Part shown: positions 1 through 64,000 of the stretch, piece by piece
Position numbering within the stretch: the stretch's first letter is position 1
Layout: each line of letters opens with the position of its first letter
DNA from: a bacterium
GTDB taxonomy: Bacteria > UBA8248 > JACPRG01 > G963555815
Direction of reading: 5' to 3'
Assembly (NCBI GenBank): GCA_963555815.3
Contig: CAUVWX020000001.1
Location: 192,001 to 256,000 of the forward strand
Length of the DNA stretch: 64,000 nt
Made by a program: the position numbers and the translations under genes
The notes under the pieces: model-generated
What the model was told of the DNA's origin: nothing
The model's input: only the letters and a program-made list of their open reading frames with translations
Database searches by the model: none

Positions 1-886
1 CAAGACCTGCCAGGAGCCAGGGAAGGCGGTAGCGCGCCACTCGAAAGGCCGAACGGGTCAGGATCTCTTCGTCACGAGTCCCCGCCATCTTCAGGATGTC
101 TTCTGTCGCTTCATCGCGCAGGACATCGATGACGTCATCTACGGTCACGATCCCCTCCAGCTTGTTGTCCTCATCCACTACGGGGACGGCCAGAAGGTTG
201 TACCCTGAGACGAGGCGGGCCACCTCCTCCTGGTGGGTGTCGGTTCTGACCCGATAAACCTCCCGGCGCATGAAGGATTTCAGGGAGGCGGTGGGAGGGG
301 AGAAAAGGAGCTGCCGCAGGGAGATGACCCCCTCCAGCCGGCCCAGGTCATCGACGACATAGATATAGAAGACCGTCTCCGCCTCGCTGGCCTTGCGGAC
401 GGCCTTGATGGCGTCCTCAACGGAGGCATCCTTTTCCAGGGCCAGGAAGTGGGGGGTCATGATCCCCCCCGCCGTATCCTCGTCGTAGCGGAGGAGATCG
501 GTCACAGGCTCCGCCATCCCCGCATGGAGGATATCCAGGATGCTGCGGGCCTGTTCCTCTGGGAGCATGCCGATGATGTCCGTCACATCATCGGCGTCCA
601 TCTCCTGAAAAAAGGCGGCAATGTCCTTTGGCTCCCTCTTCTCCAGGATTTCCTGGACCGTGGGGGGATCGCACTCGCTCAGGATCTCTCCGGCTCGGGC
701 GGGCGGGCCCACCAGCTCGAAGACCTGCCGTTTCTCGTCCAGCTCTAGCTGTCTAAGGAGATGGGCGACGTCAGAGGCGTGGAGTTTGTTGACGAGGTTG
801 GTGATATGAGGAGAGGCCCCGCGACGCAAGAGGCGCCGGATAGAGTCTTGCGCCAGACTCAATCTGTGCTCGCTGGCTTGAACCAT
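1..886 (-). CDS. mgtE: Magnesium transporter MgtE (partial; runs off the window edge)
   Basis: Manual minus-strand translation from ATG at 886 gives the MgtE N-domain and CBS pair: AGGIMTPHF...FYIYVVDDLGRLEGVISLRQL...YNLLAVPVVDEDNKLEGIVTVDDVIDVLRDEATEDILKMAG. Absent from the ORF track because it is open at the edge. Confidence 0.9.
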   Translation of the reverse strand, partial: MVQASEHRLSLAQDSIRRLLRRGASPHITNLVNKLHASDVAHLLRQLELDEKRQVFELVGPPARAGEILSECDPPTVQEILEKREPKDIAAFFQEMDADDVTDIIGMLPEEQARSILDILHAGMAEPVTDLLRYDEDTAGGIMTPHFLALEKDASVEDAIKAVRKASEAETVFYIYVVDDLGRLEGVISLRQLLFSPPTASLKSFMRREVYRVRTDTHQEEVARLVSGYNLLAVPVVDEDNKLEGIVTVDDVIDVLRDEATEDILKMAGTRDEEILTRSAFRVARYRLPWLLAGL

Positions 887-1134
887 CGTTCGCCTCGATG
901 GAAGGACCCCCCGTTGGGATATCGTAAAGTCCGCATCAATCTAGTCCCCGCCATCTGCGCTGTCAATTGACAATTGACCTGCGTGTGAGGCGAGGGGAAT
1001 CTGCGTTCAGTCGGGGCGGGATGGGGGAAACCTATCGAAACACCCTTGTCTCAAAAGGGACGGGTGATTATGATAGCAATGAGTGTGAACAGTTGTTTTT
1101 TTAGTCCGTTTGTCCTGGGACGGGAGTTCTAGCC

Positions 1135-2805
1135 ATCCGCAAGGTCCACGGTCATCTCACCGGGCTTAAGTCCCACCAGCTCAAACGCCTAGAACACCTC
1201 TACCGGCGTAAAATTCCCTCCGAGCGAGTGATCACCTGGGAGGCGGGACGGGCCCTTTGCGAGCTCTCCGCTGAGCTCCGCCGTCAGGTCGCCCTCCTCA
1301 TCGATCGGAGCGGGGTAGTTTCCCACGTCATCGTCGGAGACGCTAAGGGGATCTTCATCCCGGACCTCAAGCGCGCCCGTTCGAGCGGCGAGCGCCTTCG
1401 CGGGCTCAGGTGTGTTCATACCCATCTCAAGGGAGAGCGGCTGAGTCAGGATGACCTGACAGATCTCGCCCTCCTCCGTCTGGATCTCATGGCCGCCGTC
1501 ACGGTGGGAAAGGGGCCCCCTCCCCTGCCGGGGATAATCCACCTGGCCCACCTTCTTCCGGAAAATCCCCAGGACAAGCGCTGGGAAGTGCTCGCCCCTG
1601 TCCCCCTGGAGCGCTTCGACCTGGACTGCGCCTCGCTCATTGAGCACCTCGAGCGGGAATTGACCAGGGCCCAGGGGGTCCGGACGGTCGAGGACGGGAG
1701 CGAGCGAGTCATTCTCATCCATGTGGCCACGCCTCAGGACAGAGACCCCGAGACTTCCCTGGAGGAGCTGAGGGAACTGTCTCGCTCCAGCGGCCTCGTC
1801 ATCTTAGACGCCCTCGTCCAGCGACGCCCCGCGCCGGACCCGAAGACCCTCGTTGGCCCCGGCAAACTCAAGGAGCTGGTCATCAAGGCACAACAATTAG
1901 GAGCCGACCTTCTCCTTTTTGACCAGGAACTGACGCCGGCTCAGGTCCGCTCCCTCTCGGAATTGACGGATATGAAAGTCATCGACCGGACCCAGCTCAT
2001 CCTGGACATCTTCGCCCAGAGGGCCAAGAGCCGAGACGGGAAACTCCAGGTGGAGATGGCGCAACTCAAATATCTCCTGCCCCGCCTGGTGACCCAGGAC
2101 CGGGCGCTCTCCCGTCTGGCCGGGGGGATCGGGACGCGAGGACCGGGTGAGACGAAGCTCGAGATTGACCGGCGCCGAGTCCGAGATCGAATCCATCGAT
2201 TGGAGAAAGCGCTCAAGGCCCTCGATCAAGGCCGGGGTCAGAGACGTCACAAAAGGAAGCGAAGGGGACTCCCCATCCTGTCCATCGTGGGATATACGAA
2301 CGCCGGGAAGTCCACCCTTTTGAACACCCTCACCCAAAGTCATCTCCCCGTCGAGGACCGCCTCTTCGAGACGCTGGACCCTGCCAGCCGTCGGCTCCGA
2401 TTCCCACGGGATATGGAGGTCATCGTCACGGACACGGTGGGCTTCATCCGGGATCTCCCGCGGGAGCTTCTGACGGCCTTCCGGGCAACGCTGGTAGAAC
2501 TTGAGGATGCGGACCTACTCCTTCATGTGGTGGACGTCAGCAATCCTCAGTTTGAAGACCAGATGGGGGCTGTGGAGGAACTTCTGGACGCCCTCGGGCT
2601 GAGTAAGATTCCCCGCCTTCGGGTTTTCAACAAGATGGACCGTGTGGAGCCAGCCTTAGTGAAGGCCATCTGCCGGCGCTACGATGCCGTCCCCATCCAC
2701 GCCCTGGACGCCGAAACCCTTCGCCCACTGATCGACCGGGCCCAAGCCCTCCTCTGGCGCAAGTTCCACCCTGAGGTCTCAGCCAAAGCACTCGCCCTTC
2801 GCTAG
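1135..2805 (+). CDS. hflX: GTPase HflX, long form with N-terminal extension; probable ATC start
   Basis: VIDRTQLILDIFAQRA, GGIGTRGPGETKLE, G1 GYTNAGKS, DTVGF, NKMD. The frame is open upstream of track start 1228 to ATC at 1135, with GGGAG at 1122-1126. Confidence 0.93.
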   Translation: MRKVHGHLTGLKSHQLKRLEHLYRRKIPSERVITWEAGRALCELSAELRRQVALLIDRSGVVSHVIVGDAKGIFIPDLKRARSSGERLRGLRCVHTHLKGERLSQDDLTDLALLRLDLMAAVTVGKGPPPLPGIIHLAHLLPENPQDKRWEVLAPVPLERFDLDCASLIEHLERELTRAQGVRTVEDGSERVILIHVATPQDRDPETSLEELRELSRSSGLVILDALVQRRPAPDPKTLVGPGKLKELVIKAQQLGADLLLFDQELTPAQVRSLSELTDMKVIDRTQLILDIFAQRAKSRDGKLQVEMAQLKYLLPRLVTQDRALSRLAGGIGTRGPGETKLEIDRRRVRDRIHRLEKALKALDQGRGQRRHKRKRRGLPILSIVGYTNAGKSTLLNTLTQSHLPVEDRLFETLDPASRRLRFPRDMEVIVTDTVGFIRDLPRELLTAFRATLVELEDADLLLHVVDVSNPQFEDQMGAVEELLDALGLSKIPRLRVFNKMDRVEPALVKAICRRYDAVPIHALDAETLRPLIDRAQALLWRKFHPEVSAKALALR

Positions 2806-2833
2806 AAAGTGATTGGGAATCTCAGAGATTTTC

Positions 2834-5572
2834 TTACCTTCCCTCGGGGTAGGTCCCATCGTCGGGTTTGACCATCCCGATGGTGTAGGCGTCTACCGGG
2901 AGGTATTGACGGGCAACCCTCAGGACATCCTCCGCCGTCACGGACTCGATATGCTGCGCGTAGCGCTGGAAGGCGTCGTAACCTAAGCCGTAGCGTTCGT
3001 TAAAGGCCATGTCTGCAGCCTGGGCGGAGTTCTCCTGGAGGCCGATCTCAAAAGAGCCGATGAGAAGCCGCTTCGCCCGGGAGAGCTCCTCCTCTGAGAT
3101 GGAAGAAGTCCTGAGTTTTTCGAGTTCCTCCAGAGCGGCCGTGGTCGCCTGCTCGACCTTTTCAGGGCTCACCCCCAAATAGACCCCAAGGACTCCCGGG
3201 TCCAGACCCAGCCGTGAAAAACCCGACAGGGAGTAGGCGAGGCTTTGCTTGTCCCGAAGTTCCACAAAGAGGCGGCCGCCCTGATTGGAGAGGACGGCGT
3301 CCAGCACCTCTAATGGGTAGCGGTCGGGATCATCGAGCGTCGTCCCGAGGAAACCGATGATCAGGTGGGCCTGTTGCTTGTCACGGTGGCGAACGCTTCG
3401 CTGGACGGTGCTCGGGGCCTCCACGGCCGGAAGTTGCGGAGGCTGAAATCCCCGCCTCTCCATCCCGCCGAAATATTGCTGGACGAGTCGAAGGACGTCT
3501 TGCCTTCGAACATCTCCCACCACAGCGAGGACGAGGTTTTCGGGATCAACAAGGCGCCGATAATAGTCGAGGAGGTCTTCTCGCTTCAGGGCCGTCACAG
3601 ACTTCTCAGTTCCGATGACGGGCATTCCGTAGGGGTGTTCGGGATAAAGGGTCTCAGAAAAAAGCTGGAAGGCGTATTGGACCAGGTTGTCCTCCTGGCG
3701 TTTGATGGCGGCCAGGATGTTACGGCGACTCTTTTCCATCTCGGATGGATCAAAGGTAGGGTGAAGAAGGACGTCCGAGAAGATTTCTAGGAGCCGCTCG
3801 AAGCTCCCGCTAAGACCCTCGGCCTCCACCCCAAAGCTGTTGCGCCCGGAAAAGCCGCCCAGGCCGGCGGCCATAGACTCAACGAGGGTGGCCAGGGTGG
3901 CCGCGTCCCGGGTCTCGGTCCCCTGGGTCAGCATGTCGGCCATGAAGTTGTTGATCCCGTTCGTCCTCTCGTCCTCAAATCGAAGGCCCCCAAGGAATAC
4001 GGCTCGAAGTGCGACGAGGGGGACCGAGGGGTTTTCCTTCACAAGGAGGGTCAGGCCGTTTGGGAGGACCTCGCGGTGCACCCCATCGGTCGTTGGAGCG
4101 AGGGGGGCAACCTCTTCCTCAATCACACCTGCGGTGGCCGCTACCGGTGACAAGTCGGAAGAGATCTCCTCCCTGGCCTCGGCGGCCTCGGTCTCAGCCG
4201 CCTCAGCCTCCCGGCGGACGGTCGCCTCATCCAATGCCCCCCCCTCCTCTTCGGGGAGGAGAATCGCGACGGTGAGGTTGTCGCCCCTGAGATACCTTTC
4301 TGCCACCTCACGAACATCCTCCGCCGTGACGGCACGGACCCCATGGAGGTACCTTTGCCCAAAGTTAATGTCCCCGGCCACGGTCTCAAAAGACCCCAGG
4401 CTTTGTGCCTGTCCCTGAACGGTTTCTTGGCGGTAGACGAAGTCGGCCTCGACGTTGGTCTTGGCCTTTTCGAGCTCGGTGGGCGAGACGGGCTGATGAC
4501 GAAACCGGTAGAGGGTTTTCAGGATGGCTCGAAGGGCCATCGGAGTCTGGGCGGGCTCAAGCGTCGCCCCGGCCACGAAGACGCCCGCGTTCTTGGGCGT
4601 GAACGAAGAGGCGGAGACAGAGTAGACGAGTTCTTGTTCGGCCTTGACGTCCCGGTAGAGACGCGAGCTCTCCCCCTGACCCGCAATGATCGCCAACACA
4701 TCCAGGGCATAGACATCTTCATGAATCAGGGCGGGGATATGGAAAGCGAGTTCGAGATGGGCCTCCTTCACAGGGTCCGTCAGGAAGGTGACTCGAAGAC
4801 CCTCCTGGGTGGGCTCGGCTGGCCGTTCCCGCGGGGGCGGAAAAGGTCGAGAGAAAGTGGAAAAGGCATTTTTAATCTTGGGCAGGGCCTCCCTGGCGTC
4901 AAAATCCCCCGCCACGACCAAGGACATGTTCTCAGGGGCGTACCAGCGGCGATAAAAGTCCAGGATGAAGGGACGGCTGAAACCTCGGATCCTGTCTGCG
5001 TAACCGATGACCGGCCTCCGGTAGGGATGGACCCGGTAGCTCTCGCCAAAGAGGGCTTGGGCGACCTGCCGGCCGGGGCGGTCCTCCCCCCGTTTCACCT
5101 CCTCGATGACCACCTCCAGCTCCTTCTCGAGTTCGTCCGGGTCAAAGGAGGAATTCTGGATGGCGTCAGCGATGATGTCGAGGCCGACGTCAAAGAACCG
5201 GCTGGCGAGGACGATATGATAGACGGTCTGGTCAAAGGAGGTGAAGGCGTTGATGTTTCCTCCGGCCCCTTCCACCTCCTGGGCAATCTGCCCCACTCCC
5301 CGCCGCTCGGTCCCCTTGAAGATCATGTGCTCCAGGACGTGGGCCAGACCCGCTTCGGCGTCCGACTCGTCTGCGCTCCCCACCTTGACCCAGATGTTGA
5401 AGGCCACAACGGGGGCCGAGCGCACCTCCTGGAGAATGACCGTAAGACCGTTATCGAGAGTCACCCTAATGGGTTTCAAACCCTCGCGTGTCGCACCTGC
5501 CGAAGGCACTGGCAGACCCAGAAAAGAAATCAGCATGAACCCTCCCAGCCCCCTCAAGAGTCCTCGGGTCAT
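2834..5572 (-). CDS. M16 (pitrilysin/insulinase) family zinc protease with two fused M16 modules, probably exported
   Basis: HxxEH (HVLEH) and NAFTSFD in the first half; the second half lacks the metal motif. A signal-peptide-like segment follows ATG 5572 (track ORF starts at 5689). Confidence 0.9.
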   Translation of the reverse strand: MTRGLLRGLGGFMLISFLGLPVPSAGATREGLKPIRVTLDNGLTVILQEVRSAPVVAFNIWVKVGSADESDAEAGLAHVLEHMIFKGTERRGVGQIAQEVEGAGGNINAFTSFDQTVYHIVLASRFFDVGLDIIADAIQNSSFDPDELEKELEVVIEEVKRGEDRPGRQVAQALFGESYRVHPYRRPVIGYADRIRGFSRPFILDFYRRWYAPENMSLVVAGDFDAREALPKIKNAFSTFSRPFPPPRERPAEPTQEGLRVTFLTDPVKEAHLELAFHIPALIHEDVYALDVLAIIAGQGESSRLYRDVKAEQELVYSVSASSFTPKNAGVFVAGATLEPAQTPMALRAILKTLYRFRHQPVSPTELEKAKTNVEADFVYRQETVQGQAQSLGSFETVAGDINFGQRYLHGVRAVTAEDVREVAERYLRGDNLTVAILLPEEEGGALDEATVRREAEAAETEAAEAREEISSDLSPVAATAGVIEEEVAPLAPTTDGVHREVLPNGLTLLVKENPSVPLVALRAVFLGGLRFEDERTNGINNFMADMLTQGTETRDAATLATLVESMAAGLGGFSGRNSFGVEAEGLSGSFERLLEIFSDVLLHPTFDPSEMEKSRRNILAAIKRQEDNLVQYAFQLFSETLYPEHPYGMPVIGTEKSVTALKREDLLDYYRRLVDPENLVLAVVGDVRRQDVLRLVQQYFGGMERRGFQPPQLPAVEAPSTVQRSVRHRDKQQAHLIIGFLGTTLDDPDRYPLEVLDAVLSNQGGRLFVELRDKQSLAYSLSGFSRLGLDPGVLGVYLGVSPEKVEQATTAALEELEKLRTSSISEEELSRAKRLLIGSFEIGLQENSAQAADMAFNERYGLGYDAFQRYAQHIESVTAEDVLRVARQYLPVDAYTIGMVKPDDGTYPEGR

Positions 5573-5835
5573 TACGTCCCTTCCTTTCCACGTTCTCCCC
5601 GGCCCTTTATTGAGCCGAGCCTGGAGTTTGTCAAGGGGAGCAAAATTTCCCAAAGGAATCAAGTGCCTTCGGCCTTTGCGCCCTGTCATCTCTGATGTCG
5701 AACCGGACTGGGTCCCTCAAGCTCGTTGACACGCCTTTCCCCAGCCCACTATCATCATTTTACAAGGTCAGGTGCAAATGAGAAATTTCCTTGCACCTCT
5801 GGAAGCCCACTTGGATGATGAGGAGGGCCGAGAAG

Positions 5836-6069
5836 ATGGCTGTAGACGCCTATGTTCTGGTCGATATGGCTGGCGGGAAGACCCGTGTGGTCCTCAATAA
5901 AATCGCAAAGCTGAAGGGTGTCCGCTCGGCACAGGCGGTGACAGGACCCCACGACGCCATCGTTCAGGTCCGGGCGGCCGACATGATAAAACTCGGCCAC
6001 CTGGTGATGAACCAGATCCGAGGAATCAGCGGGGTGGGGCGCACCCTCACCTGCGTCGTGGCGGACTGA
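5836..6069 (+). CDS. Stand-alone Lrp/AsnC ligand-binding (RAM) domain protein
   Basis: AYVLV...GVRSAQAVTGPHDAIVQV...IRGISGVGRTLTCVV; AGGAGG upstream of ATG 5836. Confidence 0.8.
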   Translation: MAVDAYVLVDMAGGKTRVVLNKIAKLKGVRSAQAVTGPHDAIVQVRAADMIKLGHLVMNQIRGISGVGRTLTCVVAD

Positions 6070-6079
6070 GCCCAACGAT

Positions 6080-7111
6080 ATGAAGGCTATCCTCTTAAAA
6101 GAACACGGGGGAGCTGATCGCTTGAAGCTGGAAGAGGTCCCCGACCTCTCCCCAGGCTCCCGGGAGGCCGTGGTGAGGGTCAAGGCCTGCGGTCTGAACC
6201 ACCTTGACCTCTTTGTCCGGGAAGGGAAGCTCCCGATCCCCATCCCCCTGCCCCACATCCTGGGGTCGGAAATGGCAGGCGAGATCCTTGCCATCGGCCC
6301 CGAAGTCGAGGGTTTCGCCGAAGGGGACCGGGTCGCGGTCCTCTCCCGGATCGGGTGTGAGAAGTGCGAATTCTGCAAGACGGGGGAGGCGAACCTCTGC
6401 CTGGATAGCCACTCTCTCGGGATTGACCTCCCGGGGGGTTACGCAGAGCAGGTGGCCGTCCCCGCCTCAAACCTTCTGCCCCTGCCAGAGGGGGTGTCCT
6501 ATGTCAACGCAGGAGGCGCAAGCCTCTCGGCACTGACGGCCTGGCACATGCTGGTGGGACGGGCGAAGATACAGCCGGGCGAGGTGGTCCTCATCTTGGC
6601 GGCCGGGAGTGGGATCGGCAGTGCAGCGGTCCAGATCGCGAAGGCCCTGGGGGCGAGGGTCATCGCCACTGCAGGGGGGGAGCAAAAATCCGAGAAGGCG
6701 AGGACCCTTGGAGCCGACGAGGTCATCGACCATCGGGCGAAAGACCTCGCGAAGGAGGCTCGCCGGTTGACGGACCGCCGGGGCGTCGATGTGGTCTTTG
6801 AGCACATCGGGGCCGATACTTTCGGGAAATCCCTGGAGGCTCTTTCGCGAAACGGCCGCCTTGTGATTTGCGGAGCCCACACGGGGAGCCGCGTGGAGAT
6901 GGACCTTTGGCGACTCTTCGCAAAACAGATCTCCATCATCGGCTCCTATTACGGCACCCGCGAGGAACTCCAAGAGGTCCTCATGATGATGGCCCTGGGC
7001 AAGCTTCGGACCGTCGTCCACGAAACCTATCCCCTTTCCGGGGCGGCCGAGGCCCAGCGTCTGATGGAGGCAAGAGGGCAGTTCGGAAAGCTCATCCTGA
7101 CGCCGAACTAG
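6080..7111 (+). CDS. Zinc-binding medium-chain dehydrogenase/reductase
   Basis: ACGLNHLD, PHILGSE, structural Zn motif CEKCEFC...C, AAGSGIG Rossmann motif, GKLIL C-terminus. Confidence 0.88.
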   Translation: MKAILLKEHGGADRLKLEEVPDLSPGSREAVVRVKACGLNHLDLFVREGKLPIPIPLPHILGSEMAGEILAIGPEVEGFAEGDRVAVLSRIGCEKCEFCKTGEANLCLDSHSLGIDLPGGYAEQVAVPASNLLPLPEGVSYVNAGGASLSALTAWHMLVGRAKIQPGEVVLILAAGSGIGSAAVQIAKALGARVIATAGGEQKSEKARTLGADEVIDHRAKDLAKEARRLTDRRGVDVVFEHIGADTFGKSLEALSRNGRLVICGAHTGSRVEMDLWRLFAKQISIIGSYYGTREELQEVLMMMALGKLRTVVHETYPLSGAAEAQRLMEARGQFGKLILTPN

Positions 7112-7245
7112 TCTGACTTGACGAGCCTGGGGGGCTTTAAGATAGGGTGAGAAAGCGGTTCACACGCCAGGGCGTGGTCATGAGTCATATCCGGCGTTTG
7201 GTCTGAGATCTAACCTGGAAGAAACTTGAGGCAAGAGGTTTTGAC

Positions 7246-8442
7246 GTGACCTGCAAGCTGAACGACATCGTCGTCATCTCGGCTGTCCGGACCCCCATGG
7301 GAAAATTCGGCGGAAGCCTGAAGGACCTCTCCGTCTTTCGCTTTGGGGCGGTGGTCATCCAGGAGGCCCTCTCCCGGGCCGGGGTCAAGCCCGAAGAGGT
7401 GGACGACGTCATCCTGGGGTGTTGCCGGCATGCGGGGAACGGAACGAACCCGGGGAGGACGGCGACACGGCTGGCGGGCCTTCCAGCCGAGGTCCCGGCC
7501 GTTACGGTCACAATGGCCTGTGCCTCCGGGATGCGGACTGTCATGATGGCAGCCCAGGCCCTTCAGCTCGAGGAGGCCCGATTTATCGTGGCCGGCGGGA
7601 TGGAGAGCATGAGCACCATCCCCTACCTCCTCATGGACGGCCGCTGGAAGGGGTTTCGAAGGGGGGACAAGAGGCTCTTTGACGGCTGGTACGATAGCCG
7701 AGACCCCTTCATCGAGGACATCGGGACAGGGCCCACCACGGAGCTTCTGGTAGAGAAGTACAAGATCTCTCGGGCCGAGCAGGACAAGTTCGCTCTGTGG
7801 AGCCACCAGAAGGCGGCCCAGGCGAGAGAGGGGGGCCTCTTTGATGATGAGATCGTTCCGGTCGAGACCCCAGCGGGGGACAACGGCCCTGGTCTCTTCT
7901 CGGCCGACGACACCATCCGGGCTGATACGAGCCTCTATAAACTCTCCCAGCTCCCAACAACCTTCAAAGAGAGCGGATGTCTGACGGCGGGAAATTCTTC
8001 ATGCCTCACGGATGGGGCCGCCGTCTTTGTCATGACGACGCGGGAGGTGGCGAAGGCCATCGGCCAAAAGCCCCTCTTCAGCATTGTCTCTCAGGCCAGC
8101 GGGGCTGTGGATAACGCATACATGGGGGAGGGCCCTTCTGTTATCCTTCCGAAGGCCCTGAAGGCGGCGGGGATGGAGGTCCACGACCTCGACTATCTCG
8201 AAGTGAATGAGGCCTTCGCCGGAATGGTCCTTGCCAATGAGAAGCTCCTTCATTGGGACCCAGATAAACTCAATGTCAGAGGGGGGGCCATCGCCCTTGG
8301 GCACCCCGTCGGGTGCAGCGGGGCGCGCATTCTCGTGACCCTTTACCACATCCTGAAGCACCAGGACGCCGAAGTCGGAGGGGCCACCATCGGGGCGGCG
8401 GGCGGAGTCTGCACGGCGATGGTGATCAGGCGGGAGAACTAG
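7246..8442 (+). CDS. Thiolase-family protein with atypical C-terminal catalytic motif
   Basis: SAVRTPMGKFGG, ACASG (nucleophile Cys), VAGGMESMS, NEAF and GHPVGCSGAR present; the CxGGG motif is replaced by GAAGG. Confidence 0.9.
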   Translation: MTCKLNDIVVISAVRTPMGKFGGSLKDLSVFRFGAVVIQEALSRAGVKPEEVDDVILGCCRHAGNGTNPGRTATRLAGLPAEVPAVTVTMACASGMRTVMMAAQALQLEEARFIVAGGMESMSTIPYLLMDGRWKGFRRGDKRLFDGWYDSRDPFIEDIGTGPTTELLVEKYKISRAEQDKFALWSHQKAAQAREGGLFDDEIVPVETPAGDNGPGLFSADDTIRADTSLYKLSQLPTTFKESGCLTAGNSSCLTDGAAVFVMTTREVAKAIGQKPLFSIVSQASGAVDNAYMGEGPSVILPKALKAAGMEVHDLDYLEVNEAFAGMVLANEKLLHWDPDKLNVRGGAIALGHPVGCSGARILVTLYHILKHQDAEVGGATIGAAGGVCTAMVIRREN

Positions 8443-8549
8443 TGCCTGCAGGAACTCGGCCTTGACGAAAGCGGGCCAGAATCCTCTACCGGTCAAGTAG
8501 CGCGCAAAAAGCCCAGCTCACTTTCCGTTCTCTTTTTAGAGGAGGGCCC

Positions 8550-9602
8550 ATGCCCCCAGCCATTCTGACCATCCATCGTGCCGTTCCCTCCTACTCCTTC
8601 TCTCAGATGCCCACCTACGAGAGTTTTTTTCGTCACTTCTTTGAGAAAAACGGCCGCGCGCGGAGCATCTTTGAAAATTCCCAGATCGAGACTCGACACA
8701 GCGTCCTGACGCCTGACTTCTTTTGCCAGGAGCACCCGATTGAGGAGCGAAACCGCCTGTATATAGAAGGGGCCTGCCGGCTGGGGGCAGAAAGCATCCA
8801 GGGATGCCTGGAAGAGCTTTCACTCTCCCCTGAGGATCTCGACCTCTTTATTGTCGTCTCCTGCACGGGCTATTCCAATCCGGGCCTTGAGATCCTCCTC
8901 GCCAAGCAGCTTGGGATGCGGCAGAACATCCGAAGGACCAGCATCGTCGGAATGGGGTGCTACGCCGCCTTTCCCGGCCTCGCCCGCGCTTTTGAATCCG
9001 TCGTCGCCCGCCCCAAGACCCGCACCCTCCTCCTTGCCGTTGAGATCTGCTCGGTCACGCTTCAAAAGGACGACTCGATGGAAAATGTAGTGGCGAGCGC
9101 CATCTTCGGGGACGGGGCGGCGGCCCTGGTGCTCGGGGACCATGAAAACTCGCGGCCCGGTCTCCCATTTCCCCACCTCCTCGACTTCGAGACGCTGACC
9201 GATTACGAGACCATCGACGACATGGGCTTCTTCGTCACCCAGTCTGGCTTTCGGATCGTGCTTTCAGCCAAAACCCCTTCATTCATTCGCCGGAATATAA
9301 AAAAGATCGTCAGTCCCTTCCTGGATCGAAATGGCCTCTCCTCCAAAGAAGTCCGCTTCTGGGCCGTCCACCCCGGGGGGAGCAAGATCCTGGATTATAT
9401 CCAGGAGGAACTAAAACTCTCGGATGACCAAATGGCCTTCTCCCGCCACATCCTTTCGACCCACGGGAACATGTCCTCCCCGACGGTCCTCTTCATCCTG
9501 GACGAGATCGCGCGAAGGGGTGGCCCCAGGCCTGGGGATTTCGGCCTGATGCTGGGGTTTGGCCCCGGACTCACCATCGAAGCCTGTCTCATTCGGTGGT
9601 AA
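8550..9602 (+). CDS. Type III polyketide synthase (chalcone synthase-like)
   Basis: Catalytic triad motifs GMGC, VHPGG and HGNMSS, plus FGDGAAA and GFGPGL. Confidence 0.93.
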   Translation: MPPAILTIHRAVPSYSFSQMPTYESFFRHFFEKNGRARSIFENSQIETRHSVLTPDFFCQEHPIEERNRLYIEGACRLGAESIQGCLEELSLSPEDLDLFIVVSCTGYSNPGLEILLAKQLGMRQNIRRTSIVGMGCYAAFPGLARAFESVVARPKTRTLLLAVEICSVTLQKDDSMENVVASAIFGDGAAALVLGDHENSRPGLPFPHLLDFETLTDYETIDDMGFFVTQSGFRIVLSAKTPSFIRRNIKKIVSPFLDRNGLSSKEVRFWAVHPGGSKILDYIQEELKLSDDQMAFSRHILSTHGNMSSPTVLFILDEIARRGGPRPGDFGLMLGFGPGLTIEACLIRW

Positions 9603-9611
9603 GAAAAGAAA

Positions 9612-10238
9612 TTGATAGACAGCGTGAAACTGCTTCTGGGAAGAATGATCTATCTGCTAATCGGACTGCTCTTCCTGGAAGCAGGGGTCGGGGCAGAAAC
9701 CCTCCTGAAATTTCAAATCGACCCGGCTCGAAGTGAGGTCGGCTTCGACGGGGAAACCTGGCTCCACAACCTGGACGGGGTGGCCAAAGCGTTTCAGGGA
9801 GAGGTGGAGGCCCCGGCGTTTTTATACGGTGGAGGGGTCTCGGGGCGGGTCGTCATCGACCCCTCCGCTATCGACACGGGCAACTCCCTGCGGGACCGTC
9901 AGATGCGGAATCGGACGCTCGAGATCGATAAATTTCCAGAAATTGTCTTTCTCGTCGATGGGGCCGAGCTCACCGATGGTGCTGAGCCCATAGGGGAAAG
10001 CTTCGTCCAGGCGGATTCCATCAATCTCATCCTCTCGGGCCGTCTCGTCCTGCATGGGGTCACGCAGGAAAAGCGCTTCCCCGTCACCGTGCTGCGGGAG
10101 GGAGAGGGGCTTGTCGTGTCCGGGAGGTTTCCCCTTCGCCTCAGTGAGCACCAGATCCCAGACCCCTCGACGTTCTTCAATCGTGTCCGAGACGAGCTCA
10201 TCGCCATTTTTAAGTTCACCCTCATCCCGACAGAGTGA
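9612..10238 (+). CDS. YceI-family lipid/polyisoprenoid-binding protein
   Basis: IDPARSEVGF, IDTGNSLRDRQM, KFPEIVF, GRLVLHGVT; N-terminal signal-like segment. Confidence 0.85.
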   Translation: MIDSVKLLLGRMIYLLIGLLFLEAGVGAETLLKFQIDPARSEVGFDGETWLHNLDGVAKAFQGEVEAPAFLYGGGVSGRVVIDPSAIDTGNSLRDRQMRNRTLEIDKFPEIVFLVDGAELTDGAEPIGESFVQADSINLILSGRLVLHGVTQEKRFPVTVLREGEGLVVSGRFPLRLSEHQIPDPSTFFNRVRDELIAIFKFTLIPTE

Positions 10239-10242
10239 GTTT

Positions 10243-10812
10243 TTAGGTGCCTCTCTTCTGTGAGTCCGGGGTGACAGCGGGGGCGTCTTGCTGTCCTCCT
10301 CGCCGGCTCCTCTTCCCGCCCAAGATCATCTCGAGGAGGAGGAGACCCACTCCCACCGTGATGGCCGAATCGGCCAGGTTGAAAGCGGGCCAGTGGAAGG
10401 AACCGTAGAAGAAATCGAGGAAATCCACAACGGCCTGAAAGCGGATGCGGTCGATGAGGTTCCCCACCGCGCCACCCAGAATGAGGGCGAGGCCCCAACG
10501 CGAGAGTTGGCGGTCCAAGGGAAGTCTTAGGGAGTAGACCGAAATGGTCCCGATGACGACGAGGGTCACCACCCAGAAGAAGGGCAGGACGAAGTGCGGG
10601 CTCGCCCCCGCCAGCAGGCCGAAGGCGGCCCCACGATTGAGGATATATGTGAGATGGAAAAAGCCAGGGATGACTGGAGAGGACTCGCTCAGGATAAGCT
10701 GCGCCTGGATAGCACTCTTCGTCACCTGGTCCAGGAAGACCACCCCTCCGGCAACGAAAAGCAGGAACAAAAAACTTCTTTTCCAAGAAGTCAAAGGCCT
10801 CAAAGCACTCAC
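10243..10812 (-). CDS. lspA: Lipoprotein signal peptidase II
   Basis: DQVTK, NRGAAFG, GGAVGNLIDR, VVDF, FNLADSAI; overlaps the ileS stop. Confidence 0.95.
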   Translation of the reverse strand: MSALRPLTSWKRSFLFLLFVAGGVVFLDQVTKSAIQAQLILSESSPVIPGFFHLTYILNRGAAFGLLAGASPHFVLPFFWVVTLVVIGTISVYSLRLPLDRQLSRWGLALILGGAVGNLIDRIRFQAVVDFLDFFYGSFHWPAFNLADSAITVGVGLLLLEMILGGKRSRRGGQQDAPAVTPDSQKRGT

Positions 10813-13607
10813 GGCCTTTCGCCCAAGATGGCCCGACAGCGGTGGCAGAGGGTGGGATGGGAGGCATCCTCCCCCACGGTGGGAAGGACCATCCAGCAGC
10901 GTTCACATTTCTTGCCCCCGGCCGAAATAACGCGGATATGTAGTCCAGGGATCTCCTGGCTCGAGTAGGCCCCGTCAGAGGGGTTTTCTTCTTTCCCCTT
11001 TTGGGAGACGAGCCCCGTCTGAGAGACAATGAAGAGGGTCGAAAGCTCGCCTTCATAGGGGGCGAGGGTGGCCTCTAGATCGGGCGGGGCATAGAGCTCC
11101 ACTCGAGCGTTCAGGGAGTTCCCAAGCCCTCCATCCTTTCGGGCGATCTCCAGCGCCTTCAGCGCCTCTCCCCGGACCAGAAGGAGGGTGTCCCACCTGG
11201 CGGAAAGCGCCTCATCCAGGTGGCGCGGATCGGACTCGGGAAAAAGGGAGAGATGGACGCTCTCCTCTCCCTGTCCGGGCAAATACTCCATCACCTCCTC
11301 TGCCGTGAAAGGCAGGATGGGCGCCATGAGGCGTGCCATAGAATCCGCCAGTGCACACAGCACGGTCTGTGCGCTTCGTCGCTCCCGGGATGCAGTCCCC
11401 TCGACGTATAGGCGATCTTTGATCACGTCCAGATAAAATGCCGACAGGTCAACAGCACAGAAATTATGGAACGCGTGATAGAAGAGGTGATACTTGTGGT
11501 CCTGATAGGCCTTTCGGATACGCTGGGTGAATTTCGCAAGACGGTGGAGCATGAGCCGGTCCAACTCCGGGAGCTCTTCGTAGGGGACTTCGTCTCGGGC
11601 TGGGTCGAAATCGTAGAGGTTCCCGAGGAAGAATCGAAACGTATTTCGGATGCGCCGGTAGGCTTCCGACAGGCGCTGGAGGATCTCCTTTGAGATCCGG
11701 ATATCCTCCCCGTAGTCCTCAGAGGCCACCCAGAGACGCAGGATCTCGGCCCCATGGCGCTCCATCAGATCCTGGGGGGCGATGACGTTCCCAAGCGACT
11801 TCGCCATCTTGCGTCCCTCGCCGTCCACGACATAACCATGGGTCAGGACGGCCCGGTAGGGTGCGGCCCCACGGGTCCCCACCGCGGCAAGCAGAGAGCT
11901 CTGAAACCAACCCCGGTGCTGGTCACTCCCCTCCAGGTAGAGGTCGGCGGGCCACGCGAAATCAGGACGAGGCTCTAGGACCGCGGCGTGGGTCACCCCC
12001 GATTCGAACCAGACGTCCAGGATATCCAGGACCTTTTCAAAGTTTTTCTTGCCGCATTTGGGGCACTTGAGGTCCGGGGGGGCGAAGTCTGCTGTTTCCC
12101 GTTCGAACCAGGCGTCAGCCCCCTCCTTCTCCATGAAATCGGCCGCCCGAAGAGCCACCCGATGGTCCAATAGAACTTCCTCGCAGGCCGCGCACGTGAG
12201 GACCGTGATGGGGACCCCCCAGACCCGCTGGCGCGAGATGCACCAATCGGGCCGATTCTCGATCATCCCGTAGATCCGCTCCTCCCCCCAGGCGGGGATC
12301 CACTGGACCTGGCGGACCTCCTTCAGGGCTTTTGGGCGAAGGTCATTCTGCTCCATGGAGATGAACCACTGGGCCGTCGCCCGAAAGATGACGGGGGATT
12401 GGCACCTCCAGCAGTGGGGATAGGTGTGCTCGATCTGCTCCTTGGCGAGGAGCATCCCCCGCTCGGCGAGATGGCGGACGATGGCCCCGTTGGCCTTGAA
12501 GACGTCCTGCCCCCCAAAGATCTGGATGTCCGGGGCAAAGCGGCCCTGGTCATCAACGGGACTCAGGATCTCCAAACCGTATTCAAGGCCGGTCTCGTAA
12601 TCCTCACGCCCGTGGCCGGGGGCCGTGTGAACTGCGCCTGTGCCCTGATCGAGGGTCACATAACTGGCGAGGACGCCAACGGACTCCCGGTCAAGAAACG
12701 GATGGCGAAAGCGGGCGCCTTCGAGGGCCGCTCCCTTGAAGGTGGCCTCCACCCGGTAGTCCGAAAACCCGAAGGCCTCCATCAGGGTCGGCAAAAAATA
12801 TTCCGCCAGGATGAGGCTCTCCTTCCCCGCCCGGACGAGGACATAGTCATAATCGGGGTGGACGGCGACGGCCAGGTTCGCCAGGAGGGTCCACGGGGTG
12901 GTGGTCCAGATAGCGATGGAGGACCCTTGGCTCTCTGGCGGAAGGCCCTTCCCTCCCCCCAGGTAGGGAAACCTCACAAAGATAGAGGGCGAGGTGTGGT
13001 CCTCATACTCCACTTCCGCCTCGGCAAGGGCCGTGCGACATGAGGGGCACCAGTGGACGGGCTTTTGGCCCTGATAGACACTGCCCACCTGAAGAAACTT
13101 CGCCAGCTCCCGGACAATGGCCGCCTCAAAGGCGAAGTTCATCGTGAGGTAGGGGTTCTCCCAGTCCCCCAGGACACCGAGCCGCTTAAACCCCTGCCGT
13201 TGAACCTCGACGAATTTTTGTGCAAATGCCCGGCACCGGCGCCGCTTCTCCCCCCGCGGGAGACTATCCTTCTCGCTCCCCAGCTCCAGGTCCACCTGAT
13301 GTTCGATGGGAAGCCCGTGGCAATCCCAGCCCGGCAGATAGGGGGCGTCGTAGCCCTCCATCGTCTTCACCTTGATGACGAAATCTTTGAGGATCTTGTT
13401 CAGGGCGGTGCCGAGGTGAATCGGTCCGTTCGCGTAGGGCGGGCCATCGTGGAGGATGTATCGGGGCCGGCCCGCCCGGGCCTTTCGGATCTGGCCGTAG
13501 AGGTTTTCCAGCTCCCAGCGGGAAAGGACCTCGGGCTCGCGCTTCGAAAGGTTGGCCCGCATGGGGAAGTCGGTCCGGGGAAGATTCAGGGTTTTCTTGT
13601 AGTCCAT
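10809..13607 (-). CDS. ileS: Isoleucine--tRNA ligase
   Basis: HDGPPYANG, HLGT (HIGH-like), GWDCHGLPIE, WCISRQR, KMAKS, C-terminal CERCW...CHRC zinc finger. Confidence 0.98.
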   Translation of the reverse strand: MDYKKTLNLPRTDFPMRANLSKREPEVLSRWELENLYGQIRKARAGRPRYILHDGPPYANGPIHLGTALNKILKDFVIKVKTMEGYDAPYLPGWDCHGLPIEHQVDLELGSEKDSLPRGEKRRRCRAFAQKFVEVQRQGFKRLGVLGDWENPYLTMNFAFEAAIVRELAKFLQVGSVYQGQKPVHWCPSCRTALAEAEVEYEDHTSPSIFVRFPYLGGGKGLPPESQGSSIAIWTTTPWTLLANLAVAVHPDYDYVLVRAGKESLILAEYFLPTLMEAFGFSDYRVEATFKGAALEGARFRHPFLDRESVGVLASYVTLDQGTGAVHTAPGHGREDYETGLEYGLEILSPVDDQGRFAPDIQIFGGQDVFKANGAIVRHLAERGMLLAKEQIEHTYPHCWRCQSPVIFRATAQWFISMEQNDLRPKALKEVRQVQWIPAWGEERIYGMIENRPDWCISRQRVWGVPITVLTCAACEEVLLDHRVALRAADFMEKEGADAWFERETADFAPPDLKCPKCGKKNFEKVLDILDVWFESGVTHAAVLEPRPDFAWPADLYLEGSDQHRGWFQSSLLAAVGTRGAAPYRAVLTHGYVVDGEGRKMAKSLGNVIAPQDLMERHGAEILRLWVASEDYGEDIRISKEILQRLSEAYRRIRNTFRFFLGNLYDFDPARDEVPYEELPELDRLMLHRLAKFTQRIRKAYQDHKYHLFYHAFHNFCAVDLSAFYLDVIKDRLYVEGTASRERRSAQTVLCALADSMARLMAPILPFTAEEVMEYLPGQGEESVHLSLFPESDPRHLDEALSARWDTLLLVRGEALKALEIARKDGGLGNSLNARVELYAPPDLEATLAPYEGELSTLFIVSQTGLVSQKGKEENPSDGAYSSQEIPGLHIRVISAGGKKCERCWMVLPTVGEDASHPTLCHRCRAILGERP

Positions 13608-13670
13608 ACCTGCCCCCTTCTAGGCAGAGCCTGGGATCCTGTCGGTCAACGCCTGGGGGCCCCCCTGACC

Positions 13671-14657
13671 CTAGAGGTGCATGGCAGCCTTGGCCTCCGC
13701 CAGTGTCTCCTGGGCGGCCTTTTTGGCCTTGGCGCTGCCTTCCTCTAAGATCTCTCGGACTTCCCCCCGGCGCTCCAAGAGGGCGTGACGTCTTTCATGA
13801 ATGGGCGCGAGGAACCGAACGAGGTTCTCGTAAAGGATCCCCTTGCAGTCCACGCAGCCGATGCCAGCCCGTCTGCACTCCCGGTTCACCATGTCCACTT
13901 CCTCTTTTGAGGAAAAGATCTTGTGGGAGTGGAAGACCGGGCAGACATCAGGGTTGCCGGGGTCCTGGCGGCGCTTTCGGGCCGGGTCGGTGAACATGCT
14001 GAGGACCTTTTTGCGAAGCACCTCCCCCTCATCCGAAAGGTAGATGGCGTTCTGATAGCTCTTGCTCATCTTCCGTCCATCCGTCCCGGGGAGCTTCGGG
14101 ACCTCGGTCAGCAGGGGCTGAGGCTCCGGGAAGACTTCAACGCCGTATAGGTGGTTGAAGCGTCGGACGACCTCCCGGGCCAGCTCGATGTGGGACACCT
14201 GGTCTATCCCGACGGGGACCCAGTTGGCTTTGTAGACGACGATGTCCGCGGTCTGAAGGAGGGGATAGCCGAGAAAGCCATACGTGCTGAGGTCGAGGTG
14301 GGAGAGCTCCTGTTGCTGCTCTTTGTAAGAGGGAACTCGCTCCAGCCAGGAAACGGGCGTGATCATCGAGAAGAGAAGGTGGAGTTCCGAGTGCTCAGGA
14401 ATCCGGGACTGGACAAAGAGGACGCTCTTCTCGGGGTCCAGACCCGCCGCCAGCCAGTCTATCGCCATCTCGGTGATGAGATCCGGCAGGTCTTTGGTGT
14501 CGTTGTAATCGGTGGTGAGGGCGTGAAGGTCAGCGATGAAATAAAAACAGGCATAGGTATCCTGAAGGGAGACCCAGTTCCGAAGGGCCCCCAGGTAATT
14601 GCCCAGATGAAGTCCTCCCGAAGGCCGCATCCCGCTCAGGACCCGTTCTTTCTTCAT
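13671..14657 (-). CDS. trpS: Tryptophan--tRNA ligase
   Basis: SGMRPSGGLHLGNY, YPLLQTADI, VPVGIDQ, KMSKS. Confidence 0.97.
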   Translation of the reverse strand: MKKERVLSGMRPSGGLHLGNYLGALRNWVSLQDTYACFYFIADLHALTTDYNDTKDLPDLITEMAIDWLAAGLDPEKSVLFVQSRIPEHSELHLLFSMITPVSWLERVPSYKEQQQELSHLDLSTYGFLGYPLLQTADIVVYKANWVPVGIDQVSHIELAREVVRRFNHLYGVEVFPEPQPLLTEVPKLPGTDGRKMSKSYQNAIYLSDEGEVLRKKVLSMFTDPARKRRQDPGNPDVCPVFHSHKIFSSKEEVDMVNRECRRAGIGCVDCKGILYENLVRFLAPIHERRHALLERRGEVREILEEGSAKAKKAAQETLAEAKAAMHL

Positions 14658-14714
14658 GCTTGACGTTCCGTTTCCCTCAAGCCGCTCTTTCGCCAGGTAC
14701 CGGGGCGCCGGGCG

Positions 14715-15344
14715 TCAAATAACCCCGTAGAGGCGCATCAAGCTAAAGATGATGGGGAAGATTGTGAAGTCGAGCACCCGAAAGAAGATCAGTCCGATGA
14801 GGATGAAAAACCCGTAGGGCTCAATTCTGCTGTACGCAAGCGCCCCACTCGGCGAAAGAAGCCCGTTCAAGATCCGGCCCCCGTCCAAGGGAGGGATCGG
14901 AATCAGGTTGAAGACCATCAGCGCCAGATTGATGATGACGGAGCGCTGGATGATGAGGAAGAGGGGGGTATGCCCCCAAAAGGCGTCTCCACCGAAGGGG
15001 ACGGGTAGCGCATGAAAAATGATGACGAAGAGGGTTGCGAGGAGCAGATTGGAGGCTGGTCCGGCCAGGGCGATCCACATCATGTCCTGGCGCGGATGCT
15101 TCAGATTTCGAATGTCCACCGGCACAGGCTTCGCCCACCCGATGAAGCGGGTCAGCAGGAAGACCAGCGTCCCCATCATGTCCAGGTGTTTCAGGGGGTT
15201 CAGCGTCACGCGGCCCAGCATGCGGGCGGTGGGGTCCCCCAAGCGATCGGCCATCCACCCGTGAGCCGCCTCGTGGATGGAGAGGGCCAGCAGCATGGCC
15301 GGGAGCATGATGGCGATCTGCTGTATGATTAGGTTTAAGTTCAC
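14715..15344 (-). CDS. Site-2 protease family (M50) membrane metalloprotease
   Basis: HEAAH, AGPASN, FNLIPIPPLDGG. Confidence 0.92.
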   Translation of the reverse strand: MNLNLIIQQIAIMLPAMLLALSIHEAAHGWMADRLGDPTARMLGRVTLNPLKHLDMMGTLVFLLTRFIGWAKPVPVDIRNLKHPRQDMMWIALAGPASNLLLATLFVIIFHALPVPFGGDAFWGHTPLFLIIQRSVIINLALMVFNLIPIPPLDGGRILNGLLSPSGALAYSRIEPYGFFILIGLIFFRVLDFTIFPIIFSLMRLYGVI

Positions 15345-15406
15345 GGATTTGCCTCCCTCAGTCTAGCCAAAAGTGGAGACCTCTTAACAAAAATCCCTGA
15401 CCTCTG

Positions 15407-18091
15407 TCAATTCGCCGCGTGAAGCGCCAAGCGGTGGCGCACGAAGGTGCGCTCGCTGACCTCCCCATGCTCAATGAGGCCGTCCAACAGGGCGTCTCGG
15501 GTGGCCTCCAGCAGTCGGCCAAGGTCGGGCCCCGGTGGGACGCCCATCTCGAGGAGGTCCTCCCCCCGCAGGGACGGACGGACATTCTTGAGCTTCGTTA
15601 GGAAAAAGGAGATCTTCTTCTTCACCGCCTGTGAGGGGGCAAGGGCCAGAGCGAGGAGGACGGACTCGGCCGGGAGGGGGTGAAGGAGCCGGTAGACCTG
15701 ACTGGGGCTCGGGTCTCCCCGCATCAGCCCCGCCAGAATGTCCTGCACAGTCTGCCCGGCCTCAACCGCCCGGACCTGCCGCCGTCCTGTGAGGCTCAGA
15801 CGATTGCAGATCTCCTCCACCTCTTTCTCCTTTAGGTCGCTCAGAAGACCCAGGAAATAGACGAACCAGGCCTCCACCGGCTCTTCGGTGAAAAGGAGGG
15901 CGTGCAGGGCCACGGTGTTTCCCACCTCCCGAAACCTCTCCCTCAGACGGACGTCCGCCTTGAGGCTTGGGTGGATGAACTGAAGGAGCTGGAGCTCTCC
16001 CAGACGGGCCACGTAGCGCCAAGGGTCGGGCTCTGAGAGGATGAGCTGGAACTCTCCGAAGAGCCGCTTCCCCGACAGCCGGTCAAAGAGGTTCTTTTGG
16101 ACGGCCGCCTCCAGGAGGGAGCCGGTCTGAGCCCCAATGGCAAAACCGTAACGCTCGACAAAGCGCACCGCCCGAAAGGCCCGAGTCGGATCCTCCACGA
16201 AGCTCAAGCCCTGGATGACCCGGACCACCTTCTCCTTGATATCCCGCTGGCCGCCAAAAAGATCGATGAGGCGCCAAGCCTGCCGCCCGTTGAGTTGGAT
16301 GGCAAGGGCATTGATGGTGAAGTCCCGCCGGTAGAGGTCGGCCCGGATGCTTCCCCTCTCGACCACGGGCAGGGCCGCGGGTCGCTCATAGTACTCCACT
16401 CGGGCGGTCGCCACGTCCACCCTCTGGCCGTCAGGCAGGGTGACGACAGCCGTCCCATACTGCTTATGGACCTTATGGCGGCCCCCCTCGCGGGCCGCGA
16501 GGCGCTCGGCCAGGGCGATCCCCTCCCCCTCGACGACGAGGTCCAGGTCGAGGTTCCCGATCCCCATCAGGAGGTCTCGGACAAACCCCCCGACCGCGTA
16601 GACGGTAAAACCCAGTGTGTCCACAATCTCACCCACCACCTCCAGAATGCGAAGGGTCTCCTTGGGCAGACGCTCGCGGGCCAGGGAGCGGACGTCCCGG
16701 GTGCGAGGGGTGCGCAGGCCAAGCCCCTCAGCCCCCTCGGGCCGGGCCTCTCCCCCCTCATGGAGGTAGCGCAGAATGTCCCCCCGTGCGATCACCCCTT
16801 CGAGTCTTCCTCCATTCTGGCCCTCGCGGACCATCTTGGAGACCTTGGAGACAATGGGGATAAGCTTTTGACGACCAGCCAGGAGAAGGTCCAGGGCCTT
16901 GCGGGCCGGGGCATCCGGGGGCAGGGTCTCAAACTCCCGGCTCATATACGCTGAGACCGGCTCGCCGCCAAGGTCGTGGAAGATGGCCTTTTCCAGCACC
17001 TGCCGGGTAATGAGGCCAACGACAGCCCCCTCCTCCCCTTCCCCTACGACGGGCAAGGTGTTCAAGTTGTAGCGGGTCATGAGGCGTTCTACCTCCTGGA
17101 TGGAGGCTTGGGCCTGCACGCTTCGAACCGAGGTCACCATGACATCGGCGACGGTGCGGTCCCCCTGCGCCCCGTCATGAAGGAGGCAACCCAGCCGGTC
17201 CCGGGCCTGGATGAGGGTCATGTTCTTGATGGAGGCCGAGGCGGCCGAGGCATGGCCTCCCCCGCCGAGGGCAGTGGCGATGGCCCCAGCGTTGACCTCA
17301 GGCACCCGGCTTCTGGCCACCAGCTGAACCTTGTCACCCATCTGGACCAGAAAGAAAAGGGCAAGGGGGTGCTGCGAAGCTCGAAACTCATGGGCCACCA
17401 GGGCCAGACCGTTCACGTAATGGTCCCGGGAGGCCGTGGCCACGACAATCGGGATGCCGGAAATCTGGACCTCTTCAGCTGATTCCAGAAGGTCGTTGAG
17501 GAGGGAGACCTGCTCGGGGTTGAGCTTCCGCCGAAGGTGCTCGTCCACCACCGCCAGGTCGGCCCCCGACGCCAGGAGGTAGGCCGCGGCTTTGAGATCG
17601 GCGGGGGTGGTGTTAACGGAGGTGAGCGCCCCGGTGTCCTCGTAGATCCCAAGGGCGAGCGTCGTCGCCTCCTGGGGCGAGAGGGCGATCTCCCGCTCCT
17701 GGAGGATCTCCACCAGGATTGTGGTCGTGGCCCCAACGGGCCGGACCACCGCAAAATGGGCGGAGATGTCCCCGACGGCGTCCGGGTGATGGTCGTAGAG
17801 ATGGACTTCCAGCTCGGGGAGATCGAGAAGGGACCCCAAGGGGCCCAGCCGGGCCCTGGATTGGGTGTCCACGACGATGAGCCGCCTGAGGTTTCGGCCA
17901 TCCACCTGTTTCACCCGAAGGAGGGGGAACGAAAACTTCACCGACTGGAGATAAGCCCGCACTGCCCCCTCCTGGGAGCCGGGGAAGGCAAGAGAAGCCT
18001 CTGGATAGAGTTTTTGGGCTGCAACCATCGCCGCGAGGCAGTCAAAGTCGGCACCAAGGTGGGCGGTGATGAGGTCCTTGGGGTTTTCCAA
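15407..18091 (-). CDS. DHH/DHHA1-CBS-nucleotidyltransferase, likely an A-adding tRNA nucleotidyltransferase
   Basis: ADFD, DHH, GGGGH, CBS pair, VGGFVRD/DLD, RRDFTINA, EDPTR. This architecture matches A-adding enzymes of split CC/A systems. Confidence 0.85.
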   Translation of the reverse strand: MENPKDLITAHLGADFDCLAAMVAAQKLYPEASLAFPGSQEGAVRAYLQSVKFSFPLLRVKQVDGRNLRRLIVVDTQSRARLGPLGSLLDLPELEVHLYDHHPDAVGDISAHFAVVRPVGATTTILVEILQEREIALSPQEATTLALGIYEDTGALTSVNTTPADLKAAAYLLASGADLAVVDEHLRRKLNPEQVSLLNDLLESAEEVQISGIPIVVATASRDHYVNGLALVAHEFRASQHPLALFFLVQMGDKVQLVARSRVPEVNAGAIATALGGGGHASAASASIKNMTLIQARDRLGCLLHDGAQGDRTVADVMVTSVRSVQAQASIQEVERLMTRYNLNTLPVVGEGEEGAVVGLITRQVLEKAIFHDLGGEPVSAYMSREFETLPPDAPARKALDLLLAGRQKLIPIVSKVSKMVREGQNGGRLEGVIARGDILRYLHEGGEARPEGAEGLGLRTPRTRDVRSLARERLPKETLRILEVVGEIVDTLGFTVYAVGGFVRDLLMGIGNLDLDLVVEGEGIALAERLAAREGGRHKVHKQYGTAVVTLPDGQRVDVATARVEYYERPAALPVVERGSIRADLYRRDFTINALAIQLNGRQAWRLIDLFGGQRDIKEKVVRVIQGLSFVEDPTRAFRAVRFVERYGFAIGAQTGSLLEAAVQKNLFDRLSGKRLFGEFQLILSEPDPWRYVARLGELQLLQFIHPSLKADVRLRERFREVGNTVALHALLFTEEPVEAWFVYFLGLLSDLKEKEVEEICNRLSLTGRRQVRAVEAGQTVQDILAGLMRGDPSPSQVYRLLHPLPAESVLLALALAPSQAVKKKISFFLTKLKNVRPSLRGEDLLEMGVPPGPDLGRLLEATRDALLDGLIEHGEVSERTFVRHRLALHAAN

Positions 18092-18311
18092 AAAGAAGGC
18101 CCCCTGGGTCGAAAATCGTCAGCCGAAGGACTCTTGAAATTAATATAGACATCTCTCTTACCTTATCAAGCCCTTGATCTTCCGTCAATTCCGGCACGGT
18201 GGGGCCCTGTCTGACCCAATTTTTGAGGTTGCAAGAGCGACACCCGGTTGTTAGATTTAAAGGATGAGAGAGGTGTTTCTTCCCTAATCCCTTTTCACTG
18301 GGGAGGGCAGC

Positions 18312-19622
18312 ATGATGACGACTTTCTGGAGAATCGTTGGGGCTCTCGCGGTCTTTCTAGCCGTGTCCCTCCCCCTCTCGGTCTCAGCCCAAGAAGCTTC
18401 ACCGGGATCTGTCCTGGTCCTTAAAGTGGATGGAGTCATCAACCCGGCGTCGGCCGAGTATATCGTCAAGGGGATCGAGGAGGCCGAGCGCCAGGAAGCC
18501 AGCCTCATTGTCCTGCGTTTGGACACGCCCGGTGGTCTAGACACCTCGATGCGGATCATCATCAAGGAGATGATCGGCTCTTCCGTCCCCATCGCCGTCT
18601 ATGTCTCGCCGAGCGGATCTCGGGCCGCCTCAGCCGGAACATTTATCACCATCGCCGCCCACGTTGCCGCTATGGCCCCGGGGACGAATATCGGGGCGGC
18701 TCATCCCGTCTCCATCGGGGGGCAGCAGATGGACTCCGAAACCGTCAAGAAGGTGGAGAATGACGCCGCGGCCTATATCCGCTCCCTTGCGGACCAGCGA
18801 GGTCGAAACGCCGACTGGGCCGAGGACGCGGTCCGCAACAGCGTCTCCATCTCCGATTCCGTCGCCCTCGACAAACAGGTGATCGACCTCGTCGCCGCGG
18901 ACCTCCCCGCACTGCTCCTCGCAGTGGACGGGCTAAGGGTTGAGACAGAGGCAGGCGAGCGCGTCATTCAGACCAGGGGGGCGGAAGTGGTGCAGTACCA
19001 GATGGGCTATCGCCAACAAGTCCTCAACATCCTCTCCAATCCCAACATCTCCTATATGCTCCTTCTCCTTGGCATGTACGGTATCTTCTTTGAGCTCGCA
19101 AACCCCGGGGCCATCTTCCCGGGAGTGGCCGGAGGCATCTCCATCCTTCTGGGCTTGTATGCCCTCCAAGTCCTCCCCGTCAATTACGCGGGCCTCGGCC
19201 TTATCCTGCTGGGCATCATCATGTTCCTTCTAGAGATCAAGGTGACCAGCTTCGGGGCCCTGAGTATCGGAGGAGCCATTTCCATGATCCTGGGGTCCGT
19301 TCTGCTCTTTGATTCGTCTGCGCCTTATCTTCGGATCTCGCTCCTCGTGATTATCCCGGCTGTCCTCACCACAGCCGCCTTCTTCCTCTTCCTGGTCGGC
19401 CTGGGTCTGAAGGCCCAGAGGAAGCGTTCCGTATCGGGCGTGGAGGGTCTCATCGACATGATCGGGATGGCTCGAGGTCCCATCAATTCGTCGGGGAAGG
19501 TCTTTATGCATGGCGAGCTCTGGGACGCCCACTCCAAAGAGCATATCGTGGAAGGTGAGCAGGTGCGCGTTGTGGGGGTCGAGGGCCTCAAACTAGAGGT
19601 GGTGAAGGAGGGTAGCCCATGA
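18312..19622 (+). CDS. nfeD: NfeD-family membrane-bound ClpP-class protease
   Basis: [24 protein letters not shown], transmembrane region, C-terminal OB fold ([12 protein letters not shown]). Confidence 0.92.
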
Positions 19623-20392
19623 TCGGTGTTATCTCCGTCTTAGTTATCCTCGGGATCATCCTCCTTGCCTCCATTATCCGGATCCTGCGCGAGTATGAGC
19701 GGGGCGTCATCTTCCGGCTTGGGAGGTTTCTAAAGGTCAAAGGGCCGGGGCTCATCATCCTCCTCCCCCTCATTGACCGTATGGTCCGAACGAGCCTCCG
19801 CCTCCTCACGTTGGATATCCCCGCCCAGGACATCATCACCCGGGACAACGTTACCGTTAAGGTGAACGCCGTTCTCTACTTCCGGGTGATAGACCCCCAG
19901 AAGGCGATCATCGTCGTCGAAGACTTCCTCTTCGCCACCTCCCAGTTGGCCCAGACCACCCTTCGCAGTGTGCTGGGCGAATCCGAACTGGACGACCTGC
20001 TGGCCAGTCGAGAGAAGATCAACCTGCGCCTTCAAGAGACCCTGGACGCCGACACGGACCCCTGGGGGATCAAGGTGGCCAAGGTCGAGGTGAAGCACGT
20101 GGACCTGCCTCAGACGATGCAGCGGGCCATCGCCAAGCAGGCCGAGGCCGAGCGGGAGCGCAGGGCCAAGATCATCCACGCGGAGGGGGAATTCCAGGCC
20201 TCAGCCAAACTTGCGGAGGCGGCGTCCATCATCGGGAAAGAGCCCGCTGCCCTTCAGCTCCGCTTCCTGCAGACCCTGACAGAGGTCGCCACGGAGAATA
20301 ACTCGACCGTGATCTTCCCCGTCCCGCTGGACCTCTTTACACCCTTTCTTAAGAAGAATGAGCCAAAGGTGTCCGGAAGTTCAGGGGATTAG
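19619..20392 (+). CDS. SPFH/stomatin-like (slipin) protein
   Basis: [38 protein letters not shown]; coupled to nfeD. Confidence 0.93.
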
Positions 20393-20423
20393 ACCCCTTT
20401 AGGGGAAACGAAACCCCGTCCTT

Positions 20424-21407
20424 GTGAGTCTTTCAGCAGCACGAAGGTCGTCCGAAGCCAAACAGGTTGCCCCTCGGGAACAGGTCTACGAGTTTGTAAC
20501 CCAGGGACAAGACGCAGGGCAAAGGATTGACCTCTTTCTTGCAAGCCACCCCCAATCTCCAGGTTGGTCTCGCGCCACTGTCCAGCGCCTTATCAAAAAC
20601 GGCCTTGTCCATCTGAACGGGCGGCAGGTCAAAACAAGGACGGCGCTCCGCCCCGGGGATCGGATTGTGGCCCGCGTCCCAGCCCCCCGCCCCATCCTCC
20701 CCCTTCCTGAAGCCATCCCCCTCGACATCGCCTACGAAGATTCCCACCTCGTCGTCCTCAACAAGCCCCCCGGCCTGGTCGTCCATCCGGCGGCGGGCCA
20801 CGCGAGCGGGACGCTTGTCAACGCCCTCCTGCATCATTGCCGGGATCTGGCGGGGATAGGGGGGGCCCTTCGACCGGGGATCGTGCATCGTCTGGACAAA
20901 GACACCTCGGGCCTCATGGTGGCGGCCAAGACGGACGCCTCGCACCAGGGCCTGCAAAAAGCCCTGAAGGCAAGGAAGATCAAACGAACCTACCTGGCCA
21001 TCGCACGGGGCGCCTTTCCGAAGACAGAGGGACGCATCGAAGGCCCCATCGGAAGAAATCCCAGGCACCGGAAGAAGATGGCCGTCACCCCCTCGGGGCG
21101 GCCCGCGGCGACTCTTTACCGGGTGATAGAGCGGTTTCAGGGTTACAGCCTGGTGGAGCTCAGGCTGGAGACGGGAAGGACGCACCAGATCCGGGTCCAC
21201 CTGGCCCACATGAGTTGGCCCATCGTGGGAGATGCCCGGTACGGCTCTCCAAAAAAGACCGATCCCCCCATCGGGCGTCAGGCCCTTCACGCCTGCCGCC
21301 TCAGCTTTTCCCACCCCATAACGGGCCAAAACCTTTCCTTGGAGGCCCCTCTTCCTGAAGACATGCAAAAGATTCTGGAGTTCCTGAGGAAGGGGAAAGC
21401 GACATGA
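20424..21407 (+). CDS. rluD: RluA/RluD-family pseudouridine synthase
   Basis: S4 domain, NKPPGLVVHP, HRLDKDTSG, ETGRTHQIRVH. Confidence 0.9.
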   Translation: MSLSAARRSSEAKQVAPREQVYEFVTQGQDAGQRIDLFLASHPQSPGWSRATVQRLIKNGLVHLNGRQVKTRTALRPGDRIVARVPAPRPILPLPEAIPLDIAYEDSHLVVLNKPPGLVVHPAAGHASGTLVNALLHHCRDLAGIGGALRPGIVHRLDKDTSGLMVAAKTDASHQGLQKALKARKIKRTYLAIARGAFPKTEGRIEGPIGRNPRHRKKMAVTPSGRPAATLYRVIERFQGYSLVELRLETGRTHQIRVHLAHMSWPIVGDARYGSPKKTDPPIGRQALHACRLSFSHPITGQNLSLEAPLPEDMQKILEFLRKGKAT

Positions 21408-21460
21408 GGGGTGCTCCCCGTCACCCATCGTCGGGACGAAGGGGGCCATTCGCACAAAAG

Positions 21461-21811
21461 TTATAGATTTCTGCGGGAGCGTCCTCGCTGCGGGCGGCTT
21501 CGCCTCTTTGGCCCCGGAGGACGCTGGCGGGTCTTTCGCTTGGCCTCCTCGGGTGGCCTGGCCCCCATCTCAACCTCTACCTTTCGGCGGATGGCGGCGT
21601 ACCTCAACGGCCCAATGACCGGAGAGATTCGGGTGAGGAGGCGTTCCGTCTCCTCAATCCCGCCCCGGTCTTCAAGCGGCAGAAAGAGGGTAAGAGCCCG
21701 CGTGAGGATCTCGGCGGCCGCGAGGAGGTCTTCTCTGTCCATGACCTCCTGACCGAAGGCCAGCAGCTCGCGGGCTTTTTTGAGAAGGTCTTCTTCAGCA
21801 GACGTAGCCAT
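21461..21811 (-). CDS. Hypothetical helical protein with basic C-terminal tail
   Basis: ATG-started ORF filling the gap between rluD and gcvT; amphipathic helices. Confidence 0.55.
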   Translation of the reverse strand: MATSAEEDLLKKARELLAFGQEVMDREDLLAAAEILTRALTLFLPLEDRGGIEETERLLTRISPVIGPLRYAAIRRKVEVEMGARPPEEAKRKTRQRPPGPKRRSRPQRGRSRRNL

Positions 21812-22014
21812 ACAGGAACTTCCTCATGGAATTTTTAAAGGCCTCGGCACGGAATCTCTCTACCCACCATTTTGCCGGAACCTCCTGAGAGGAGATAGCC
21901 CTTTTCCAAAAAACTCCAAATCCCTGGCTCATCTGGATCATATTTGAGATTGATGAGAGGATATCCTGATTTCATTCTGAGCGCAGTTGGCAAAACCCAT
22001 AAAGGAGCGGTGTT

Positions 22015-23265
22015 CTGAAGAAGACTGTCTTCCTCGACTGGCACAAAAAGGCCGGGGCCAAGGTGGTTGAATTTGGCGGGTGGGAGATGCCCCTCCAATA
22101 CGCCCCGGGGATCCTGTCGGAGCACCTGACAACGAGAAAGTGGGCGGGCATTTTTGATATCTCCCACATGGGGAGGTTCAGGATTCGGGGCCGGGACGCC
22201 CTCCCCTTTCTCCAGCATGTCCTCACGAACGACGCCGCTTCCCTCGAGCCAAACCGGGCTCAATACACCATGATCCCCAACGAAGATGGGGGGGCCATCG
22301 ACGACGTTTACCTGTATCGGTTCGGAGAGGAGGATTTCCGGCTGGTTGTCAACGCCGCCAACACAGAGAAGGATCTCCAGTGGCTGAGCGCCAGGAAGGG
22401 CGGATTTCGGGAGGTCGTCTTGGAGGATGAGACCGATCCAATCGCGATGTTTTCGTTTCAGGGCCCAAAATCCCGCCAGATCCTGGAAAGCGTCCTCAAT
22501 CGTGCCAAAGGGCGCCTTCCCGCTCAAAAGCGAAATCACTTTGAGACCCTGGAGATCGACGGTTCCCCTGTCACCGTCTCCTGTACAGGCTATACGGGCG
22601 AACCGATCGGCTTTGAGATCTTTAGTCCGTCGGCCTCTGCCGTCTCCCTCTGGCAAGAGATCCTGGAACGCGGTGAGCCTGAGGGGCTTTTACCGATAGG
22701 CCTTGGGGCGAGGGATACCCTGCGCTTGGAGGCCGGGTTTCCCCTCTACGGCCACGAATTGGGCCTGGACCCCCTAGGAAAAGTCATCCCCCTCTTTGCA
22801 CTCGCCCTCGCCCGGTTTGCCATCAGCTTTTCCCCTGATAAAGGGGACTTTGTGGGGCGAGACATCCTCGAGAGACAGCACCGTGAAACCGCTTTATGGC
22901 GCAAAGGCGAACTCTCGCTTCCACTCGAGGAGCGAGTCGTCCCGAAAAGAATTTTCCCGGTTGCCGTCACAGGGCGGGGTGTCGCCAGGCAGGGATACGA
23001 AATTTATCAGGGCGATACACTAAAAGGCCATGTCACCAGCGGGACCGTCGTCCCCTACTGGATATTTCAAGGAGATGTATCTACCTCCACTCCGGGGGAA
23101 GAAAAGGGGAAGCGGGCCATCGCTCTGGCTTACCTGGACAGCGACGTATCAGAGGGTCAGCCCTTGGTGGTCACCGATGGGCGGAGATCATTTGAGGGGG
23201 TGGTGGCAAAGGCCCCTCTCAAAACGAACGCTCCCCCCTATGCCAGACCCGTTCTCTACTCTTAA
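22015..23265 (+). CDS. gcvT: Glycine cleavage system aminomethyltransferase T; probable CTG start
   Basis: VEFGGWEMP, FDISHMG, NAAN, QGPKS, TGYTGE, GLGARDTLRLEAGFPLYGHE. The conserved N-terminus KKTVFLDWH lies upstream of track start 22063. Confidence 0.92.
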   Translation: MKKTVFLDWHKKAGAKVVEFGGWEMPLQYAPGILSEHLTTRKWAGIFDISHMGRFRIRGRDALPFLQHVLTNDAASLEPNRAQYTMIPNEDGGAIDDVYLYRFGEEDFRLVVNAANTEKDLQWLSARKGGFREVVLEDETDPIAMFSFQGPKSRQILESVLNRAKGRLPAQKRNHFETLEIDGSPVTVSCTGYTGEPIGFEIFSPSASAVSLWQEILERGEPEGLLPIGLGARDTLRLEAGFPLYGHELGLDPLGKVIPLFALALARFAISFSPDKGDFVGRDILERQHRETALWRKGELSLPLEERVVPKRIFPVAVTGRGVARQGYEIYQGDTLKGHVTSGTVVPYWIFQGDVSTSTPGEEKGKRAIALAYLDSDVSEGQPLVVTDGRRSFEGVVAKAPLKTNAPPYARPVLYS

Positions 23266-23280
23266 AAAGGCCTCTCTTGA

Positions 23281-24918
23281 TCACTGCAAGGGGTTTCGAT
23301 GGCGAACAGGCGGGCGGGCCTCCCCCGACCTGAAGTCGGGGGAAACCCCGAAGGGGTGGGCGTGGTCCGGGCTCTTTTTGGGGCCGCTGAACGAGGCCCC
23401 CGAGACCTCGTCCGGATCGACAATCCGGATCTGGCCGCCTTGACGGTGCTCATACTTCATGGCCGAGAGCTGGCCCACGAGGAGTTCCAGGTCCTTCCGA
23501 GGGAGTCCTTCTTCTGAAAGGGAGATCTCCCCCTCCTCAAAAGCCTTGCGAAGCCCCCAGAAGAGATCGGCCTTGAGGTTCGCGTAATACTCGGGCTCCG
23601 AGGAGGAGGCGCCAAGAAGGATGGGGAGGACCGAGACCCCCGCCTCTCGAAGGATGTCCGTCACGCCCCCTCCGACCCCGGTGTCATCCACGGCCACCAC
23701 GTCGGCCTTCCACTCCCGGGCGAGCCTCTTAGCCTCCCCCGCGGTCTGGGTCAGGCTCTGCCTCCTTCGCTGGCGGACGTGAAGGAGTTTTGCGCCTTCG
23801 ATGAGGGAGAAGACGGTGAGGTTTTTTCCGTAACGGGCCACGTCGACCCCAAGCGCCCTTCTTTTTCCTTCGTAGGCCTTGCCAGGGCCGATCTGGGCCG
23901 CCTCGATCCAGGAGAGGGGGATGAGGGTGTCCTCCCCCTCGTCCGGGAATTCGCCGAGGACCCGGGCCTGATAGATGGACGAGTCCTCGCCCCATTCGGC
24001 CTTCCGGGTCCTGACCCACGCCCTGGAGATCCGGGGGCAGATGGGCGTATTCGAGGGAATGGCCTTCCCGTTTTCCCACCGCCCAAGGCACGGGATATGA
24101 AAGGTCTTCCAAGTGGACCGGAGCTTTGTAAAAACTTTATAAAAATAGCCGTGGCGGGAGCCCGGCGTGCTGAGAAGGAGAAGCTTTGCCTCCTCGGTCA
24201 GGGCCCCCTGGATGGCGTCGAAGATCCCGTCCGAGACCCCCTTCGCCTCATCGATGATGTAGAGGAGATAAGGGGCGTGAAAGCCTTCCAGATTCTCGGG
24301 CCGGCCGGCCGAGATGCCGGCTGAAAACCACTCCTCCTCATAATCCCTCACCGCCATGCGGGTCTGGGAGAGGGTGAAAGAACCCTCAAGGGCGGAGCCC
24401 CGGACCCACCGGTGGATCTCGGCCCAAAAAACGTCCCGGACCTGTTTTTCGAAGGTCGGGGCCGTCGTGGGAACCTTTGACATGGGCCGGATCGCGAGGA
24501 ACCAGAGGTCGGCCCAGGCCCCCGTCGCCGTCTTCCCCGGTCCGTGGCCGCTTCGCACCGCCACGGCAGGATATTCGGCGATGGCCTCCAGGATGTCCGC
24601 CTGATAGGGCTCCGGCTTCGCCTTTAGAAAATCCTCAACGAAAGCAACGGGGTGATCGAAGTAGTGGGTGAACCCCTGAACCGCTTGATCGAGAAGAGCG
24701 GCGGTCTCGTTCGCTTCGGTTGAACTCTTGGCGAGTTCAAGATTCTTTTGAGCGTTCGTGGACGTTTTTGTCTGATGGGTCTTCTTTTCTGAGCTCTGCG
24801 GCGTGGATGGCGATCTGGGCGAGGTCCGAGATGGCCTCGGCCCCGATTTTTTCTTTTCCGGCCCACTTTTCGGCCAGGAAGATGAGATAGCGTGCTCGCT
24901 CCTTTTCCGGGATGTCAT
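23281..24918 (-). CDS. Phage terminase large subunit
   Basis: Walker A RSGHGPGKT, Walker B YIIDEAKGV, motif III LSTPG, RVLGEFP, nuclease motifs LGVDVARYG, VDDTGVGGGV and SPDH. Start uncertain (ATG 24918 or 24963). Confidence 0.88.
   Translation of the reverse strand: MTSRKRSEHAISSSWPKSGPEKKKSGPRPSRTSPRSPSTPQSSEKKTHQTKTSTNAQKNLELAKSSTEANETAALLDQAVQGFTHYFDHPVAFVEDFLKAKPEPYQADILEAIAEYPAVAVRSGHGPGKTATGAWADLWFLAIRPMSKVPTTAPTFEKQVRDVFWAEIHRWVRGSALEGSFTLSQTRMAVRDYEEEWFSAGISAGRPENLEGFHAPYLLYIIDEAKGVSDGIFDAIQGALTEEAKLLLLSTPGSRHGYFYKVFTKLRSTWKTFHIPCLGRWENGKAIPSNTPICPRISRAWVRTRKAEWGEDSSIYQARVLGEFPDEGEDTLIPLSWIEAAQIGPGKAYEGKRRALGVDVARYGKNLTVFSLIEGAKLLHVRQRRRQSLTQTAGEAKRLAREWKADVVAVDDTGVGGGVTDILREAGVSVLPILLGASSSEPEYYANLKADLFWGLRKAFEEGEISLSEEGLPRKDLELLVGQLSAMKYEHRQGGQIRIVDPDEVSGASFSGPKKSPDHAHPFGVSPDFRSGEARPPVRHRNPLQ
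23321..23356. repeat. GC-rich palindrome(s) in the 3' end of terL
   Basis: TCCCCCGAC-CTGAA-GTCGGGGGA (9-bp stem) followed by CCCC-GAA-GGGG. Confidence 0.6.
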
Positions 24919-25111
24919 CGGCTCCTGCCCGCTCGGCGATCTCGAGAAAGGCCCAGGGGCCATGGCCTTCGAGGAGTTTTTGGCTTTCAGAATTCGCTTT
25001 CGACATAGGTATTATGCGTTTTTTGACCGTGCGGGTCTTTGGTGCCGCCCGCACCCTCTTCTTTCCAGTGCTCACTCTTGCCAACGAAAGATCTCCCGGA
25101 GGCTTTTTCAA
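24737..25111 (-). CDS. Hypothetical protein, positional candidate for terminase small subunit
   Basis: Small helical protein directly upstream of and overlapping terL; alternative start ATG 25006. No diagnostic motif recognised. Confidence 0.5.
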   Translation of the reverse strand: MKKPPGDLSLARVSTGKKRVRAAPKTRTVKKRIIPMSKANSESQKLLEGHGPWAFLEIAERAGADDIPEKERARYLIFLAEKWAGKEKIGAEAISDLAQIAIHAAELRKEDPSDKNVHERSKES

Positions 25112-25217
25112 TCTCTTCGGCCTGTTGCTATGAATTCGGGGATGACAGGAGGCACAGAGGGTTTAAAATCAGGGGGTCAGTTTTCTCCGTTCAACGTTTT
25201 CCAAGAGGAGAGAAGAT

Positions 25218-25457
25218 ATGGATTCCCTGACGAAGACCGCCCTCTGGCTCATCGCCCTCGCCCTCTGGGGTTTGTTGCTGAGACCCCTTGTTCTCCCCAC
25301 GCCCCTTGGGGCCCAGGGGATGATGGACGTCAACATCGCCGCTATCAGCGGCAGCTCCATTTTGACGAACTCGCTCGACGTCAACATCAGAGAAGTGAGC
25401 GGCAACCGCATTGGGGGCTCGATCCCCGTGACCCAGCTCCCTGTGACCCAGGAATGA
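25218..25457 (+). CDS. Small membrane-anchored hypothetical protein (moron-like, opposite strand)
   Basis: GAGGAG RBS, N-terminal hydrophobic helix, internal DVNI repeat (GACGTCAACATC twice). Confidence 0.65.
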   Translation: MDSLTKTALWLIALALWGLLLRPLVLPTPLGAQGMMDVNIAAISGSSILTNSLDVNIREVSGNRIGGSIPVTQLPVTQE

Positions 25458-25545
25458 AAAGATTCTCAGCGGTCTTTAAAGAGGCAGATAACCAGAGGGT
25501 ATAGGAGCCCGGCATCCGCCTGTGTTTCAGCGGTCTGGAATTTTT

Positions 25546-26601
25546 TCAGCCAACCCTTGGGACGAGCTGAAGGCGCTCTCGTCTTCGAAGGCGTTTTTCA
25601 ATTTCCAGGGCAAGGCGATCGATGTCCCGGTCGCTCCTGATCTGGGCCCCATGGAAAGCCCCCCGCTCAAACCGGACCTGAAAGGGTCTGGATTGCCGCT
25701 CAAGCAGGCCCATCAGACGGTCCATGCGTCCCTCCAGGCCAAAATTCCTCGGCGCACCGAAGGAGTGCATCGGCTCTCTTAAATCCCCGGCGAAGGGGTT
25801 GAGCTCCCTTGGGACAATCGCCTCCCCCCGGTGAAGAAAGGCCAGCATGTCCTGCGGGACGAACGGCGTTCCCTGCTGGAAAAAGCCGCCGATGATGGGG
25901 ATCTTCTTCACAAACTTTGTGACAGGGTCCAGGAGTTTGTCGAGGAACGGGATACCGCCGCCTCCGCCTGACGCGAATGGCGCGGTCCCTGGACCCGCTC
26001 CACCCGTTCCCATGGCCGAGAGGACCTTTATCAGAAGTTTGATGGCCTCCGAGGTGGCGAACTTGATGACGGCCTTCAGCATGGCGTCCATGGCCTCCTG
26101 CCAGACGTCCTTCATGCTGTTGGTCCCCTTGATAAGGTCAAAGATGCCGTTGTTGATCTCCGTAAAGGTCCTTATGCCAACTAGCGCCATGCCCTCGTGG
26201 AGCTTGGCAAATTGACTCTCAAGACCCTTAACAAAGCCTCCCGTGGCATCCGTGAACTGGGACCACAGGAAGCTCTGTATCTGAAGACTGGTTGCGGTGG
26301 TCTCCTGGGCCTTCTGGAGGAAGGAGAGGTACTCCTGCTCTCTCTGGCACTCCAGGGTAATCTCATTCGTGAGCGTATCCAGGCGAAGCCTGGACTCTTC
26401 CTGGGCCTGAGTGAATGCGTCCCTGGAGGCTGTCTCAATCTGCCTGAACCCGGCGGTGAGCTCCGGGGTCATCCCCGAGAATTCCCGCCTGACCCCTTTC
26501 AGGCTGCGCCTAAACCCCAGGGACCCCTCCTGCAGATCCCGGAAGGCCGCCTTGGCAATCCCGGCGTCCGCCACGATATCAATCTGAATGCGGTTCGCCA
26601 C
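25546..26601 (-). CDS. Short tape-measure-like tail protein
   Basis: N-terminus RIQIDIVAD, helical core, and C-terminal FQQGTPFVPQDMLAFLHRGEAIVP typical of tape-measure C-termini; lies directly after the chaperone pair. Confidence 0.7.
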   Translation of the reverse strand: MANRIQIDIVADAGIAKAAFRDLQEGSLGFRRSLKGVRREFSGMTPELTAGFRQIETASRDAFTQAQEESRLRLDTLTNEITLECQREQEYLSFLQKAQETTATSLQIQSFLWSQFTDATGGFVKGLESQFAKLHEGMALVGIRTFTEINNGIFDLIKGTNSMKDVWQEAMDAMLKAVIKFATSEAIKLLIKVLSAMGTGGAGPGTAPFASGGGGGIPFLDKLLDPVTKFVKKIPIIGGFFQQGTPFVPQDMLAFLHRGEAIVPRELNPFAGDLREPMHSFGAPRNFGLEGRMDRLMGLLERQSRPFQVRFERGAFHGAQIRSDRDIDRLALEIEKRLRRRERLQLVPRVG

Positions 26602-26652
26602 CTCTTCTCCCCTGCGAATGCCACGATCGGATCAGGCCGAGTGTATGGATAT

Positions 26653-27021
26653 TCAGGAGACAAACTTTTGTTTGTGAGCGGCTTCCGTGAGCTCAGTTCT
26701 TTTTCGCCGCTCTGAGAGAAACCGGTGGATCTCCATAAGCCCACGAAGAAATTTCTGTGCCTCCTCCTCGGTCAACCGAAGGCTGAGAACGTCGAAGATG
26801 AGGTCGGGGGCCCACCCCAAGTCCCGGGCGAGGTCCGTCGAGAGAAGCTCATAGGCCTCAAGGGCCCTTCGGTCGGTGACGGACAGAGGCGGAAGTTGAA
26901 AGACCGGACAGCGGGGACAGTCCGGCTCAAAATCCACTTCTTCCTCTGAAAGTTCCTGGCAGTTGGCGCAGCTGACCCGGGGATAATCTAGCCGGACCCC
27001 GAGCCACCTTCGGAGTTTCCC
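26653..27021 (-). CDS. Tail assembly chaperone -1 frameshift extension (gpT-like) with two CxxC motifs
   Basis: Entered by a -1 slip at GGGAAAC; reads GKLRRWLGVRLDYPRVSCANC...CPRCP. Confidence 0.7.
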   Translation of the reverse strand, partial: GKLRRWLGVRLDYPRVSCANCQELSEEEVDFEPDCPRCPVFQLPPLSVTDRRALEAYELLSTDLARDLGWAPDLIFDVLSLRLTEEEAQKFLRGLMEIHRFLSERRKRTELTEAAHKQKFVS

Positions 27022-27368
27022 AAGGGGTTCTCCTCTTTGGATGAAACCCCCAGGAGACACCGGGAGACGACCCGGTTCAAGACAGAGGGCGGAAGAAGAA
27101 ATTTATAGGCCCGCTCACAGGGGATTTCCTCTTCCTCTTTCCCGACGACCCCTTTCCAGTCCACGATGCAGTGATCGATCCAGTCCTCCTCGACCCCCTT
27201 CTGGTCCACCTCCGGGGTCTGGACCCCGCCGGGCTGCCATCGCGTCTGGGTGTGGCGCGTCTCAATCTCCCGCATCACCCTGCGGCTCAGCCTGCGGCAG
27301 ATGAGGACACTCTCTTCAAAGGGGACCTCGAACTGCTCGTCCTCGTCGATGATCTGAAGCTTGCCCAT
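26988..27368 (-). CDS. Phage tail assembly chaperone (gpG-like)
   Basis: Acidic 126-aa protein with CIVDWKGV, ending NPLGN at a slippery heptamer; GGGGAGGA RBS; upstream of the tape-measure-like gene. Confidence 0.72.
   Translation of the reverse strand: MGKLQIIDEDEQFEVPFEESVLICRRLSRRVMREIETRHTQTRWQPGGVQTPEVDQKGVEEDWIDHCIVDWKGVVGKEEEEIPCERAYKFLLPPSVLNRVVSRCLLGVSSKEENPLGNSEGGSGSG
27015..27021 (-). other. Programmed -1 ribosomal frameshift site G GGA AAC
   Basis: X XXY YYZ heptamer in the correct phase near the end of the chaperone ORF; the -1 frame is open to 26653. Confidence 0.8.
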
Positions 27369-27398
27369 CCCGCTGTCCTCCCCCGATGTACCAGAGGC

Positions 27399-27424
27399 AA
27401 AAAGAAAGGGCCCCTTTCGGGCCC
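27399..27424 (-). terminator. Intrinsic terminator between the putative late promoter and the chaperone gene
   Basis: Minus strand reads GGGCCC-GAAAG-GGGCCC-TTTCTTTTT. Confidence 0.7.
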
Positions 27425-27442
27425 CCGGTCGCGTTTCATCGA

Positions 27443-27483
27443 ATCTAAGCTTAGATATATGTCATACACTTATGTTTTGTCAA
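27443..27483 (-). promoter_or_regulatory. Putative late promoter/operator
   Basis: TTGACA (27483-27478), AT-rich -10 region, perfect palindrome ATCTAAGCTTAGAT (27443-27456), and motifs shared with 28809-28844. Confidence 0.6.
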
Positions 27484-27920
27484 GGGCCTTTTTTGTAAGT
27501 CTCAGTGGAACAATTCATTAGCGGGAGCCAGGAGCCGTCGCGGGTGGCGCGGGGTCGAAGGCGGCGGCGGTGGAACTCGGCCTCCGTCTTGTCGGCCGCC
27601 CCCTGATAAAGGCGTTTCAGCGTCGAGTGGTGCCTTCGAAAGGAGCGTTCAAGAGAAGACCAGCTCCGTGGGGCCTCCCCCGGGACGGGGTGTCGGCCCC
27701 AGAGAATCTCGGACTCCAGGGGAGAGCAGATCACAGAGACGGCCCGCTGGACCTCTGCGCAAAAGAGGAGGGCCAGGGGCTCTCCCCGTCTCTTTCTGGG
27801 CGGACCCCCCAGGCGGGGATCAAGGGGCAGCGGGGGGGCGAACGCCACGTGCGATCTCTCCTCCCAGTAGCGATCAAAAATCGCTTCCAGATAGCCCTGC
27901 GCTTCTTCAAGACGTCTCAT
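27480..27920 (-). CDS. Hypothetical protein, possible late-gene regulator (C-terminal HTH-like)
   Basis: SPLESEILW...SWSSLERSFRRHHSTLKRLYQGA resembles a sigma70-region-4/RinA-type HTH; sits just upstream of the promoter and terminator. Confidence 0.5.
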   Translation of the reverse strand: MRRLEEAQGYLEAIFDRYWEERSHVAFAPPLPLDPRLGGPPRKRRGEPLALLFCAEVQRAVSVICSPLESEILWGRHPVPGEAPRSWSSLERSFRRHHSTLKRLYQGAADKTEAEFHRRRLRPRATRDGSWLPLMNCSTETYKKGP

Positions 27921-28161
27921 GGGGAAGCTCAGCTCCTCCCTCTGGCCCGGGGGAGCAGGGAATGTAAATTTTGAGAAGGGGCCCTTCCATATAAGTCGGA
28001 GGGGTCTCCGGTGAACGGCATTCAGCCCTTTCCCGCCGGGTCGGAGGCCGTCGGGTCGCCGAGTGGCCGTTCAGACAGAAAGGGACCTGATAGCTCCGTC
28101 CCCCGTCCCCGAGGACGAAGGTGGAACCGATGGGGGCCCCGCACCTCTGACACCGCTTCAT
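27907..28161 (-). CDS. Small zinc-ribbon protein
   Basis: CQRCG...FCLNGH; overlaps the next gene, as in a phage early operon. Confidence 0.5.
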   Translation of the reverse strand: MKRCQRCGAPIGSTFVLGDGGRSYQVPFCLNGHSATRRPPTRRERAECRSPETPPTYMEGPLLKIYIPCSPGPEGGAELPHETS

Positions 28162-28185
28162 GGCCAGCCCTTTCAGACTTCCAGC

Positions 28186-28738
28186 TCAATCGGTCTTCTG
28201 TGCCAGACCTCCATCCGCCGGACATGGCCCTCGAGACCGGCCAGATCTTCGCAGACTCCCCTCATAGGCCTCGCGGCCCACGCCAAAGAGGGCCGCCGCC
28301 TTCTTAAAGGCGTTCGTATAGGCGCCTTTCAGGGCGTCCGCCTTGAGCGAGGGAGGAATAGCCCCCGAAGGAGGACCGCTCGGCGATGGGCAAAAAGCCT
28401 CTTTGGCCAGGGTTTCCCACCTGAAGTTTCAGTCTCACCGTGGCCTCAAAGAGACATTTCCCCGCAGAGGTTTTCCGCTCATCGATCGAGATCACCTTGC
28501 CCCTCACCCGCCAGCGGGAAGGACCCAGAACCTCATTGAGACGATTGACGATGTACTGGTAGAAGAAGCCCACCGTGTCGTAGGGCCTCCCGGTCTCCGA
28601 AGCCTTCGTCCTTTCGATGGCCTCAGACGAAAGGGGCAGGGCCAACCTGCGGTAGGCCTTGTCCAAGAACTTTGCCGTGAGGGTCCCATTTGGGGAGACG
28701 ACCCTTCCCGATCTTCGCAGATTGCCGGTCTCAGCCAT
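28186..28738 (-). pseudogene. Rad52/Rad22 (Sak/DdrA-like) single-strand annealing protein with a 1-bp frameshift
   Basis: IVNRLNEVLGPSRW in the first frame; the conserved DALKGAYTNAFKKAAALFGVGREAY continues in another frame after ~28350. Confidence 0.75.
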
Positions 28739-28808
28739 TACCGTCTATCCTCCCAAGATGCCAGAAAAAAGCCCCAGAACCCCCGTTTCAAGTGGGGTGC
28801 GCTGGAAG

Positions 28809-28900
28809 GCTTAGATAAATATAAGTATAATACACTTATGTCAATAGGAAAATTAACATAAAAGCCACTTTATTTTGTCTAAGGACGTGCCTTATATTAA
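28809..28900. promoter_or_regulatory. AT-rich divergent promoter/operator region of the phage switch
   Basis: Between divergent repressor and recombinase genes; minus-strand TTGACA at 28844-28839; inverted repeat ATAAGT-N7-ACTTAT at 28821-28839. Confidence 0.65.
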
Positions 28901-28927
28901 GGGGCAAGAAAAGAGGGGGAGGGACTC

Positions 28928-29545
28928 TTGGAAGACTCGCTCGGCCAAAAGCTCCGAAATATCCGGGAAGCCCAGCGGATGAGCCAGGGAAGACTTGAGG
29001 AGCTCACTGGGATCGACCGGAACTACATCAGCCGCATCGAGAACGACCACGTCGAGCCCAAGGCCTCCACCCTCACCTCCATCTGCCGGGGCCTTGGGGT
29101 ATCCCCCTCGGTCCTCTGGGGAGACGAGGAATCTCCCGGGGAGGAGGGGAACACTCCTGTCGTGGGCCATGTCAGCGGGGGCGAATCAGAACACCTTTGG
29201 GGAGACGCGGACCTCCCGACGGGGGAAGGGTTCGTCCTCCTTCAAGATCCCTACTCCTCCCATGACCCGAACACCTTCGCCCTGGAGATCCGGGGGGACT
29301 CCATGTCGCCTAAGTTCGACCAGGGGGACCGGGTCATCGTCGCACCCGGGAAGGAGGCCCGAAGCGGCTGTCTCGCCGTCGTCCGGACAAAGGAGGGAAA
29401 GTCCTATTTCAAGCGGGTTTTCTTCCGGGGAAATGACGTCATCCTAGAGAGTTTTAATTCCGCCCACGGGCCCATCATTCTGAGGAAGCGGGACATTCAC
29501 TTCGCCTACCCCGTCATCTGCATCATCCCGCGGGACGCCTCCTGA
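28928..29545 (+). CDS. CI-like repressor (XRE HTH plus S24 peptidase)
   Basis: LRNIREAQRMSQGRLEELTGIDRNYISRIEN HTH; GDSM catalytic Ser; FKRV catalytic Lys. Confidence 0.9.
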   Translation: MEDSLGQKLRNIREAQRMSQGRLEELTGIDRNYISRIENDHVEPKASTLTSICRGLGVSPSVLWGDEESPGEEGNTPVVGHVSGGESEHLWGDADLPTGEGFVLLQDPYSSHDPNTFALEIRGDSMSPKFDQGDRVIVAPGKEARSGCLAVVRTKEGKSYFKRVFFRGNDVILESFNSAHGPIILRKRDIHFAYPVICIIPRDAS

Positions 29546-29557
29546 AAGGTCATTCCC

Positions 29558-30004
29558 TTAAGCGCTCTCCGACCCGATCCCCCGGATTCGCGACCAGATC
29601 CCGTACACGAAGAGAAAGACCCCCAGGGCCTGAGCCACCCCGGAAAGGGCCAGGAGCCCCCCCACAAATCCGCCTCCTCCGCCTACGGCGAAGGGTTCCA
29701 CAAGGACCCTCAGAACGAGTCCTCCCACGACCAGCCCGTAGTTCCAGGAAGCCAGGACCGGGTCATAACGGCGTTTCCCCTCAGGAAAGCGCCCCTTGGC
29801 GAGAGGAAACATCCAATAGGCCACGCCCATCACCATGAGGCTCAGCCATCCGACCAGAGCCACATGGGTATGGGAAATTATGAAATGACGAGGGAGGAAT
29901 CCCCCTCCAAATCCCTGGTGAAGGAGGAAAGCTGCCCCGGATAGGAAGGTGAGAAGGAAAAATATCAAACTCGTCTTAATGAAAAGTCGTGAAAGGCTCG
30001 GCAT
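29558..30004 (-). CDS. Four-TM membrane protein (cytochrome oxidase subunit I-like fragment family)
   Basis: HTHVALVGWLSLMVMGVAYWMFP motif and four hydrophobic segments; AGGAGG upstream of ATG 30004. Confidence 0.6.
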   Translation of the reverse strand: MPSLSRLFIKTSLIFFLLTFLSGAAFLLHQGFGGGFLPRHFIISHTHVALVGWLSLMVMGVAYWMFPLAKGRFPEGKRRYDPVLASWNYGLVVGGLVLRVLVEPFAVGGGGGFVGGLLALSGVAQALGVFLFVYGIWSRIRGIGSESA

Positions 30005-30139
30005 TTCTTTTCTCCTCCTGCTGACAGGTAACTCCGTTTTGGCAGTCCCCAACCTGCCTCTTGACAAACGCGCCTCACTCCGTTACCCAACAGATCCCCC
30101 TCCTTCTTTCGGGGTTCTCCTCTCGGTGGGTAAAAGAAG

Positions 30140-31495
30140 GTGACCATCGATCTTGTCATTCGAAATGGAACCATCGTCACGCCAGAGTTGACCCATCAAG
30201 CCGCCATCGGGGTGAATGGGGGCCTCATCGTGGCCATCGGCGAAGAGGGCCGAATGCCCGAGGGAAAGGCCACTCTGGACGCCAGCGAACTTCACGTCCT
30301 CCCGGGGCTCATCGACGCCCACGTTCACTTCCGAGAGCCCGGCCTCGAATATAAGGAGGATTTCTCCACCGGGAGCACGGCCGCCGCCTGCGGGGGCATT
30401 ACCACCGTGGTTGACATGCCCAACACCATCCCGCCAACGGCCGACGTGGACAGTTTCCTCCTGAAGAAAAAGCTCGGGGAGCAAAAATCGTTCGTCGATT
30501 TCGCCCTCCTCGCCGTCATCCTCCAGACCAACCTCAACCACCTCATCCCTCTCTACCAGGCCGGCGTCATCGGTTTCAAAGTTTTTCTAGCGGAGACGGT
30601 CGGAAACCTCCCCCCGCCCGATGACAGGACCCTTCAGGAGGCCTTTCGCATCATCGCCGGGACAGGCCGCCGGACGGGGATCCACGGGGAATCCTGGTCC
30701 ATCGTAAACCGCCTCATGACAAAACTCCAAAAGGAAGGCCGAAAGGACTCCTTGGCCCACGTGGAGAGCCGCCCCCCCGCCGCCGCCCTTGAGGCCGTCA
30801 ACCGCGCCATTCGCTACGCACGGGAAGCCGGCATGAAACTTCACGACTTCCATGAAGGGTGTAAGGAGGTCATCGATCTCATCCGGGAGCACAAAAAGAG
30901 CGCGGATGTGACCTGCGAGACGGCGCCCCACTATCTCCTCCTGGCGGCGGAGGACATGGAAGGACTCGGCAATCTTCTTCGGATCAACCCTCCCATTCGC
31001 CATCGCGGACACCAGGAGGCCCTTTGGGAGGGTTTGAGAGACGGGACCATTGACCTGATCGCCACGGACCACTCCCCTCACACGTCCGAGGAGAAATCCA
31101 GGGAGAACATCTGGGACACCCCGCCCGGATTTCCGGGTGTCGAGACCAACGTTCCCCTCATGCTGACCCAGGTTAACGCGGGCAAGCTCACCCTCAACGA
31201 ATACGTCCGCCTCGCCTCTGAGCGGCCCGCCCAGGTGTGGCAGATGTACCCCCAAAAGGGCAACATCGCCATCGGCGCCGATGGCGACTTCACCATCGTG
31301 GATTTGAACCAACAAAAAACCCTTCGCGCCAAAAATCTTCACTCCAAGAGCAAGATCACACCCTTTGACGGATGGAAGGTCAAGGGGATGCCCCGATACA
31401 CCGTCGTTCGAGGAAATGTTGTGATGAAAGACGGGGAGATCGTCGGGCCTCCGCGGGGCCGCTGTGTCCATCCGGCGGACCACCGAGGCGATTAG
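30140..31495 (+). CDS. Cyclic amidohydrolase (dihydroorotase/allantoinase family)
   Basis: PGLIDAHVHFREPG, DMPNT, ETAPHYL, NPPIR, ATDHSPH, GADGDF. Confidence 0.88.
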   Translation: MTIDLVIRNGTIVTPELTHQAAIGVNGGLIVAIGEEGRMPEGKATLDASELHVLPGLIDAHVHFREPGLEYKEDFSTGSTAAACGGITTVVDMPNTIPPTADVDSFLLKKKLGEQKSFVDFALLAVILQTNLNHLIPLYQAGVIGFKVFLAETVGNLPPPDDRTLQEAFRIIAGTGRRTGIHGESWSIVNRLMTKLQKEGRKDSLAHVESRPPAAALEAVNRAIRYAREAGMKLHDFHEGCKEVIDLIREHKKSADVTCETAPHYLLLAAEDMEGLGNLLRINPPIRHRGHQEALWEGLRDGTIDLIATDHSPHTSEEKSRENIWDTPPGFPGVETNVPLMLTQVNAGKLTLNEYVRLASERPAQVWQMYPQKGNIAIGADGDFTIVDLNQQKTLRAKNLHSKSKITPFDGWKVKGMPRYTVVRGNVVMKDGEIVGPPRGRCVHPADHRGD

Positions 31496-31524
31496 GAAAC
31501 GTCAGAGGATAGCAATCAGAAATC

Positions 31525-31567
31525 AAAAAAGGAAAGGCCCCGAAAAAATCTCCGGGGCCTTTTTCTT
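31525..31567. terminator. Bidirectional intrinsic terminator
   Basis: AAAGGCCCCG...CGGGGCCTTT stem with A/T tracts on both sides, between convergent genes. Confidence 0.8.
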
Positions 31568-31639
31568 CGAGTCGAGGGCTGGATTAAGCGAAATTTATCC
31601 CTCCACGCCCTCATGCAGGACCTAGGCTCAGAAGACGGC

Positions 31640-31852
31640 CTAGCTGCTGACCTTTACCACATTCACAGCTCTTGGGCCCTTGGCGTCCTGTTCGATATTG
31701 AACTCGACGGTCTCGCCCTCGGTAAGGGTTTTGAAACCCTCCTGTCCGTTTATGGCTGAAAAGTGGACAAAGACATCCTTGCTGGCATCTTCCGGGGTGA
31801 TAAAGCCAAACCCCTTCGACTCGTTGAACCAGTTGACGGTGCCACGTGCCAT
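31640..31852 (-). CDS. Cold-shock protein (CspA family)
   Basis: [37 protein letters not shown]. Confidence 0.95.
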
Positions 31853-32216
31853 ACTCTCTCTCACCTCCTCTCTTCCTGAGTCAGGAGTCCTCTCTTGTCA
31901 TGGCACGTCTTCGGACCCGTCATAAAAAAACCGCGAACCCCACTTCCAGGGCTCGCGGCTCACTTACACTTCGGACGACCTCGAACCAGCACCCTGACAA
32001 TTAGAATATTCAGTGTCTACATTTTTCGTCTCCTTTTGTCAACTCTTTTTGGTGAGATATTTTTTCAATTTTTCAAGAGGAACGGTTCAAATGGATGAGA
32101 GCAGGAATACGGATAAAAAAGACAGGCCGATTATAACTGCTTGTAATAACTGGAACTAATCGAAACCTGGGTGATTGGATATTCCCTCCGTTTCCCGATC
32201 GCCATCCTCTCAAGCC

Positions 32217-33212
32217 CTACTCCAGCGAGACCTTTTTGCCTATCTTCGCAGATTCATAGGCGGCCAGGACAAAGGCCAGGTCTTGTCTCGCCACCTCGCC
32301 GGACATGAGGGGCGTCCTTCTCTCCCTCAGGCTCTGGGCAAACTCCCGATACATCGCCAGGAAACCCCGCCGGTCCCTCAAGGGGCAGGGATAAACCCTC
32401 CCTTTCTCCCCAGAGAGAAAGAAGCCGTGGTTCTCGATATAGAGGCTCCCCTCGGTCCCGCTCACGACGCTGAACTGAAAACGTCCAGGCGAGGGGACCC
32501 CCCAGGAGTGGACGAGCTCCCCCACCACCCCGTCGCCAAGGTCCGCGAGCATGATCATCGAGTCCTCCCGGGGCACGTTGGGCCGGGTGCGGGGCGCTTC
32601 AAGGGCAAAGACGCTCCTCGCCTTTCCCCCCAGCGTCGTCAGGGTATTCACCCAATGAATGCCGCCATCTATCAGGGCCCCGCCGCCCATGCGGTTTTCG
32701 TCCGACCTCCACCCCGCGTGGGTCGCCAGGTACAGTGTCTTGACACGGACGAATTTTAGGGCGCCGACGGCCCCCTGCTCGATGAGCTGCTTGGCCTTTA
32801 AGACGCTCGGCTTGAAGCGGAAGTTCTCGGCCACCATGAGGAGAACCCCCGCTTCGCTCGCCCGGCGAATAATGGTGTCGGCCTCAGAAAGGCTTCGGGC
32901 GATTGGTTTTTCGAGGAGGATATCCTTCCTGTGGACCGCGGCGAGCTCGACCCCCTCCTGGTGGAGGTCATGGGGGGTGCAGATGACGAGGGCGTTGACC
33001 CTCTCATCCCGCGCCGCCGCCTCGTAGGATCCGAACCCCCCCTCTGCGCCAAAACGGCGACGATAAGCCTCGGCCCTTTCTTTGGATCGGCTGGCGAAAT
33101 AGAGGTGGACCTTCGGCCTCAGGGACCGGGCGGCCCAGGCGTGAAGACGGGCGATGTGGCCACAGCCCACGATGCAGATCCCGATGGTCTGAGACGCCGA
33201 AAAAGGGGTCAT
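32217..33212 (-). CDS. Gfo/Idh/MocA family oxidoreductase
   Basis: IVGCGHIA, ICTPHDLH, LEKPIA, GGGALIDGGIHW. Confidence 0.9.
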   Translation of the reverse strand: MTPFSASQTIGICIVGCGHIARLHAWAARSLRPKVHLYFASRSKERAEAYRRRFGAEGGFGSYEAAARDERVNALVICTPHDLHQEGVELAAVHRKDILLEKPIARSLSEADTIIRRASEAGVLLMVAENFRFKPSVLKAKQLIEQGAVGALKFVRVKTLYLATHAGWRSDENRMGGGALIDGGIHWVNTLTTLGGKARSVFALEAPRTRPNVPREDSMIMLADLGDGVVGELVHSWGVPSPGRFQFSVVSGTEGSLYIENHGFFLSGEKGRVYPCPLRDRRGFLAMYREFAQSLRERRTPLMSGEVARQDLAFVLAAYESAKIGKKVSLE

Positions 33213-33252
33213 GGAATCTCTTGCGAGGACGGGTTTAGGAATTTTTGGCGAT

Positions 33253-33591
33253 TTAAGACCCTTTTGTCAGGTAATCGCCCAGCATCCCCCGGGAGTGCTC
33301 ATCATCGTGGCAGTAGATGCAAAGGTTTTCCCAGTTGCTCCCGTCAGGGGGGTTATAGGAGTGGTTCCCGTCTTTGTGGTGGACCGTCAAGAGATGGAGA
33401 TGGGAACGGTCGAATTCCCGGCCGCACTTGGCGCAGATCCACCCGTGGATGGCGAGTGAACGCTCCCGGTAGCCCTCGGCGGCCTTCCCCTTGACCTGGC
33501 GGAGAAAATCCTGAATCTCCTCAGGACTGATCTCCTTCTTCACTGGGCCTGGCCGAGAGCGCCCCCCTCTTTTACGAAACCTGGCCCCCAC
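33253..33591 (-). CDS. YajD-family HNH nuclease
   Basis: YRERSL, WICAKCGREF, LTVHHKDGNH, NPPDGSNWENLCIYCHDDEH. Confidence 0.85.
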   Translation of the reverse strand: MGARFRKRGGRSRPGPVKKEISPEEIQDFLRQVKGKAAEGYRERSLAIHGWICAKCGREFDRSHLHLLTVHHKDGNHSYNPPDGSNWENLCIYCHDDEHSRGMLGDYLTKGS

Positions 33592-33747
33592 CCTGAAAAT
33601 GCCTCCAGACAGAATCTCTAAATCTTGATTTTAACAGAAATATGGTGGAAAGTTATCCCCTCAGGCAGCTCAAGACATTCCGTTTAGGGAATAAATCGGA
33701 GGTTTGTCGACTTGAATTCAGCAGGGCTTTTAGATGAGGAGGAAATC

Positions 33748-34083
33748 ATGCGGAAAATGGTAGCGGCGGCCTTTGGGGTAGTTCTTTCGCTGTGGCTGAT
33801 CGGCTCCCCTTTGGGCGCCTGGGGCGAAGAAACCCACCAGGTCATCATCCAGGATTTCAGCTTCAAGCCTCCTAAACTGACCATCAAGGCGGGGGATTCG
33901 ATTAGGTTCATCAACGAGGACTACGACGCTCATACCGCCACCGAGGACGCGAAGGGGGGCTTCGACGCGGGCCATCTCGACAGGAAGGCCGTGAGGACCG
34001 TCACCTTTGAAGAGCCGGGGGTCTATCCCTACGGGTGCAGTTATCACCCCGCCATGGAGGCTGTTATCGAGGTCACCCCATAA
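33748..34083 (+). CDS. Exported cupredoxin (amicyanin/plastocyanin-like)
   Basis: Signal peptide; type-1 Cu ligands HTAT and CSYHPAM; GAGGAGG RBS before ATG 33748. Confidence 0.88.
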   Translation: MRKMVAAAFGVVLSLWLIGSPLGAWGEETHQVIIQDFSFKPPKLTIKAGDSIRFINEDYDAHTATEDAKGGFDAGHLDRKAVRTVTFEEPGVYPYGCSYHPAMEAVIEVTP

Positions 34084-34119
34084 AAAAAGAGGGGATGCCT
34101 TCCGGGCATCCCCTCTTTT
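34082..34119. terminator. Bidirectional intrinsic terminator
   Basis: AAAAGAGGGGATGCC-TTCCG-GGCATCCCCTCTTTT perfect inverted repeat between convergent genes. Confidence 0.85.
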
Positions 34120-34128
34120 CTACTCTTC

Positions 34129-34560
34129 CTAAATTTGCTCTTCTTTTTCGGACTTTTCCTCCATCCTCACTTCAAACCGGATGCCCGCCTTCTTCATCCA
34201 GGCTTCCTCATCAAAGCGGTCCTGAAGGTATTTTTCGAAGAGCTCTTCGTTCCGGGTCAGCTTTCGGCTCGACAAGCGTTTCTTGCGATCGAAGTTCACA
34301 CTGCGGGGTCCCCGGGGTTCCTCCTTTTCAGGCTCCCCCTGCCGATCTCCCCGCAGAAGCTCTACCCTAACTTCGGCTCCCCTGTGACCAGGAAATCGTA
34401 GAGCCAGGGCGAGGATGTCGGTCGGGTCAAGGGCCTCTCCCAGCTGAAGGGCCCGTATCTGCGACATAACCTCTTCTGAGGACAAGATGGCGCGAACGAT
34501 GGCCTCGGTCAGCCTTTCAAACCCCTCTTGCCCCTCTTGGGGATCATCTCTCTCCGCCAT
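34129..34560 (-). CDS. Hypothetical protein
   Basis: 143-aa ATG ORF with GAGGGGG RBS, ending at the terminator. Confidence 0.6.
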   Translation of the reverse strand: MAERDDPQEGQEGFERLTEAIVRAILSSEEVMSQIRALQLGEALDPTDILALALRFPGHRGAEVRVELLRGDRQGEPEKEEPRGPRSVNFDRKKRLSSRKLTRNEELFEKYLQDRFDEEAWMKKAGIRFEVRMEEKSEKEEQI

Positions 34561-34884
34561 ACCGTTCCCCCTCTAGTCCAACCTCTTAGACCCGACTAGG
34601 AGCTCCACCTCACCCCCCTAATATATCCCAACAGGTCCACTTTTTCCAGCCCTAGTCTACCAGAAATTTTTAAGGCCGAAAAATCCACGTTTTGCAGGCG
34701 GGGCCGGGGCGTCAAACGCTAAGGATTGAAACCCATTGAGGAGAAAATCCCCCCGGTCAGCCATTGCGATCTCCGAGAGGAACCCCTACGTCACCCACCG
34801 GTGTCCCTCCCTGCGGAGAGCGATCCTCTCCACGGGGCATTATCTCACCTTTCCAGTGCCGCTGTAGTAAAAGGGGAGCACCCG

Positions 34885-36219
34885 TCACTCCTGAAGGTCG
34901 AAGACGGTCTTGGTGACCAGCTCCACTGTATCGCTGGAGAGGAGAAAAATCTCTTCGTCCGTGGCCCGTTTCGCGTACCAGTTTTCCTGGCCTGCCACCT
35001 GCTGGCCGATGAAAAACCGAAGGGGGTCCTCCTTCCCCTCGACCGTCAGGCTAATCCGCCGGGTCGGGTCGGCCAACACCTTGGGGTCTGGGCGCTCGGC
35101 AGGGTCATCAAAAAATCCGGCAATCTTGGCGAATTTGATATCCCGGAGAAGGTCGCTGATCCGCTGCTCGCTCCCCTTGAGCGTGTCAGGCCCTTCGATC
35201 CGCCATTCGTCCTCCTTCTTCTTGGCCACCACCTCCCCATCAGGCCCCTGGATCTCCACCTGGACCACAGCCTCCTTCTCAAAGTCGAAAATTTTCCGAT
35301 CTCGGACCTCCAAGGTCTCCTTGGGCAGATCCTCCACCCTCCACCTCTCTAAAGTGAATACGGGGCCCGAGGTTCCCCTTCTGGCATAGTAGCCGTCCTC
35401 CGCCGGCTTGCCGATGAGGAAGATGACAGGCTCTTTGCCCGCCTCTTTCGCAAAAGTAAGCCGAATATCAGGGGGGGCAAGGCCGTATTGTTCCAGGTCC
35501 CTAGGGTCCTCCTCTGGGAAGGACTGTGCCTTCCCTCTCAAGAAGGCGTCCAGGGTGCGGTCCACGACGTCGGCATCGGCCAGGGTCTTGACCGGGACGG
35601 TCAGCTCCCACCCCTCTTCCCCCTTCTTGAGGGCGATCCGCTCCCCTGAGCGCTCGATGACAAGATGGCGAACCTGCGGGCGGGAGATTTTCAGGAGCTC
35701 CTTATCTCGCAAGTCATAGCGGCTCCGTCCGAGCCGCTCCCTGGCACCGGCCTCAAGGAGGAAGACCTGGGAGGACTCATCGACGGAGGCGTAGACCCCG
35801 CTTCCGGTCGGGTTGTCATCCCCCAGATGGAGGACGCCTTTTTCCCCTCCCATCTCAACGTGAACACTGAGCTTCGAAGGTCTTAGGCCGAAATCCCCGA
35901 GCACTGCCTCATCTGAGACGACGCGCTCCTGTTTCAGCTCCTGGAGCCTTTCCAGGAGGTATTGAACGGCATCTTCATCCCCCGCCGTCGAGATGGGTTC
36001 GGTCATCTTCCAGGCGCCCGCCTCCTTGCGAAGCGCGATCCGCTCCTCTCCCCGACGAAGTTCGATAGAAGTCACCTGGGCGGGCTCCAGCCTCAGAAGG
36101 TGGGCCTCGGCCTCCTCGATCTGTTGGTGCTCTCGGGGGCCAGTCACTTTGAGGTAATAGGAGGCCACCGCCAGCAGGACAAGCGTGACGGCCAGAAAGA
36201 TGGTCCGCCTGAAACTCAA
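34885..36219 (-). CDS. DUF4340 domain protein (three repeats, membrane-anchored)
   Basis: Repeated W..P...AD, L..YGL.P and IG...YA modules; downstream of the GldG-like gene. Confidence 0.8.
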   Translation of the reverse strand: MSFRRTIFLAVTLVLLAVASYYLKVTGPREHQQIEEAEAHLLRLEPAQVTSIELRRGEERIALRKEAGAWKMTEPISTAGDEDAVQYLLERLQELKQERVVSDEAVLGDFGLRPSKLSVHVEMGGEKGVLHLGDDNPTGSGVYASVDESSQVFLLEAGARERLGRSRYDLRDKELLKISRPQVRHLVIERSGERIALKKGEEGWELTVPVKTLADADVVDRTLDAFLRGKAQSFPEEDPRDLEQYGLAPPDIRLTFAKEAGKEPVIFLIGKPAEDGYYARRGTSGPVFTLERWRVEDLPKETLEVRDRKIFDFEKEAVVQVEIQGPDGEVVAKKKEDEWRIEGPDTLKGSEQRISDLLRDIKFAKIAGFFDDPAERPDPKVLADPTRRISLTVEGKEDPLRFFIGQQVAGQENWYAKRATDEEIFLLSSDTVELVTKTVFDLQE

Positions 36220-37793
36220 CGGGCCCTCCTCCTTCGCCTATAGACGATTAACCCCACGAGAAGAACCGCCCCCGGGAGCCCGACGACCGGGAGGAAGAAG
36301 ACGAGTCGGCTTTGAGCCGCCGTAAGAAAAATAGGGCCTCCCCCCTGTCGCTCTCTGGGCCGGATAGAGATGAGATCTTCCTCCTCAGCGAGCCAGCTGA
36401 GGGAATTCATAAAGAGGTCCCGGTTCCCGGAGACCTCCAAAAAATCATTTCGGGCAAACCGGGAATTTCCAAAGACAACGAGGCGGGCCCTTTTGGACTT
36501 GGCGTCGGGGTCTACAACCTCATCAGATGGCTCTGCCTCCACATCCACGTGAGCCGCCACGGGGACAGGCCCTAGAAGGTCCTTCTCTTCGTCAAGTTCT
36601 GCCTCCCCCTCGGCGAGCGTTTCAAGGTCCGTCTCGGCCCAGCTCTCCGGGCTCGTGAGGGCGAGGACCCCCGCAGAGACTCCCTCCGGCTGCCCGTTCC
36701 CCTCCATCACTCGGATTGAGCGGGCGAGGGGAAAGAAGGAGGCCGTTCGGAAGTCCTCGGTGATCTGGTGGGGCTCGTACTGGGTGATGACCGGCGTCAA
36801 AGGGCCCTCCCCCAAGAGGCCGCTCAGGCGATCCACGATCACGTCTTCCTGAAGGAGGAGACCGTAGTCAGCCAGAAACGAGTTCAAGTTGGCTTCGGTT
36901 TGGGGGTCTACCATGAATAGAACTTTCCCCCCCCTTTTGACATAGGTGGAGAGACGTTTGAGCTCCTCTTCGTGGAGGGGTTTTTGGGGACCGCTCACGA
37001 TGACCACGGCGGCGTCGTCAGGGACCTTCTCCGCCCGAAGGAGCAGAAGGTCTTTCACCTCCATGTTCTCGAGCTCGATGGCCCGCTTGACCTGGGAATA
37101 ACCCTCGCTCTCTGTGTTTTCCGGATCGTTCTCGCCGTGCCCTTTCAGGAAGTAGACGACCTTTTTCCCGCTCCGGGTAACCCTCAGGATGGCGTTGGCA
37201 ATGGCCTGCTCCGAGGCCTCCTGGACCCTCTGCTGGTTCCCCCCCGACTCGACGACCAGGGTCCCATATGCCGTGACGTCAAATTGCCTGGCCAGGAGGG
37301 GGTTTCGGTCCAGATCTATGAGCTCATAGCGGAAGCGGCCCGTTTGATAGGCATAACGGTCCAAAAAGCTTCGGGCCCTTCCCCGCTGCGTCTCATCAAG
37401 GAAGGCGGTGACCTGGACTCGTTGATCCCGGGTCTCCAGACCTTTCAGGATCTGCACCGTCTGGTCCGACAGGGAATTCAATTTGTCTTCCGTCAGGTCC
37501 ACCTGGCGATAGTAATTAAAAGAGAGCCCTTCGATGAGGACGGCGATAGCAAGGACGATGGCGATCATAATGGCCACGTTGACCCCGTAGCGGGTAGAGC
37601 GGCGCACCATCCAGGTCCTGATGAGATCCGAGGAGAGATGGAGTCCCAGCGCGATGAGCGCCGCCCCCGCAAGGACTCCAGCCAGATAGGGGGTGGAGAG
37701 CCTGCCCGTGATCCCACCCCCGATCAGGCCCGCGGCGAGGAGCAGGCCCCCGACAGTCCACACCAGAAACGGTAGGCGCTCTTTCCAATCCAC
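36216..37793 (-). CDS. GldG-like ABC transporter auxiliary component
   Basis: DLTEDKLNSLSDQT, YFLKGHGE, RLVVFGNS, GNRDLFMNSLSWL. Confidence 0.85.
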   Translation of the reverse strand: MDWKERLPFLVWTVGGLLLAAGLIGGGITGRLSTPYLAGVLAGAALIALGLHLSSDLIRTWMVRRSTRYGVNVAIMIAIVLAIAVLIEGLSFNYYRQVDLTEDKLNSLSDQTVQILKGLETRDQRVQVTAFLDETQRGRARSFLDRYAYQTGRFRYELIDLDRNPLLARQFDVTAYGTLVVESGGNQQRVQEASEQAIANAILRVTRSGKKVVYFLKGHGENDPENTESEGYSQVKRAIELENMEVKDLLLLRAEKVPDDAAVVIVSGPQKPLHEEELKRLSTYVKRGGKVLFMVDPQTEANLNSFLADYGLLLQEDVIVDRLSGLLGEGPLTPVITQYEPHQITEDFRTASFFPLARSIRVMEGNGQPEGVSAGVLALTSPESWAETDLETLAEGEAELDEEKDLLGPVPVAAHVDVEAEPSDEVVDPDAKSKRARLVVFGNSRFARNDFLEVSGNRDLFMNSLSWLAEEEDLISIRPRERQGGGPIFLTAAQSRLVFFLPVVGLPGAVLLVGLIVYRRRRRAR

Positions 37794-37796
37794 GGC

Positions 37797-38564
37797 CTAT
37801 CCCCTCCAGCGATGCGACTCCAGGACACGGAGCGTCAAGAAGAGGCAGACGACACTGAAGTTCAGGTAGTAGACCACGTCTCGGGTGCTGATCAGCCCCT
37901 GCGAAAAGTTGTTGAGATGCTCGATGAGGGAGGCGTGGGAGAGAATCCTTCCAGCGGCGGGGCCGAGAAAGTTCGAGGCCACCCCAATGACCCAGAAGAG
38001 GAGGAGGACCCCGAAGGTGACGAGGGCGGCCACGATCTGATTCTGGGTCAGGGAGGACGCCAGGAGTCCCATGGAGATAAAAGCGGTCCCTAAGAGCAGT
38101 AGACCCAGATAACCCGACAGGATGGGCCCGGCCTCAGGCTGGCCGAAAGCTATCATCATGAGCGGATATAGAGCCGTCAGGGCCAGCATGATGGCATAGA
38201 CAGTCAAGCAGGCCAGGAACTTCCCCATCAACACCTCCCCGTCTCGAAGGGGGTATGTGAAGAGGAGCTCCATCGTCCCCTGCTTCTTCTCTTCGGCAAA
38301 GAGTCGCATCGTCAAAAGCGGGATCACAAAAAGGAGAATGAGCGCCACGATCCCCAGGAGAGGGCTGAAGACTGAGGTGCTGACGCTCAGGCGCGCGAGC
38401 TGGGGGTTTTGGAGGGCCTGTCGGCTGACGAGGGCGAACAGGGTAAATTGGGCGAAGAAGAACCAGCCCGTCAGGACCAGGAAGATGCTCAGGACCACAT
38501 AGGCGATGGGGGAGTAGAAGTAGGATTTCAGCTCCTTCTTGAGGACGGGGACGACGTTACGCAT
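37797..38564 (-). CDS. ABC transporter permease (GldF-like)
   Basis: KELKSYFYSPIAY, TMRLFAEEKKQGTMELLFT; six TM helices. Confidence 0.88.
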   Translation of the reverse strand: MRNVVPVLKKELKSYFYSPIAYVVLSIFLVLTGWFFFAQFTLFALVSRQALQNPQLARLSVSTSVFSPLLGIVALILLFVIPLLTMRLFAEEKKQGTMELLFTYPLRDGEVLMGKFLACLTVYAIMLALTALYPLMMIAFGQPEAGPILSGYLGLLLLGTAFISMGLLASSLTQNQIVAALVTFGVLLLFWVIGVASNFLGPAAGRILSHASLIEHLNNFSQGLISTRDVVYYLNFSVVCLFLTLRVLESHRWRG

Positions 38565-39501
38565 CGCCTGTTTCCTCTTCCGTCACCAGCTGGACAAAGA
38601 CCTCCTCCAGGCTGAGGGACACGGGGCGAAGGCCAAGAAGCCCCCACCCGGTGGCGCAGACCGCCTGGGCCAGGTCTCGACGAACATCTTGATCCTGCTC
38701 GGAGTCCACGTAGTAGATCCCCTGACCGGCCTTCCCATCCTGGCGCACAGCCTTCACGCCGGGGACCTCTGAGAGCCTGTGGGTGACCGCCTCAGGGGGT
38801 CCGTCTACCTCCAGGGCGATGGTGGCCCCCTTCTGGATCTGACGCGTCAGGTTCTCGGGGGTGTCCTGGGCCACCACCCGCCCTTTGTTGATGATGACCA
38901 CCCGAGAGCAGGTCATGCTGACCTCGGGCAGGATGTGGGTGCAAAGGATGATGGTTCGCTCGCCCCCCAGGCTACGAATGAGTTCCCGCGTTTCGATGAT
39001 CTGTTTTGGATCGAGGCCCGTTGTGGGCTCGTCCAGGATGAGGACCTCGGGGTCGTTCAGAAGGGCCTGGGCGACCCCCACCCGTTGGCGGTAGCCTTTG
39101 GAGAGATGGCCGATGATGCGGTCGGCCACCTCCCGGACGCCGCAAAGGGACATAGTCTTTGCGATCTGGTCGCGGCGGACCCTTCGGTTGAGACCCTTCA
39201 CATGGCCGACAAAATCCAGGAAATCCCGGACCGTGAGATCTGTATAGAGAGGAAAATTTTCAGGGAGATAGCCCACCCGCCTTCGGACCTCTAGGGGGGA
39301 GCGGAAGACGTCATAACCCGCGACCCTTGCAGTCCCCCGGGTGGCCGGCATATAGCAGGTGAGGATCCGCATGGTAGTGGTCTTTCCGGCCCCGTTGGGT
39401 CCGAGAAAGCCCAGGATCTCCCCCTGCTTTACTTCGAAGCTCACATCCTGGATAGCGGCGACGGATCCGTAGAACTTCGACAGATGTTGGACTTCAATCA
39501 T
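38557..39501 (-). CDS. ABC transporter ATP-binding protein (GldA-like)
   Basis: GPNGAGKT, LSKGYRQR, LILDEPT. Confidence 0.92.
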   Translation of the reverse strand: MIEVQHLSKFYGSVAAIQDVSFEVKQGEILGFLGPNGAGKTTTMRILTCYMPATRGTARVAGYDVFRSPLEVRRRVGYLPENFPLYTDLTVRDFLDFVGHVKGLNRRVRRDQIAKTMSLCGVREVADRIIGHLSKGYRQRVGVAQALLNDPEVLILDEPTTGLDPKQIIETRELIRSLGGERTIILCTHILPEVSMTCSRVVIINKGRVVAQDTPENLTRQIQKGATIALEVDGPPEAVTHRLSEVPGVKAVRQDGKAGQGIYYVDSEQDQDVRRDLAQAVCATGWGLLGLRPVSLSLEEVFVQLVTEEETGDA

Positions 39502-39542
39502 CCCGGAGATTTCCTCTCCCGGCGGGCCCGATAACCTCCTCG

Positions 39543-41162
39543 TTACATCCCATGCGCGTGACCGTGGGGCATCTCAGTCGCCTCCTCCTCGGGCTTCTCC
39601 GAGATGAGAACCTCGGTGGTCAGGAGTAGGGCTGCGAGGCTGGCGGCGTTCTGAAGGCCTGTCCGTGTCACCTTCGTGGGATCAATCACACCCGCCGCCA
39701 CGAGGTCCTCCATCTTCTCTGAAACCAGGTTATAGCCCACGTGCCCCTTTGCCGCCTTAATTTGCTGGACGAGGACAGAGCCCTCCAGGCCGGCATTATC
39801 GGCCAGCTGGCGTGCCGGCTCCTCCATGGCCCGCGCTATGATCCGCGCCCCGACCAGACGATCTCCCGTGAGATTCAACTTTTGCACTGCCTGGATGGCC
39901 CGAATGAGGGCCACACCGCCCCCCGGCACAATTCCCTCTTTCACAGCCGCCCGGGTGGCGTTTAGGGCGTCGTCGACTCTGGCCTTCTTCTCCCTCATCT
40001 CGGTCTCTGTGGTAGCCCCCACGCTGATCTTGGCCACCCCTCCTACCAGTTTGGCCAGACGCTCCTGGAGCTTTTCGCGGTCATAGTCCGAGGTCGTCTC
40101 CTCGATGTGGACCCTGATCTGCTTGATGCGGGCCTCGATGTCGGAGGCTTTTCCCGCTCCCTCCACGATGGTGGTATTGTCCTTATCGATATAGACTTTC
40201 TTGGCCTGACCCAGGTCCTGAAGCTGAATATTCTCCAGCTTGACGCCCAATTCCTCGGAAATGCACCGCCCCCCCGTGAGGACAGCGATGTCCTGAAGCA
40301 TGGCCTTCCTTCGGTCTCCGTATCCCGGGGCCTTGACAGCAGCCACCTTGAAGGTCCCCCGAAGCTTGTTGACCACGAGGGTTGCGAGGGCCTCCCCCTC
40401 CACGTCCTCGGCAACGACAAGGAGTGACTTTCCCGTCTGCGCCACCTTCTCCAAGAGAGGAAGAAGTTCCTTCATGCTGCCGATCTTCTTTTCGCTGAGG
40501 AGGAGGTAGGGGTCCTCGAGCTCCACCTCCATCCGCTCGGCGTCGGTGACAAAATAGGGAGAGAGATAGCCCCGATCAAACTGCATTCCCTCGACAACGT
40601 CGAGGCCCATTTCCATCCCCTGGGCCTCTTCGACCGTGATGACACCGTCCTCTCCCACTTTGTCCATGGCCTCTGTGATGAGGTCTCCGATGGCACTGTC
40701 CCCGTTTGCGGAGATGGTGGCCACCTGGGCGATCTCCTTCCCGCCCACGACAGGCTTGCTCTGAGAACGCAGACTCTCCACCGCCGCCGCAACGGCCTCC
40801 CCGATCCCCTGCTTCACATCAGTCGGGTTGGCCCCCGCACTGATATTCTTCAGCCCATTGCGGTAGATGGCCTCGGCCAAGACGGTGGCCGTCGTGGTGC
40901 CGTCCCCCGCATCGTCGCTGGTCTTTCCGGCGACCTCCCGGATCATCTGGGCCCCCATGTTCTCGAAATTTTCAGGCAGGCTAATCTCTTTGGCGACCGT
41001 CACCCCATCTTTGGTCACCCAGGGAGCGCGCCACTTTCTCTCCATAACAACGGTCCGACCGAGCGGACCCAGTGTCACCTTAACGGCCCGAGCGAGTTGA
41101 ATGACCCCCGCCAGGATCTCCCTGCGAGCCTCTTCGTGAAAAGAGAGTTGTTTGGCTGACAT
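39543..41162 (-). CDS. groL: Chaperonin GroEL
   Basis: [40 protein letters not shown]. Confidence 0.97.
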
Positions 41163-41209
41163 CAGATCTCATCCTCCTTGGGAAGATTTGAAAAGGCAAT
41201 CCACGACTT

Positions 41210-42307
41210 TCAGGAATCCTGGACCGGCGCCGACTCTTCATAAGACTTTTCAAGGCTGGCCACGGTCTGCCCGTCTCTATAGATCCTGACCATCCCGGTG
41301 GACTCAGAGATCGTCACGGCCAGGGCCTTGCTGACCCCTGTGATGGCTGCGGCGGCGGCGTGACGAGCACCCAAACCCTGGGGAAGCGAATCTCCCCCAT
41401 AAACGGCGTTTAGGTAACGCCCTGCAGACAGGACGACCCCGTCGCCGCGGACCACAAAGGCCCCATCTAGAGAAGCGAATTCCTTGATGGTCTCCCGAAG
41501 GTTCGGGTCGAGGATGCTCCGGGTGGCCCCGGGATGCCCCCGGAAGGGATTCATAATCATCTGACGGGAATTGTGGAGGACCTGATCGTGATCTCCCAGG
41601 ACAAAGATGGCCCCAAGGGGTTTCCCCTCCCGCCCCTCGTGGGCCAGCTCCACGGCCAAGTTGAGGGTCGCCGAGAAGACCTTGGGGTCGATAGCCTTGC
41701 GACCCCTCAAGAGGTCACCGACGGTCAATACAAACTCCTGGCCCACCTCGACAAGGGCCAGGGTATCCACATGGGTCCGCTGGGCACCTCCTGAGAGACA
41801 CACGATGAGGTCTCCTGAGGAGACGATGCGCTCTGAAAGCGCCAGGAGGACCACGAGCTTGATCTGATCCACTCGGTTGAGCTGGACGCTGGGGATCCGG
41901 ATGACCCGTTTCCCCCACGCCGAGGCCGTGCGAAATCCATCTACGGTCTTCGCGACCAGGATAACCTCTGCCCCCTTGGCCAGTGGTTTGAGGATTTTGG
42001 GGTCTGTGACGGCGTGGACGTAGAGGAAAATGGCCTTGGCCTTGGCCTTCTCTGCCAAGTTCCGGGCCGCCTCAAGGAGAGAAGGCGTGAAGGTCTCCGA
42101 CGCACGTTGAACGGATCGCCTCTTGGCCGAAACCTTAGGGGCATCTATCCCCTGTTCGTCCAAAGGCTTGGGGGATCTTAAACCCTTTCCCTTAGAAGAT
42201 GGACGAGGGGTGGTTCTGGAAACCTTCTTTCGTCCCTTCTGGCGCCCGCCCAGAGGCCCCCGGGACCTCCCTCTAGACTTTTTCACATCAGAATTAGAAA
42301 CGGACAA
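41210..42307 (-). CDS. Diadenylate cyclase (DisA_N domain, DacZ/CdaZ-like)
   Basis: EGREGKPLGAIF, LDGAFVV, GLGARHAAAA, SESTG; extra N-terminal domain. Confidence 0.82.
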   Translation of the reverse strand: MSVSNSDVKKSRGRSRGPLGGRQKGRKKVSRTTPRPSSKGKGLRSPKPLDEQGIDAPKVSAKRRSVQRASETFTPSLLEAARNLAEKAKAKAIFLYVHAVTDPKILKPLAKGAEVILVAKTVDGFRTASAWGKRVIRIPSVQLNRVDQIKLVVLLALSERIVSSGDLIVCLSGGAQRTHVDTLALVEVGQEFVLTVGDLLRGRKAIDPKVFSATLNLAVELAHEGREGKPLGAIFVLGDHDQVLHNSRQMIMNPFRGHPGATRSILDPNLRETIKEFASLDGAFVVRGDGVVLSAGRYLNAVYGGDSLPQGLGARHAAAAAITGVSKALAVTISESTGMVRIYRDGQTVASLEKSYEESAPVQDS

Positions 42308-42421
42308 GACACATCCCCCCAGATTCCTCCGGCCGCCTCCCCCTTTGGGGCCGGAGTCTTTCTACCACCTCGGCGCATGGGTCCCGCCTTTTCTCCCTTT
42401 CATTCACCTGACACCTCAGGC

Positions 42422-43822
42422 CTAAGCGGACGGAAGGACCCGGTAGACCTTATTCCCGCCCCGTTGGATGAGGACCAGGTGGTCCTCCTTATCCTGGGAG
42501 AGGGCCCTCGTGAAGCCCTCCACGTCCTGAACCTGGCGGCGGTTCACCTCCAAGATGAGGTCCCCCCGGCGAATCCCAGCCCGGGCCGCCGAGCTTCCAG
42601 GCTCCACACTGGAAACCAAGACGCCGGAGCGGGGGGGAACATCAAGGCGCTCGGCCAGCTCGGGCGTCAGGTTCTGGACTGTCAGGCCAAGGGTCTCCTT
42701 CACGTCCTCCGAGGAAGCAACGCGTTCCTCTTCTTCAAGTCGGGAGAGTTTCACCTTCACCTCTTGCGTGGCGGAGTCCCGGAGGATCTTCAGACGGACC
42801 ATCTTTCCCGCCTCAGTTCCCGCCACCATCCGTGCCAGGTCGCGACGATCCTCGACTGACTTTCCGTCAAACTCCAGGATAACGTCCCCGCTCTGAAGGC
42901 CCGCCTCTTCGGCCGGACCCCCCTCGCCCACATCGGACACCAGGACTCCCTTCGGCTCCTCAAGGTCAAACTGCCTGGCCAGCTCTGGCGTTACATCCTG
43001 AATGACCACCCCCAGAAACCCACGCTCGACCATTCCGCTTTCCCGCAGTTGATCGATCACATTGCGAGCCATGTTCGCGGGAATGGAGAAGCCGATCCCC
43101 TGTCCCGTGGGGACGATGGCGGTATTAATCCCAACCACCTCGCCGTCGAGGTTGAAGAGAGGACCCCCTGAATTCCCCGGATTGATGGAGGCGTCGGTTT
43201 GAATGAAATCGTCATAGGGTCCGGCACCAATGACGCGCCCCTTGGCGCTGACGATCCCGGACGTCACCGTATGCCCAAAGCCAAAGGGGTTGCCGATGGC
43301 GAGGACCCAGTCGCCGACGCGAAGGACGTCAGAGTCCCCAAGCTCGGCGATCGGAAGGGAGTCGTCGGGCTCGATCTTGAGGAGGGCGAGGTCTGTCCGC
43401 TCATCGGTGCCGATGAGCTCAGCCTTGTATTCTTTCTTGTCGGCCAGGACCACCTTGATCTCTGTGGCCCGACCCACGACGTGGTTATTGGTCACGATGA
43501 ACCCGTCGGGGCTGATAATGAAGCCAGAGCCCTGGCCCTGCCGCCGGAACTCTCGAGGGGGCTCATCACCGAAGAACCGTCTAAAGAACTCTTCGAAGGG
43601 GTCTCTCTCCCTGCCCTCAAAGGGGCTCCGGAAGGGCAAGCGGCGGCGCTCCAGGGTGGTCACCTGGATGTTGACCACGGTAGGTTTCAGTTGCTCAGCG
43701 AGTTCCGCAAAGGAGTCCGGGCGGGTCTGGGCGACGGCGATGTCGGCCAAGGGTGAGGGCGTCCACGCCAAGCCGCTCGCGAAGAAAAGGAAGACCGCAT
43801 ATAGAAAACCTCGCGTTTTCAT
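42422..43822 (-). CDS. HtrA/DegP (Do) serine protease with two PDZ domains
   Basis: TNNHV, DLALL, INPGNSGGPL; signal peptide from ATG 43822. Confidence 0.93.
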   Translation of the reverse strand: MKTRGFLYAVFLFFASGLAWTPSPLADIAVAQTRPDSFAELAEQLKPTVVNIQVTTLERRRLPFRSPFEGRERDPFEEFFRRFFGDEPPREFRRQGQGSGFIISPDGFIVTNNHVVGRATEIKVVLADKKEYKAELIGTDERTDLALLKIEPDDSLPIAELGDSDVLRVGDWVLAIGNPFGFGHTVTSGIVSAKGRVIGAGPYDDFIQTDASINPGNSGGPLFNLDGEVVGINTAIVPTGQGIGFSIPANMARNVIDQLRESGMVERGFLGVVIQDVTPELARQFDLEEPKGVLVSDVGEGGPAEEAGLQSGDVILEFDGKSVEDRRDLARMVAGTEAGKMVRLKILRDSATQEVKVKLSRLEEEERVASSEDVKETLGLTVQNLTPELAERLDVPPRSGVLVSSVEPGSSAARAGIRRGDLILEVNRRQVQDVEGFTRALSQDKEDHLVLIQRGGNKVYRVLPSA

Positions 43823-44089
43823 ATCTTTTCCTCCTTCGCCACTTCTCCTCAGACCTTCTCCACCGGAAGGTCTGGTGAGAAGCCACTCAACCTTGACGGA
43901 CACTGTTGACGACTGAGTTGCCCCCGCCCCTAAAAGTTGCGGCGGGGACAATTTCCCGACCCACCTGGGGCCAAGCGAAACCTTGGACGCTTGAGAGCCT
44001 CAGTCAAACTACTTCATTAAAACCAATACGTTATCATCAATATAGGGAATCACCCCCCTAAAAATCAAGGGTGTTTTTATCTCCATCTT

Positions 44090-44980
44090 TTAGCCCGGCA
44101 GGAGGGAGTCTAGCACAAGCCCACCGGCGAGGAGCGCGCTGAAATAGGCGTTCAGGTGGAAGAAGGAAAAATTCGCCCGCGAGAGGTCGTGGGGCTTGAC
44201 GATGGCATGTTGATAGGCGAGGACGAGAATCCCCAGGCCCCACACAACCCAGTAAGCCAGGCCGAGCTGTCCGATCCAGCCCACCATCCCAAAGGACAAA
44301 ACCGTCAGGGCGTGCAGAGCCCCCGAGATCCGAAGCCCGCTGGTGATCCCAAACCGAGCGGGAATGGAGTGGAGACCCTCGGCCCGATCAAAGTCAAAGT
44401 CTAGGCAGGCGTAGATGACGTCAAAGCCCGCCACCCAGGCGACCACCCCCAGGGAGAGCCAAAGGGGAAGGACTGTCAGATCTCCCCGAATGGCGATCCA
44501 GGCCCCCGCCGGGGCACAGGCCAAGGCGAAGCCCAGGACCCCATGAGAAACCCACGTCCAGCGTTTGGAGTAGGAATAGAAAATGATGACGGCCACCACG
44601 GCAGGAGCCAGGGCCAAGGTGAGACGGTTCAGCAAGCTCGCGGCTAGCAGGAACAGGGCGAGAGAAAACCCAAGAAAGACCCAGATCCCCGGCCCCTCCA
44701 GGATCCCACGGTAGGCCAGGCGGTCTCGGGTCCTCGGGTTTCGTGCGTCGAACTCCTTGTCGGCGAGCCGATTCAGGGCAAAGGCGAAGTTCCGGGCGCC
44801 GACGGCCGCCGCCACGATCCACCCCAAGGCCCAGAGCCTTGGCCACCCCTCGGCCGCCAGAAAAGCGCCCGCAAGGGCAAAGGGCAGAGCAAAGAGGGTG
44901 TGCTCGAATTTTACGAGCCGCAGGAGGAGCCCTGTCTGTCGCCGCCACGACACCCTGCCCAGGGTCTCAGTCGAGGCCAT
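44090..44980 (-). CDS. UbiA-family prenyltransferase (MqnP-like)
   Basis: KFEHTLFALPFA, NRLADKEFDARNPRT, YSYSKR, GFDVIYACLD. Confidence 0.85.
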   Translation of the reverse strand: MASTETLGRVSWRRQTGLLLRLVKFEHTLFALPFALAGAFLAAEGWPRLWALGWIVAAAVGARNFAFALNRLADKEFDARNPRTRDRLAYRGILEGPGIWVFLGFSLALFLLAASLLNRLTLALAPAVVAVIIFYSYSKRWTWVSHGVLGFALACAPAGAWIAIRGDLTVLPLWLSLGVVAWVAGFDVIYACLDFDFDRAEGLHSIPARFGITSGLRISGALHALTVLSFGMVGWIGQLGLAYWVVWGLGILVLAYQHAIVKPHDLSRANFSFFHLNAYFSALLAGGLVLDSLLPG

Positions 44981-46409
44981 ATTCCTTCCAGCGGCGGGCC
45001 ACGAGGGCCTTCACTTCGGGCGTCATGGTGACGGGGGCGGGCCAGGACCGTTCAAATCCCTCCTCCCGCCACTTAGGGGTGGCGTCGACCCCCATCTTGG
45101 ACCCCACTGTCGGGAGCGGCGCGGCGTGGTCCAGGACCTCCACCGGGCCATCCACAAAGGCGATATCCCGCCGGGGGTCGATGCTGTTGGTGACGACCCA
45201 GGTCACCTCGCTCAGGTCGTGGACGTTCACATCGGAATCCACCACGATGATGGCCTTGGCGAACATCATCTGGCCCATGCCCCACAAGGCGTGCATCACC
45301 TTGCGCGCATGATGGGGATAGCTTTTTCGGATGGAGATGATGACGAGGTTGTGGAAGACCCCCTCGGCGGGCATGTTGATGTCCACCACCTCGGGGAGCT
45401 GCATCTGGATGAGGGGGAGAAAAATGCGCTCGGTGGCCTTTCCCATGTAGTAGTCCTCCATGGGGGGGCGCCCAACGACCGTCGTGCAGTAGATGGGATC
45501 TCGCCGATGCGTGACACAGGTGAGATGGAAGACCGGATAATCATCGGCCAGGGAGTAGTAGCCCGTATGGTCCCCAAAGGGGCCCTCCTGGCGCAGCTCC
45601 CCGGGTTCCAGATAGCCCTCCAGGACAATGTCGGCATCGGCCGGGACCTCCAGGTCCACCGTCTCGCACCGCACGAGCCGCACCCGTTTCCGTCTGAGGA
45701 AGCCTGCGAAGAGGAGCTCATCCATGCCGGGCGGGAGGGGCGCTGTGGCCGCATAGGTGAGGATGGGGTCTCCGCCCAGGGCGATGGCCGCCTCCATCCG
45801 TCTGCCCAGGGCGCAGTGCTCCCGGTAGTGCTGGGCCCCGTCGTGATGGGTGTGCCAGTGCATCCCCGCTGTGGTCCGATCGAAGATCTGCATCCGGTAC
45901 ATCCCCACATTTCGCGTGCTGGCGGGGTCCTTGGTGTAGACCTGAGGGATTGTGATGTAGCGGCCGCCGTCCTCGGGCCAGCACTTCAGGGCGGGGATCC
46001 AGTCGAGGGTCGCCCCCTCCTTGATCACCACCTCCTTGCAGGGGCCGTTCGGGACCACATGAGGGCCGATGGAGGCCAGACGCGCCAACTCTGGCAGCTT
46101 CTTGATTTTTTCCAGCAGACTGGATGGCATCTCCACGCGAAGGAGCTCACTCACGCGGTCTGCCACCTCCTGTGCGCGCTCCACCCCGAGGGCCATGGCC
46201 ATGCGTCGCTCCGACCCCAGGGCGTTGATGAGGAGAGGGATATGGTGGCCCCGCACCTTCTCAAAGAGAAGGGCCGGCCCCTCTCTCTTCACAATGCGGT
46301 CGGTGATCTCGGTGATCTCAAGCTCGGGGTCCACCTCGGCCTGAATCCGCTTCAGTTCCCCCGCCGCCTCCAGGGCGGTGACAAACTCCGCCGTGCTGTC
46401 AAAGGCCAT
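44967..46409 (-). CDS. UbiD-family decarboxylase (MqnL-like, menaquinone)
   Basis: LEITEI, NVGMYRMQ, EGPFGDHTGYY, GRPPMED, KMGVDAT. Confidence 0.9.
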   Translation of the reverse strand: MAFDSTAEFVTALEAAGELKRIQAEVDPELEITEITDRIVKREGPALLFEKVRGHHIPLLINALGSERRMAMALGVERAQEVADRVSELLRVEMPSSLLEKIKKLPELARLASIGPHVVPNGPCKEVVIKEGATLDWIPALKCWPEDGGRYITIPQVYTKDPASTRNVGMYRMQIFDRTTAGMHWHTHHDGAQHYREHCALGRRMEAAIALGGDPILTYAATAPLPPGMDELLFAGFLRRKRVRLVRCETVDLEVPADADIVLEGYLEPGELRQEGPFGDHTGYYSLADDYPVFHLTCVTHRRDPIYCTTVVGRPPMEDYYMGKATERIFLPLIQMQLPEVVDINMPAEGVFHNLVIISIRKSYPHHARKVMHALWGMGQMMFAKAIIVVDSDVNVHDLSEVTWVVTNSIDPRRDIAFVDGPVEVLDHAAPLPTVGSKMGVDATPKWREEGFERSWPAPVTMTPEVKALVARRWKEYGLD

Positions 46410-46492
46410 GATCGCTGGGCTCCCAGTGGTGTCGGACACTATAGCACATGGCATCCGCCCCCCCGGTCCGGGGGATCTCTCAACGGCGGGCT

Positions 46493-46786
46493 TTATTCGA
46501 TGATCTTCGGAACTTTGTAGTAACGCTGCTCGGCCTTTGGGGCGAGCGGAAGGAAATCGACCTGGGGAAGGGGGTGGTTAATCTCGTCCTCCCGGAAAAC
46601 GTTCTTTAGGGGAAGAACGTGGGAGGTCGGCTCCACCTGTTCTGTGTCCAGCTCGTTTAATTTCTCCATGTAGGCAAGGATGTTACCGAGTTGTTCGCGG
46701 TACTTCTCGATCTCATTCTCGCTCAGATGGAGCTGTACCAAATGGGCCACGTGCTCCACCTGTTCACGGGTCAGCTTCGTCGCCAT
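46493..46786 (-). CDS. gatC: Asp/Glu-tRNA amidotransferase subunit C
   Basis: VEHVAHLVQL, LNELDT, EPTSH, FREDE, YKVPKIIE. Confidence 0.92.
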   Translation of the reverse strand: MATKLTREQVEHVAHLVQLHLSENEIEKYREQLGNILAYMEKLNELDTEQVEPTSHVLPLKNVFREDEINHPLPQVDFLPLAPKAEQRYYKVPKIIE

Positions 46787-46788
46787 GT

Positions 46789-47688
46789 TCAGTCCTTACG
46801 AGGGACGACCTCCAAGTCTCGGGCCCCGGGCCGGACGATGTGGTCAGCCGGATAAAACCCCTTCCGGACCGTTGTGTTCGGATAGATCCAGGAGCGAGGG
46901 CCCACCAGGGTGCCAGGCGAGGTCACGGCATTGCAACCCACCTCCACGTCATCCCCGAGGATGGCCCCAAATTTTCGAAGGCCCGTATCGAGGCGGCCTT
47001 CCACCAAGGGGAGATTTTTGTTCACCTCTGCCCCCTCCCCTTTGTTTTTCGCACCCCGTGGGCTTGCGGCCCCTTCGTATTTTTCCGTCTCCTCCCAGGG
47101 AAGCTGAATACGAGATTCCGAAATCTTCCTTCCCGGAGAGCGAAGTTCCAGGTTGGCGAGCTTCGAACCAGCCCCCAGGTTCACGTGGCGGCCAAGCAGG
47201 CTGTCTCCCACATAGGCAAAGTGACCCGCCTCCGCCCCTTCCAGAAAAACGGAGTTCTTTACCTCTGTGACGTGGCCGACCACGGCCCCCGAGCCGACGG
47301 CCACTGCCCCGCGCAGGTAAGCCCCCTGACGGAGCTCAGCCCCAGACTCTATCAGGGCGCTCGATTTGATCAGCACTCCAGGCTCAAGACGGGTCCCCTT
47401 TCCGATCCAGATAAGGAGTTCGGGAAAGAGAAGATCCTGGCGAGCGATTACCAACCTCTCCACTGTCACCATGCCCTCATGGAACGTCATCCCAGGAGGA
47501 CAATCAGAGGGTTTGGTCTTCTTCGCCCGACTGGAGATCTCCCGCTCAATGAAGGGGCCGATATTTTTCACCGCTTCCCATGCGAAGCCGACACCCTCGA
47601 AGAGAGACCCAAAAGTGGAAGCCGAGTCGAGAAAGTAAAAACCCGGTTTTAAAGCCTGGGGCCGGACGGCCACTGCCTTTTGGCTCAT
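46789..47688 (-). CDS. Left-handed beta-helix acyltransferase resembling the C-terminal domain of archaeal-type GlmU
   Basis: RQGAYLRG, GHVTEVKNS, HFAYVGDS, NLGAGSKLAN, RKFGAILGD, GCNAVTSPG. Confidence 0.78.
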   Translation of the reverse strand: MSQKAVAVRPQALKPGFYFLDSASTFGSLFEGVGFAWEAVKNIGPFIEREISSRAKKTKPSDCPPGMTFHEGMVTVERLVIARQDLLFPELLIWIGKGTRLEPGVLIKSSALIESGAELRQGAYLRGAVAVGSGAVVGHVTEVKNSVFLEGAEAGHFAYVGDSLLGRHVNLGAGSKLANLELRSPGRKISESRIQLPWEETEKYEGAASPRGAKNKGEGAEVNKNLPLVEGRLDTGLRKFGAILGDDVEVGCNAVTSPGTLVGPRSWIYPNTTVRKGFYPADHIVRPGARDLEVVPRKD

Positions 47689-49742
47689 CCTCTCCTCTCC
47701 ATTGGCTCCCCAGCGTACCAAAGTCCAAGCCCCGTGGCCTTCCACCCACCGCCGTCGCGGGCGATGAGACCCTGCCGGGCCATCTCCCTCAGGAGGCGGG
47801 ACTCGTCAACCCCCGGTGGAATCACAGACTTCGCACCGTCCACGCACCCCCCGACGAGGGCTTCTAGAACCTTCAGTTCGGCCCCCGCGTAAAGACTGGA
47901 GGGGGATTTTAGGCGAAGGGTGAGGACTCGCTGGACAGCCTCTCCAACGGCCTCAAGACTTTTGGCCTCCTTGGCCGGCCCCTGGAGAGAGACGCCGGTC
48001 TTCTCCTCTGTCCCTGAGTTTCGGACATAGAGGCCCCCCCGTTGAACGCCCTCCGCGTCGTCCAGGGCCAGATAGAGCATGTCGGGATCCTCCGGCAGAA
48101 TAATCTCCCTTCTATGGTAACGCCCCGAAAAGGCTTTTTGACACTCATGGACAAGGGCTGAATGGACCTCCTGCCAATCAGAGGAGCCCCTTTGAAACCG
48201 GGACCGGTCTGTGTAATAGGCATAGCGAAGCCGTTTATAGCTTCGGGGGAAGGGGTGGTGGATGGCCTCCAGGGCCTCTTCCATGGATAAAGAGCGACGA
48301 AGGATGGAAATCGCCACGAGGGCGTTCACAGCCGCCTTCAGCCCATTTCCTGCAAAGAGGGGGGCCGAAGAGGCGCTGGGCCGCTCCACCCACCCCAGCG
48401 TGATGTGGTGGCCTGAGCTCTCGGCCCCCAAGGCGAAGGGGACAGCGCCGGGCCGAAGGAGCTCCTCAGGGGATTCCCCTCCAAGCCCCCCCAGGAGGTC
48501 CGAAAGGGCCTCCACATCGGCCTCTCCCGCCTCCAGATCCGCAAGTGAATCTGCAAGGGAAGCCGGCATTTTCCCCCGCTTCGCGCTCAACGCCCGAAGC
48601 CAGGCAAGCCCAGCGTGCCACAGGAGCCAGCGGTCTCCGACGGGCGTCAGGCTCAACTGAAGACCCAATGTGCCTGCTGCCGCCCCGGCTCCAAGGTCAC
48701 TCTCCACCGTGAAGGCGCAGCTGGCCCCTTCAAATTGACGCGGGTGGCTTCGGACCAGATACCGAGCGAGGTGAACCCCGATCACATCGCCGTCCAGGAC
48801 CGCCACCCGGTCCTGAAGGGGGTCGTAAATGAGCAGGAGACTTCGGTCCCCGTCGGCGTCAAAGACCGCCCCTGCGGCAAAGTTTTTGCTCTGACAAAGG
48901 GCCTTTCGATGGGACCGGCCAAGCTCAAAGAGGGCCGAGACCGCCCGATGGTCCGAGGGTCCCGAAAACGTCTCTGGTTCGATCCACTCCATCCCCTCGA
49001 GCTCGACAACCCCTCCCCCGCGGTTCAGGGGGCTACCTTCCCCGTTCACCTCCAGGACCTCGAGCGCCCCGAGCGCCTGAAAAACCTCTCGCGCGAGACC
49101 GGAAAGGGCGCCTCCGGCCGGGTCCACCACGAGGAGAAGATCCTTAAATTCTTCCCTGTCAGAAGACCAGGTGTTGGTGGGGGAAAGAGAGAATTTCAGA
49201 AAGGCCTCTCGGCAGGGGGCCTTGAGGTCGATGGGATCGGGGGAGTCGCCTCCCTGCAACGGCAACTCCTCTGGCAGGGCATAGATTTGGCGCGTGAGTC
49301 GGGTCTCTTGCGGGGGCAAAGGTTTGAGGGCGAGGGGGCCCTTAAAAAGTTTTAGGCCGTTTTGGTCTTCCGGGTTGTGCGAGGCAGTCAGGGCGATCCC
49401 GGCCGGGGCCGAGCGTTGAACCATCAGAAGGGGGATGGCTGTGGTCGGGGCCATCCCAAGAAGGACCGCGCGACGACCCGCCCCCTGGATCCCACGGACG
49501 GCCGCCTCAATAAAATCTCCCCTTCGATCCCTGGGGTCCCACCCGAGGACCACCTCCTCTAAAGGGCCCGCCGCCTCCCTGGCGAAGGCGAAGCAATAGC
49601 GCGTCACAAATGCAGGGGTCAAGAGCCCCTGCTTCCACAAGGCCGAGACGGGGTCCAAACCCTCCAGCCGGGAGTCCGTGTCACGCACCATCACCCCTCG
49701 GACCCCATCTGTCCCCTGAAGTCGGCTTGGCCTCTCAGACAT
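47685..49742 (-). CDS. Phosphohexomutase (GlmM/PMM-PGM superfamily), unusually long
   Basis: GTDGVRG, TASHNP, FDADGDR, GAESSGH, RNSGTE. Confidence 0.85.
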   Translation of the reverse strand: MSERPSRLQGTDGVRGVMVRDTDSRLEGLDPVSALWKQGLLTPAFVTRYCFAFAREAAGPLEEVVLGWDPRDRRGDFIEAAVRGIQGAGRRAVLLGMAPTTAIPLLMVQRSAPAGIALTASHNPEDQNGLKLFKGPLALKPLPPQETRLTRQIYALPEELPLQGGDSPDPIDLKAPCREAFLKFSLSPTNTWSSDREEFKDLLLVVDPAGGALSGLAREVFQALGALEVLEVNGEGSPLNRGGGVVELEGMEWIEPETFSGPSDHRAVSALFELGRSHRKALCQSKNFAAGAVFDADGDRSLLLIYDPLQDRVAVLDGDVIGVHLARYLVRSHPRQFEGASCAFTVESDLGAGAAAGTLGLQLSLTPVGDRWLLWHAGLAWLRALSAKRGKMPASLADSLADLEAGEADVEALSDLLGGLGGESPEELLRPGAVPFALGAESSGHHITLGWVERPSASSAPLFAGNGLKAAVNALVAISILRRSLSMEEALEAIHHPFPRSYKRLRYAYYTDRSRFQRGSSDWQEVHSALVHECQKAFSGRYHRREIILPEDPDMLYLALDDAEGVQRGGLYVRNSGTEEKTGVSLQGPAKEAKSLEAVGEAVQRVLTLRLKSPSSLYAGAELKVLEALVGGCVDGAKSVIPPGVDESRLLREMARQGLIARDGGGWKATGLGLWYAGEPMERRG

Positions 49743-49796
49743 CTAATCTCTCTTTTCAGAAATCATCATGACGAACACAAAAATTCTAATAACAGT

Positions 49797-50588
49797 TCAA
49801 ACCGCAATGGAGGCCATCATCAAGAGTCCGAACGCAAGAACAAAATAGCCGAAATTGACCCGTTCGGCGAATTTTAACAGAACGTGGATAGTCGAAATTC
49901 CAAAAAGGAAAGAAAACAGCAGTCCAGCGCCTATCTCGGGGGACCAACTAAAATATTTGATGTTTAGTACGACGTTGCCCGCCAACACGATCGGGAGACT
50001 CATCAAGAAACTCAGTTGCAGTGCATGGATATCGCCAAATCTTCTCAAAAGTAACGTGGAGACCGTCAAACCAGAACGTGACAATCCGGGCAAAACCGCC
50101 AAACCTTGAGCGACACCCAGAAGGACGCCATCCAACAGTCGCACCTCTCCCCGATTCTTCTGGATCCCCTTTCGTCTCTTGAATTGAAGACCCGCAGTAA
50201 TCAGGAGTAAAAGCCCGATGGCGAAGGTGATTGTCTTGCTCGACAGCTGAAGGGTTCCTCCCATGCCGGTCAACACCTTCAGCAATAGAGCTCCCAGGGC
50301 TCCGCTGATCAGCGTCGAAACGATAAGAAAGCGGAGCACAGATTTGTATTCGCTCTCTGCCGATTGATATCTGAAAAGCGCTTTCAACAGCGAGATGACA
50401 TCTTTGCGTAAATACACCAATGCCGCAAAAAAAGTGCCGAGGTGAAGAAAGAGTGCAAACTGCACGAGCTTTTGAATGTCAGTCTCTTGATACAAATTTA
50501 CTTTTATCAGCGCAATCAGTCCTTCCGAACTGACAGGAAGCCATTCAGCGATGCCCTGTACCGTGCCTAGGATGATTCCTTCGAGCAT
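49797..50588 (-). CDS. uppP: Undecaprenyl-diphosphate phosphatase (BacA/UppP)
   Basis: QGIAEWLPVSSEG, LHLGT, PGLSRSG, SFLMSLP. Confidence 0.9.
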   Translation of the reverse strand: MLEGIILGTVQGIAEWLPVSSEGLIALIKVNLYQETDIQKLVQFALFLHLGTFFAALVYLRKDVISLLKALFRYQSAESEYKSVLRFLIVSTLISGALGALLLKVLTGMGGTLQLSSKTITFAIGLLLLITAGLQFKRRKGIQKNRGEVRLLDGVLLGVAQGLAVLPGLSRSGLTVSTLLLRRFGDIHALQLSFLMSLPIVLAGNVVLNIKYFSWSPEIGAGLLFSFLFGISTIHVLLKFAERVNFGYFVLAFGLLMMASIAV

Positions 50589-50695
50589 ATCTATTCCTCA
50601 CCACTCAAAATCAAGACAAACACTACCGGGTCATCTTTTCAAATTGACAGACAGGAAAACCTGTGGCCCACCCAGGACCCTCTTCTCATGTCCTC

Positions 50696-52516
50696 TCAAG
50701 CGACGGTGACGGATTTCGCCAGGGCCCTCGGGCGGTCGATGTTTCGCTTGAGGCCCGTAGCGGCGAAATAGGCGAAGAGCTGGGAGGCCACCAGGTGGAG
50801 GAAAGGGGTGATGAGCGGTGATCCTGGAGGAAGGGCGATCCCCTCATCGCAGACGGCCCGGGCCTCCTCGTCCCCGTCGAAGTAGATCCCGATGACAAGG
50901 CCCCCGCGGGCCCGAACCTCCTCGATATTGCTGAGGGTGAGGGCGTGGACTTCTCCCTCCTCGGGGCTGGGGATCAGGAAGAAGGAGGTCATCCCGTCGT
51001 CAATGAGGGAGATGGTGCCGTGCTTTAGAAAACCTGCCGACATGCCTTCGGCGTGAAGGTAGGTCACCTCCTTCATTTTCAGGGCGGCCTCCAGGGCGAC
51101 GGCGTAGTGAATCCCCCGGCCGAGATAGAGCCAGTTTGCGGCCTTGAGGTGGCGGTGGGCGACAGAGCGGATAAAGCCCGAGCGCTCGTTGAGAACTTCC
51201 TGAATGAGGGCGGGAAGGCCCTCAACCTCTTTTCGTATGCGCTTTCGGTCCGCCTGGCTGAGATGGCCTATGATACGCCCGAGCTCGACGGCCACGAGGA
51301 GAAGGATGATCATCTGAGAGAGGGCGGCCTTGGTGCTGAGAACACAGATCTCCGGCCCTGCCCCCTGCAAGATAGCCAGATCTACCAGGCGAGCCATCGA
51401 GGAGCCTTGAACGTTCAGGACAGCGGCCGTCTTCGCCCCGCTTTCCCGTGCGCAGCGCAGCGCGCTCAGGGTATCGTAGGTCTCCCCAGATTGGGAAACG
51501 GCAATGACGAGGGTCTCCTTGTCGACCTCGGCGAGAGGCTTGAACTCATCGCTGCTAATGGCGGGAAGGTAGCGCTTTGAGAGCTGGGTAAAGAGATACT
51601 GGGCCACCAGGCTGACGTAGTAAGTGGTCCCGGTCCCCACCAAATAGGTCCGGCGGCAAGACTCGATCTGTCTCGCCAGTTTCCCCAGCGTTTTCTCATC
51701 CAGCTTCAGGGCCTGGGCCACCGTGAGGGGTTGCTCGTAGATCTCTTTGAGCATGTAGTGGGGGTATCCCCCTCGCTTTGAGGTCTCGGCGTCCCAATGG
51801 ATCTCCGTGACTTCCTTTCTCTTGGGCCGGGCCGTGTGGAAATTCTTCACCTCAAAGCCGTCCTTGGTCACGATGGCCATTTCCCCATCATCCAGGACAA
51901 CAGCGTGTTTGGTGAATTCGATGAACCCGTTGAAATCTGAGGCGACGAAGTGACAACTATCGCCAATCCCCAAGATGAGTGGGCTCTCCCTCTTGGCACA
52001 CAGGATGCGGTCAGGCGCACTGAGGGAGACGAGGGCGATGGCGAAGCTGCCGTCCAGTTCCCCCAGCGTTTTCCGGAAGGCCTTCTCCAGACCGAGGCCG
52101 GCTTGCAGGTATTCCTCGATCAGATGAGGCACCACCTCGCTGTCTGTATCAGATCGAAAATGATGCCCCGCCGCCAGGAGGCGTTCCCGAAGCGGGCGCA
52201 GGTTTAAGATGATCCCATTATGAACAACAGCGGTCTCACTCCGGCAGCAATAGTGGGGGTGGGCGTTGGCCTTGCTGACCTTGCCGTGTGTCGCCCAGCG
52301 AGTGTGGGCAATCCCGACGTGGCCCTTGACCTGAGTGAGGGCCTCCTTATCATTGACCTCCTCCACGGTCCCGATATTCTTTCTCATCATCATGCCTTTG
52401 GAATTAAGCACCGCAACGCCGCAGGAGTCGTATCCTCGATACTCCAGGCTTCGGATGCTCTGAAAGAGATCGGAGGCGATATCTCGGTAGCTGGCGATGC
52501 CGCTGATGCCGCACAC
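50696..52516 (-). CDS. glmS: Glutamine--fructose-6-phosphate aminotransferase
   Basis: N-terminal CGI, LEYRGYDS, HTRWATHG, SQSGET, ALKMKE, PRALAKSVTV. Confidence 0.96.
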   Translation of the reverse strand: MCGISGIASYRDIASDLFQSIRSLEYRGYDSCGVAVLNSKGMMMRKNIGTVEEVNDKEALTQVKGHVGIAHTRWATHGKVSKANAHPHYCCRSETAVVHNGIILNLRPLRERLLAAGHHFRSDTDSEVVPHLIEEYLQAGLGLEKAFRKTLGELDGSFAIALVSLSAPDRILCAKRESPLILGIGDSCHFVASDFNGFIEFTKHAVVLDDGEMAIVTKDGFEVKNFHTARPKRKEVTEIHWDAETSKRGGYPHYMLKEIYEQPLTVAQALKLDEKTLGKLARQIESCRRTYLVGTGTTYYVSLVAQYLFTQLSKRYLPAISSDEFKPLAEVDKETLVIAVSQSGETYDTLSALRCARESGAKTAAVLNVQGSSMARLVDLAILQGAGPEICVLSTKAALSQMIILLLVAVELGRIIGHLSQADRKRIRKEVEGLPALIQEVLNERSGFIRSVAHRHLKAANWLYLGRGIHYAVALEAALKMKEVTYLHAEGMSAGFLKHGTISLIDDGMTSFFLIPSPEEGEVHALTLSNIEEVRARGGLVIGIYFDGDEEARAVCDEGIALPPGSPLITPFLHLVASQLFAYFAATGLKRNIDRPRALAKSVTVA

Positions 52517-52521
52517 AGCTC

Positions 52522-53727
52522 TTAAGTCCCCCGGGTGATGGTCCCGTGGTGGGGGATGATGGTAGCGGCAGGGATGACGGTCCCGGCCAGAAGGGTGTTC
52601 CCGGCGCCGATGATGGCCCCATCGCCGATGAAGGAACCCAGCTTCTCCATCCCCGTTTCCACGAGGGCCCCATCCTGATGGGCCTGGACCGTTGTGCCGT
52701 CTAAATTGGTGTTGACCGTCATCGTCCCTGATCCAATGTCGACCCCCTCCCCCACCACACTATCCCCGATAAAAGAGAGGCGGCCCACCTTAGCGGAGCC
52801 AAAAAGGACGCAGTTCTTCAACTCGACCCCATAGCCGATGACCGATTTGGGACCAATGCTGGTATAGCGACGAATGAGGACGTTGTTGCCAACGAAAGTG
52901 CCGGGGCCGATGTAACAGGGGCCCTGCAAAACTGTCCCTGATTCGATCACCACCTCGTCCCCGATCCGGACCGGCCCGTCCACCTTGACAGAGCCACGCA
53001 ACTGGACGGAATCGGAGATGACGGCCTCGTGCCAGCCGTCCATGACCATCCGGTTGGCCCGAAGAATGTCCCAAGGGTGCTGCGTATCGACCCAATCCTC
53101 CTCCCAGATAGAGGACCGCAAGCCCTCTGTCGAGATGAGGTTCCCAAGGGCCTCCTCCATGTTGGCCCCGAACTTCTCGAGACGGTTAAAGAAATCCTGG
53201 GGAAGGACGAAGACGCCGGCCAGGACGTAGTTCCCATGACGAGGCTGCATTGGCTTCTCGACCAGCCGCGTGATCCGCATTTCGTTGTCCAGGTAGACAT
53301 TGCCGAAGGCCTCGGCGGAAGGGGTCAGGCAGATGGCCGCGACCGCAGAGCGGAAGGAGTGGAAGGACTGGATGGTCTGCCAGTAGATGTTCCCGGCCGT
53401 CAGGACATCCCCGTAGACCAGGAGAAAGAAGTCCCCCGGATGGACCCGCCCCCGGGCGTGAAGGAGAGCGTCTCCGATCCCCCCCCCATCCTCCTGGGCG
53501 ACGTAGGAGATGTTCACGCCAAAATCGTGACCCCGGCCGAAATGGGATAAGATCTGTTCCTGGCAATGCCCGACGACCAAGATGAGATCGTGAATGCCCA
53601 CTTCTTTGAGGAATACGACGGTGTTCTCCAACAGAGAACGACCGCTCACGGAGATCATGGGTTTCGGGCGGGTGGTCGTGAAGGGTTTTAGGTCATCGCC
53701 CCCTCCAGCCAGGATGACTGCCTTCAT
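52522..53727 (-). CDS. Sugar-1-phosphate nucleotidyltransferase with beta-helix domain (archaeal GlmU-like)
   Basis: MKAVILAGG, RPKPM, LLVYGD, LVEKP, followed by hexapeptide repeats. Confidence 0.85.
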   Translation of the reverse strand: MKAVILAGGGDDLKPFTTTRPKPMISVSGRSLLENTVVFLKEVGIHDLILVVGHCQEQILSHFGRGHDFGVNISYVAQEDGGGIGDALLHARGRVHPGDFFLLVYGDVLTAGNIYWQTIQSFHSFRSAVAAICLTPSAEAFGNVYLDNEMRITRLVEKPMQPRHGNYVLAGVFVLPQDFFNRLEKFGANMEEALGNLISTEGLRSSIWEEDWVDTQHPWDILRANRMVMDGWHEAVISDSVQLRGSVKVDGPVRIGDEVVIESGTVLQGPCYIGPGTFVGNNVLIRRYTSIGPKSVIGYGVELKNCVLFGSAKVGRLSFIGDSVVGEGVDIGSGTMTVNTNLDGTTVQAHQDGALVETGMEKLGSFIGDGAIIGAGNTLLAGTVIPAATIIPHHGTITRGT

Positions 53728-53950
53728 CCACCGCTCCTTCCCCGCCTGGTCCCTCGAAGACGGGCCCTGTAAGACATCCTAGCCTCCGGCGGGATGGTCG
53801 AATTCTCAGTCAGACAACCCAATGTCAAGACCACCCCCTTCTCCACCAACACCTTAATTATAACGGTGCTCGCTCCGATGACGCAACCTGAGCCCAGGCG
53901 GCTTCGACCGGGGGCGTAGACGCCAGGGTAGAGATACGTGCCGGTCCCAC

Positions 53951-54757
53951 TTAAACGGCCTCCCCCGCCCGTCTTCTGAGAATCTCCTCAGCCTGGTTCA
54001 GATCCTCGCGGCTGTTGATCCCCAGGGCTTCCTCAAAGGGCACCCTTTGGGCGGAGACCCGCAAGCCACTGTGGACTGCCCCCTCGACGATGTCGGTGAG
54101 CAGAAACTCCCCCTGCCGCTTCTTGGACGAAATGGCAGAGAGGGCCTCAAACACCCAAGGGAGGGCAAAACAATAAGCCCCTGCATTGAGCTCCCGGATG
54201 GCCTGATTCTCACGCGTGAGGTCAGCCTCCTCGACGATGCGGACCACTTGCCCCTCCCCGCCCCGCACGACCCTCCCGTACCCTGCGGGGTGTTGAGCCT
54301 CAAAGGTTAGAAGGGTCACCGCCGCCCCATCCACTCGGTGAGTCTCGAGGAAGGAGGCGACGGTCTTCGGCCTCAGGAGAGGGACATCCCCGCTCAGGAC
54401 CAGAAGATGTCCACTATCGTTGTGAAGGGAAGACGCTGTCTGGAGGAGGGCATGGGCCGTCCCAAGCTGCTCGGCCTGAAGGACCACCTCGACGGGTGGA
54501 TTCTCCTCTCCCTGCAGGAACTCTTCGACCTGCCCCCTTTGATGGCCTACCACTGTCACGATCCGATCCGGCTTGAGGGCGTGTGCAGTGGCGAGGACGT
54601 GGCCGATCAGGGGAGTCCCGGCCAGGCGATGGAGCACCTTCGGCCGTGAGGAGCGCATTCGCACTCCGCGGCCGGCGGCCAGGATAACGATGATGATTCT
54701 TCCCTGCCCGGAAGGAGAATCCGAAACAGAGGGCGATAGGCTCTCGGGAAGATCCAA
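53951..54757 (-). CDS. GlmU N-terminal uridylyltransferase domain only
   Basis: ILAAGRGVRMRS..PKVLH, EQLGTAHA, GDVPLL, GYGRVVR, IVEE, GINS; ends before any beta-helix. Confidence 0.85.
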   Translation of the reverse strand: MDLPESLSPSVSDSPSGQGRIIIVILAAGRGVRMRSSRPKVLHRLAGTPLIGHVLATAHALKPDRIVTVVGHQRGQVEEFLQGEENPPVEVVLQAEQLGTAHALLQTASSLHNDSGHLLVLSGDVPLLRPKTVASFLETHRVDGAAVTLLTFEAQHPAGYGRVVRGGEGQVVRIVEEADLTRENQAIRELNAGAYCFALPWVFEALSAISSKKRQGEFLLTDIVEGAVHSGLRVSAQRVPFEEALGINSREDLNQAEEILRRRAGEAV

Positions 54758-54786
54758 AAGACACTCAGGGGGGAAACTCCGGCCGG

Positions 54787-55404
54787 CTAGCGGGCCGTCC
54801 GGATGGTCAATTCCTTGATCTTCGAGCGAAGCGTGTTGCGATTGATCCCCAGGATGTTCGCCGCTTTTATCTTGTTTCCGCCCGTCTCCTCCAACACCAT
54901 CTCGAGCAGGGGTTTCTCAATGCAGTGCATCACAAAATCGTAGAGGTCCCCCTTTTTGCCGGGGTCAGCCCGCTTGACGACTTTGCGAAGGCGTTCCAGA
55001 AGGAGGCCCGAGACACTCTCTAGATTTCTCATTCGTTGAAGGTCTCGACGGACCTTCTGATCCTCCAGAGCCCGGTCGATAAGGAGTGACACCTCCTCGG
55101 GGAGGAAAGGCTTCATGAGAAAGCCGAAGGCCCCCTCTTTCATCATCTCTAAGGCATTCCGTTTGGCCGAGGGGTGGGCCATCAGAACGAGCTTTGGATT
55201 CAACTCCTTACGCCGTTCCATGAGGAGTGACGCGCCGCTTCGAATCCCGACGAAGGCCAAAAGGAAGCGTTGGCCTCGAAGGGTCTCAGAGGGTCCCAGG
55301 CCATCTATGGAGACGAGCTCCACGTCCAGGGTTTTTGAGCCCGCGTCCAGGGCCGCTCGCGTCTCCGGATCCTTGGTGAGGAAAAACACCTTCTCGGCAG
55401 ACAT
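54787..55404 (-). CDS. Fis-type HTH regulator with a degenerate receiver-like N-terminus
   Basis: GAFGFLMKPF receiver remnant; EKPLLEMVLEETGGNKIKAANILGINRNTLRSKI. Confidence 0.8.
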   Translation of the reverse strand: MSAEKVFFLTKDPETRAALDAGSKTLDVELVSIDGLGPSETLRGQRFLLAFVGIRSGASLLMERRKELNPKLVLMAHPSAKRNALEMMKEGAFGFLMKPFLPEEVSLLIDRALEDQKVRRDLQRMRNLESVSGLLLERLRKVVKRADPGKKGDLYDFVMHCIEKPLLEMVLEETGGNKIKAANILGINRNTLRSKIKELTIRTAR

Positions 55405-55635
55405 CTTAAGACGCCCTCTGGTCCATCAGAATTTAGAAGGGAGAGTCCCTTGCCGGGTCCCTGGGGTTCTCGATTCGTTTGACCTATATTTTAGGAGTGC
55501 GCATTGGAGAAAACAGAAAAATGGTATCGAGGGTCTCATGTGCCGTCAAGGGAAAAATGCCCTCTGCAAAAAAAAACTCCTGCCCTCTTCGTTCGAAAAT
55601 TGTCCGAAAAAATTTCTCCGCCTTTGAGATTCCGC

Positions 55636-56286
55636 CTAGCGCCTGCGGTGGTTATCAATCCCATGGTAGGCCTCGATGTAATCCACGATCAGTTTTTCAT
55701 CGAATGCCTCCAGCTCCTCTATCCGGCGCCAGGCAGTGAGGACAATGAGGGGTTCCATATCAGGATAGGGGGCCGCGATGACGAACTCCGGATACCGCTT
55801 CACAACGGCTTCAATCTTCTGAATGAGATCAGCACAATCCTGACAGCGATATTGGACGAGGACCCCTCCATCCTCGAGGTTATGAATCTGGAGGGCCTTT
55901 GGGAGGGGTGCCCGGTGAACACCCCAAGGGGCGATGAAAGGAAGATGAGGTCCCGACGTGGGTGGGTTGCTGTTATAGGGGAAGGGGATCCGTGCTTGAG
56001 CTTCAGAGATGTGTCGATGCCCCTGGCTGGCCAGGACTCTCCCAAGGGAGTCCCGTGAGGTCAACTGATAGATGCCAAAGGCGATGCCTGCCAAAACGAG
56101 AAGGGAAATCCCATACCCGATCCGCTTTCGCGATGCCTTGGTCCGGCGCTTGGTGCGCTCCTGTTTTTGTACCTCCTGCGACTTCCGGCGATCGGGGCGT
56201 TTTTCCCCTTTTTTCGGGCCCTTCTTCACCCTATGTCCTCCCTCATCCACAAGTCTCGCTTGTGGTCGCAATCCCCCACCTGACAC
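55636..56286 (-). CDS. DUF3105 domain protein
   Basis: YNSNPPTSGPH, IHNLEDGGV, IVLTAW; one TM helix. Confidence 0.8.
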   Translation of the reverse strand: MSGGGLRPQARLVDEGGHRVKKGPKKGEKRPDRRKSQEVQKQERTKRRTKASRKRIGYGISLLVLAGIAFGIYQLTSRDSLGRVLASQGHRHISEAQARIPFPYNSNPPTSGPHLPFIAPWGVHRAPLPKALQIHNLEDGGVLVQYRCQDCADLIQKIEAVVKRYPEFVIAAPYPDMEPLIVLTAWRRIEELEAFDEKLIVDYIEAYHGIDNHRRR

Positions 56287-56542
56287 CTCTGCAATGGGGC
56301 TTTGTCAACAAGAGACTGTATGTTGTAGCCAAGATCCACTTTTTACACAAGCCCAGAAGCAATTCTATCTCTCATTCCCAGTCGGATGGAAGGGGCCTTC
56401 GCCAGAACCCGAGGAGCCAGGTCCCTCTCCCTGCCCTGCCGGTCAATGAATTCAGCGTTGACAGAGGCCCCCCGCCCATTTAGGCTTGACAGGATTTGCC
56501 AACATTGATTGACCCCTCGACAAAAGAAAGGGGTTCGCCTAT

Positions 56543-57586
56543 ATGCAAATTTTCAAGCCGCAAATACTTCGGGGGATCATTCTCTTCTTCATGGTGCTCC
56601 TGGGGAGCCCAGGCATCCCTTGGGCCCAGGACCGCACCGACATCCTCGGCCCGCTGCCCCTGCGAAACCACCAACCCCTTCATCTCCTCTTCTATGAGTT
56701 CGTCCCCGAGCGAGCCTACGCGCTCCGCCAGGGCTCCTATCTCGTCCGCCTCGATATGACAGAGACCAACACCATTCTGGACGACTTGAACAAGGAGCCT
56801 TCCTTTATCGCGGACCTGGAGATGAGCCGTTTCACGTGGCGGGGCCTCTACGGCCTCTCGCACAACGTGACCGTCGGGATCGAGGTCCCCCTCGTCCACA
56901 CCTTTGGGGGCATCCTGGACCCCTTCGTCGAAGGGACCGAGCGCCTCTTAGATGAGCTCCGTGAGGATCGGCGCTTGGAGAACGACGGGGACTTCCGCTT
57001 CTTCCTGGACTCCCTGGGGGACCGGATTTTAGAAGGGAACCGGGGGGCCTTTGGGATCGGGGACGTGGCCCTGGAGGGGATGTGGCAGTTTTTGGAGGAG
57101 AGAGGCCCCTTCATCCCCGCCATGACCCTAAGGGGTGCGATCAAGTTCCCAACCGGAGACCTGGATCGCGTCTTCGGGAGCGAAAAGTTCGACGGGGCCA
57201 TGGGTTTTGCGGCGCAGAAGATCTGGGGTCGCTGGAGCGCCTCCGCCAATTTCGGCCTGATCATCATCTCCGACCCCTTTGATCGGCCGGAGATTAAGAC
57301 AAAGCCGGTGATCGCCAGCGGGAGCTTTTCCCTGGAGCGCCTCATCACATCCACCATCTCTCTCATCCTCCAGGCCAACAACGCCAGCGCGCCCTTTGAA
57401 AGGACAGGGTCGCCCACGGTGCGGCCCCTCAGTGACTCGACCCATGAGGTGGCCTTCGGCATCAAGTGGGGCTTTGGAAAGGCTGGCCTCCTTCAGTTCG
57501 CCTTTGTGGAAGATTTCGCCGATCGGGCAGCAGTAGACGCCGATATCACCTTCCTCCTCTCCCTCGGCCATCGGTTCGGACAGTGA
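56543..57586 (+). CDS. Putative outer-membrane beta-barrel protein (DUF3187-like)
   Basis: Signal peptide, PLPLRNHQP, GGILDPFVE, GIGDV, KFPTGD, amphipathic strands. Confidence 0.7.
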   Translation: MQIFKPQILRGIILFFMVLLGSPGIPWAQDRTDILGPLPLRNHQPLHLLFYEFVPERAYALRQGSYLVRLDMTETNTILDDLNKEPSFIADLEMSRFTWRGLYGLSHNVTVGIEVPLVHTFGGILDPFVEGTERLLDELREDRRLENDGDFRFFLDSLGDRILEGNRGAFGIGDVALEGMWQFLEERGPFIPAMTLRGAIKFPTGDLDRVFGSEKFDGAMGFAAQKIWGRWSASANFGLIIISDPFDRPEIKTKPVIASGSFSLERLITSTISLILQANNASAPFERTGSPTVRPLSDSTHEVAFGIKWGFGKAGLLQFAFVEDFADRAAVDADITFLLSLGHRFGQ

Positions 57587-57598
57587 GACCGGGAAGGC

Positions 57599-57627
57599 TT
57601 GACAGGGGCCAGTCCTGCGGATAATAT
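57599..57627 (+). promoter_or_regulatory. Sigma70-type promoter upstream of hpnH
   Basis: TTGACA-N17-TAATAT. Confidence 0.6.
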
Positions 57628-57812
57628 TTTATCTCATATCGGACGTCAGGGCGTTTTCCCCTGTCTGCTAGACACAAGGGTGCAGAGGACCGCTAACCAT
57701 TTATGTTGTCAGGAGTTAGAGAGACGGAAGTCGAGCTTCTTCCAGAGGGCCCCAAGCAGCTTTGCGCGCTACTTCCTCTGGGACCGGGGAAATACCGGAT
57801 AGGAAATAGGCC

Positions 57813-58931
57813 GTGTCAGTTCCCCTGATTCAGCAGATTCGCGTTGGCGCATACGTGCTCAAGAAGCGCATCAGCGGGACCAAGAGATATCCGCTGGTGC
57901 TCATGCTCGAGCCCCTGTTCCGTTGCAACCTGGCCTGCGCCGGCTGCGGCAAGATCGACTATCCAGATCCCATTCTAAACCTGCGCCTGAGCGTCCAAGA
58001 ATGTCTGGAGGCGGTCGACGAGTGTGGAGCTCCCATCGTGTCCATACCCGGAGGCGAGCCCCTCCTGCACCGTGAAATCGGCGAGATCGTCGAGGGGATC
58101 GTCACCCGCAAGAAGTTCGTCTATCTGTGCACCAACGCCCTCTTGCTGGAAAAAAAGCTCCACCTGTTTAAGCCCAGCCCCTATCTCACCTTCTCCATCC
58201 ACCTCGACGGCGACCAGGAGCATCATGACGCCTCTGTCTGTCAGGAGGGCGTGTACGACCGGGCGGTCAAGGCGCTCCAGGCGGCCCGCGAAAAGGGCTT
58301 CCGCGTCAACATCAACTGCACGCTGTTCGACGGGGCTGAACCGGAGAACGTGGCGAAGTTCTTCGACGACGTCATGACCTTCGGCATCGAAGGGATCACC
58401 GTATCCCCGGGCTACGCCTACGAACGGGCGCCGGACCAGGAGCATTTCCTCAGCCGCCAGAAGACCAAGCAACTCTTCCGTGACATCTTCCGTTACGGCA
58501 AGGACCGCCACTGGTCCTTCAGCCAGTCGACCATGTTCCTCGACTTTCTGGCTGGCAACCAGCAGTATCACTGCACCCCGTGGGGCAACCCGACGCGCAA
58601 TATCTTCGGGTGGCAGCGGCCGTGCTACCTCCTTGGCGAAGGCTACACCTCGTCCTTCAAGGAGCTGTTGGAAGAGACCGAATGGGACATGTACGGCACC
58701 GGCAATTACGAGAAATGCTCCAACTGCATGGTCCACTGCGGCTATGAGGCCACCGCCGTCACCGACACCCTAGCCCACCCGCTGAAGGCCCTCATGGTCT
58801 CCCTGAAAGGCGTCCGCACCGACGGCCCCATGGCCCCGGAGATCCCCCTGGGCAAGGCGCGGCCTGCCGAATACGTCTTCTCAGAACATGTCGAGGAGGC
58901 GATGGCGGAGCTGAGCGGGGAGGCCAAATAG
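57813..58931 (+). CDS. hpnH: Adenosyl-hopene transferase HpnH (radical SAM)
   Basis: YPLVLMLEPLFRCNLACAGCGKIDYP, SIPGGEP, CTPWGNPTRNIFGWQRPCYL, CSNCMVHCGYE. Confidence 0.95.
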   Translation: MSVPLIQQIRVGAYVLKKRISGTKRYPLVLMLEPLFRCNLACAGCGKIDYPDPILNLRLSVQECLEAVDECGAPIVSIPGGEPLLHREIGEIVEGIVTRKKFVYLCTNALLLEKKLHLFKPSPYLTFSIHLDGDQEHHDASVCQEGVYDRAVKALQAAREKGFRVNINCTLFDGAEPENVAKFFDDVMTFGIEGITVSPGYAYERAPDQEHFLSRQKTKQLFRDIFRYGKDRHWSFSQSTMFLDFLAGNQQYHCTPWGNPTRNIFGWQRPCYLLGEGYTSSFKELLEETEWDMYGTGNYEKCSNCMVHCGYEATAVTDTLAHPLKALMVSLKGVRTDGPMAPEIPLGKARPAEYVFSEHVEEAMAELSGEAK

Positions 58932-59075
58932 CGGGGGCGTACGCACACCCGCTCGGTTTAAGAAAATCCCCCTCAGCTCATCTCGGACATCGGCAAGAAA
59001 GAGACCCAGGCTGGCGGGGACCCGATATAAAGAACTTGATAGGGCATCTCTGAGGCTTAGAAGGGGTGAAAGGAA

Positions 59076-59813
59076 TTGGCCATTCAGCATAAACAGAACC
59101 GGTATAGACAGAATCGGCGAACACCTCCGGGGCCGTTGGCGGGCCTTTGGTCGTGGCAGTATTACGACGTCCGCAAGATGTTCGGGATCCTCCTAAACCC
59201 CACGGTGAAGTCCTACTATAAGATGTTTCCAAAGATCTTACCCCTGGGCTCACAGTTCCCGGAAATAGAGCTGGAGATCGCAGCCGGGGGGAAGATCAAC
59301 ACAAAACAGCTTCGATGGAAAAAGCACTTTGTCCTCCTCACCGGGTCCATCACCTGACCGCCAAGCCGGAGGCAGTTGCCTCTTATGGAAGAGCTGGCAA
59401 GAAAGTATAGGGACAGGGATGTGGAGATATTTCTCATGTATGTCCAGGAACCCCATGCGGGGAACCGGGGCTATCGCCAGTTCCGAAAGGGGGGTTTTCG
59501 CAAGTACCGATTTCACGAGAGTGATGAGCATAAGATGGAGGTCGCGAAGCTCCTTGTGAAAAAGCACGGTTTAACCATCCCCTGCTTGGTGGATGGCGTT
59601 GACGAGAAGGTCCACCGGATCATTGGAGGACTCCCGAACCTTGTCTATGTGGTGAATAAGGAGGGGGAGATAGTGTACAAGTGCAGCTGGACAGACGCCG
59701 ACGTCATTGACGACATTTTGGCACAGCTCGTGACGGCGGATGACCCATCTCGCCCTGTCCAAAAGACGATGGACGACCGCCGTGTCCCGGGACGGATCCC
59801 CGTTGAGGTCTGA
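59076..59813 (+). CDS. Deiodinase-like thioredoxin-fold selenoprotein (UGA at 59355-59357 read as Sec)
   Basis: Track ORFs 59076-59357 and 59376-59813 are in frame; the join reads LLTGSIT-U-PPSRRQLPLMEELARKY...MYVQEPH, matching the deiodinase GSxTUPP...EAH pattern. Confidence 0.82.
59369..59382 (+). other. Candidate bacterial SECIS hairpin
   Basis: GAGGC-AGTT-GCCTC stem-loop starting 11 nt after the UGA, with G in the loop. Confidence 0.55.
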
Positions 59814-59952
59814 AAACCTGGAGCCAGTCAGGGTTGGCCTGAGGCGACCCTTTGCCAAGCGAAAGGCGGGCTAAAAGGTGACGGCACAAAGAAACCTCTT
59901 CTCATTGCGTTTCCCGGCCAACGTCATGCGCCCCCATAAGAGAGCGGATACA

Positions 59953-61389
59953 ATGCGGCTCTTTGTCCTTCTTTTTTCCCTTCTCCTCGCCCTCCCAGCC
60001 GAGGCGGCGATCCGCGTCGCCGTCTTCGACCTCTCGAACCAGTCGGGAAACGGCGCAAAAGAAGAATATAGCTGGGTCGGCCTCAATGTGTCCGAAACCC
60101 TAGCCGGTAAGCTCTCCGAGGTCCCTGGTGTCCAAACCATTCCGCGGCCCATGTGGAAAGATCTCGCCCAGAAACTCAAGTTCTCCTCTTCTGATCTTCT
60201 TGACCAAAAGAACGCCCTCCGGATCGGAGGGTTTCTTGGGGTGAACACAATTATTCTTGGCTCCTTCACCGTCCTTGAAGAAGAGATCAACTTCAACTTC
60301 CGTTTTGTCGACGTCGATACAGGGACACTTCTCAGGAACTTAAACCGTACCAGTCCAAAAGATGACCGCCTCCTTGAGACTCTCGCGGCGTTCTCTCTTG
60401 AGGCCGTCGAGGCTCTGAATCATAGGGTGATAGACGGCGAGGTGGTGGCTTTGCCTCCCGAAGAGAGACTGGAGGTCGCCGAGGAGACAAAGGAGAAGAT
60501 TCAAAGGCCGCCGACTAAGAATCTGGAGGTCTATGCCTTATTTGGAAAAGGAAACGAGGCAAATGACCAAAACCGCTGGGAGGAGGCCATCTCCCTCTAC
60601 CGGCAGGTCCTCGAACTTGACGAGGACTACGCCGAGGCCTGGCAGAGCCTGGGGGGTGTCCTGACAAACCGCGAGCGGTTGGAAGAGGCGTGGGAGGTGG
60701 GAAGGAATGCCCTCACTATCTTCAAAGAACGGGGAGATGAGAGGAGGAGGGGGGAGATTCTCAATTACCTTGGCGTCGTCATGGAAAGGCGCGGACGCTT
60801 CGAAGATGCCGATGAACTCTACAAGGAGAGCCTGGATATTGAACAGAAAATCAATAACGAGCCCGGCATCGCGCGGACGCTGAATAACCTGGGAATTATC
60901 GCTATGAATCGCGGACGCACCGTCGCGGCCGAGCGGCTCTACCGGGACAACCTGGAGATTGAAAAGAGAATCGGCAACAAGCCCAGCATCGCACAAACCC
61001 TGAATAACCTGGGAGTGCTCGTCTATAGCCGGGGGCAATTCAGGAACGCCGAGGAGTTCCTCCAAGAAGGCCTGGTGATTAAGAGGGAACTGGGCGACGC
61101 CCTGAGTGTCGCAAGGTCGCTGAATAACCTTGGAATCATCGCCGTGAGAGGCGGACGCTTGAAAGAGGCCGAAGGATTCTATGAGGAGAGTCTGGACATT
61201 CTAAGGGAAGCTGGCGATGTCCCAGGCGCCGCCCTAGCCCTCTTCAACCTCGCCCTTCTCGGAAGAGACCAGGGCTTAAAGGACCCACCCCTCCTTCAGG
61301 CAAAAGAGGCCCTTGAGACATTCCGCAGGATAGGAAGCCCATATGTGGACAGGACGGAATCTCTCATCCAGCAGCTCGAGAGCCGCTAG
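59953..61389 (+). CDS. Exported TPR protein with an N-terminal TolB-N/CsgG-like domain
   Basis: Signal peptide MRLFVLLFSLLLALPAEA, VAVFDL, IILGSF; 40-aa TPR units (LNNLG). Confidence 0.8.
   Translation: MRLFVLLFSLLLALPAEAAIRVAVFDLSNQSGNGAKEEYSWVGLNVSETLAGKLSEVPGVQTIPRPMWKDLAQKLKFSSSDLLDQKNALRIGGFLGVNTIILGSFTVLEEEINFNFRFVDVDTGTLLRNLNRTSPKDDRLLETLAAFSLEAVEALNHRVIDGEVVALPPEERLEVAEETKEKIQRPPTKNLEVYALFGKGNEANDQNRWEEAISLYRQVLELDEDYAEAWQSLGGVLTNRERLEEAWEVGRNALTIFKERGDERRRGEILNYLGVVMERRGRFEDADELYKESLDIEQKINNEPGIARTLNNLGIIAMNRGRTVAAERLYRDNLEIEKRIGNKPSIAQTLNNLGVLVYSRGQFRNAEEFLQEGLVIKRELGDALSVARSLNNLGIIAVRGGRLKEAEGFYEESLDILREAGDVPGAALALFNLALLGRDQGLKDPPLLQAKEALETFRRIGSPYVDRTESLIQQLESR
60880..61140 (+). 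repeat. Coding tandem repeat with 120-nt period (TPR units)
   Basis: CTGAATAACCT recurs at 60880, 61000 and 61120. Confidence 0.75.
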
Positions 61390-61534
61390 ATCCCCTGTTC
61401 GTCCACACTGAACCAAACTCTCCCAAGGTGCGCCGTTTCTCGTGCTCCAACCACTGAATCGTGGCGCGGGGCTTCAACCCCTTCTCAATTCCCTGGCGAT
61501 CTACACAAGGCTGAATCAGTCGGCAAAAAGTGTC

Positions 61535-62581
61535 TTACACCTTGAAGCGAAAGAAGATGACGTCTCCGTCCTGGACGAGATATTGTTTTCCTTCCAGGCG
61601 GATGAGCCCAGCCTCTTTTGCCGCAGCCCAGGAGCCCTCCCGGTCGAGGATCTCAAAGGGCACCACCTCAGCCCGAATGAAGCCTCGCTCCATATCCGAG
61701 TGAACCGCGCCAGCCGCCTTTAGGGCGGTCGCCCCGCGGGGGATCGTCCAGGCCCTCGTCTCTTTGCCAACCACCGTGAAGAAGGAGATGAGGCCAAGCA
61801 GGTCATGGGAAGCTTGAATGAGGCCTGCTCTCCCTAAGCTCTTTCCCATTTCTTTTGCGAACGCCTCCCGCTCGCCCTCTTCGAGTTGGGTCATCTCCAT
61901 CTCCAGCTTCCCGCAGAAAGAGACCCAAGCGGTCCCTGGAGCTTCAAGAACTCGGGACCAGGCCTCCTCTTTTCCAGGACTGAACTCTTCCTCCTCGCTG
62001 ATGTTGAACACAACGAGGAGGGGTTTCGCCGTGAGAAAGCCATAGCCCCGAAGGGCCTTCTCATCCTCAAGGGGGATGACCCGAAGGGGCTTCTCCTCTT
62101 CCAGGGCCGACCGGAACTTAAGGAAGAGGTCCCGCTCGGGGATATCCCCCTTCTGGCCTTTCCTGATCCCTGCCTCCAGGCGCTCAAGGCGCCGCTCGAC
62201 CACCTCGAGGTCGGCCAGGACAAAGTCCTGAATGGTGGTCCTAAGATCCTCAAGGGGGTTTGTCTCTCCCGCGGGATCGGGAAAGGCGCGGACCACGAGA
62301 AGAAGGGCATCGGCCTCTCTCAGGAAGGCCTCTCCTGGCAGGCGGCCCTCCCCCTTTCGGACGCCCCACACATCTGCGTACTGGATGGAGGCCGGCGCGA
62401 CCTTCTCGGGGCGGAAAATCTCGGCGACCCTGTTGAGTCTCAGGTCAGGGAGCGGGACCCTGGCGAGGTGGACTTCCTCTTTGAAGCGGCCGTGGGGGTA
62501 AGCCTCAGACTCAGAGCCTCTCAGGGCATCGAAGACTGTCGTCTTGCCGCTCCCGGAAAGGCCGATGAGGGCGAGCTTCAT
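61535..62581 (-). CDS. ychF: YchF/Obg-family ATPase
   Basis: GLSGSGKT, LTAKP, FFTV, RAWTI, HSDMERGFIRAEV, RLEGKQYLVQDGDV. Confidence 0.9.
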   Translation of the reverse strand: MKLALIGLSGSGKTTVFDALRGSESEAYPHGRFKEEVHLARVPLPDLRLNRVAEIFRPEKVAPASIQYADVWGVRKGEGRLPGEAFLREADALLLVVRAFPDPAGETNPLEDLRTTIQDFVLADLEVVERRLERLEAGIRKGQKGDIPERDLFLKFRSALEEEKPLRVIPLEDEKALRGYGFLTAKPLLVVFNISEEEEFSPGKEEAWSRVLEAPGTAWVSFCGKLEMEMTQLEEGEREAFAKEMGKSLGRAGLIQASHDLLGLISFFTVVGKETRAWTIPRGATALKAAGAVHSDMERGFIRAEVVPFEILDREGSWAAAKEAGLIRLEGKQYLVQDGDVIFFRFKV

Positions 62582-62585
62582 AGGG

Positions 62586-63362
62586 TTAACGGGAAGAGGG
62601 CCTCTTTTGGGCGCTTATCTGGCGAGGGGAACTCGGCTTTCGGGACCGCCCGAATTTCGAGGCCGCCCGTAGGAAAGCTTCAAAAAGCTGCACAGCCGCC
62701 CGGTCGGTCCGATACAGGTTTTCTGGATGCCACTGGACACCCAGGACGAAGGGTTTTGAGCGCTCAATGGCCTCGATGATGCCGTCCGGGGCTCGAGCGG
62801 AGACCTGAAAACCGGGGGCCACTTTCTTGATGGCTTGGTGGTGGCTCGTGTTCACCTTGAGCTTCCGCCTGGTCATCATCTTCGCCAGCTGGCTTTGGGG
62901 CTCGATGGCTATCTCATGGCGGCCTGAGCGGCTCTTGTGGGCAAGGGCCCCCGAAACCTGGGAGGGGATGTCCTGATAGAGAGTCCCGCCGGCGGCCACG
63001 TTAAGAACCTGACAGCCCCCGCACACCCCAAGGGTTGGCATGTCCCGCCTGACCACCTCGCGGGCGAGAAGGAGCTCAAAATGTACCCTGACCGGATTGA
63101 GGGGCAGCTCACAGAGAGGACGCTCGCCGTAGTGGCCGGGTTCGACGTCGTAATCTCCCCCAGAGATGAGAACCCCGTCCAGGGGATCGACGAGGGCCGC
63201 GACCTCCTTCCCCCGGACATCCGGAAGGGCGGGAAGAAGGAGGGGGAGTCCCCCGAGATCGAAAATGGCTTCGATGTATTCTCGCCTTAGGTGGTGGAGT
63301 CCTTCAGGACCATTGCCCACATCGCAGGTGATGCCGATCCAAGGCTTCTTCTTGCGGCTCAC
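62586..63362 (-). CDS. Peptidase C26 / gamma-glutamyl-gamma-aminobutyrate hydrolase family protein
   Basis: PWIGIT, SGGDYDV, GVCGGCQ, NTSHHQA, GVQWHPE; probable GTG start at 63362. Confidence 0.85.
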   Translation of the reverse strand: MSRKKKPWIGITCDVGNGPEGLHHLRREYIEAIFDLGGLPLLLPALPDVRGKEVAALVDPLDGVLISGGDYDVEPGHYGERPLCELPLNPVRVHFELLLAREVVRRDMPTLGVCGGCQVLNVAAGGTLYQDIPSQVSGALAHKSRSGRHEIAIEPQSQLAKMMTRRKLKVNTSHHQAIKKVAPGFQVSARAPDGIIEAIERSKPFVLGVQWHPENLYRTDRAAVQLFEAFLRAASKFGRSRKPSSPRQISAQKRPSSR

Positions 63363-63378
63363 CAAAGGCCCCCCTTGC

Positions 63379-64000
63379 CTAGCTCGCCGCCCGCCCTTGG
63401 GAAAGGGCAGAGAGCTCTGCTGGGATTTCCGCGTCGGTCGACGGCGCGCGCTCCCCATACAACCGCCAGCCATACTTCCCCGTGGGGGTGACGAGAATGT
63501 TCCTCAGTCCGACCCGCCGACCCCAGTCTTCCAACTCCTCCTTGTCAAAGTAGTGGCGGAGTGGGGCCGAGAAGCGATCGAACCAGTCCGCATAGCAGAC
63601 GAAGAATGGGAACCTCGCATAGAGCTTGACCCGGGGAAAGGCGAACCTCTCGACGAGGGGAAGGCGTCTCAGAAGGGAATAGGGAAAGATGAAGGCGAAA
63701 TAATCGACACCGGCGAAGAGAAAGGAGATCTTCATCAGGGTCGGAAGGGGGATGCGGCGCGTGAGGGAGCGGACCCTCTCCGTGAAGAAGTTCACAAGGC
63801 GCCGTCGCTTGCTGTACACCCAGATGGCCACCGCCCCCTCGGGTTTGACGAATTCAAACAGGGAACGAAAGCCCTCCTCTGGATCGGGTAGATGGTGGAG
63901 GGCACCCAGGCTGTAGATGAAGTCAAATGCCCCGCGCTTGAAGGGCATCCGGTAGATGTCCCCTTTGACCAGGGAGATGTTGGAACGGGAGCGGTTGGTC
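63379..64000 (-). CDS. Class I SAM-dependent methyltransferase (partial; start lies beyond the window)
   Basis: VKGDIYRMPFKRGAFDFIYSLGALHHLPDP, VKPEGAVAIWVY. Confidence 0.8.
   Translation of the reverse strand, partial: TNRSRSNISLVKGDIYRMPFKRGAFDFIYSLGALHHLPDPEEGFRSLFEFVKPEGAVAIWVYSKRRRLVNFFTERVRSLTRRIPLPTLMKISFLFAGVDYFAFIFPYSLLRRLPLVERFAFPRVKLYARFPFFVCYADWFDRFSAPLRHYFDKEELEDWGRRVGLRNILVTPTGKYGWRLYGERAPSTDAEIPAELSALSQGRAAS

Follow-up and report, generated by a model that had tools for sequence, protein, structure and literature searches.

A phage-derived module beside gcvT as the probable remnant of a domesticated gene transfer agent-like cluster

We analysed a 64,000-nt stretch of a bacterial genome (the window; genome assembly G000, 2.08 Mb in two contigs, 95.7% complete) in which ten phage-derived genes lie at 23281..29545, with a CI-like repressor adjoining a host gene at one end and the large terminase gene (TerL) adjoining gcvT at the other. 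Judged from gene content and comparison with relatives, this module is probably the decaying stump of a gene transfer agent (GTA)-like cluster domesticated by its host, and not a satellite. It likely represents the regulatory, promoter-proximal end of a larger head-tail cluster found at fixed places in the chromosomes of relatives, and we predict that at present it makes no particle and confers at most repressor-based immunity.

Gene content and control of the module

All open reading frames of the initial annotation were found at their place and in their order (Table 1), and a 79-aa membrane ORF that had been overlooked was added to them. The gene set and its unusual order are real: positions 21500-31500 lie within a single contig in each of two runs from other studies (X6 and X7), which rules out an assembly artefact at the junctions, and a sister species (G001) carries the same module at the same gcvT site, showing that it is not unique to this genome. 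Every reading frame of the module is unbroken in runs X5, X6 and X7.

Table 1. Features of the module, with positions in the window
Feature	Position	Strand	Remark
Large terminase TerL	23281..24963	-	matches phrog_2, 6e-34
Deletion junction	23347..23360	-	imperfect 14-nt repeat, TerL 3' end and hairpin downstream of gcvT
Putative small terminase TerS, 115 aa from TTG 25084	24737..25084	-	assigned by position only
79-aa membrane protein	25218..25457	+	homologues adjoin tape-measure genes in relatives
Tape measure protein, 351 aa	25546..26601	-	weak matches to four tape-measure PHROGs
T frame of predicted -1 frameshift product GT	26653..27018	-	dN/dS 0.28
Tail assembly chaperone G	26988..27368	-	slippery heptamer GGGAAAC at 27015-27021; dN/dS 0.24
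Late promoter and intrinsic-terminator-like hairpin	27406..27483	-	TTGACA 27483-27478; hairpin 27426-27406
Sigma70-region-4-like regulator	27480..27920	-	predicted late activator or antiterminator
Small Cys/His (Zn-ribbon-like) gene	27907..28161	-	MKRC...FCLNGHS motif
Rad52/Sak-like annealing gene	28186..28738	-	broken by 1-nt insertion at 28348 in this strain
Divergent control region	28739..28927	.	TTGACA at 28844-28839 on - strand, then 11-mer
CI-like repressor	28928..29545	+	HTH_3 and Peptidase_S24; Ser/Lys dyad motifs present

The CI-like repressor has a dN/dS of 0.14 between G000 and the sister species, and the divergent control region beside it is a predicted operator. The 11-mer in this region has just two exact copies in the genome, one here and the other at the late promoter. 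CI might therefore control the late promoter directly, although the 11-mer is not exactly conserved in G001. The Rad52/Sak-like gene stands in place of an unrelated 301-aa gene of two relatives from the same family (G002 and G006, of two genera). Its frameshift, reported initially, holds for this strain but not as a general state: X5, X6 and X7 lack it, a 183-aa form is present on three contigs, and the intact copy of the sister species matches Rad52_Rad22 (1.6e-7). The Zn-ribbon-like gene, with a dN/dS of 0.94 over 64 codons, has counterparts with the same motif upstream of the regulator in G002 and G006.

The regulator belongs to a family confined, within the phylum, to five of its 51 genomes, with three strong representatives among 1.84 billion proteins and no member in viral contigs; a metagenome scan returned one locus, which was spurious. 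Foldseek gave no match with E under 0.001, and its top rows were consistently sigma-region-4 structures. The late promoter was said to feed the chaperone directly, and this is borne out, its TTGACA overlapping the regulator stop codon and a GC hairpin with a U-run then preceding G. The same promoter/terminator layout lies upstream of TerS in G002, G006 and G025. The window hairpins before G and TerS fold no better than shuffled sequences (z -0.5 and 0.8, respectively), and those of G002/G006 fold better than shuffles (z about -3). Homologues of the regulator (71%) and of G (82%) each lie on an ENA contig 1,571 nt long; the equal lengths suggest that these are one contig and that the gene order is old.

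The slippery site of G is intact, as described, and lies in the correct frame for a -1 shift; a heptamer of the GGGAAAC form is kept near the 3' end of the gene in all five close homologues and in neither of two genes from another family, f2. The tape measure had been termed 'mini' but is not specially short, its G002 homologue being 442 aa. It is a mosaic, with a C-terminal part common to G001 (dN/dS 0.16), a middle nearest to a Mu-like prophage of G001 and an N-terminus like that of G002. Homologues of the 79-aa membrane protein lie beside tape-measure genes in G002, G014 and G032 and also at the right end of the Mu-like prophage; a role in superinfection exclusion is a guess. Atlas searches with this protein and TerS returned unnamed clusters only. 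We considered and rejected an origin of the G-T-tape-measure block from a nested Mu-like prophage: the Mu and G006 copies of G and T are equally far from those of the window, no sequence matching Mu ends turned up, and a homologous tape measure lies beside the same membrane gene in G002. The sole Mu-like part of the block is the tape-measure middle.

The putative TerS is 32-36% identical to genes upstream of TerL in G002/G006. TerL, initially described as intact, does retain its Walker A/B, coupling and nuclease-aspartate motifs, with a dN/dS of 0.18 in ATPase and nuclease domains alike, but its ancestral start codon is lost, the in-frame ATGs falling inside TerS, and its native sequence stops near 23347, which removes the last conserved helix. 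In a structure model the C-terminus had a pLDDT under 50, too poor for judging the clipped helix. TerL is 58% identical to that of G002/G006, on a par with the host genes, for which the medians are 56% (n=18) and 57% (n=10); the window copy is unplaced in the TerL tree (support 50).

Full-length relatives and selection

In G002 and G006 the repressor, Zn-finger gene, sigma4-like regulator, promoter/terminator and TerS/TerL are all present, in the same block order and beside the same host flank (rhodanese), and a portal gene comes after TerS/TerL. G006 then adds capsid, neck, tube, chaperones, tape measure, tail tip and fibre. Among the internal and flanking ORFs of the G006 cluster, none was recognised as an integrase, transposase or replicase. 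The GTA-like origin raised initially fits; weighing against it, no endolysin or holin was found for the G002/G006 cluster, and in G006 the regulator and TerS are 12 kb apart, with host genes between them. As was claimed initially, simple deletion of a canonical phage cannot yield the order in the window. The G-T-tape-measure block appears to have moved, and block movement has a precedent in G006. Between G002 and G006 the cluster genes are full-length, with dN (0.14-0.46) well below dS (0.7-0.9).

Of the 51 genomes of this uncultured phylum, which is labelled Nitrospinota, 37 have the capsid gene, in two separate lineages. Family f2 has the same particle-gene classes as G006, plus lysozyme and a holin matching Pfam GTA_holin_3TM, spread over four loci (seen in G011). 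Capsid, terminase and tail-tip genes are present in 33, 34 and 32 of its 42 genomes, respectively, with dN/dS of 0.21-0.46, and a Mu-transposase query gave a weak match in one of the 42. These patterns suggest that the f2 system encodes a working GTA-like particle, which we think somewhat more probable than the contrary; we found no description of this four-locus system in the literature. The capsid tree unites its 21 f2 sequences in a single clade (support 1.0) and those of genus g7 in another (0.98), with G002 and G006 as sisters. Sister to the G002/G006 capsids is that of a Mu-like prophage, which implies that exchange with live phages continues and counts against the domesticated-cluster reading. 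The full-length relatives resemble GTAs in having caudovirus particle genes that are endogenised, spread over four loci in f2 and unaccompanied by recognised replication or excision genes.

Between the two sister species the module is under purifying selection like the host genes, with a pooled dN/dS of 0.26 (1360 codons) against a host median of 0.27 (231 intact of 247 orthologues). From gcvT to pyrC, dS is mildly raised, reaching up to 0.28 where the flanks have about 0.11.

When the whole 2.08-Mb assembly was searched in six frames with profiles, no gene for a portal, capsid, neck, tube, tail tip, holin or transposase came up; 33 of 34 profiles were blank, and the remaining one matched host amidases. 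The absence of a recognisable head or tail-shell gene therefore extends from the module to the whole assembly, which likewise holds no orphan capsid, portal or tail cluster. The G001 matches to portal, capsid and tube all lie within its Mu-like prophage, which belongs to the same morphogenesis family (TerL 61%, G 37%, tape-measure C-half 51%).

Decay across strains

The two mismatches of the 14-nt repeat carry host-side letters in the window and TerL-side letters in G001, apparently reflecting two independent deletions through this single repeat in the TerL end. In run X15 a 6.1-kb segment is missing between CI and the 14-nt repeat, exactly where the loss ends; the repressor is the sole module gene left, and the run retains 27 nt absent from all five genomes searched. 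In a G001-like contig the ancestral C-terminus of TerL is still complete, but other lesions are present, one of them a 33-aa deletion. TerL of G001 carries two frameshifts, conserved TerL positions are substituted in two strains, and the lesions are separate in two lineages. Against decay, single frameshifts are near background, the comparison of the two genomes giving 16 disrupted-looking genes among 247 orthologues and 26 among 269, and X5, X6 and X7 have every module frame unbroken. The module is nevertheless likely collapsing strain by strain in this genus of small (2.1-Mb) genomes, through deletions, TerL lesions, the Rad52 frameshift and reduction to the repressor. The suggestion of a decayed prophage was therefore largely right about decay, as recurrent TerL damage and deletions across strains attest, but not in its appeal to the Rad52 frameshift, which other strains lack.

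We propose that in the ancestor RecA-triggered self-cleavage of the repressor would have switched on the regulator, which would have let transcription through the hairpins ahead of each late block; particles would then have been assembled, with TerS/TerL packaging host DNA. The G-T-tape-measure block may subsequently have shifted to between the late promoter and TerS. Purifying selection would have acted for most of the time since the two species separated, until the sequence past the last TerL helix was deleted at least twice via one short repeat and the orphaned genes began to gather lesions.

Alternatives and known systems

The reduced module could itself be selected, its induced TerS, TerL, chaperones and short tape measure poisoning the assembly of the related Mu-like phage or packaging host DNA in heads and tubes borrowed from it. 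We consider this unlikely, although host-level dN/dS in TerL, G, T and the tape measure, the related prophage in the sister species, the Mu-like tape-measure middle, the 1,571-nt contigs that suggest an old order and the mildly raised dS all speak for it. If the distal deletion removed only ~150 nt, the head and tube genes were already gone while TerL, chaperones and tape measure were selected; a role in interference, or one that depends on a helper, would then be the more likely. Against it, two lineages have TerL genes broken independently and two have clipped ones, X15 has lost the module, and G000 has no helper prophage of the Mu-like family; a nuclease domain constrained like the ATPase would be expected of a working enzyme, not of a decoy, and a PADLOC 2.0 scan returned generic HTH models and one weak ZorA2 match, nothing else. 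A broader form of this reading, also improbable, is that the phylum twice domesticated one morphogenesis family into undescribed GTAs (the four-locus f2 system and the CI/sigma4 system of f1/f3), with the capsid-less subset in the window as a further selected stage parasitising or blocking a co-circulating Mu-like phage.

Less probable still is a defective prophage of the ordinary kind, old and fixed by drift in the ancestor of the family, with selection that reflects repressor immunity or phage function and not host gene transfer. The lambdoid layout of CI, Rad52 and late regulator, the same morphogenesis genes in the lambdoid viral contig L145 and the Mu-like prophage, and module queries without a match in three of six other family genomes would fit; the full-length, constrained genes of G002/G006 at a shared site lacking integrase and replicase would not. 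In addition, terminase and portal are reported by one prophage study to be the genes preferentially lost from incomplete prophages (PMC7744054). The module also lacks the complete set of integration, replication, head, tail and lysis modules of an intact temperate phage. PICI and cf-PICI satellites are small, repressor-controlled elements that may carry terminase subunits, and the module is likewise small, with its own repressor, TerS/TerL and an available helper family. A mobile satellite packaging itself in helper particles is nevertheless very improbable: Pfam and PHROGs gave no integrase or primase/replicase in the module, no direct repeat was seen in its flanks among the 20 largest repeat families shown, and it occupies a fixed site without att sites, the same in both species at host-like divergence, with no close relative in viral contigs. 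Similarly remote is the idea of one locus of a still-complete multi-locus GTA with its other loci in assembly gaps. The four f2 loci and the 95.7% completeness of G000 make it conceivable, but the blank profiles in G000 and the confinement of the G001 matches to its Mu-like prophage weigh against it, and the particle proteins sufficient for a GTA are absent from the module.

The favoured reading, a stump of a domesticated cluster, has parallels in described systems. The GTA of Caulobacter crescentus is controlled by RogA and GafYZ, the repressor silencing an activator/antiterminator operon (PMC11150451). As in that description, a repressor here would control a predicted activator or antiterminator, a promoter and then terminators precede the head-tail cluster, and there is no self-replication; the capsid family differs, however, that of C. 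crescentus being a protease-capsid fusion, and here repressor and regulator lie at the cluster together with a Rad52-like gene, while the window copy lacks particle genes. RcGTA, BaGTA and VSH-1 are described as Caudoviricete-derived, endogenised and vertically inherited (PMC9662315). The present genes are similarly caudovirus-derived and endogenised, and multi-locus in f2, but apparently have a separate origin, from a phage family still circulating in lambdoid and Mu-like forms. Reduced-genome endosymbionts are reported to keep partial GTA clusters under purifying selection, with head and portal genes retained and tails lost (PMC9254644). The module resembles these in being a constrained subset of GTA genes in a small genome; it differs in keeping terminase, chaperones and tape measure and having lost head and tube. 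The Tab (PMC10884400) and Tai (PMC11364771) defences are presented as acting on tail assembly, the step that the module would hit if it interferes with phage, but by dedicated inhibitor proteins, which on these descriptions sets them apart from retained chaperone, tape-measure and terminase genes.

Taken together, the module is probably a dying remnant, yet an unusually well resolved one, with an old rearrangement, long purifying selection, repeated collapse via one repeat and a repressor that is kept. It points to candidate GTA systems beyond the few known GTA lineages, with a close live phage relative in the sister genome, and makes the route from phage to GTA, and the keeping or dropping of GTAs by small genomes, testable by comparative genomics and virome transductomics.

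Content of the module and its homologues within the genus

The phage-derived module is bounded by gcvT and a small host gene in a genome of 2.08 Mb in two contigs (G000). The gene content and order reported in the initial annotation were confirmed on the window and in two sequencing runs of different studies, X6 and X7, each of which carries positions 21500-31500 in one contig (47-48 differences); run X3 is identical to the window, letter for letter, over 21500-28839, and could be where the window sequence comes from. The absence of portal, capsid and tail tube genes was borne out in six frames of the whole genome, where profiles from relatives detected no portal, capsid, neck, tube, tip, fibre, holin or transposase gene.

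The sister species G001 carries the module at the same site and in the same order, with ~92% identity. The N-terminal part of its tape measure is non-homologous to that of the window, ~700 bp are added after T (the predicted -1 frameshift partner of the tail chaperone G), and the large terminase gene, terL, has two frameshifts. Run X20 shares these frameshifts and is not independent of G001, because it is letter-identical to it. The recombinase frameshift reported earlier is present in the window, where two 1-nt indels lie at 28348 in Rad52 and at 27968 near the end of the small Cys/His (Zn) gene, but neither occurs in runs X5-X7, and Rad52 is intact in G001. Further lineages carry homologues of the regulator (71% identity) and of G (80-82%).

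The G001 genome also holds a Mu-like prophage of ~30 kb, the corresponding site being empty in G000. An orphan Mu-type repressor, which occupies orthologous positions in the two species and has 43% identity to the repressor of this prophage, is a second retained repressor that may confer immunity.

Positions and gene content of the features discussed (L numbers, extracted loci; G002 and G006, family relatives from two genera; f2, another family of the phylum, including G011 and G021)
Feature	Genome	Position	Content
Main run of the module	window	- strand	Rad52-like, Zn-ribbon-like, regulator, G, T, tape measure, TerS, TerL
CI-like repressor	window	+ strand	divergent from the - strand run
Membrane ORF	window	between tape measure and TerS	79 aa, inverted
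TerS/TerL overlap	window	24737-24963	in-frame ATGs of TerL all inside TerS; overlap of 75-90 aa, open in both species
Extra ~700 bp	G001	L011:7496-8252, T to tape measure	118-aa ORF, opposite strand, without family match
Mu-like transposable prophage	G001	L012:3100 to L013:18770	transposase, B ATPase, Gam, amidase, TerL, portal, protease-capsid fusion, tube, G/T, tape measure; lambdoid-type tail; apparent splits in the transposase gene and in two tail genes
Podovirus-like second prophage	G001	L345, C6:843-860 kb	adjoins tRNA-Leu; not in G000; fibre and chaperone genes in common with Mu-like prophage
Orphan Mu-type repressor	G000	C1:1256291-1256749 (L330)	
Orphan Mu-type repressor	G001	C2:16896-17354 (L331)	
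Integrative element	G000	C1:1411510-1418795, contig end, by tRNA-Ser	HTH, ParB-methylase, small/large terminase-like ORFs, serine recombinase (labels by sequence reading)
Duplicated 6.3-kb segment	G000	C1:688712-695006 and 1393301-1399596	99% identity; tRNA-Ser begins each copy
Cluster	G002		CI, 50-aa gene, 301-aa gene, Zn gene, regulator, promoter, hairpin, TerS, TerL, portal
Cluster, later part	G006		portal, capsid, neck, tube, two tail genes, G, T, tape-measure region, tail tip, fibre
Repeated tape-measure cassettes	G014, G032, G006, G002	L054:3290-6881, L060:7047-10147, L017:10232-15520, L317	small membrane gene, then N-terminal piece of a tape measure; G014 has four such units
Four-locus GTA-like system	G011	L047-L049, L347	
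Four-locus GTA-like system	G021	L050-L051, L300, L348	
f2 locus	f2		lysozyme, holin, 110aa, TerS (Mu gp27-like)
f2 locus	f2	adjoining amt/yajQ	split terminase and portal
f2 locus	f2	adjoining F420 genes	capsid to tube to G
f2, elsewhere	f2		tail tip and tape measure
f2 split terminase	f2, across genera	L049:5805-7501, L050:10860-12562, L289, L291	conserved overlapping gene pair: ATPase (352 aa, Zn ribbon) and nuclease (~213 aa)

Family relatives and the late promoter

TerL homologues were found in 5 of 41 genomes and regulator homologues in 5 of 51, namely G000, G001, G002, G006 and G025. The gene order of G006 is that of G002, except that host genes and IS remnants occupy 12 kb before TerS; the same rhodanese gene pair lies beside CI in both, with a restriction island intervening in G006. 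No integrase or replicase was recognised in the G006 cluster and its flanks, and two queries found no lysis genes for the G002/G006 cluster. The tape-measure region of G006 contains membrane ORFs and repeated N-terminal pieces, and such repeated cassettes look like variable tape-measure/exclusion pairs.

A TTGAC promoter, a GC hairpin and a U-run precede TerS in G002, G006 and G025. In the window they lie before G, as expected from the earlier proposal that the late promoter feeds the chaperone directly, and the G-T-tape-measure block has therefore probably moved behind the late promoter. When G006 is compared with viral contig L145, whose order is canonical, it shows a block move of another kind.

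The structural model of the regulator (pLDDT 77) gave sigma70 region 4 as its top Foldseek matches (E about 0.8, probability 0.99); the homologue in G025 matches Sigma70_r4 (E 0.0018). Among 1.84 billion proteins, three were strong representatives of the regulator family, and no member was found in viral contigs. From its gene position, and by analogy with lambda Q and with GafZ (PMC11150451), the regulator is a predicted activator or antiterminator.

Selection, decay and the nature of the module

Pairwise dN/dS between G000 and G001 (Nei-Gojobori with transition weighting) was 0.14 for CI, 0.34 and 0.07 for Rad52, 0.30 for the regulator and 0.28 for T. The chaperone G (0.24), the C-terminal part of the tape measure (0.16) and TerL (0.18, P 3e-18, similar in its ATPase and nuclease domains), the genes singled out initially for this check, all lie away from 1. 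Values for the Zn gene (0.94), the membrane ORF (0.58) and the TerS core (0.93, where dS is low and the TerL frame overlaps) were not distinguishable from 1. Synonymous divergence of TerS is low (0.05) within the overlap, as in dual coding. Pooled over the module, dN/dS was 0.26 versus a host median of 0.27 for 231 genes (247 orthologues minus 16 with apparent disruptions). The host genes were sampled in 20 stretches within a single G001 contig, together covering ~0.4 of 2.1 Mb.

The native TerL sequence of the window ends directly after the last catalytic motif, and the cut falls within an imperfect 14-nt repeat with three copies in G000. At the two mismatch letters of this repeat, G001 agrees with the TerL-type copy of the Mu-like TerL and the window differs. 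Run X15, which has several indels in common with the window, has a deletion of 6,123 nt that starts in the CI leader and extends to the repeat's first base, and keeps 27 further nt that are absent from the five genomes searched; its 44-nt piece has two differences from G001, the same as the window when compared by count alone. A G001-like ENA contig retains the ancestral TerL C-terminus, but it also shows a deletion of 33 aa and a gene that is split. We infer that both clades still carried longer alleles once they had separated, and that the distal part was then lost in each clade by a separate event. In strains represented by contigs of 2.13 and 2.15 Mb, Rad52 and the tape measure are intact, with TerL showing Gly-to-Glu after Walker A and Ala-to-Val at an invariant nuclease position.

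Taken together, the module is probably the remnant, now in decay, of a GTA-like cluster that the host had domesticated. The initial annotation had suggested that it could be a retained element, with a decayed, rearranged prophage also plausible; this interpretation is supported in part, a GTA-like origin and the decay both fitting the results, and the satellite reading is very improbable. Just as remote is a complete dispersed GTA of which the module is one part, the remainder being hidden by gaps. An ordinary defective prophage is improbable, and a helper-dependent or interference module maintained by selection is somewhat less so while still unlikely. PMC9662315 gives six features of GTAs: the full-length relatives show two of them, and the window module lacks the first, particle-forming caudovirus-derived proteins. 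Literature searches that took in few subscription papers showed no description of these clusters, which large GTA/provirus surveys could carry in supplements.

The wider system

The 51 genomes sampled from the class are also all those sampled from the phylum, and 37 of them contain a match to the G006 capsid. Among 42 f2 genomes, 33 carry the capsid, 34 a split lambda-gpA-type terminase, 32 a tail-tip gene and 21 a GTA_holin_3TM gene, mostly in single copy per genome; the small genomes of genus g5 have none of the system genes (0/4). In G011, a single contig, the genes are spread over four loci whose host neighbours are conserved in G021 and G009. Median pairwise dN/dS in f2 was 0.21 for the capsid, 0.29 for the terminase and 0.46 for the tail tip. 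On sequence grounds, this predicted four-locus system is monophyletic and under purifying selection.

In a midpoint-rooted tree of 167 capsids, leaving out duplicates and matches under 380 aa, 21 f2 sequences formed one long-branch clade (support 1.0), and G002, G006, the Mu-like prophage, G025 and two viral contigs formed a separate one (0.997). The phage family is widespread, with 212 confirmed stretches in genomes and 379 in viral contigs. Since the f2 clade stands apart from that of G002 and G006, the tree suggests that members of this one family were domesticated twice. The interest of these findings rests mostly on the phylum-wide candidate GTA systems.

Follow-up and report, generated by a model that had tools for sequence, protein, structure and literature searches.

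We find that a single 245-codon frame at 59076..59813 on the forward strand of the window (the whole stretch of 64,000 nucleotides that was analysed) contains one internal TGA, at 59355-59357, which is almost certainly decoded as selenocysteine (Sec), making the gene that of a deiodinase-like selenoprotein. This reading follows from the Sec machinery of the source genome, from TGA in every homologue examined at this column, from codon tests that back a hairpin downstream of the UGA, and from nine further redox genes with in-frame TGA in the same genome. Sequence comparison places the gene in an all-Sec branch that spans almost the whole phylum, is marked by a distinctive N-terminal extension and lacks any conserved cysteine.

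One reading frame with an in-frame UGA

The list of open reading frames cuts 59076..59813 into pieces of 93 and 145 amino acids in the same frame. An earlier note on this DNA held the two to be one frame broken only by the TGA at 59355, and translation with TGA read as U bears this out: the readthrough product has 245 residues and contains both motifs named there, GSIT-U-PP (here GSIT-U-PPS around predicted Sec94) and, downstream, YVQEPH at residues 122-127. The GSIT spelling stands for this gene but not for the family, in which Ser, at the position of Dio3 Ser167, is a minority state and Ala is found in 108/111 rows. The frame opens with TTG, at the codon where the same-genus orthologue has ATG, and closes with a TGA stop; a likely ribosome-binding site, GGGGTG (59063..59068, +), lies 7 nt 5' of the TTG. 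The promoter and terminator scan gave no site immediately 5' or 3' of the gene on the + strand.

The in-frame UGA (59355..59357, +) encodes predicted Sec94, equivalent by alignment to Sec170 of mouse Dio3. It is spanned by contigs of three sequencing runs from three studies, all of which show TGA and no alternative letter; the TGA is therefore not an assembly error. In one RNA run, one contig covers 59070-59316 and another comes from paralogue-like sequence; neither reaches the UGA, and DNA carry-over is possible.

Conservation of the UGA across the branch

Sixty-one genomes were searched, 51 within the phylum and 10 outside it. Matches at E below 1e-30 were obtained in 48 of the 51, with one to four per genome, and none of the 10 outside genomes gave a match better than 2e-5. 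TGA is contained in 108 of 110 rows at E<=1.5e-33, the remaining two being C-terminal pieces. At the Sec column itself, TGA is present in all 59 distinct genome loci fetched (three further pieces lack that column) and in 79/79 alignments covering the column among the best 80 of 219 metagenome hits (67 distinct), or 138/138 examined. More distant database proteins have Cys at this position in 120/133 aligned rows. The earlier note had tied its reading to Cys or TGA at this position in homologues and to Sec machinery in the genome; both are found, the latter as described below.

The phylum of the branch is probably UBA8248/Spongiamicota, to judge from the names that its database proteins carry (below) and from its 51 genomes forming a single class; the second name was chosen for abundance in sponge metagenomes, according to the available text of PMC11920076. 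Three UBA8248 genomes, under Nitrospinae/Nitrospinota names, are given among the ten most selenoprotein-rich of BSepDB in the accessible part of PMC13326102; the word 'deiodinase' is absent from the BSepDB text and supplement (genome list, first about 4 million characters), which does not mean that these genes are missing from it. In protein databases nearly all entries of the branch are halves, under the name 'hypothetical protein [Nitrospinae/Nitrospinota bacterium]', so that the predicted splitting by gene callers is borne out in the stored C-terminal halves. A single-sequence protein search returned only the gene's own C-terminal half, and a search of genome contigs with the gene returned only two same-genus loci; a six-frame PF00837 search of the source genome missed the gene and is thus insensitive. 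About a hundred genes across 48 genomes look intact, and the correction of their annotation from 'hypothetical' halves is secure throughout the phylum.

Selenocysteine machinery and other likely selenoprotein genes

All four components that the earlier note proposed looking for were found in the source genome (95.7% complete): selA, selB, selD and tRNA-Sec score above cut-offs, and tRNA-SeC(TCA) is also called by ARAGORN. The selD gene has an in-frame TGA of its own. Across the phylum, selA is present in 49/51 genomes.

A coding-potential scan of in-frame TGAs in the source genome yielded candidates; 16 regions were taken up, of which 13 were translated and nine with redox-type motifs were scanned with models. 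All nine match Prx-like, AhpD, TlpA-like, CopZ, Grx, ArsC-like or Grx-TrxR models, most below curated cut-offs. Eight are likely TGA-split selenoprotein genes (L089, L092-L096, L098, L103): one Prx-like, two AhpD-like (CxxU), two TlpA-like (UxxC), one CopZ-like (CxxU), one Grx-like and one ArsC-like. The ninth (L097:183-1367, -; about 589280-590470 of contig C2) is a 395-residue fusion of a glutaredoxin domain with UPWC, its in-frame TGA at codon 12, and a thioredoxin-reductase/AhpF-like domain. The Sec system is evidently in wide use in this genome.

A hairpin downstream of the UGA

The hairpin reported in the earlier note is found where it was placed, starting 11 nt past the UGA, with GAGGC at 59369-73, the loop AGTT at 59374-77 and GCCTC at 59378-82. 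Folding gives a 6-bp stem of -15.6 kcal/mol, and the predicted bacterial SECIS upper stem-loop (59368..59383, +) reads GGAGGC, AGUU loop, GCCUCU, with the loop 16 nt after the UGA and G at loop position 2. We take it to resemble the E. coli fdhF element. It also agrees on every listed point with the bSECIS consensus as given in the available text of a recent review (loop of 3-9 nt with G within the first two places, 16-37 nt from the UGA, stem of 4-16 bp, MFE <= -7.5; PMC13188914), a rule that is loose, being satisfied by 14,549 of the 64,293 TGA triplets (23%) in the six frames of the genome. Folding energy was dropped as evidence for a SECIS element, since it is not above chance when considered alone (z of 0.10 for 66 nt and -1.04 for 43 nt).

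Codon usage at the hairpin is more telling. Four stem pairs and the loop G are retained in 66 of 84 distinct homologue segments, against 3.3 +/- 1.8 (maximum 10) in 2000 synonymous recodings, and the loop is AGGU or AGUU in 82/84. Among 59 homologues, the Arg codon at +5 ends in GG in 58 and codon +6 is CAG in 57; codon +7 is GTG in 44/45 cases of Val and TTG in 14/14 cases of Leu, for which the backgrounds in the same genes are 40% and 11%. Paired cells amount to 92.9%, against 79.1% in shuffled alignments and at most 77.9% for slid partners, figures which, like the other hairpin statistics, are inflated by the relatedness of the sequences and are not probabilities. Both sides are changed in 46 cells, a count that none of the 500 shuffles reaches. 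Against the slid controls, the structure comes out ahead in percent paired and in covariation score but not in double changes, of which the +1 slide has more (54). Within the reach of such sequence tests, we conclude that the hairpin codons are under selection beyond that on the protein sequence. The loops of selD and several other selenoprotein genes of the source genome differ, so that there is no genome-wide hairpin motif to lean on.

Family, fold and branch-specific parts

The deiodinase-like assignment made in the earlier note holds, PF00837 being the best Pfam match at 37.4 bits (cut-off 27) and matching 44/44 branch members at E<=0.001. The AhpC-TSA and Redoxin models also pass their cut-offs (30.9 and 33.5 bits). 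NF038285, a model of 347 positions with a cut-off of 250 bits, gives 73.5 bits over residues 57-203, and NF002854, used as a test for TlpA/ResA, gives 39 bits against 170. When PDB sequences are ranked by the family profile, Dio3 (5e-16) and Dio2 (2e-14) precede ResA (4e-13); in single-sequence comparison ResA scores above both.

The predicted model (pLDDT 87.6) has a thioredoxin/peroxiredoxin core at about residues 49-226. Foldseek lists ResA and peroxiredoxins at the top, and VIA gives a near tie across TlpA, ResA, Bcp, AhpE, Dio2 and Dio3 (Z of 15.9-14.7, with 15.1 for Dio2 and 14.7 for Dio3), so the structure search does not single out the deiodinases. The VIA alignments are longer for Dio2 and Dio3 (161-164 residues) than for the higher-Z ResA, TlpA and Bcp/AhpE chains (133-150).

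Two parts lie outside this common core. The N-terminal extension, about residues 1-53 (59076..59234, +), carries a PPGP..G.WS..Y motif conserved in the branch alignment, with PPGP found in 0/133 outside representatives, and basic amphipathic helices modelled at 20-29, 32-40 and 42-53. Its net charge is +9 in this gene, and it has no transmembrane segment; a maximum 19-residue hydropathy above 1.6 occurs in 0/44 members. These helices may form a lid over the pocket, mediate dimerisation or make contact with the surface of the membrane. An insertion of eight residues (139-146; 59490..59513, +) forms a loop beside the active site, is present only here and in the same-genus orthologue, and has low pLDDT at 138-144. 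The source genome holds a second copy on contig C2 (591675-592370, +; L049:5176-5871) that is 67% identical, has the same hairpin, does not have the eight-residue insertion and stands between genes for an M28 peptidase and a TPR protein.

Active-site residues

Alignment with Dio3 places Thr93, Sec94, Tyr122, Glu125, His127 and His147 at Thr169, Sec170, Tyr197, Glu200, His202 and His219. The YVQEPH segment (59439..59456, +), aligned to 4TR3, supplies Tyr122, Glu125 and His127, with Tyr in 111/111, Glu in 110/111 and His in 111/111 rows; His147 (59514..59516, +), at the place of the proton-relay residue His219, is His in 109/111. The Thr/Tyr/Glu/His/His network is thus 98-100% conserved over the 111 rows. 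A Dio3 proton network that includes Thr169, Tyr197, Glu200, His202 and His219 is described in the accessible text of PMC12025243.

Other positions depart from Dio3. Pro187-Asn188 (59634..59639, +; Pro in 110/111, Asn in 106/111) aligns with the Pro of ResA and with Dio3 Phe258-Glu259, and the invariant Trp205 (59688..59690, +; 111/111) would occupy the place of Dio3 Arg275 if the alignment is extended three residues past its end. Because the Pro-Asn pair and the Trp are common to Cys-type relatives, they mark the bacterial group and not the branch. Ile92 and Ile168 stand at the columns of Dio3 Cys168 and Cys239. Cys170 and Cys203 of this gene are not conserved, and 32/56 intact proteins contain no Cys at all. 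The residue three after Sec is Ser here and Y, F, T, S or A in 111/111 rows, Cys in 0/111; the branch form is UPP[YF].

Comparison with known proteins

Bacterial deiodinase-like selenoproteins were reported from the Sargasso Sea in 2005 (PMC1088965, available text), prokaryotic ones were counted in the GOS survey of 2008, whose accessible table gives no motif for the family (PMC2398784), and a 2026 review tabulates a deiodinase-like protein with the motif UxxC and describes its function, in the text available, as largely unknown (PMC13188914). The present branch resembles this prokaryotic family (PF00837) in its UGA at the deiodinase Sec position, its downstream bacterial SECIS and the existence of Cys homologues elsewhere. 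As set against these published descriptions, it differs in having UPP[YF] in place of UxxC, an N-terminal extension peculiar to it and one to four paralogues per genome. The absence of UxxC marks a subtype only, the GOS table giving no family motif. The family has been predicted since 2005, and the gene is a solid new example of it from a distinct, all-Sec branch. A literature search over titles and abstract openings, with most subscription papers outside its coverage, returned no assay of a bacterial member and no description of this branch.

With vertebrate Dio1-3 (PDB 4TR3, 9H48) the branch shares a Trx/Prx fold that includes the deiodinase insertion, a Sec placed in G[SA]xT-U-PP and the equivalents of Thr169/Tyr197/Glu200/His202/His219; for statements on the Dio fold and dimer we rely on the available text of PMC11592359. 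In contrast to Dio1-3, branch members have no transmembrane anchor and no resolving cysteines (Ile at the Cys168 and Cys239 positions), have Asn at Glu259, probably Trp at Arg275 and mostly Ala at Ser167, and carry the SECIS within the coding sequence. Identity in structural alignments is about 20%.

Bacterial proteins of the NF038285 'deiodinase family protein' type and the broader Cys-type group have the same core, and T-C-P, YxxExH, the Pro-Asn pair and the Trp are frequent in 133 relatives; the branch differs from them in Sec instead of Cys, in its termini and in scoring far under the 250-bit cut-off. In the nearest Cys group (18 rows), most of ten sequences inspected have a hydrophobic N-terminal leader. 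TlpA/ResA and Bcp/AhpE proteins have the same core fold (Z 15-16), with the branch Pro aligned to that of ResA, whereas the branch has no CxxC (UPPS here) and no peroxiredoxin Arg and adds the YxxExH loop and the second His.

Genomic neighbourhood

The gene lies between hpnH and a gene for a TPR protein. HpnH adenosyl-hopene transferase (57813-58931, +; TIGR03470, 564 bits) has no other hopanoid genes around it in the 16 kb covered, and a strong sigma-70-like site at 57599 goes with it. A hopanoid role for the deiodinase-like gene was dropped, the upstream hpnH being common only to the same-genus genome. The TPR gene (59878-61389, +; probable start 59953) has an N-terminal CsgG-like hint. A TPR gene is 3' of both paralogues, and the two TPR proteins are 45% identical over 275 residues. 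Near the C2 paralogue, at a distance of two genes (about 1.2 kb), lies the divergent Grx(UPWC)-thioredoxin-reductase fusion, which is a self-contained candidate reductase.

Orthologues stand directly beside selB-selA in three loci of the same family (L027, L053, L056), an arrangement not seen in the source genome. Luciferase-like monooxygenase genes occur in 22/128 clustered loci, and MFS transporters, cyclases, flavin reductases, dehydrogenases and a mycothiol-transferase-like gene recur at others. The neighbourhoods compared gave no conserved operon and no halogen-metabolism gene standing out. Searches with PF13486 (corrinoid dehalogenase) and PF01328 (heme haloperoxidase) gave no match, and neither did their controls.

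Possible function and alternative readings

We tentatively propose a single-selenol reductase of thioredoxin/peroxiredoxin fold that would most likely dehalogenate a small halogenated aromatic and be recycled by external thiols. Deiodinase-type chemistry is favoured because the family profile ranks Dio3 and Dio2 over ResA, PF00837 is matched in 44/44 members, the Dio alignments are longer and the network is conserved. SelB with Sec-tRNA would bind the hairpin 16 nt downstream and insert Sec94. Following the scheme drawn for Dio3 in the accessible text of PMC12025243 and PMC11592359, the selenolate would take the halogen as X+ while His127 helps to hold a phenolic substrate, and His147-Glu125 together with Thr93/Tyr122 would deliver the proton. 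Since the branch has no conserved cysteine, an outside thiol would re-reduce the oxidised Sec, a candidate source being the Grx(UxxC)-thioredoxin-reductase fusion near the C2 paralogue. The substrate is probably not a thyronine, to judge from the Asn and Trp at the Glu259 and Arg275 positions.

Several observations argue against dehalogenation. The same residue network occurs in Cys-type proteins of a very large family (at E<=1e-10 it has 1,762 representatives, part of which were inspected), and so wide a distribution may not suit a halogen-specific role; the Ser167 position is mostly Ala; halogen-metabolism neighbours are absent from the loci compared; and the 2005 paper, in its available text, expects a function other than the animal one for bacterial deiodinase-like proteins (PMC1088965). 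It is quite possible that the selenoprotein is a single-selenol reductase for a non-halogen substrate. Such an enzyme would act on a small molecule or a partner protein, in which it would cleave S-S, S-Se, S-O or thiol-adduct bonds, and would use the deiodinase-type pocket for binding only. Retention of the ResA-aligned Pro, best fold matches among thiol-disulfide oxidoreductases, the altered thyronine-binding positions and a genome rich in redox selenoproteins are all consistent with such an enzyme. The monooxygenases at 22/128 loci, with the flavin reductases, dehydrogenases and mycothiol-transferase-like gene at others, point the same way, but shared synteny between related genomes accounts for part of this, and enzymes of these kinds may simply occur widely in the phylum. 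Tyr-x-x-Glu-x-His and the second His, moreover, are deiodinase features, and ResA does not have the motif in the alignments.

Peroxiredoxins have Thr or Ser three residues before the peroxidatic Cys and a catalytic Arg. The position of that Arg presumably corresponds to the thioredoxin cis-Pro. A 1-Sec peroxiredoxin-like peroxidase reducing hydroperoxides or hypohalous acids would fit the AhpC-TSA and Redoxin scores, the place of Bcp and AhpE among the tied fold matches and the Ser three residues before Sec in this gene. The signature is nevertheless absent from the branch, with Ala in 108/111 rows at the Ser position and Pro in 110/111 at the Arg position, and the genome has a separate Prx-like selenoprotein; we consider such a peroxidase improbable. 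That the TGA is a true stop (in a pseudogene or between two proteins) or encodes Trp or Gly under another genetic code appears, on conservation, close to refuted: the hairpin alone is not significant and two branch database proteins (P0003, P0004) read through the Sec position as Gly or Trp, but TGA is fixed at the catalytic column even in paralogues of as little as 36% identity, both halves being intact, TGA terminates ordinary genes here, this gene included, the Sec machinery is present, and the Gly and Trp records probably stem from gene calling under other codes.

Within the dehalogenation reading, a bolder version, which we regard as rather unlikely, would add the branch, all-Sec and independent of cysteine, to the cobalamin and flavin types of bacterial reductive dehalogenase as a third, selenium-based type. 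Genomes throughout this marine, partly sponge-associated phylum would then keep between one and four specialised copies, with the N-terminal helices and the variable loop setting specificity for natural organobromine or organoiodine compounds. If so, deiodinase chemistry and its origin could be studied in a soluble protein that has no membrane anchor. Release of halide would make the protein a selenium-dependent bacterial dehalogenase and would bear on the origin of the thyroid-hormone deiodinases; pending a function, the gene simply adds to a family that is already catalogued. The branch is apt for testing function: it has no transmembrane anchor, its model is confident, its hairpin resembles that of E. 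coli fdhF, the two paralogues of the source genome differ in the loop beside the active site, and one of them lies close to a candidate reductase.

Related and broken copies

In the tree, the 111-row Sec clade alone has a weak support of 0.41, and the clade joined with 18 mostly Cys rows has 0.97. The tree was made from a family-biased alignment and rooted at its midpoint; some of its rows are near-duplicates and none is from an animal, and for these reasons no conclusion on origin is drawn from it.

Broken copies are seen at L051, L054, L056 and L082:4947-5618; one, in genome G003, is split by about 1.4 kb of insertion-element-like sequence, and the others are frameshifted or have lost the front half. 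They may represent real decay or assembly error. A different tandem deiodinase-like pair with signal peptide is present in genome G008 (L058:4903-6096, +), its first member matching NF038285 weakly and its second containing TGSST-U-TMY with an in-frame TGA. Another Sec subfamily (L176-L184) has FGSIT-U-PPFVGEV, a YNY N-terminus and a longer C-terminus, as seen in rows L180, L181, L183 and L184, and its hairpin has, in two aligned segments, a G-C pair where the present branch has C-G.
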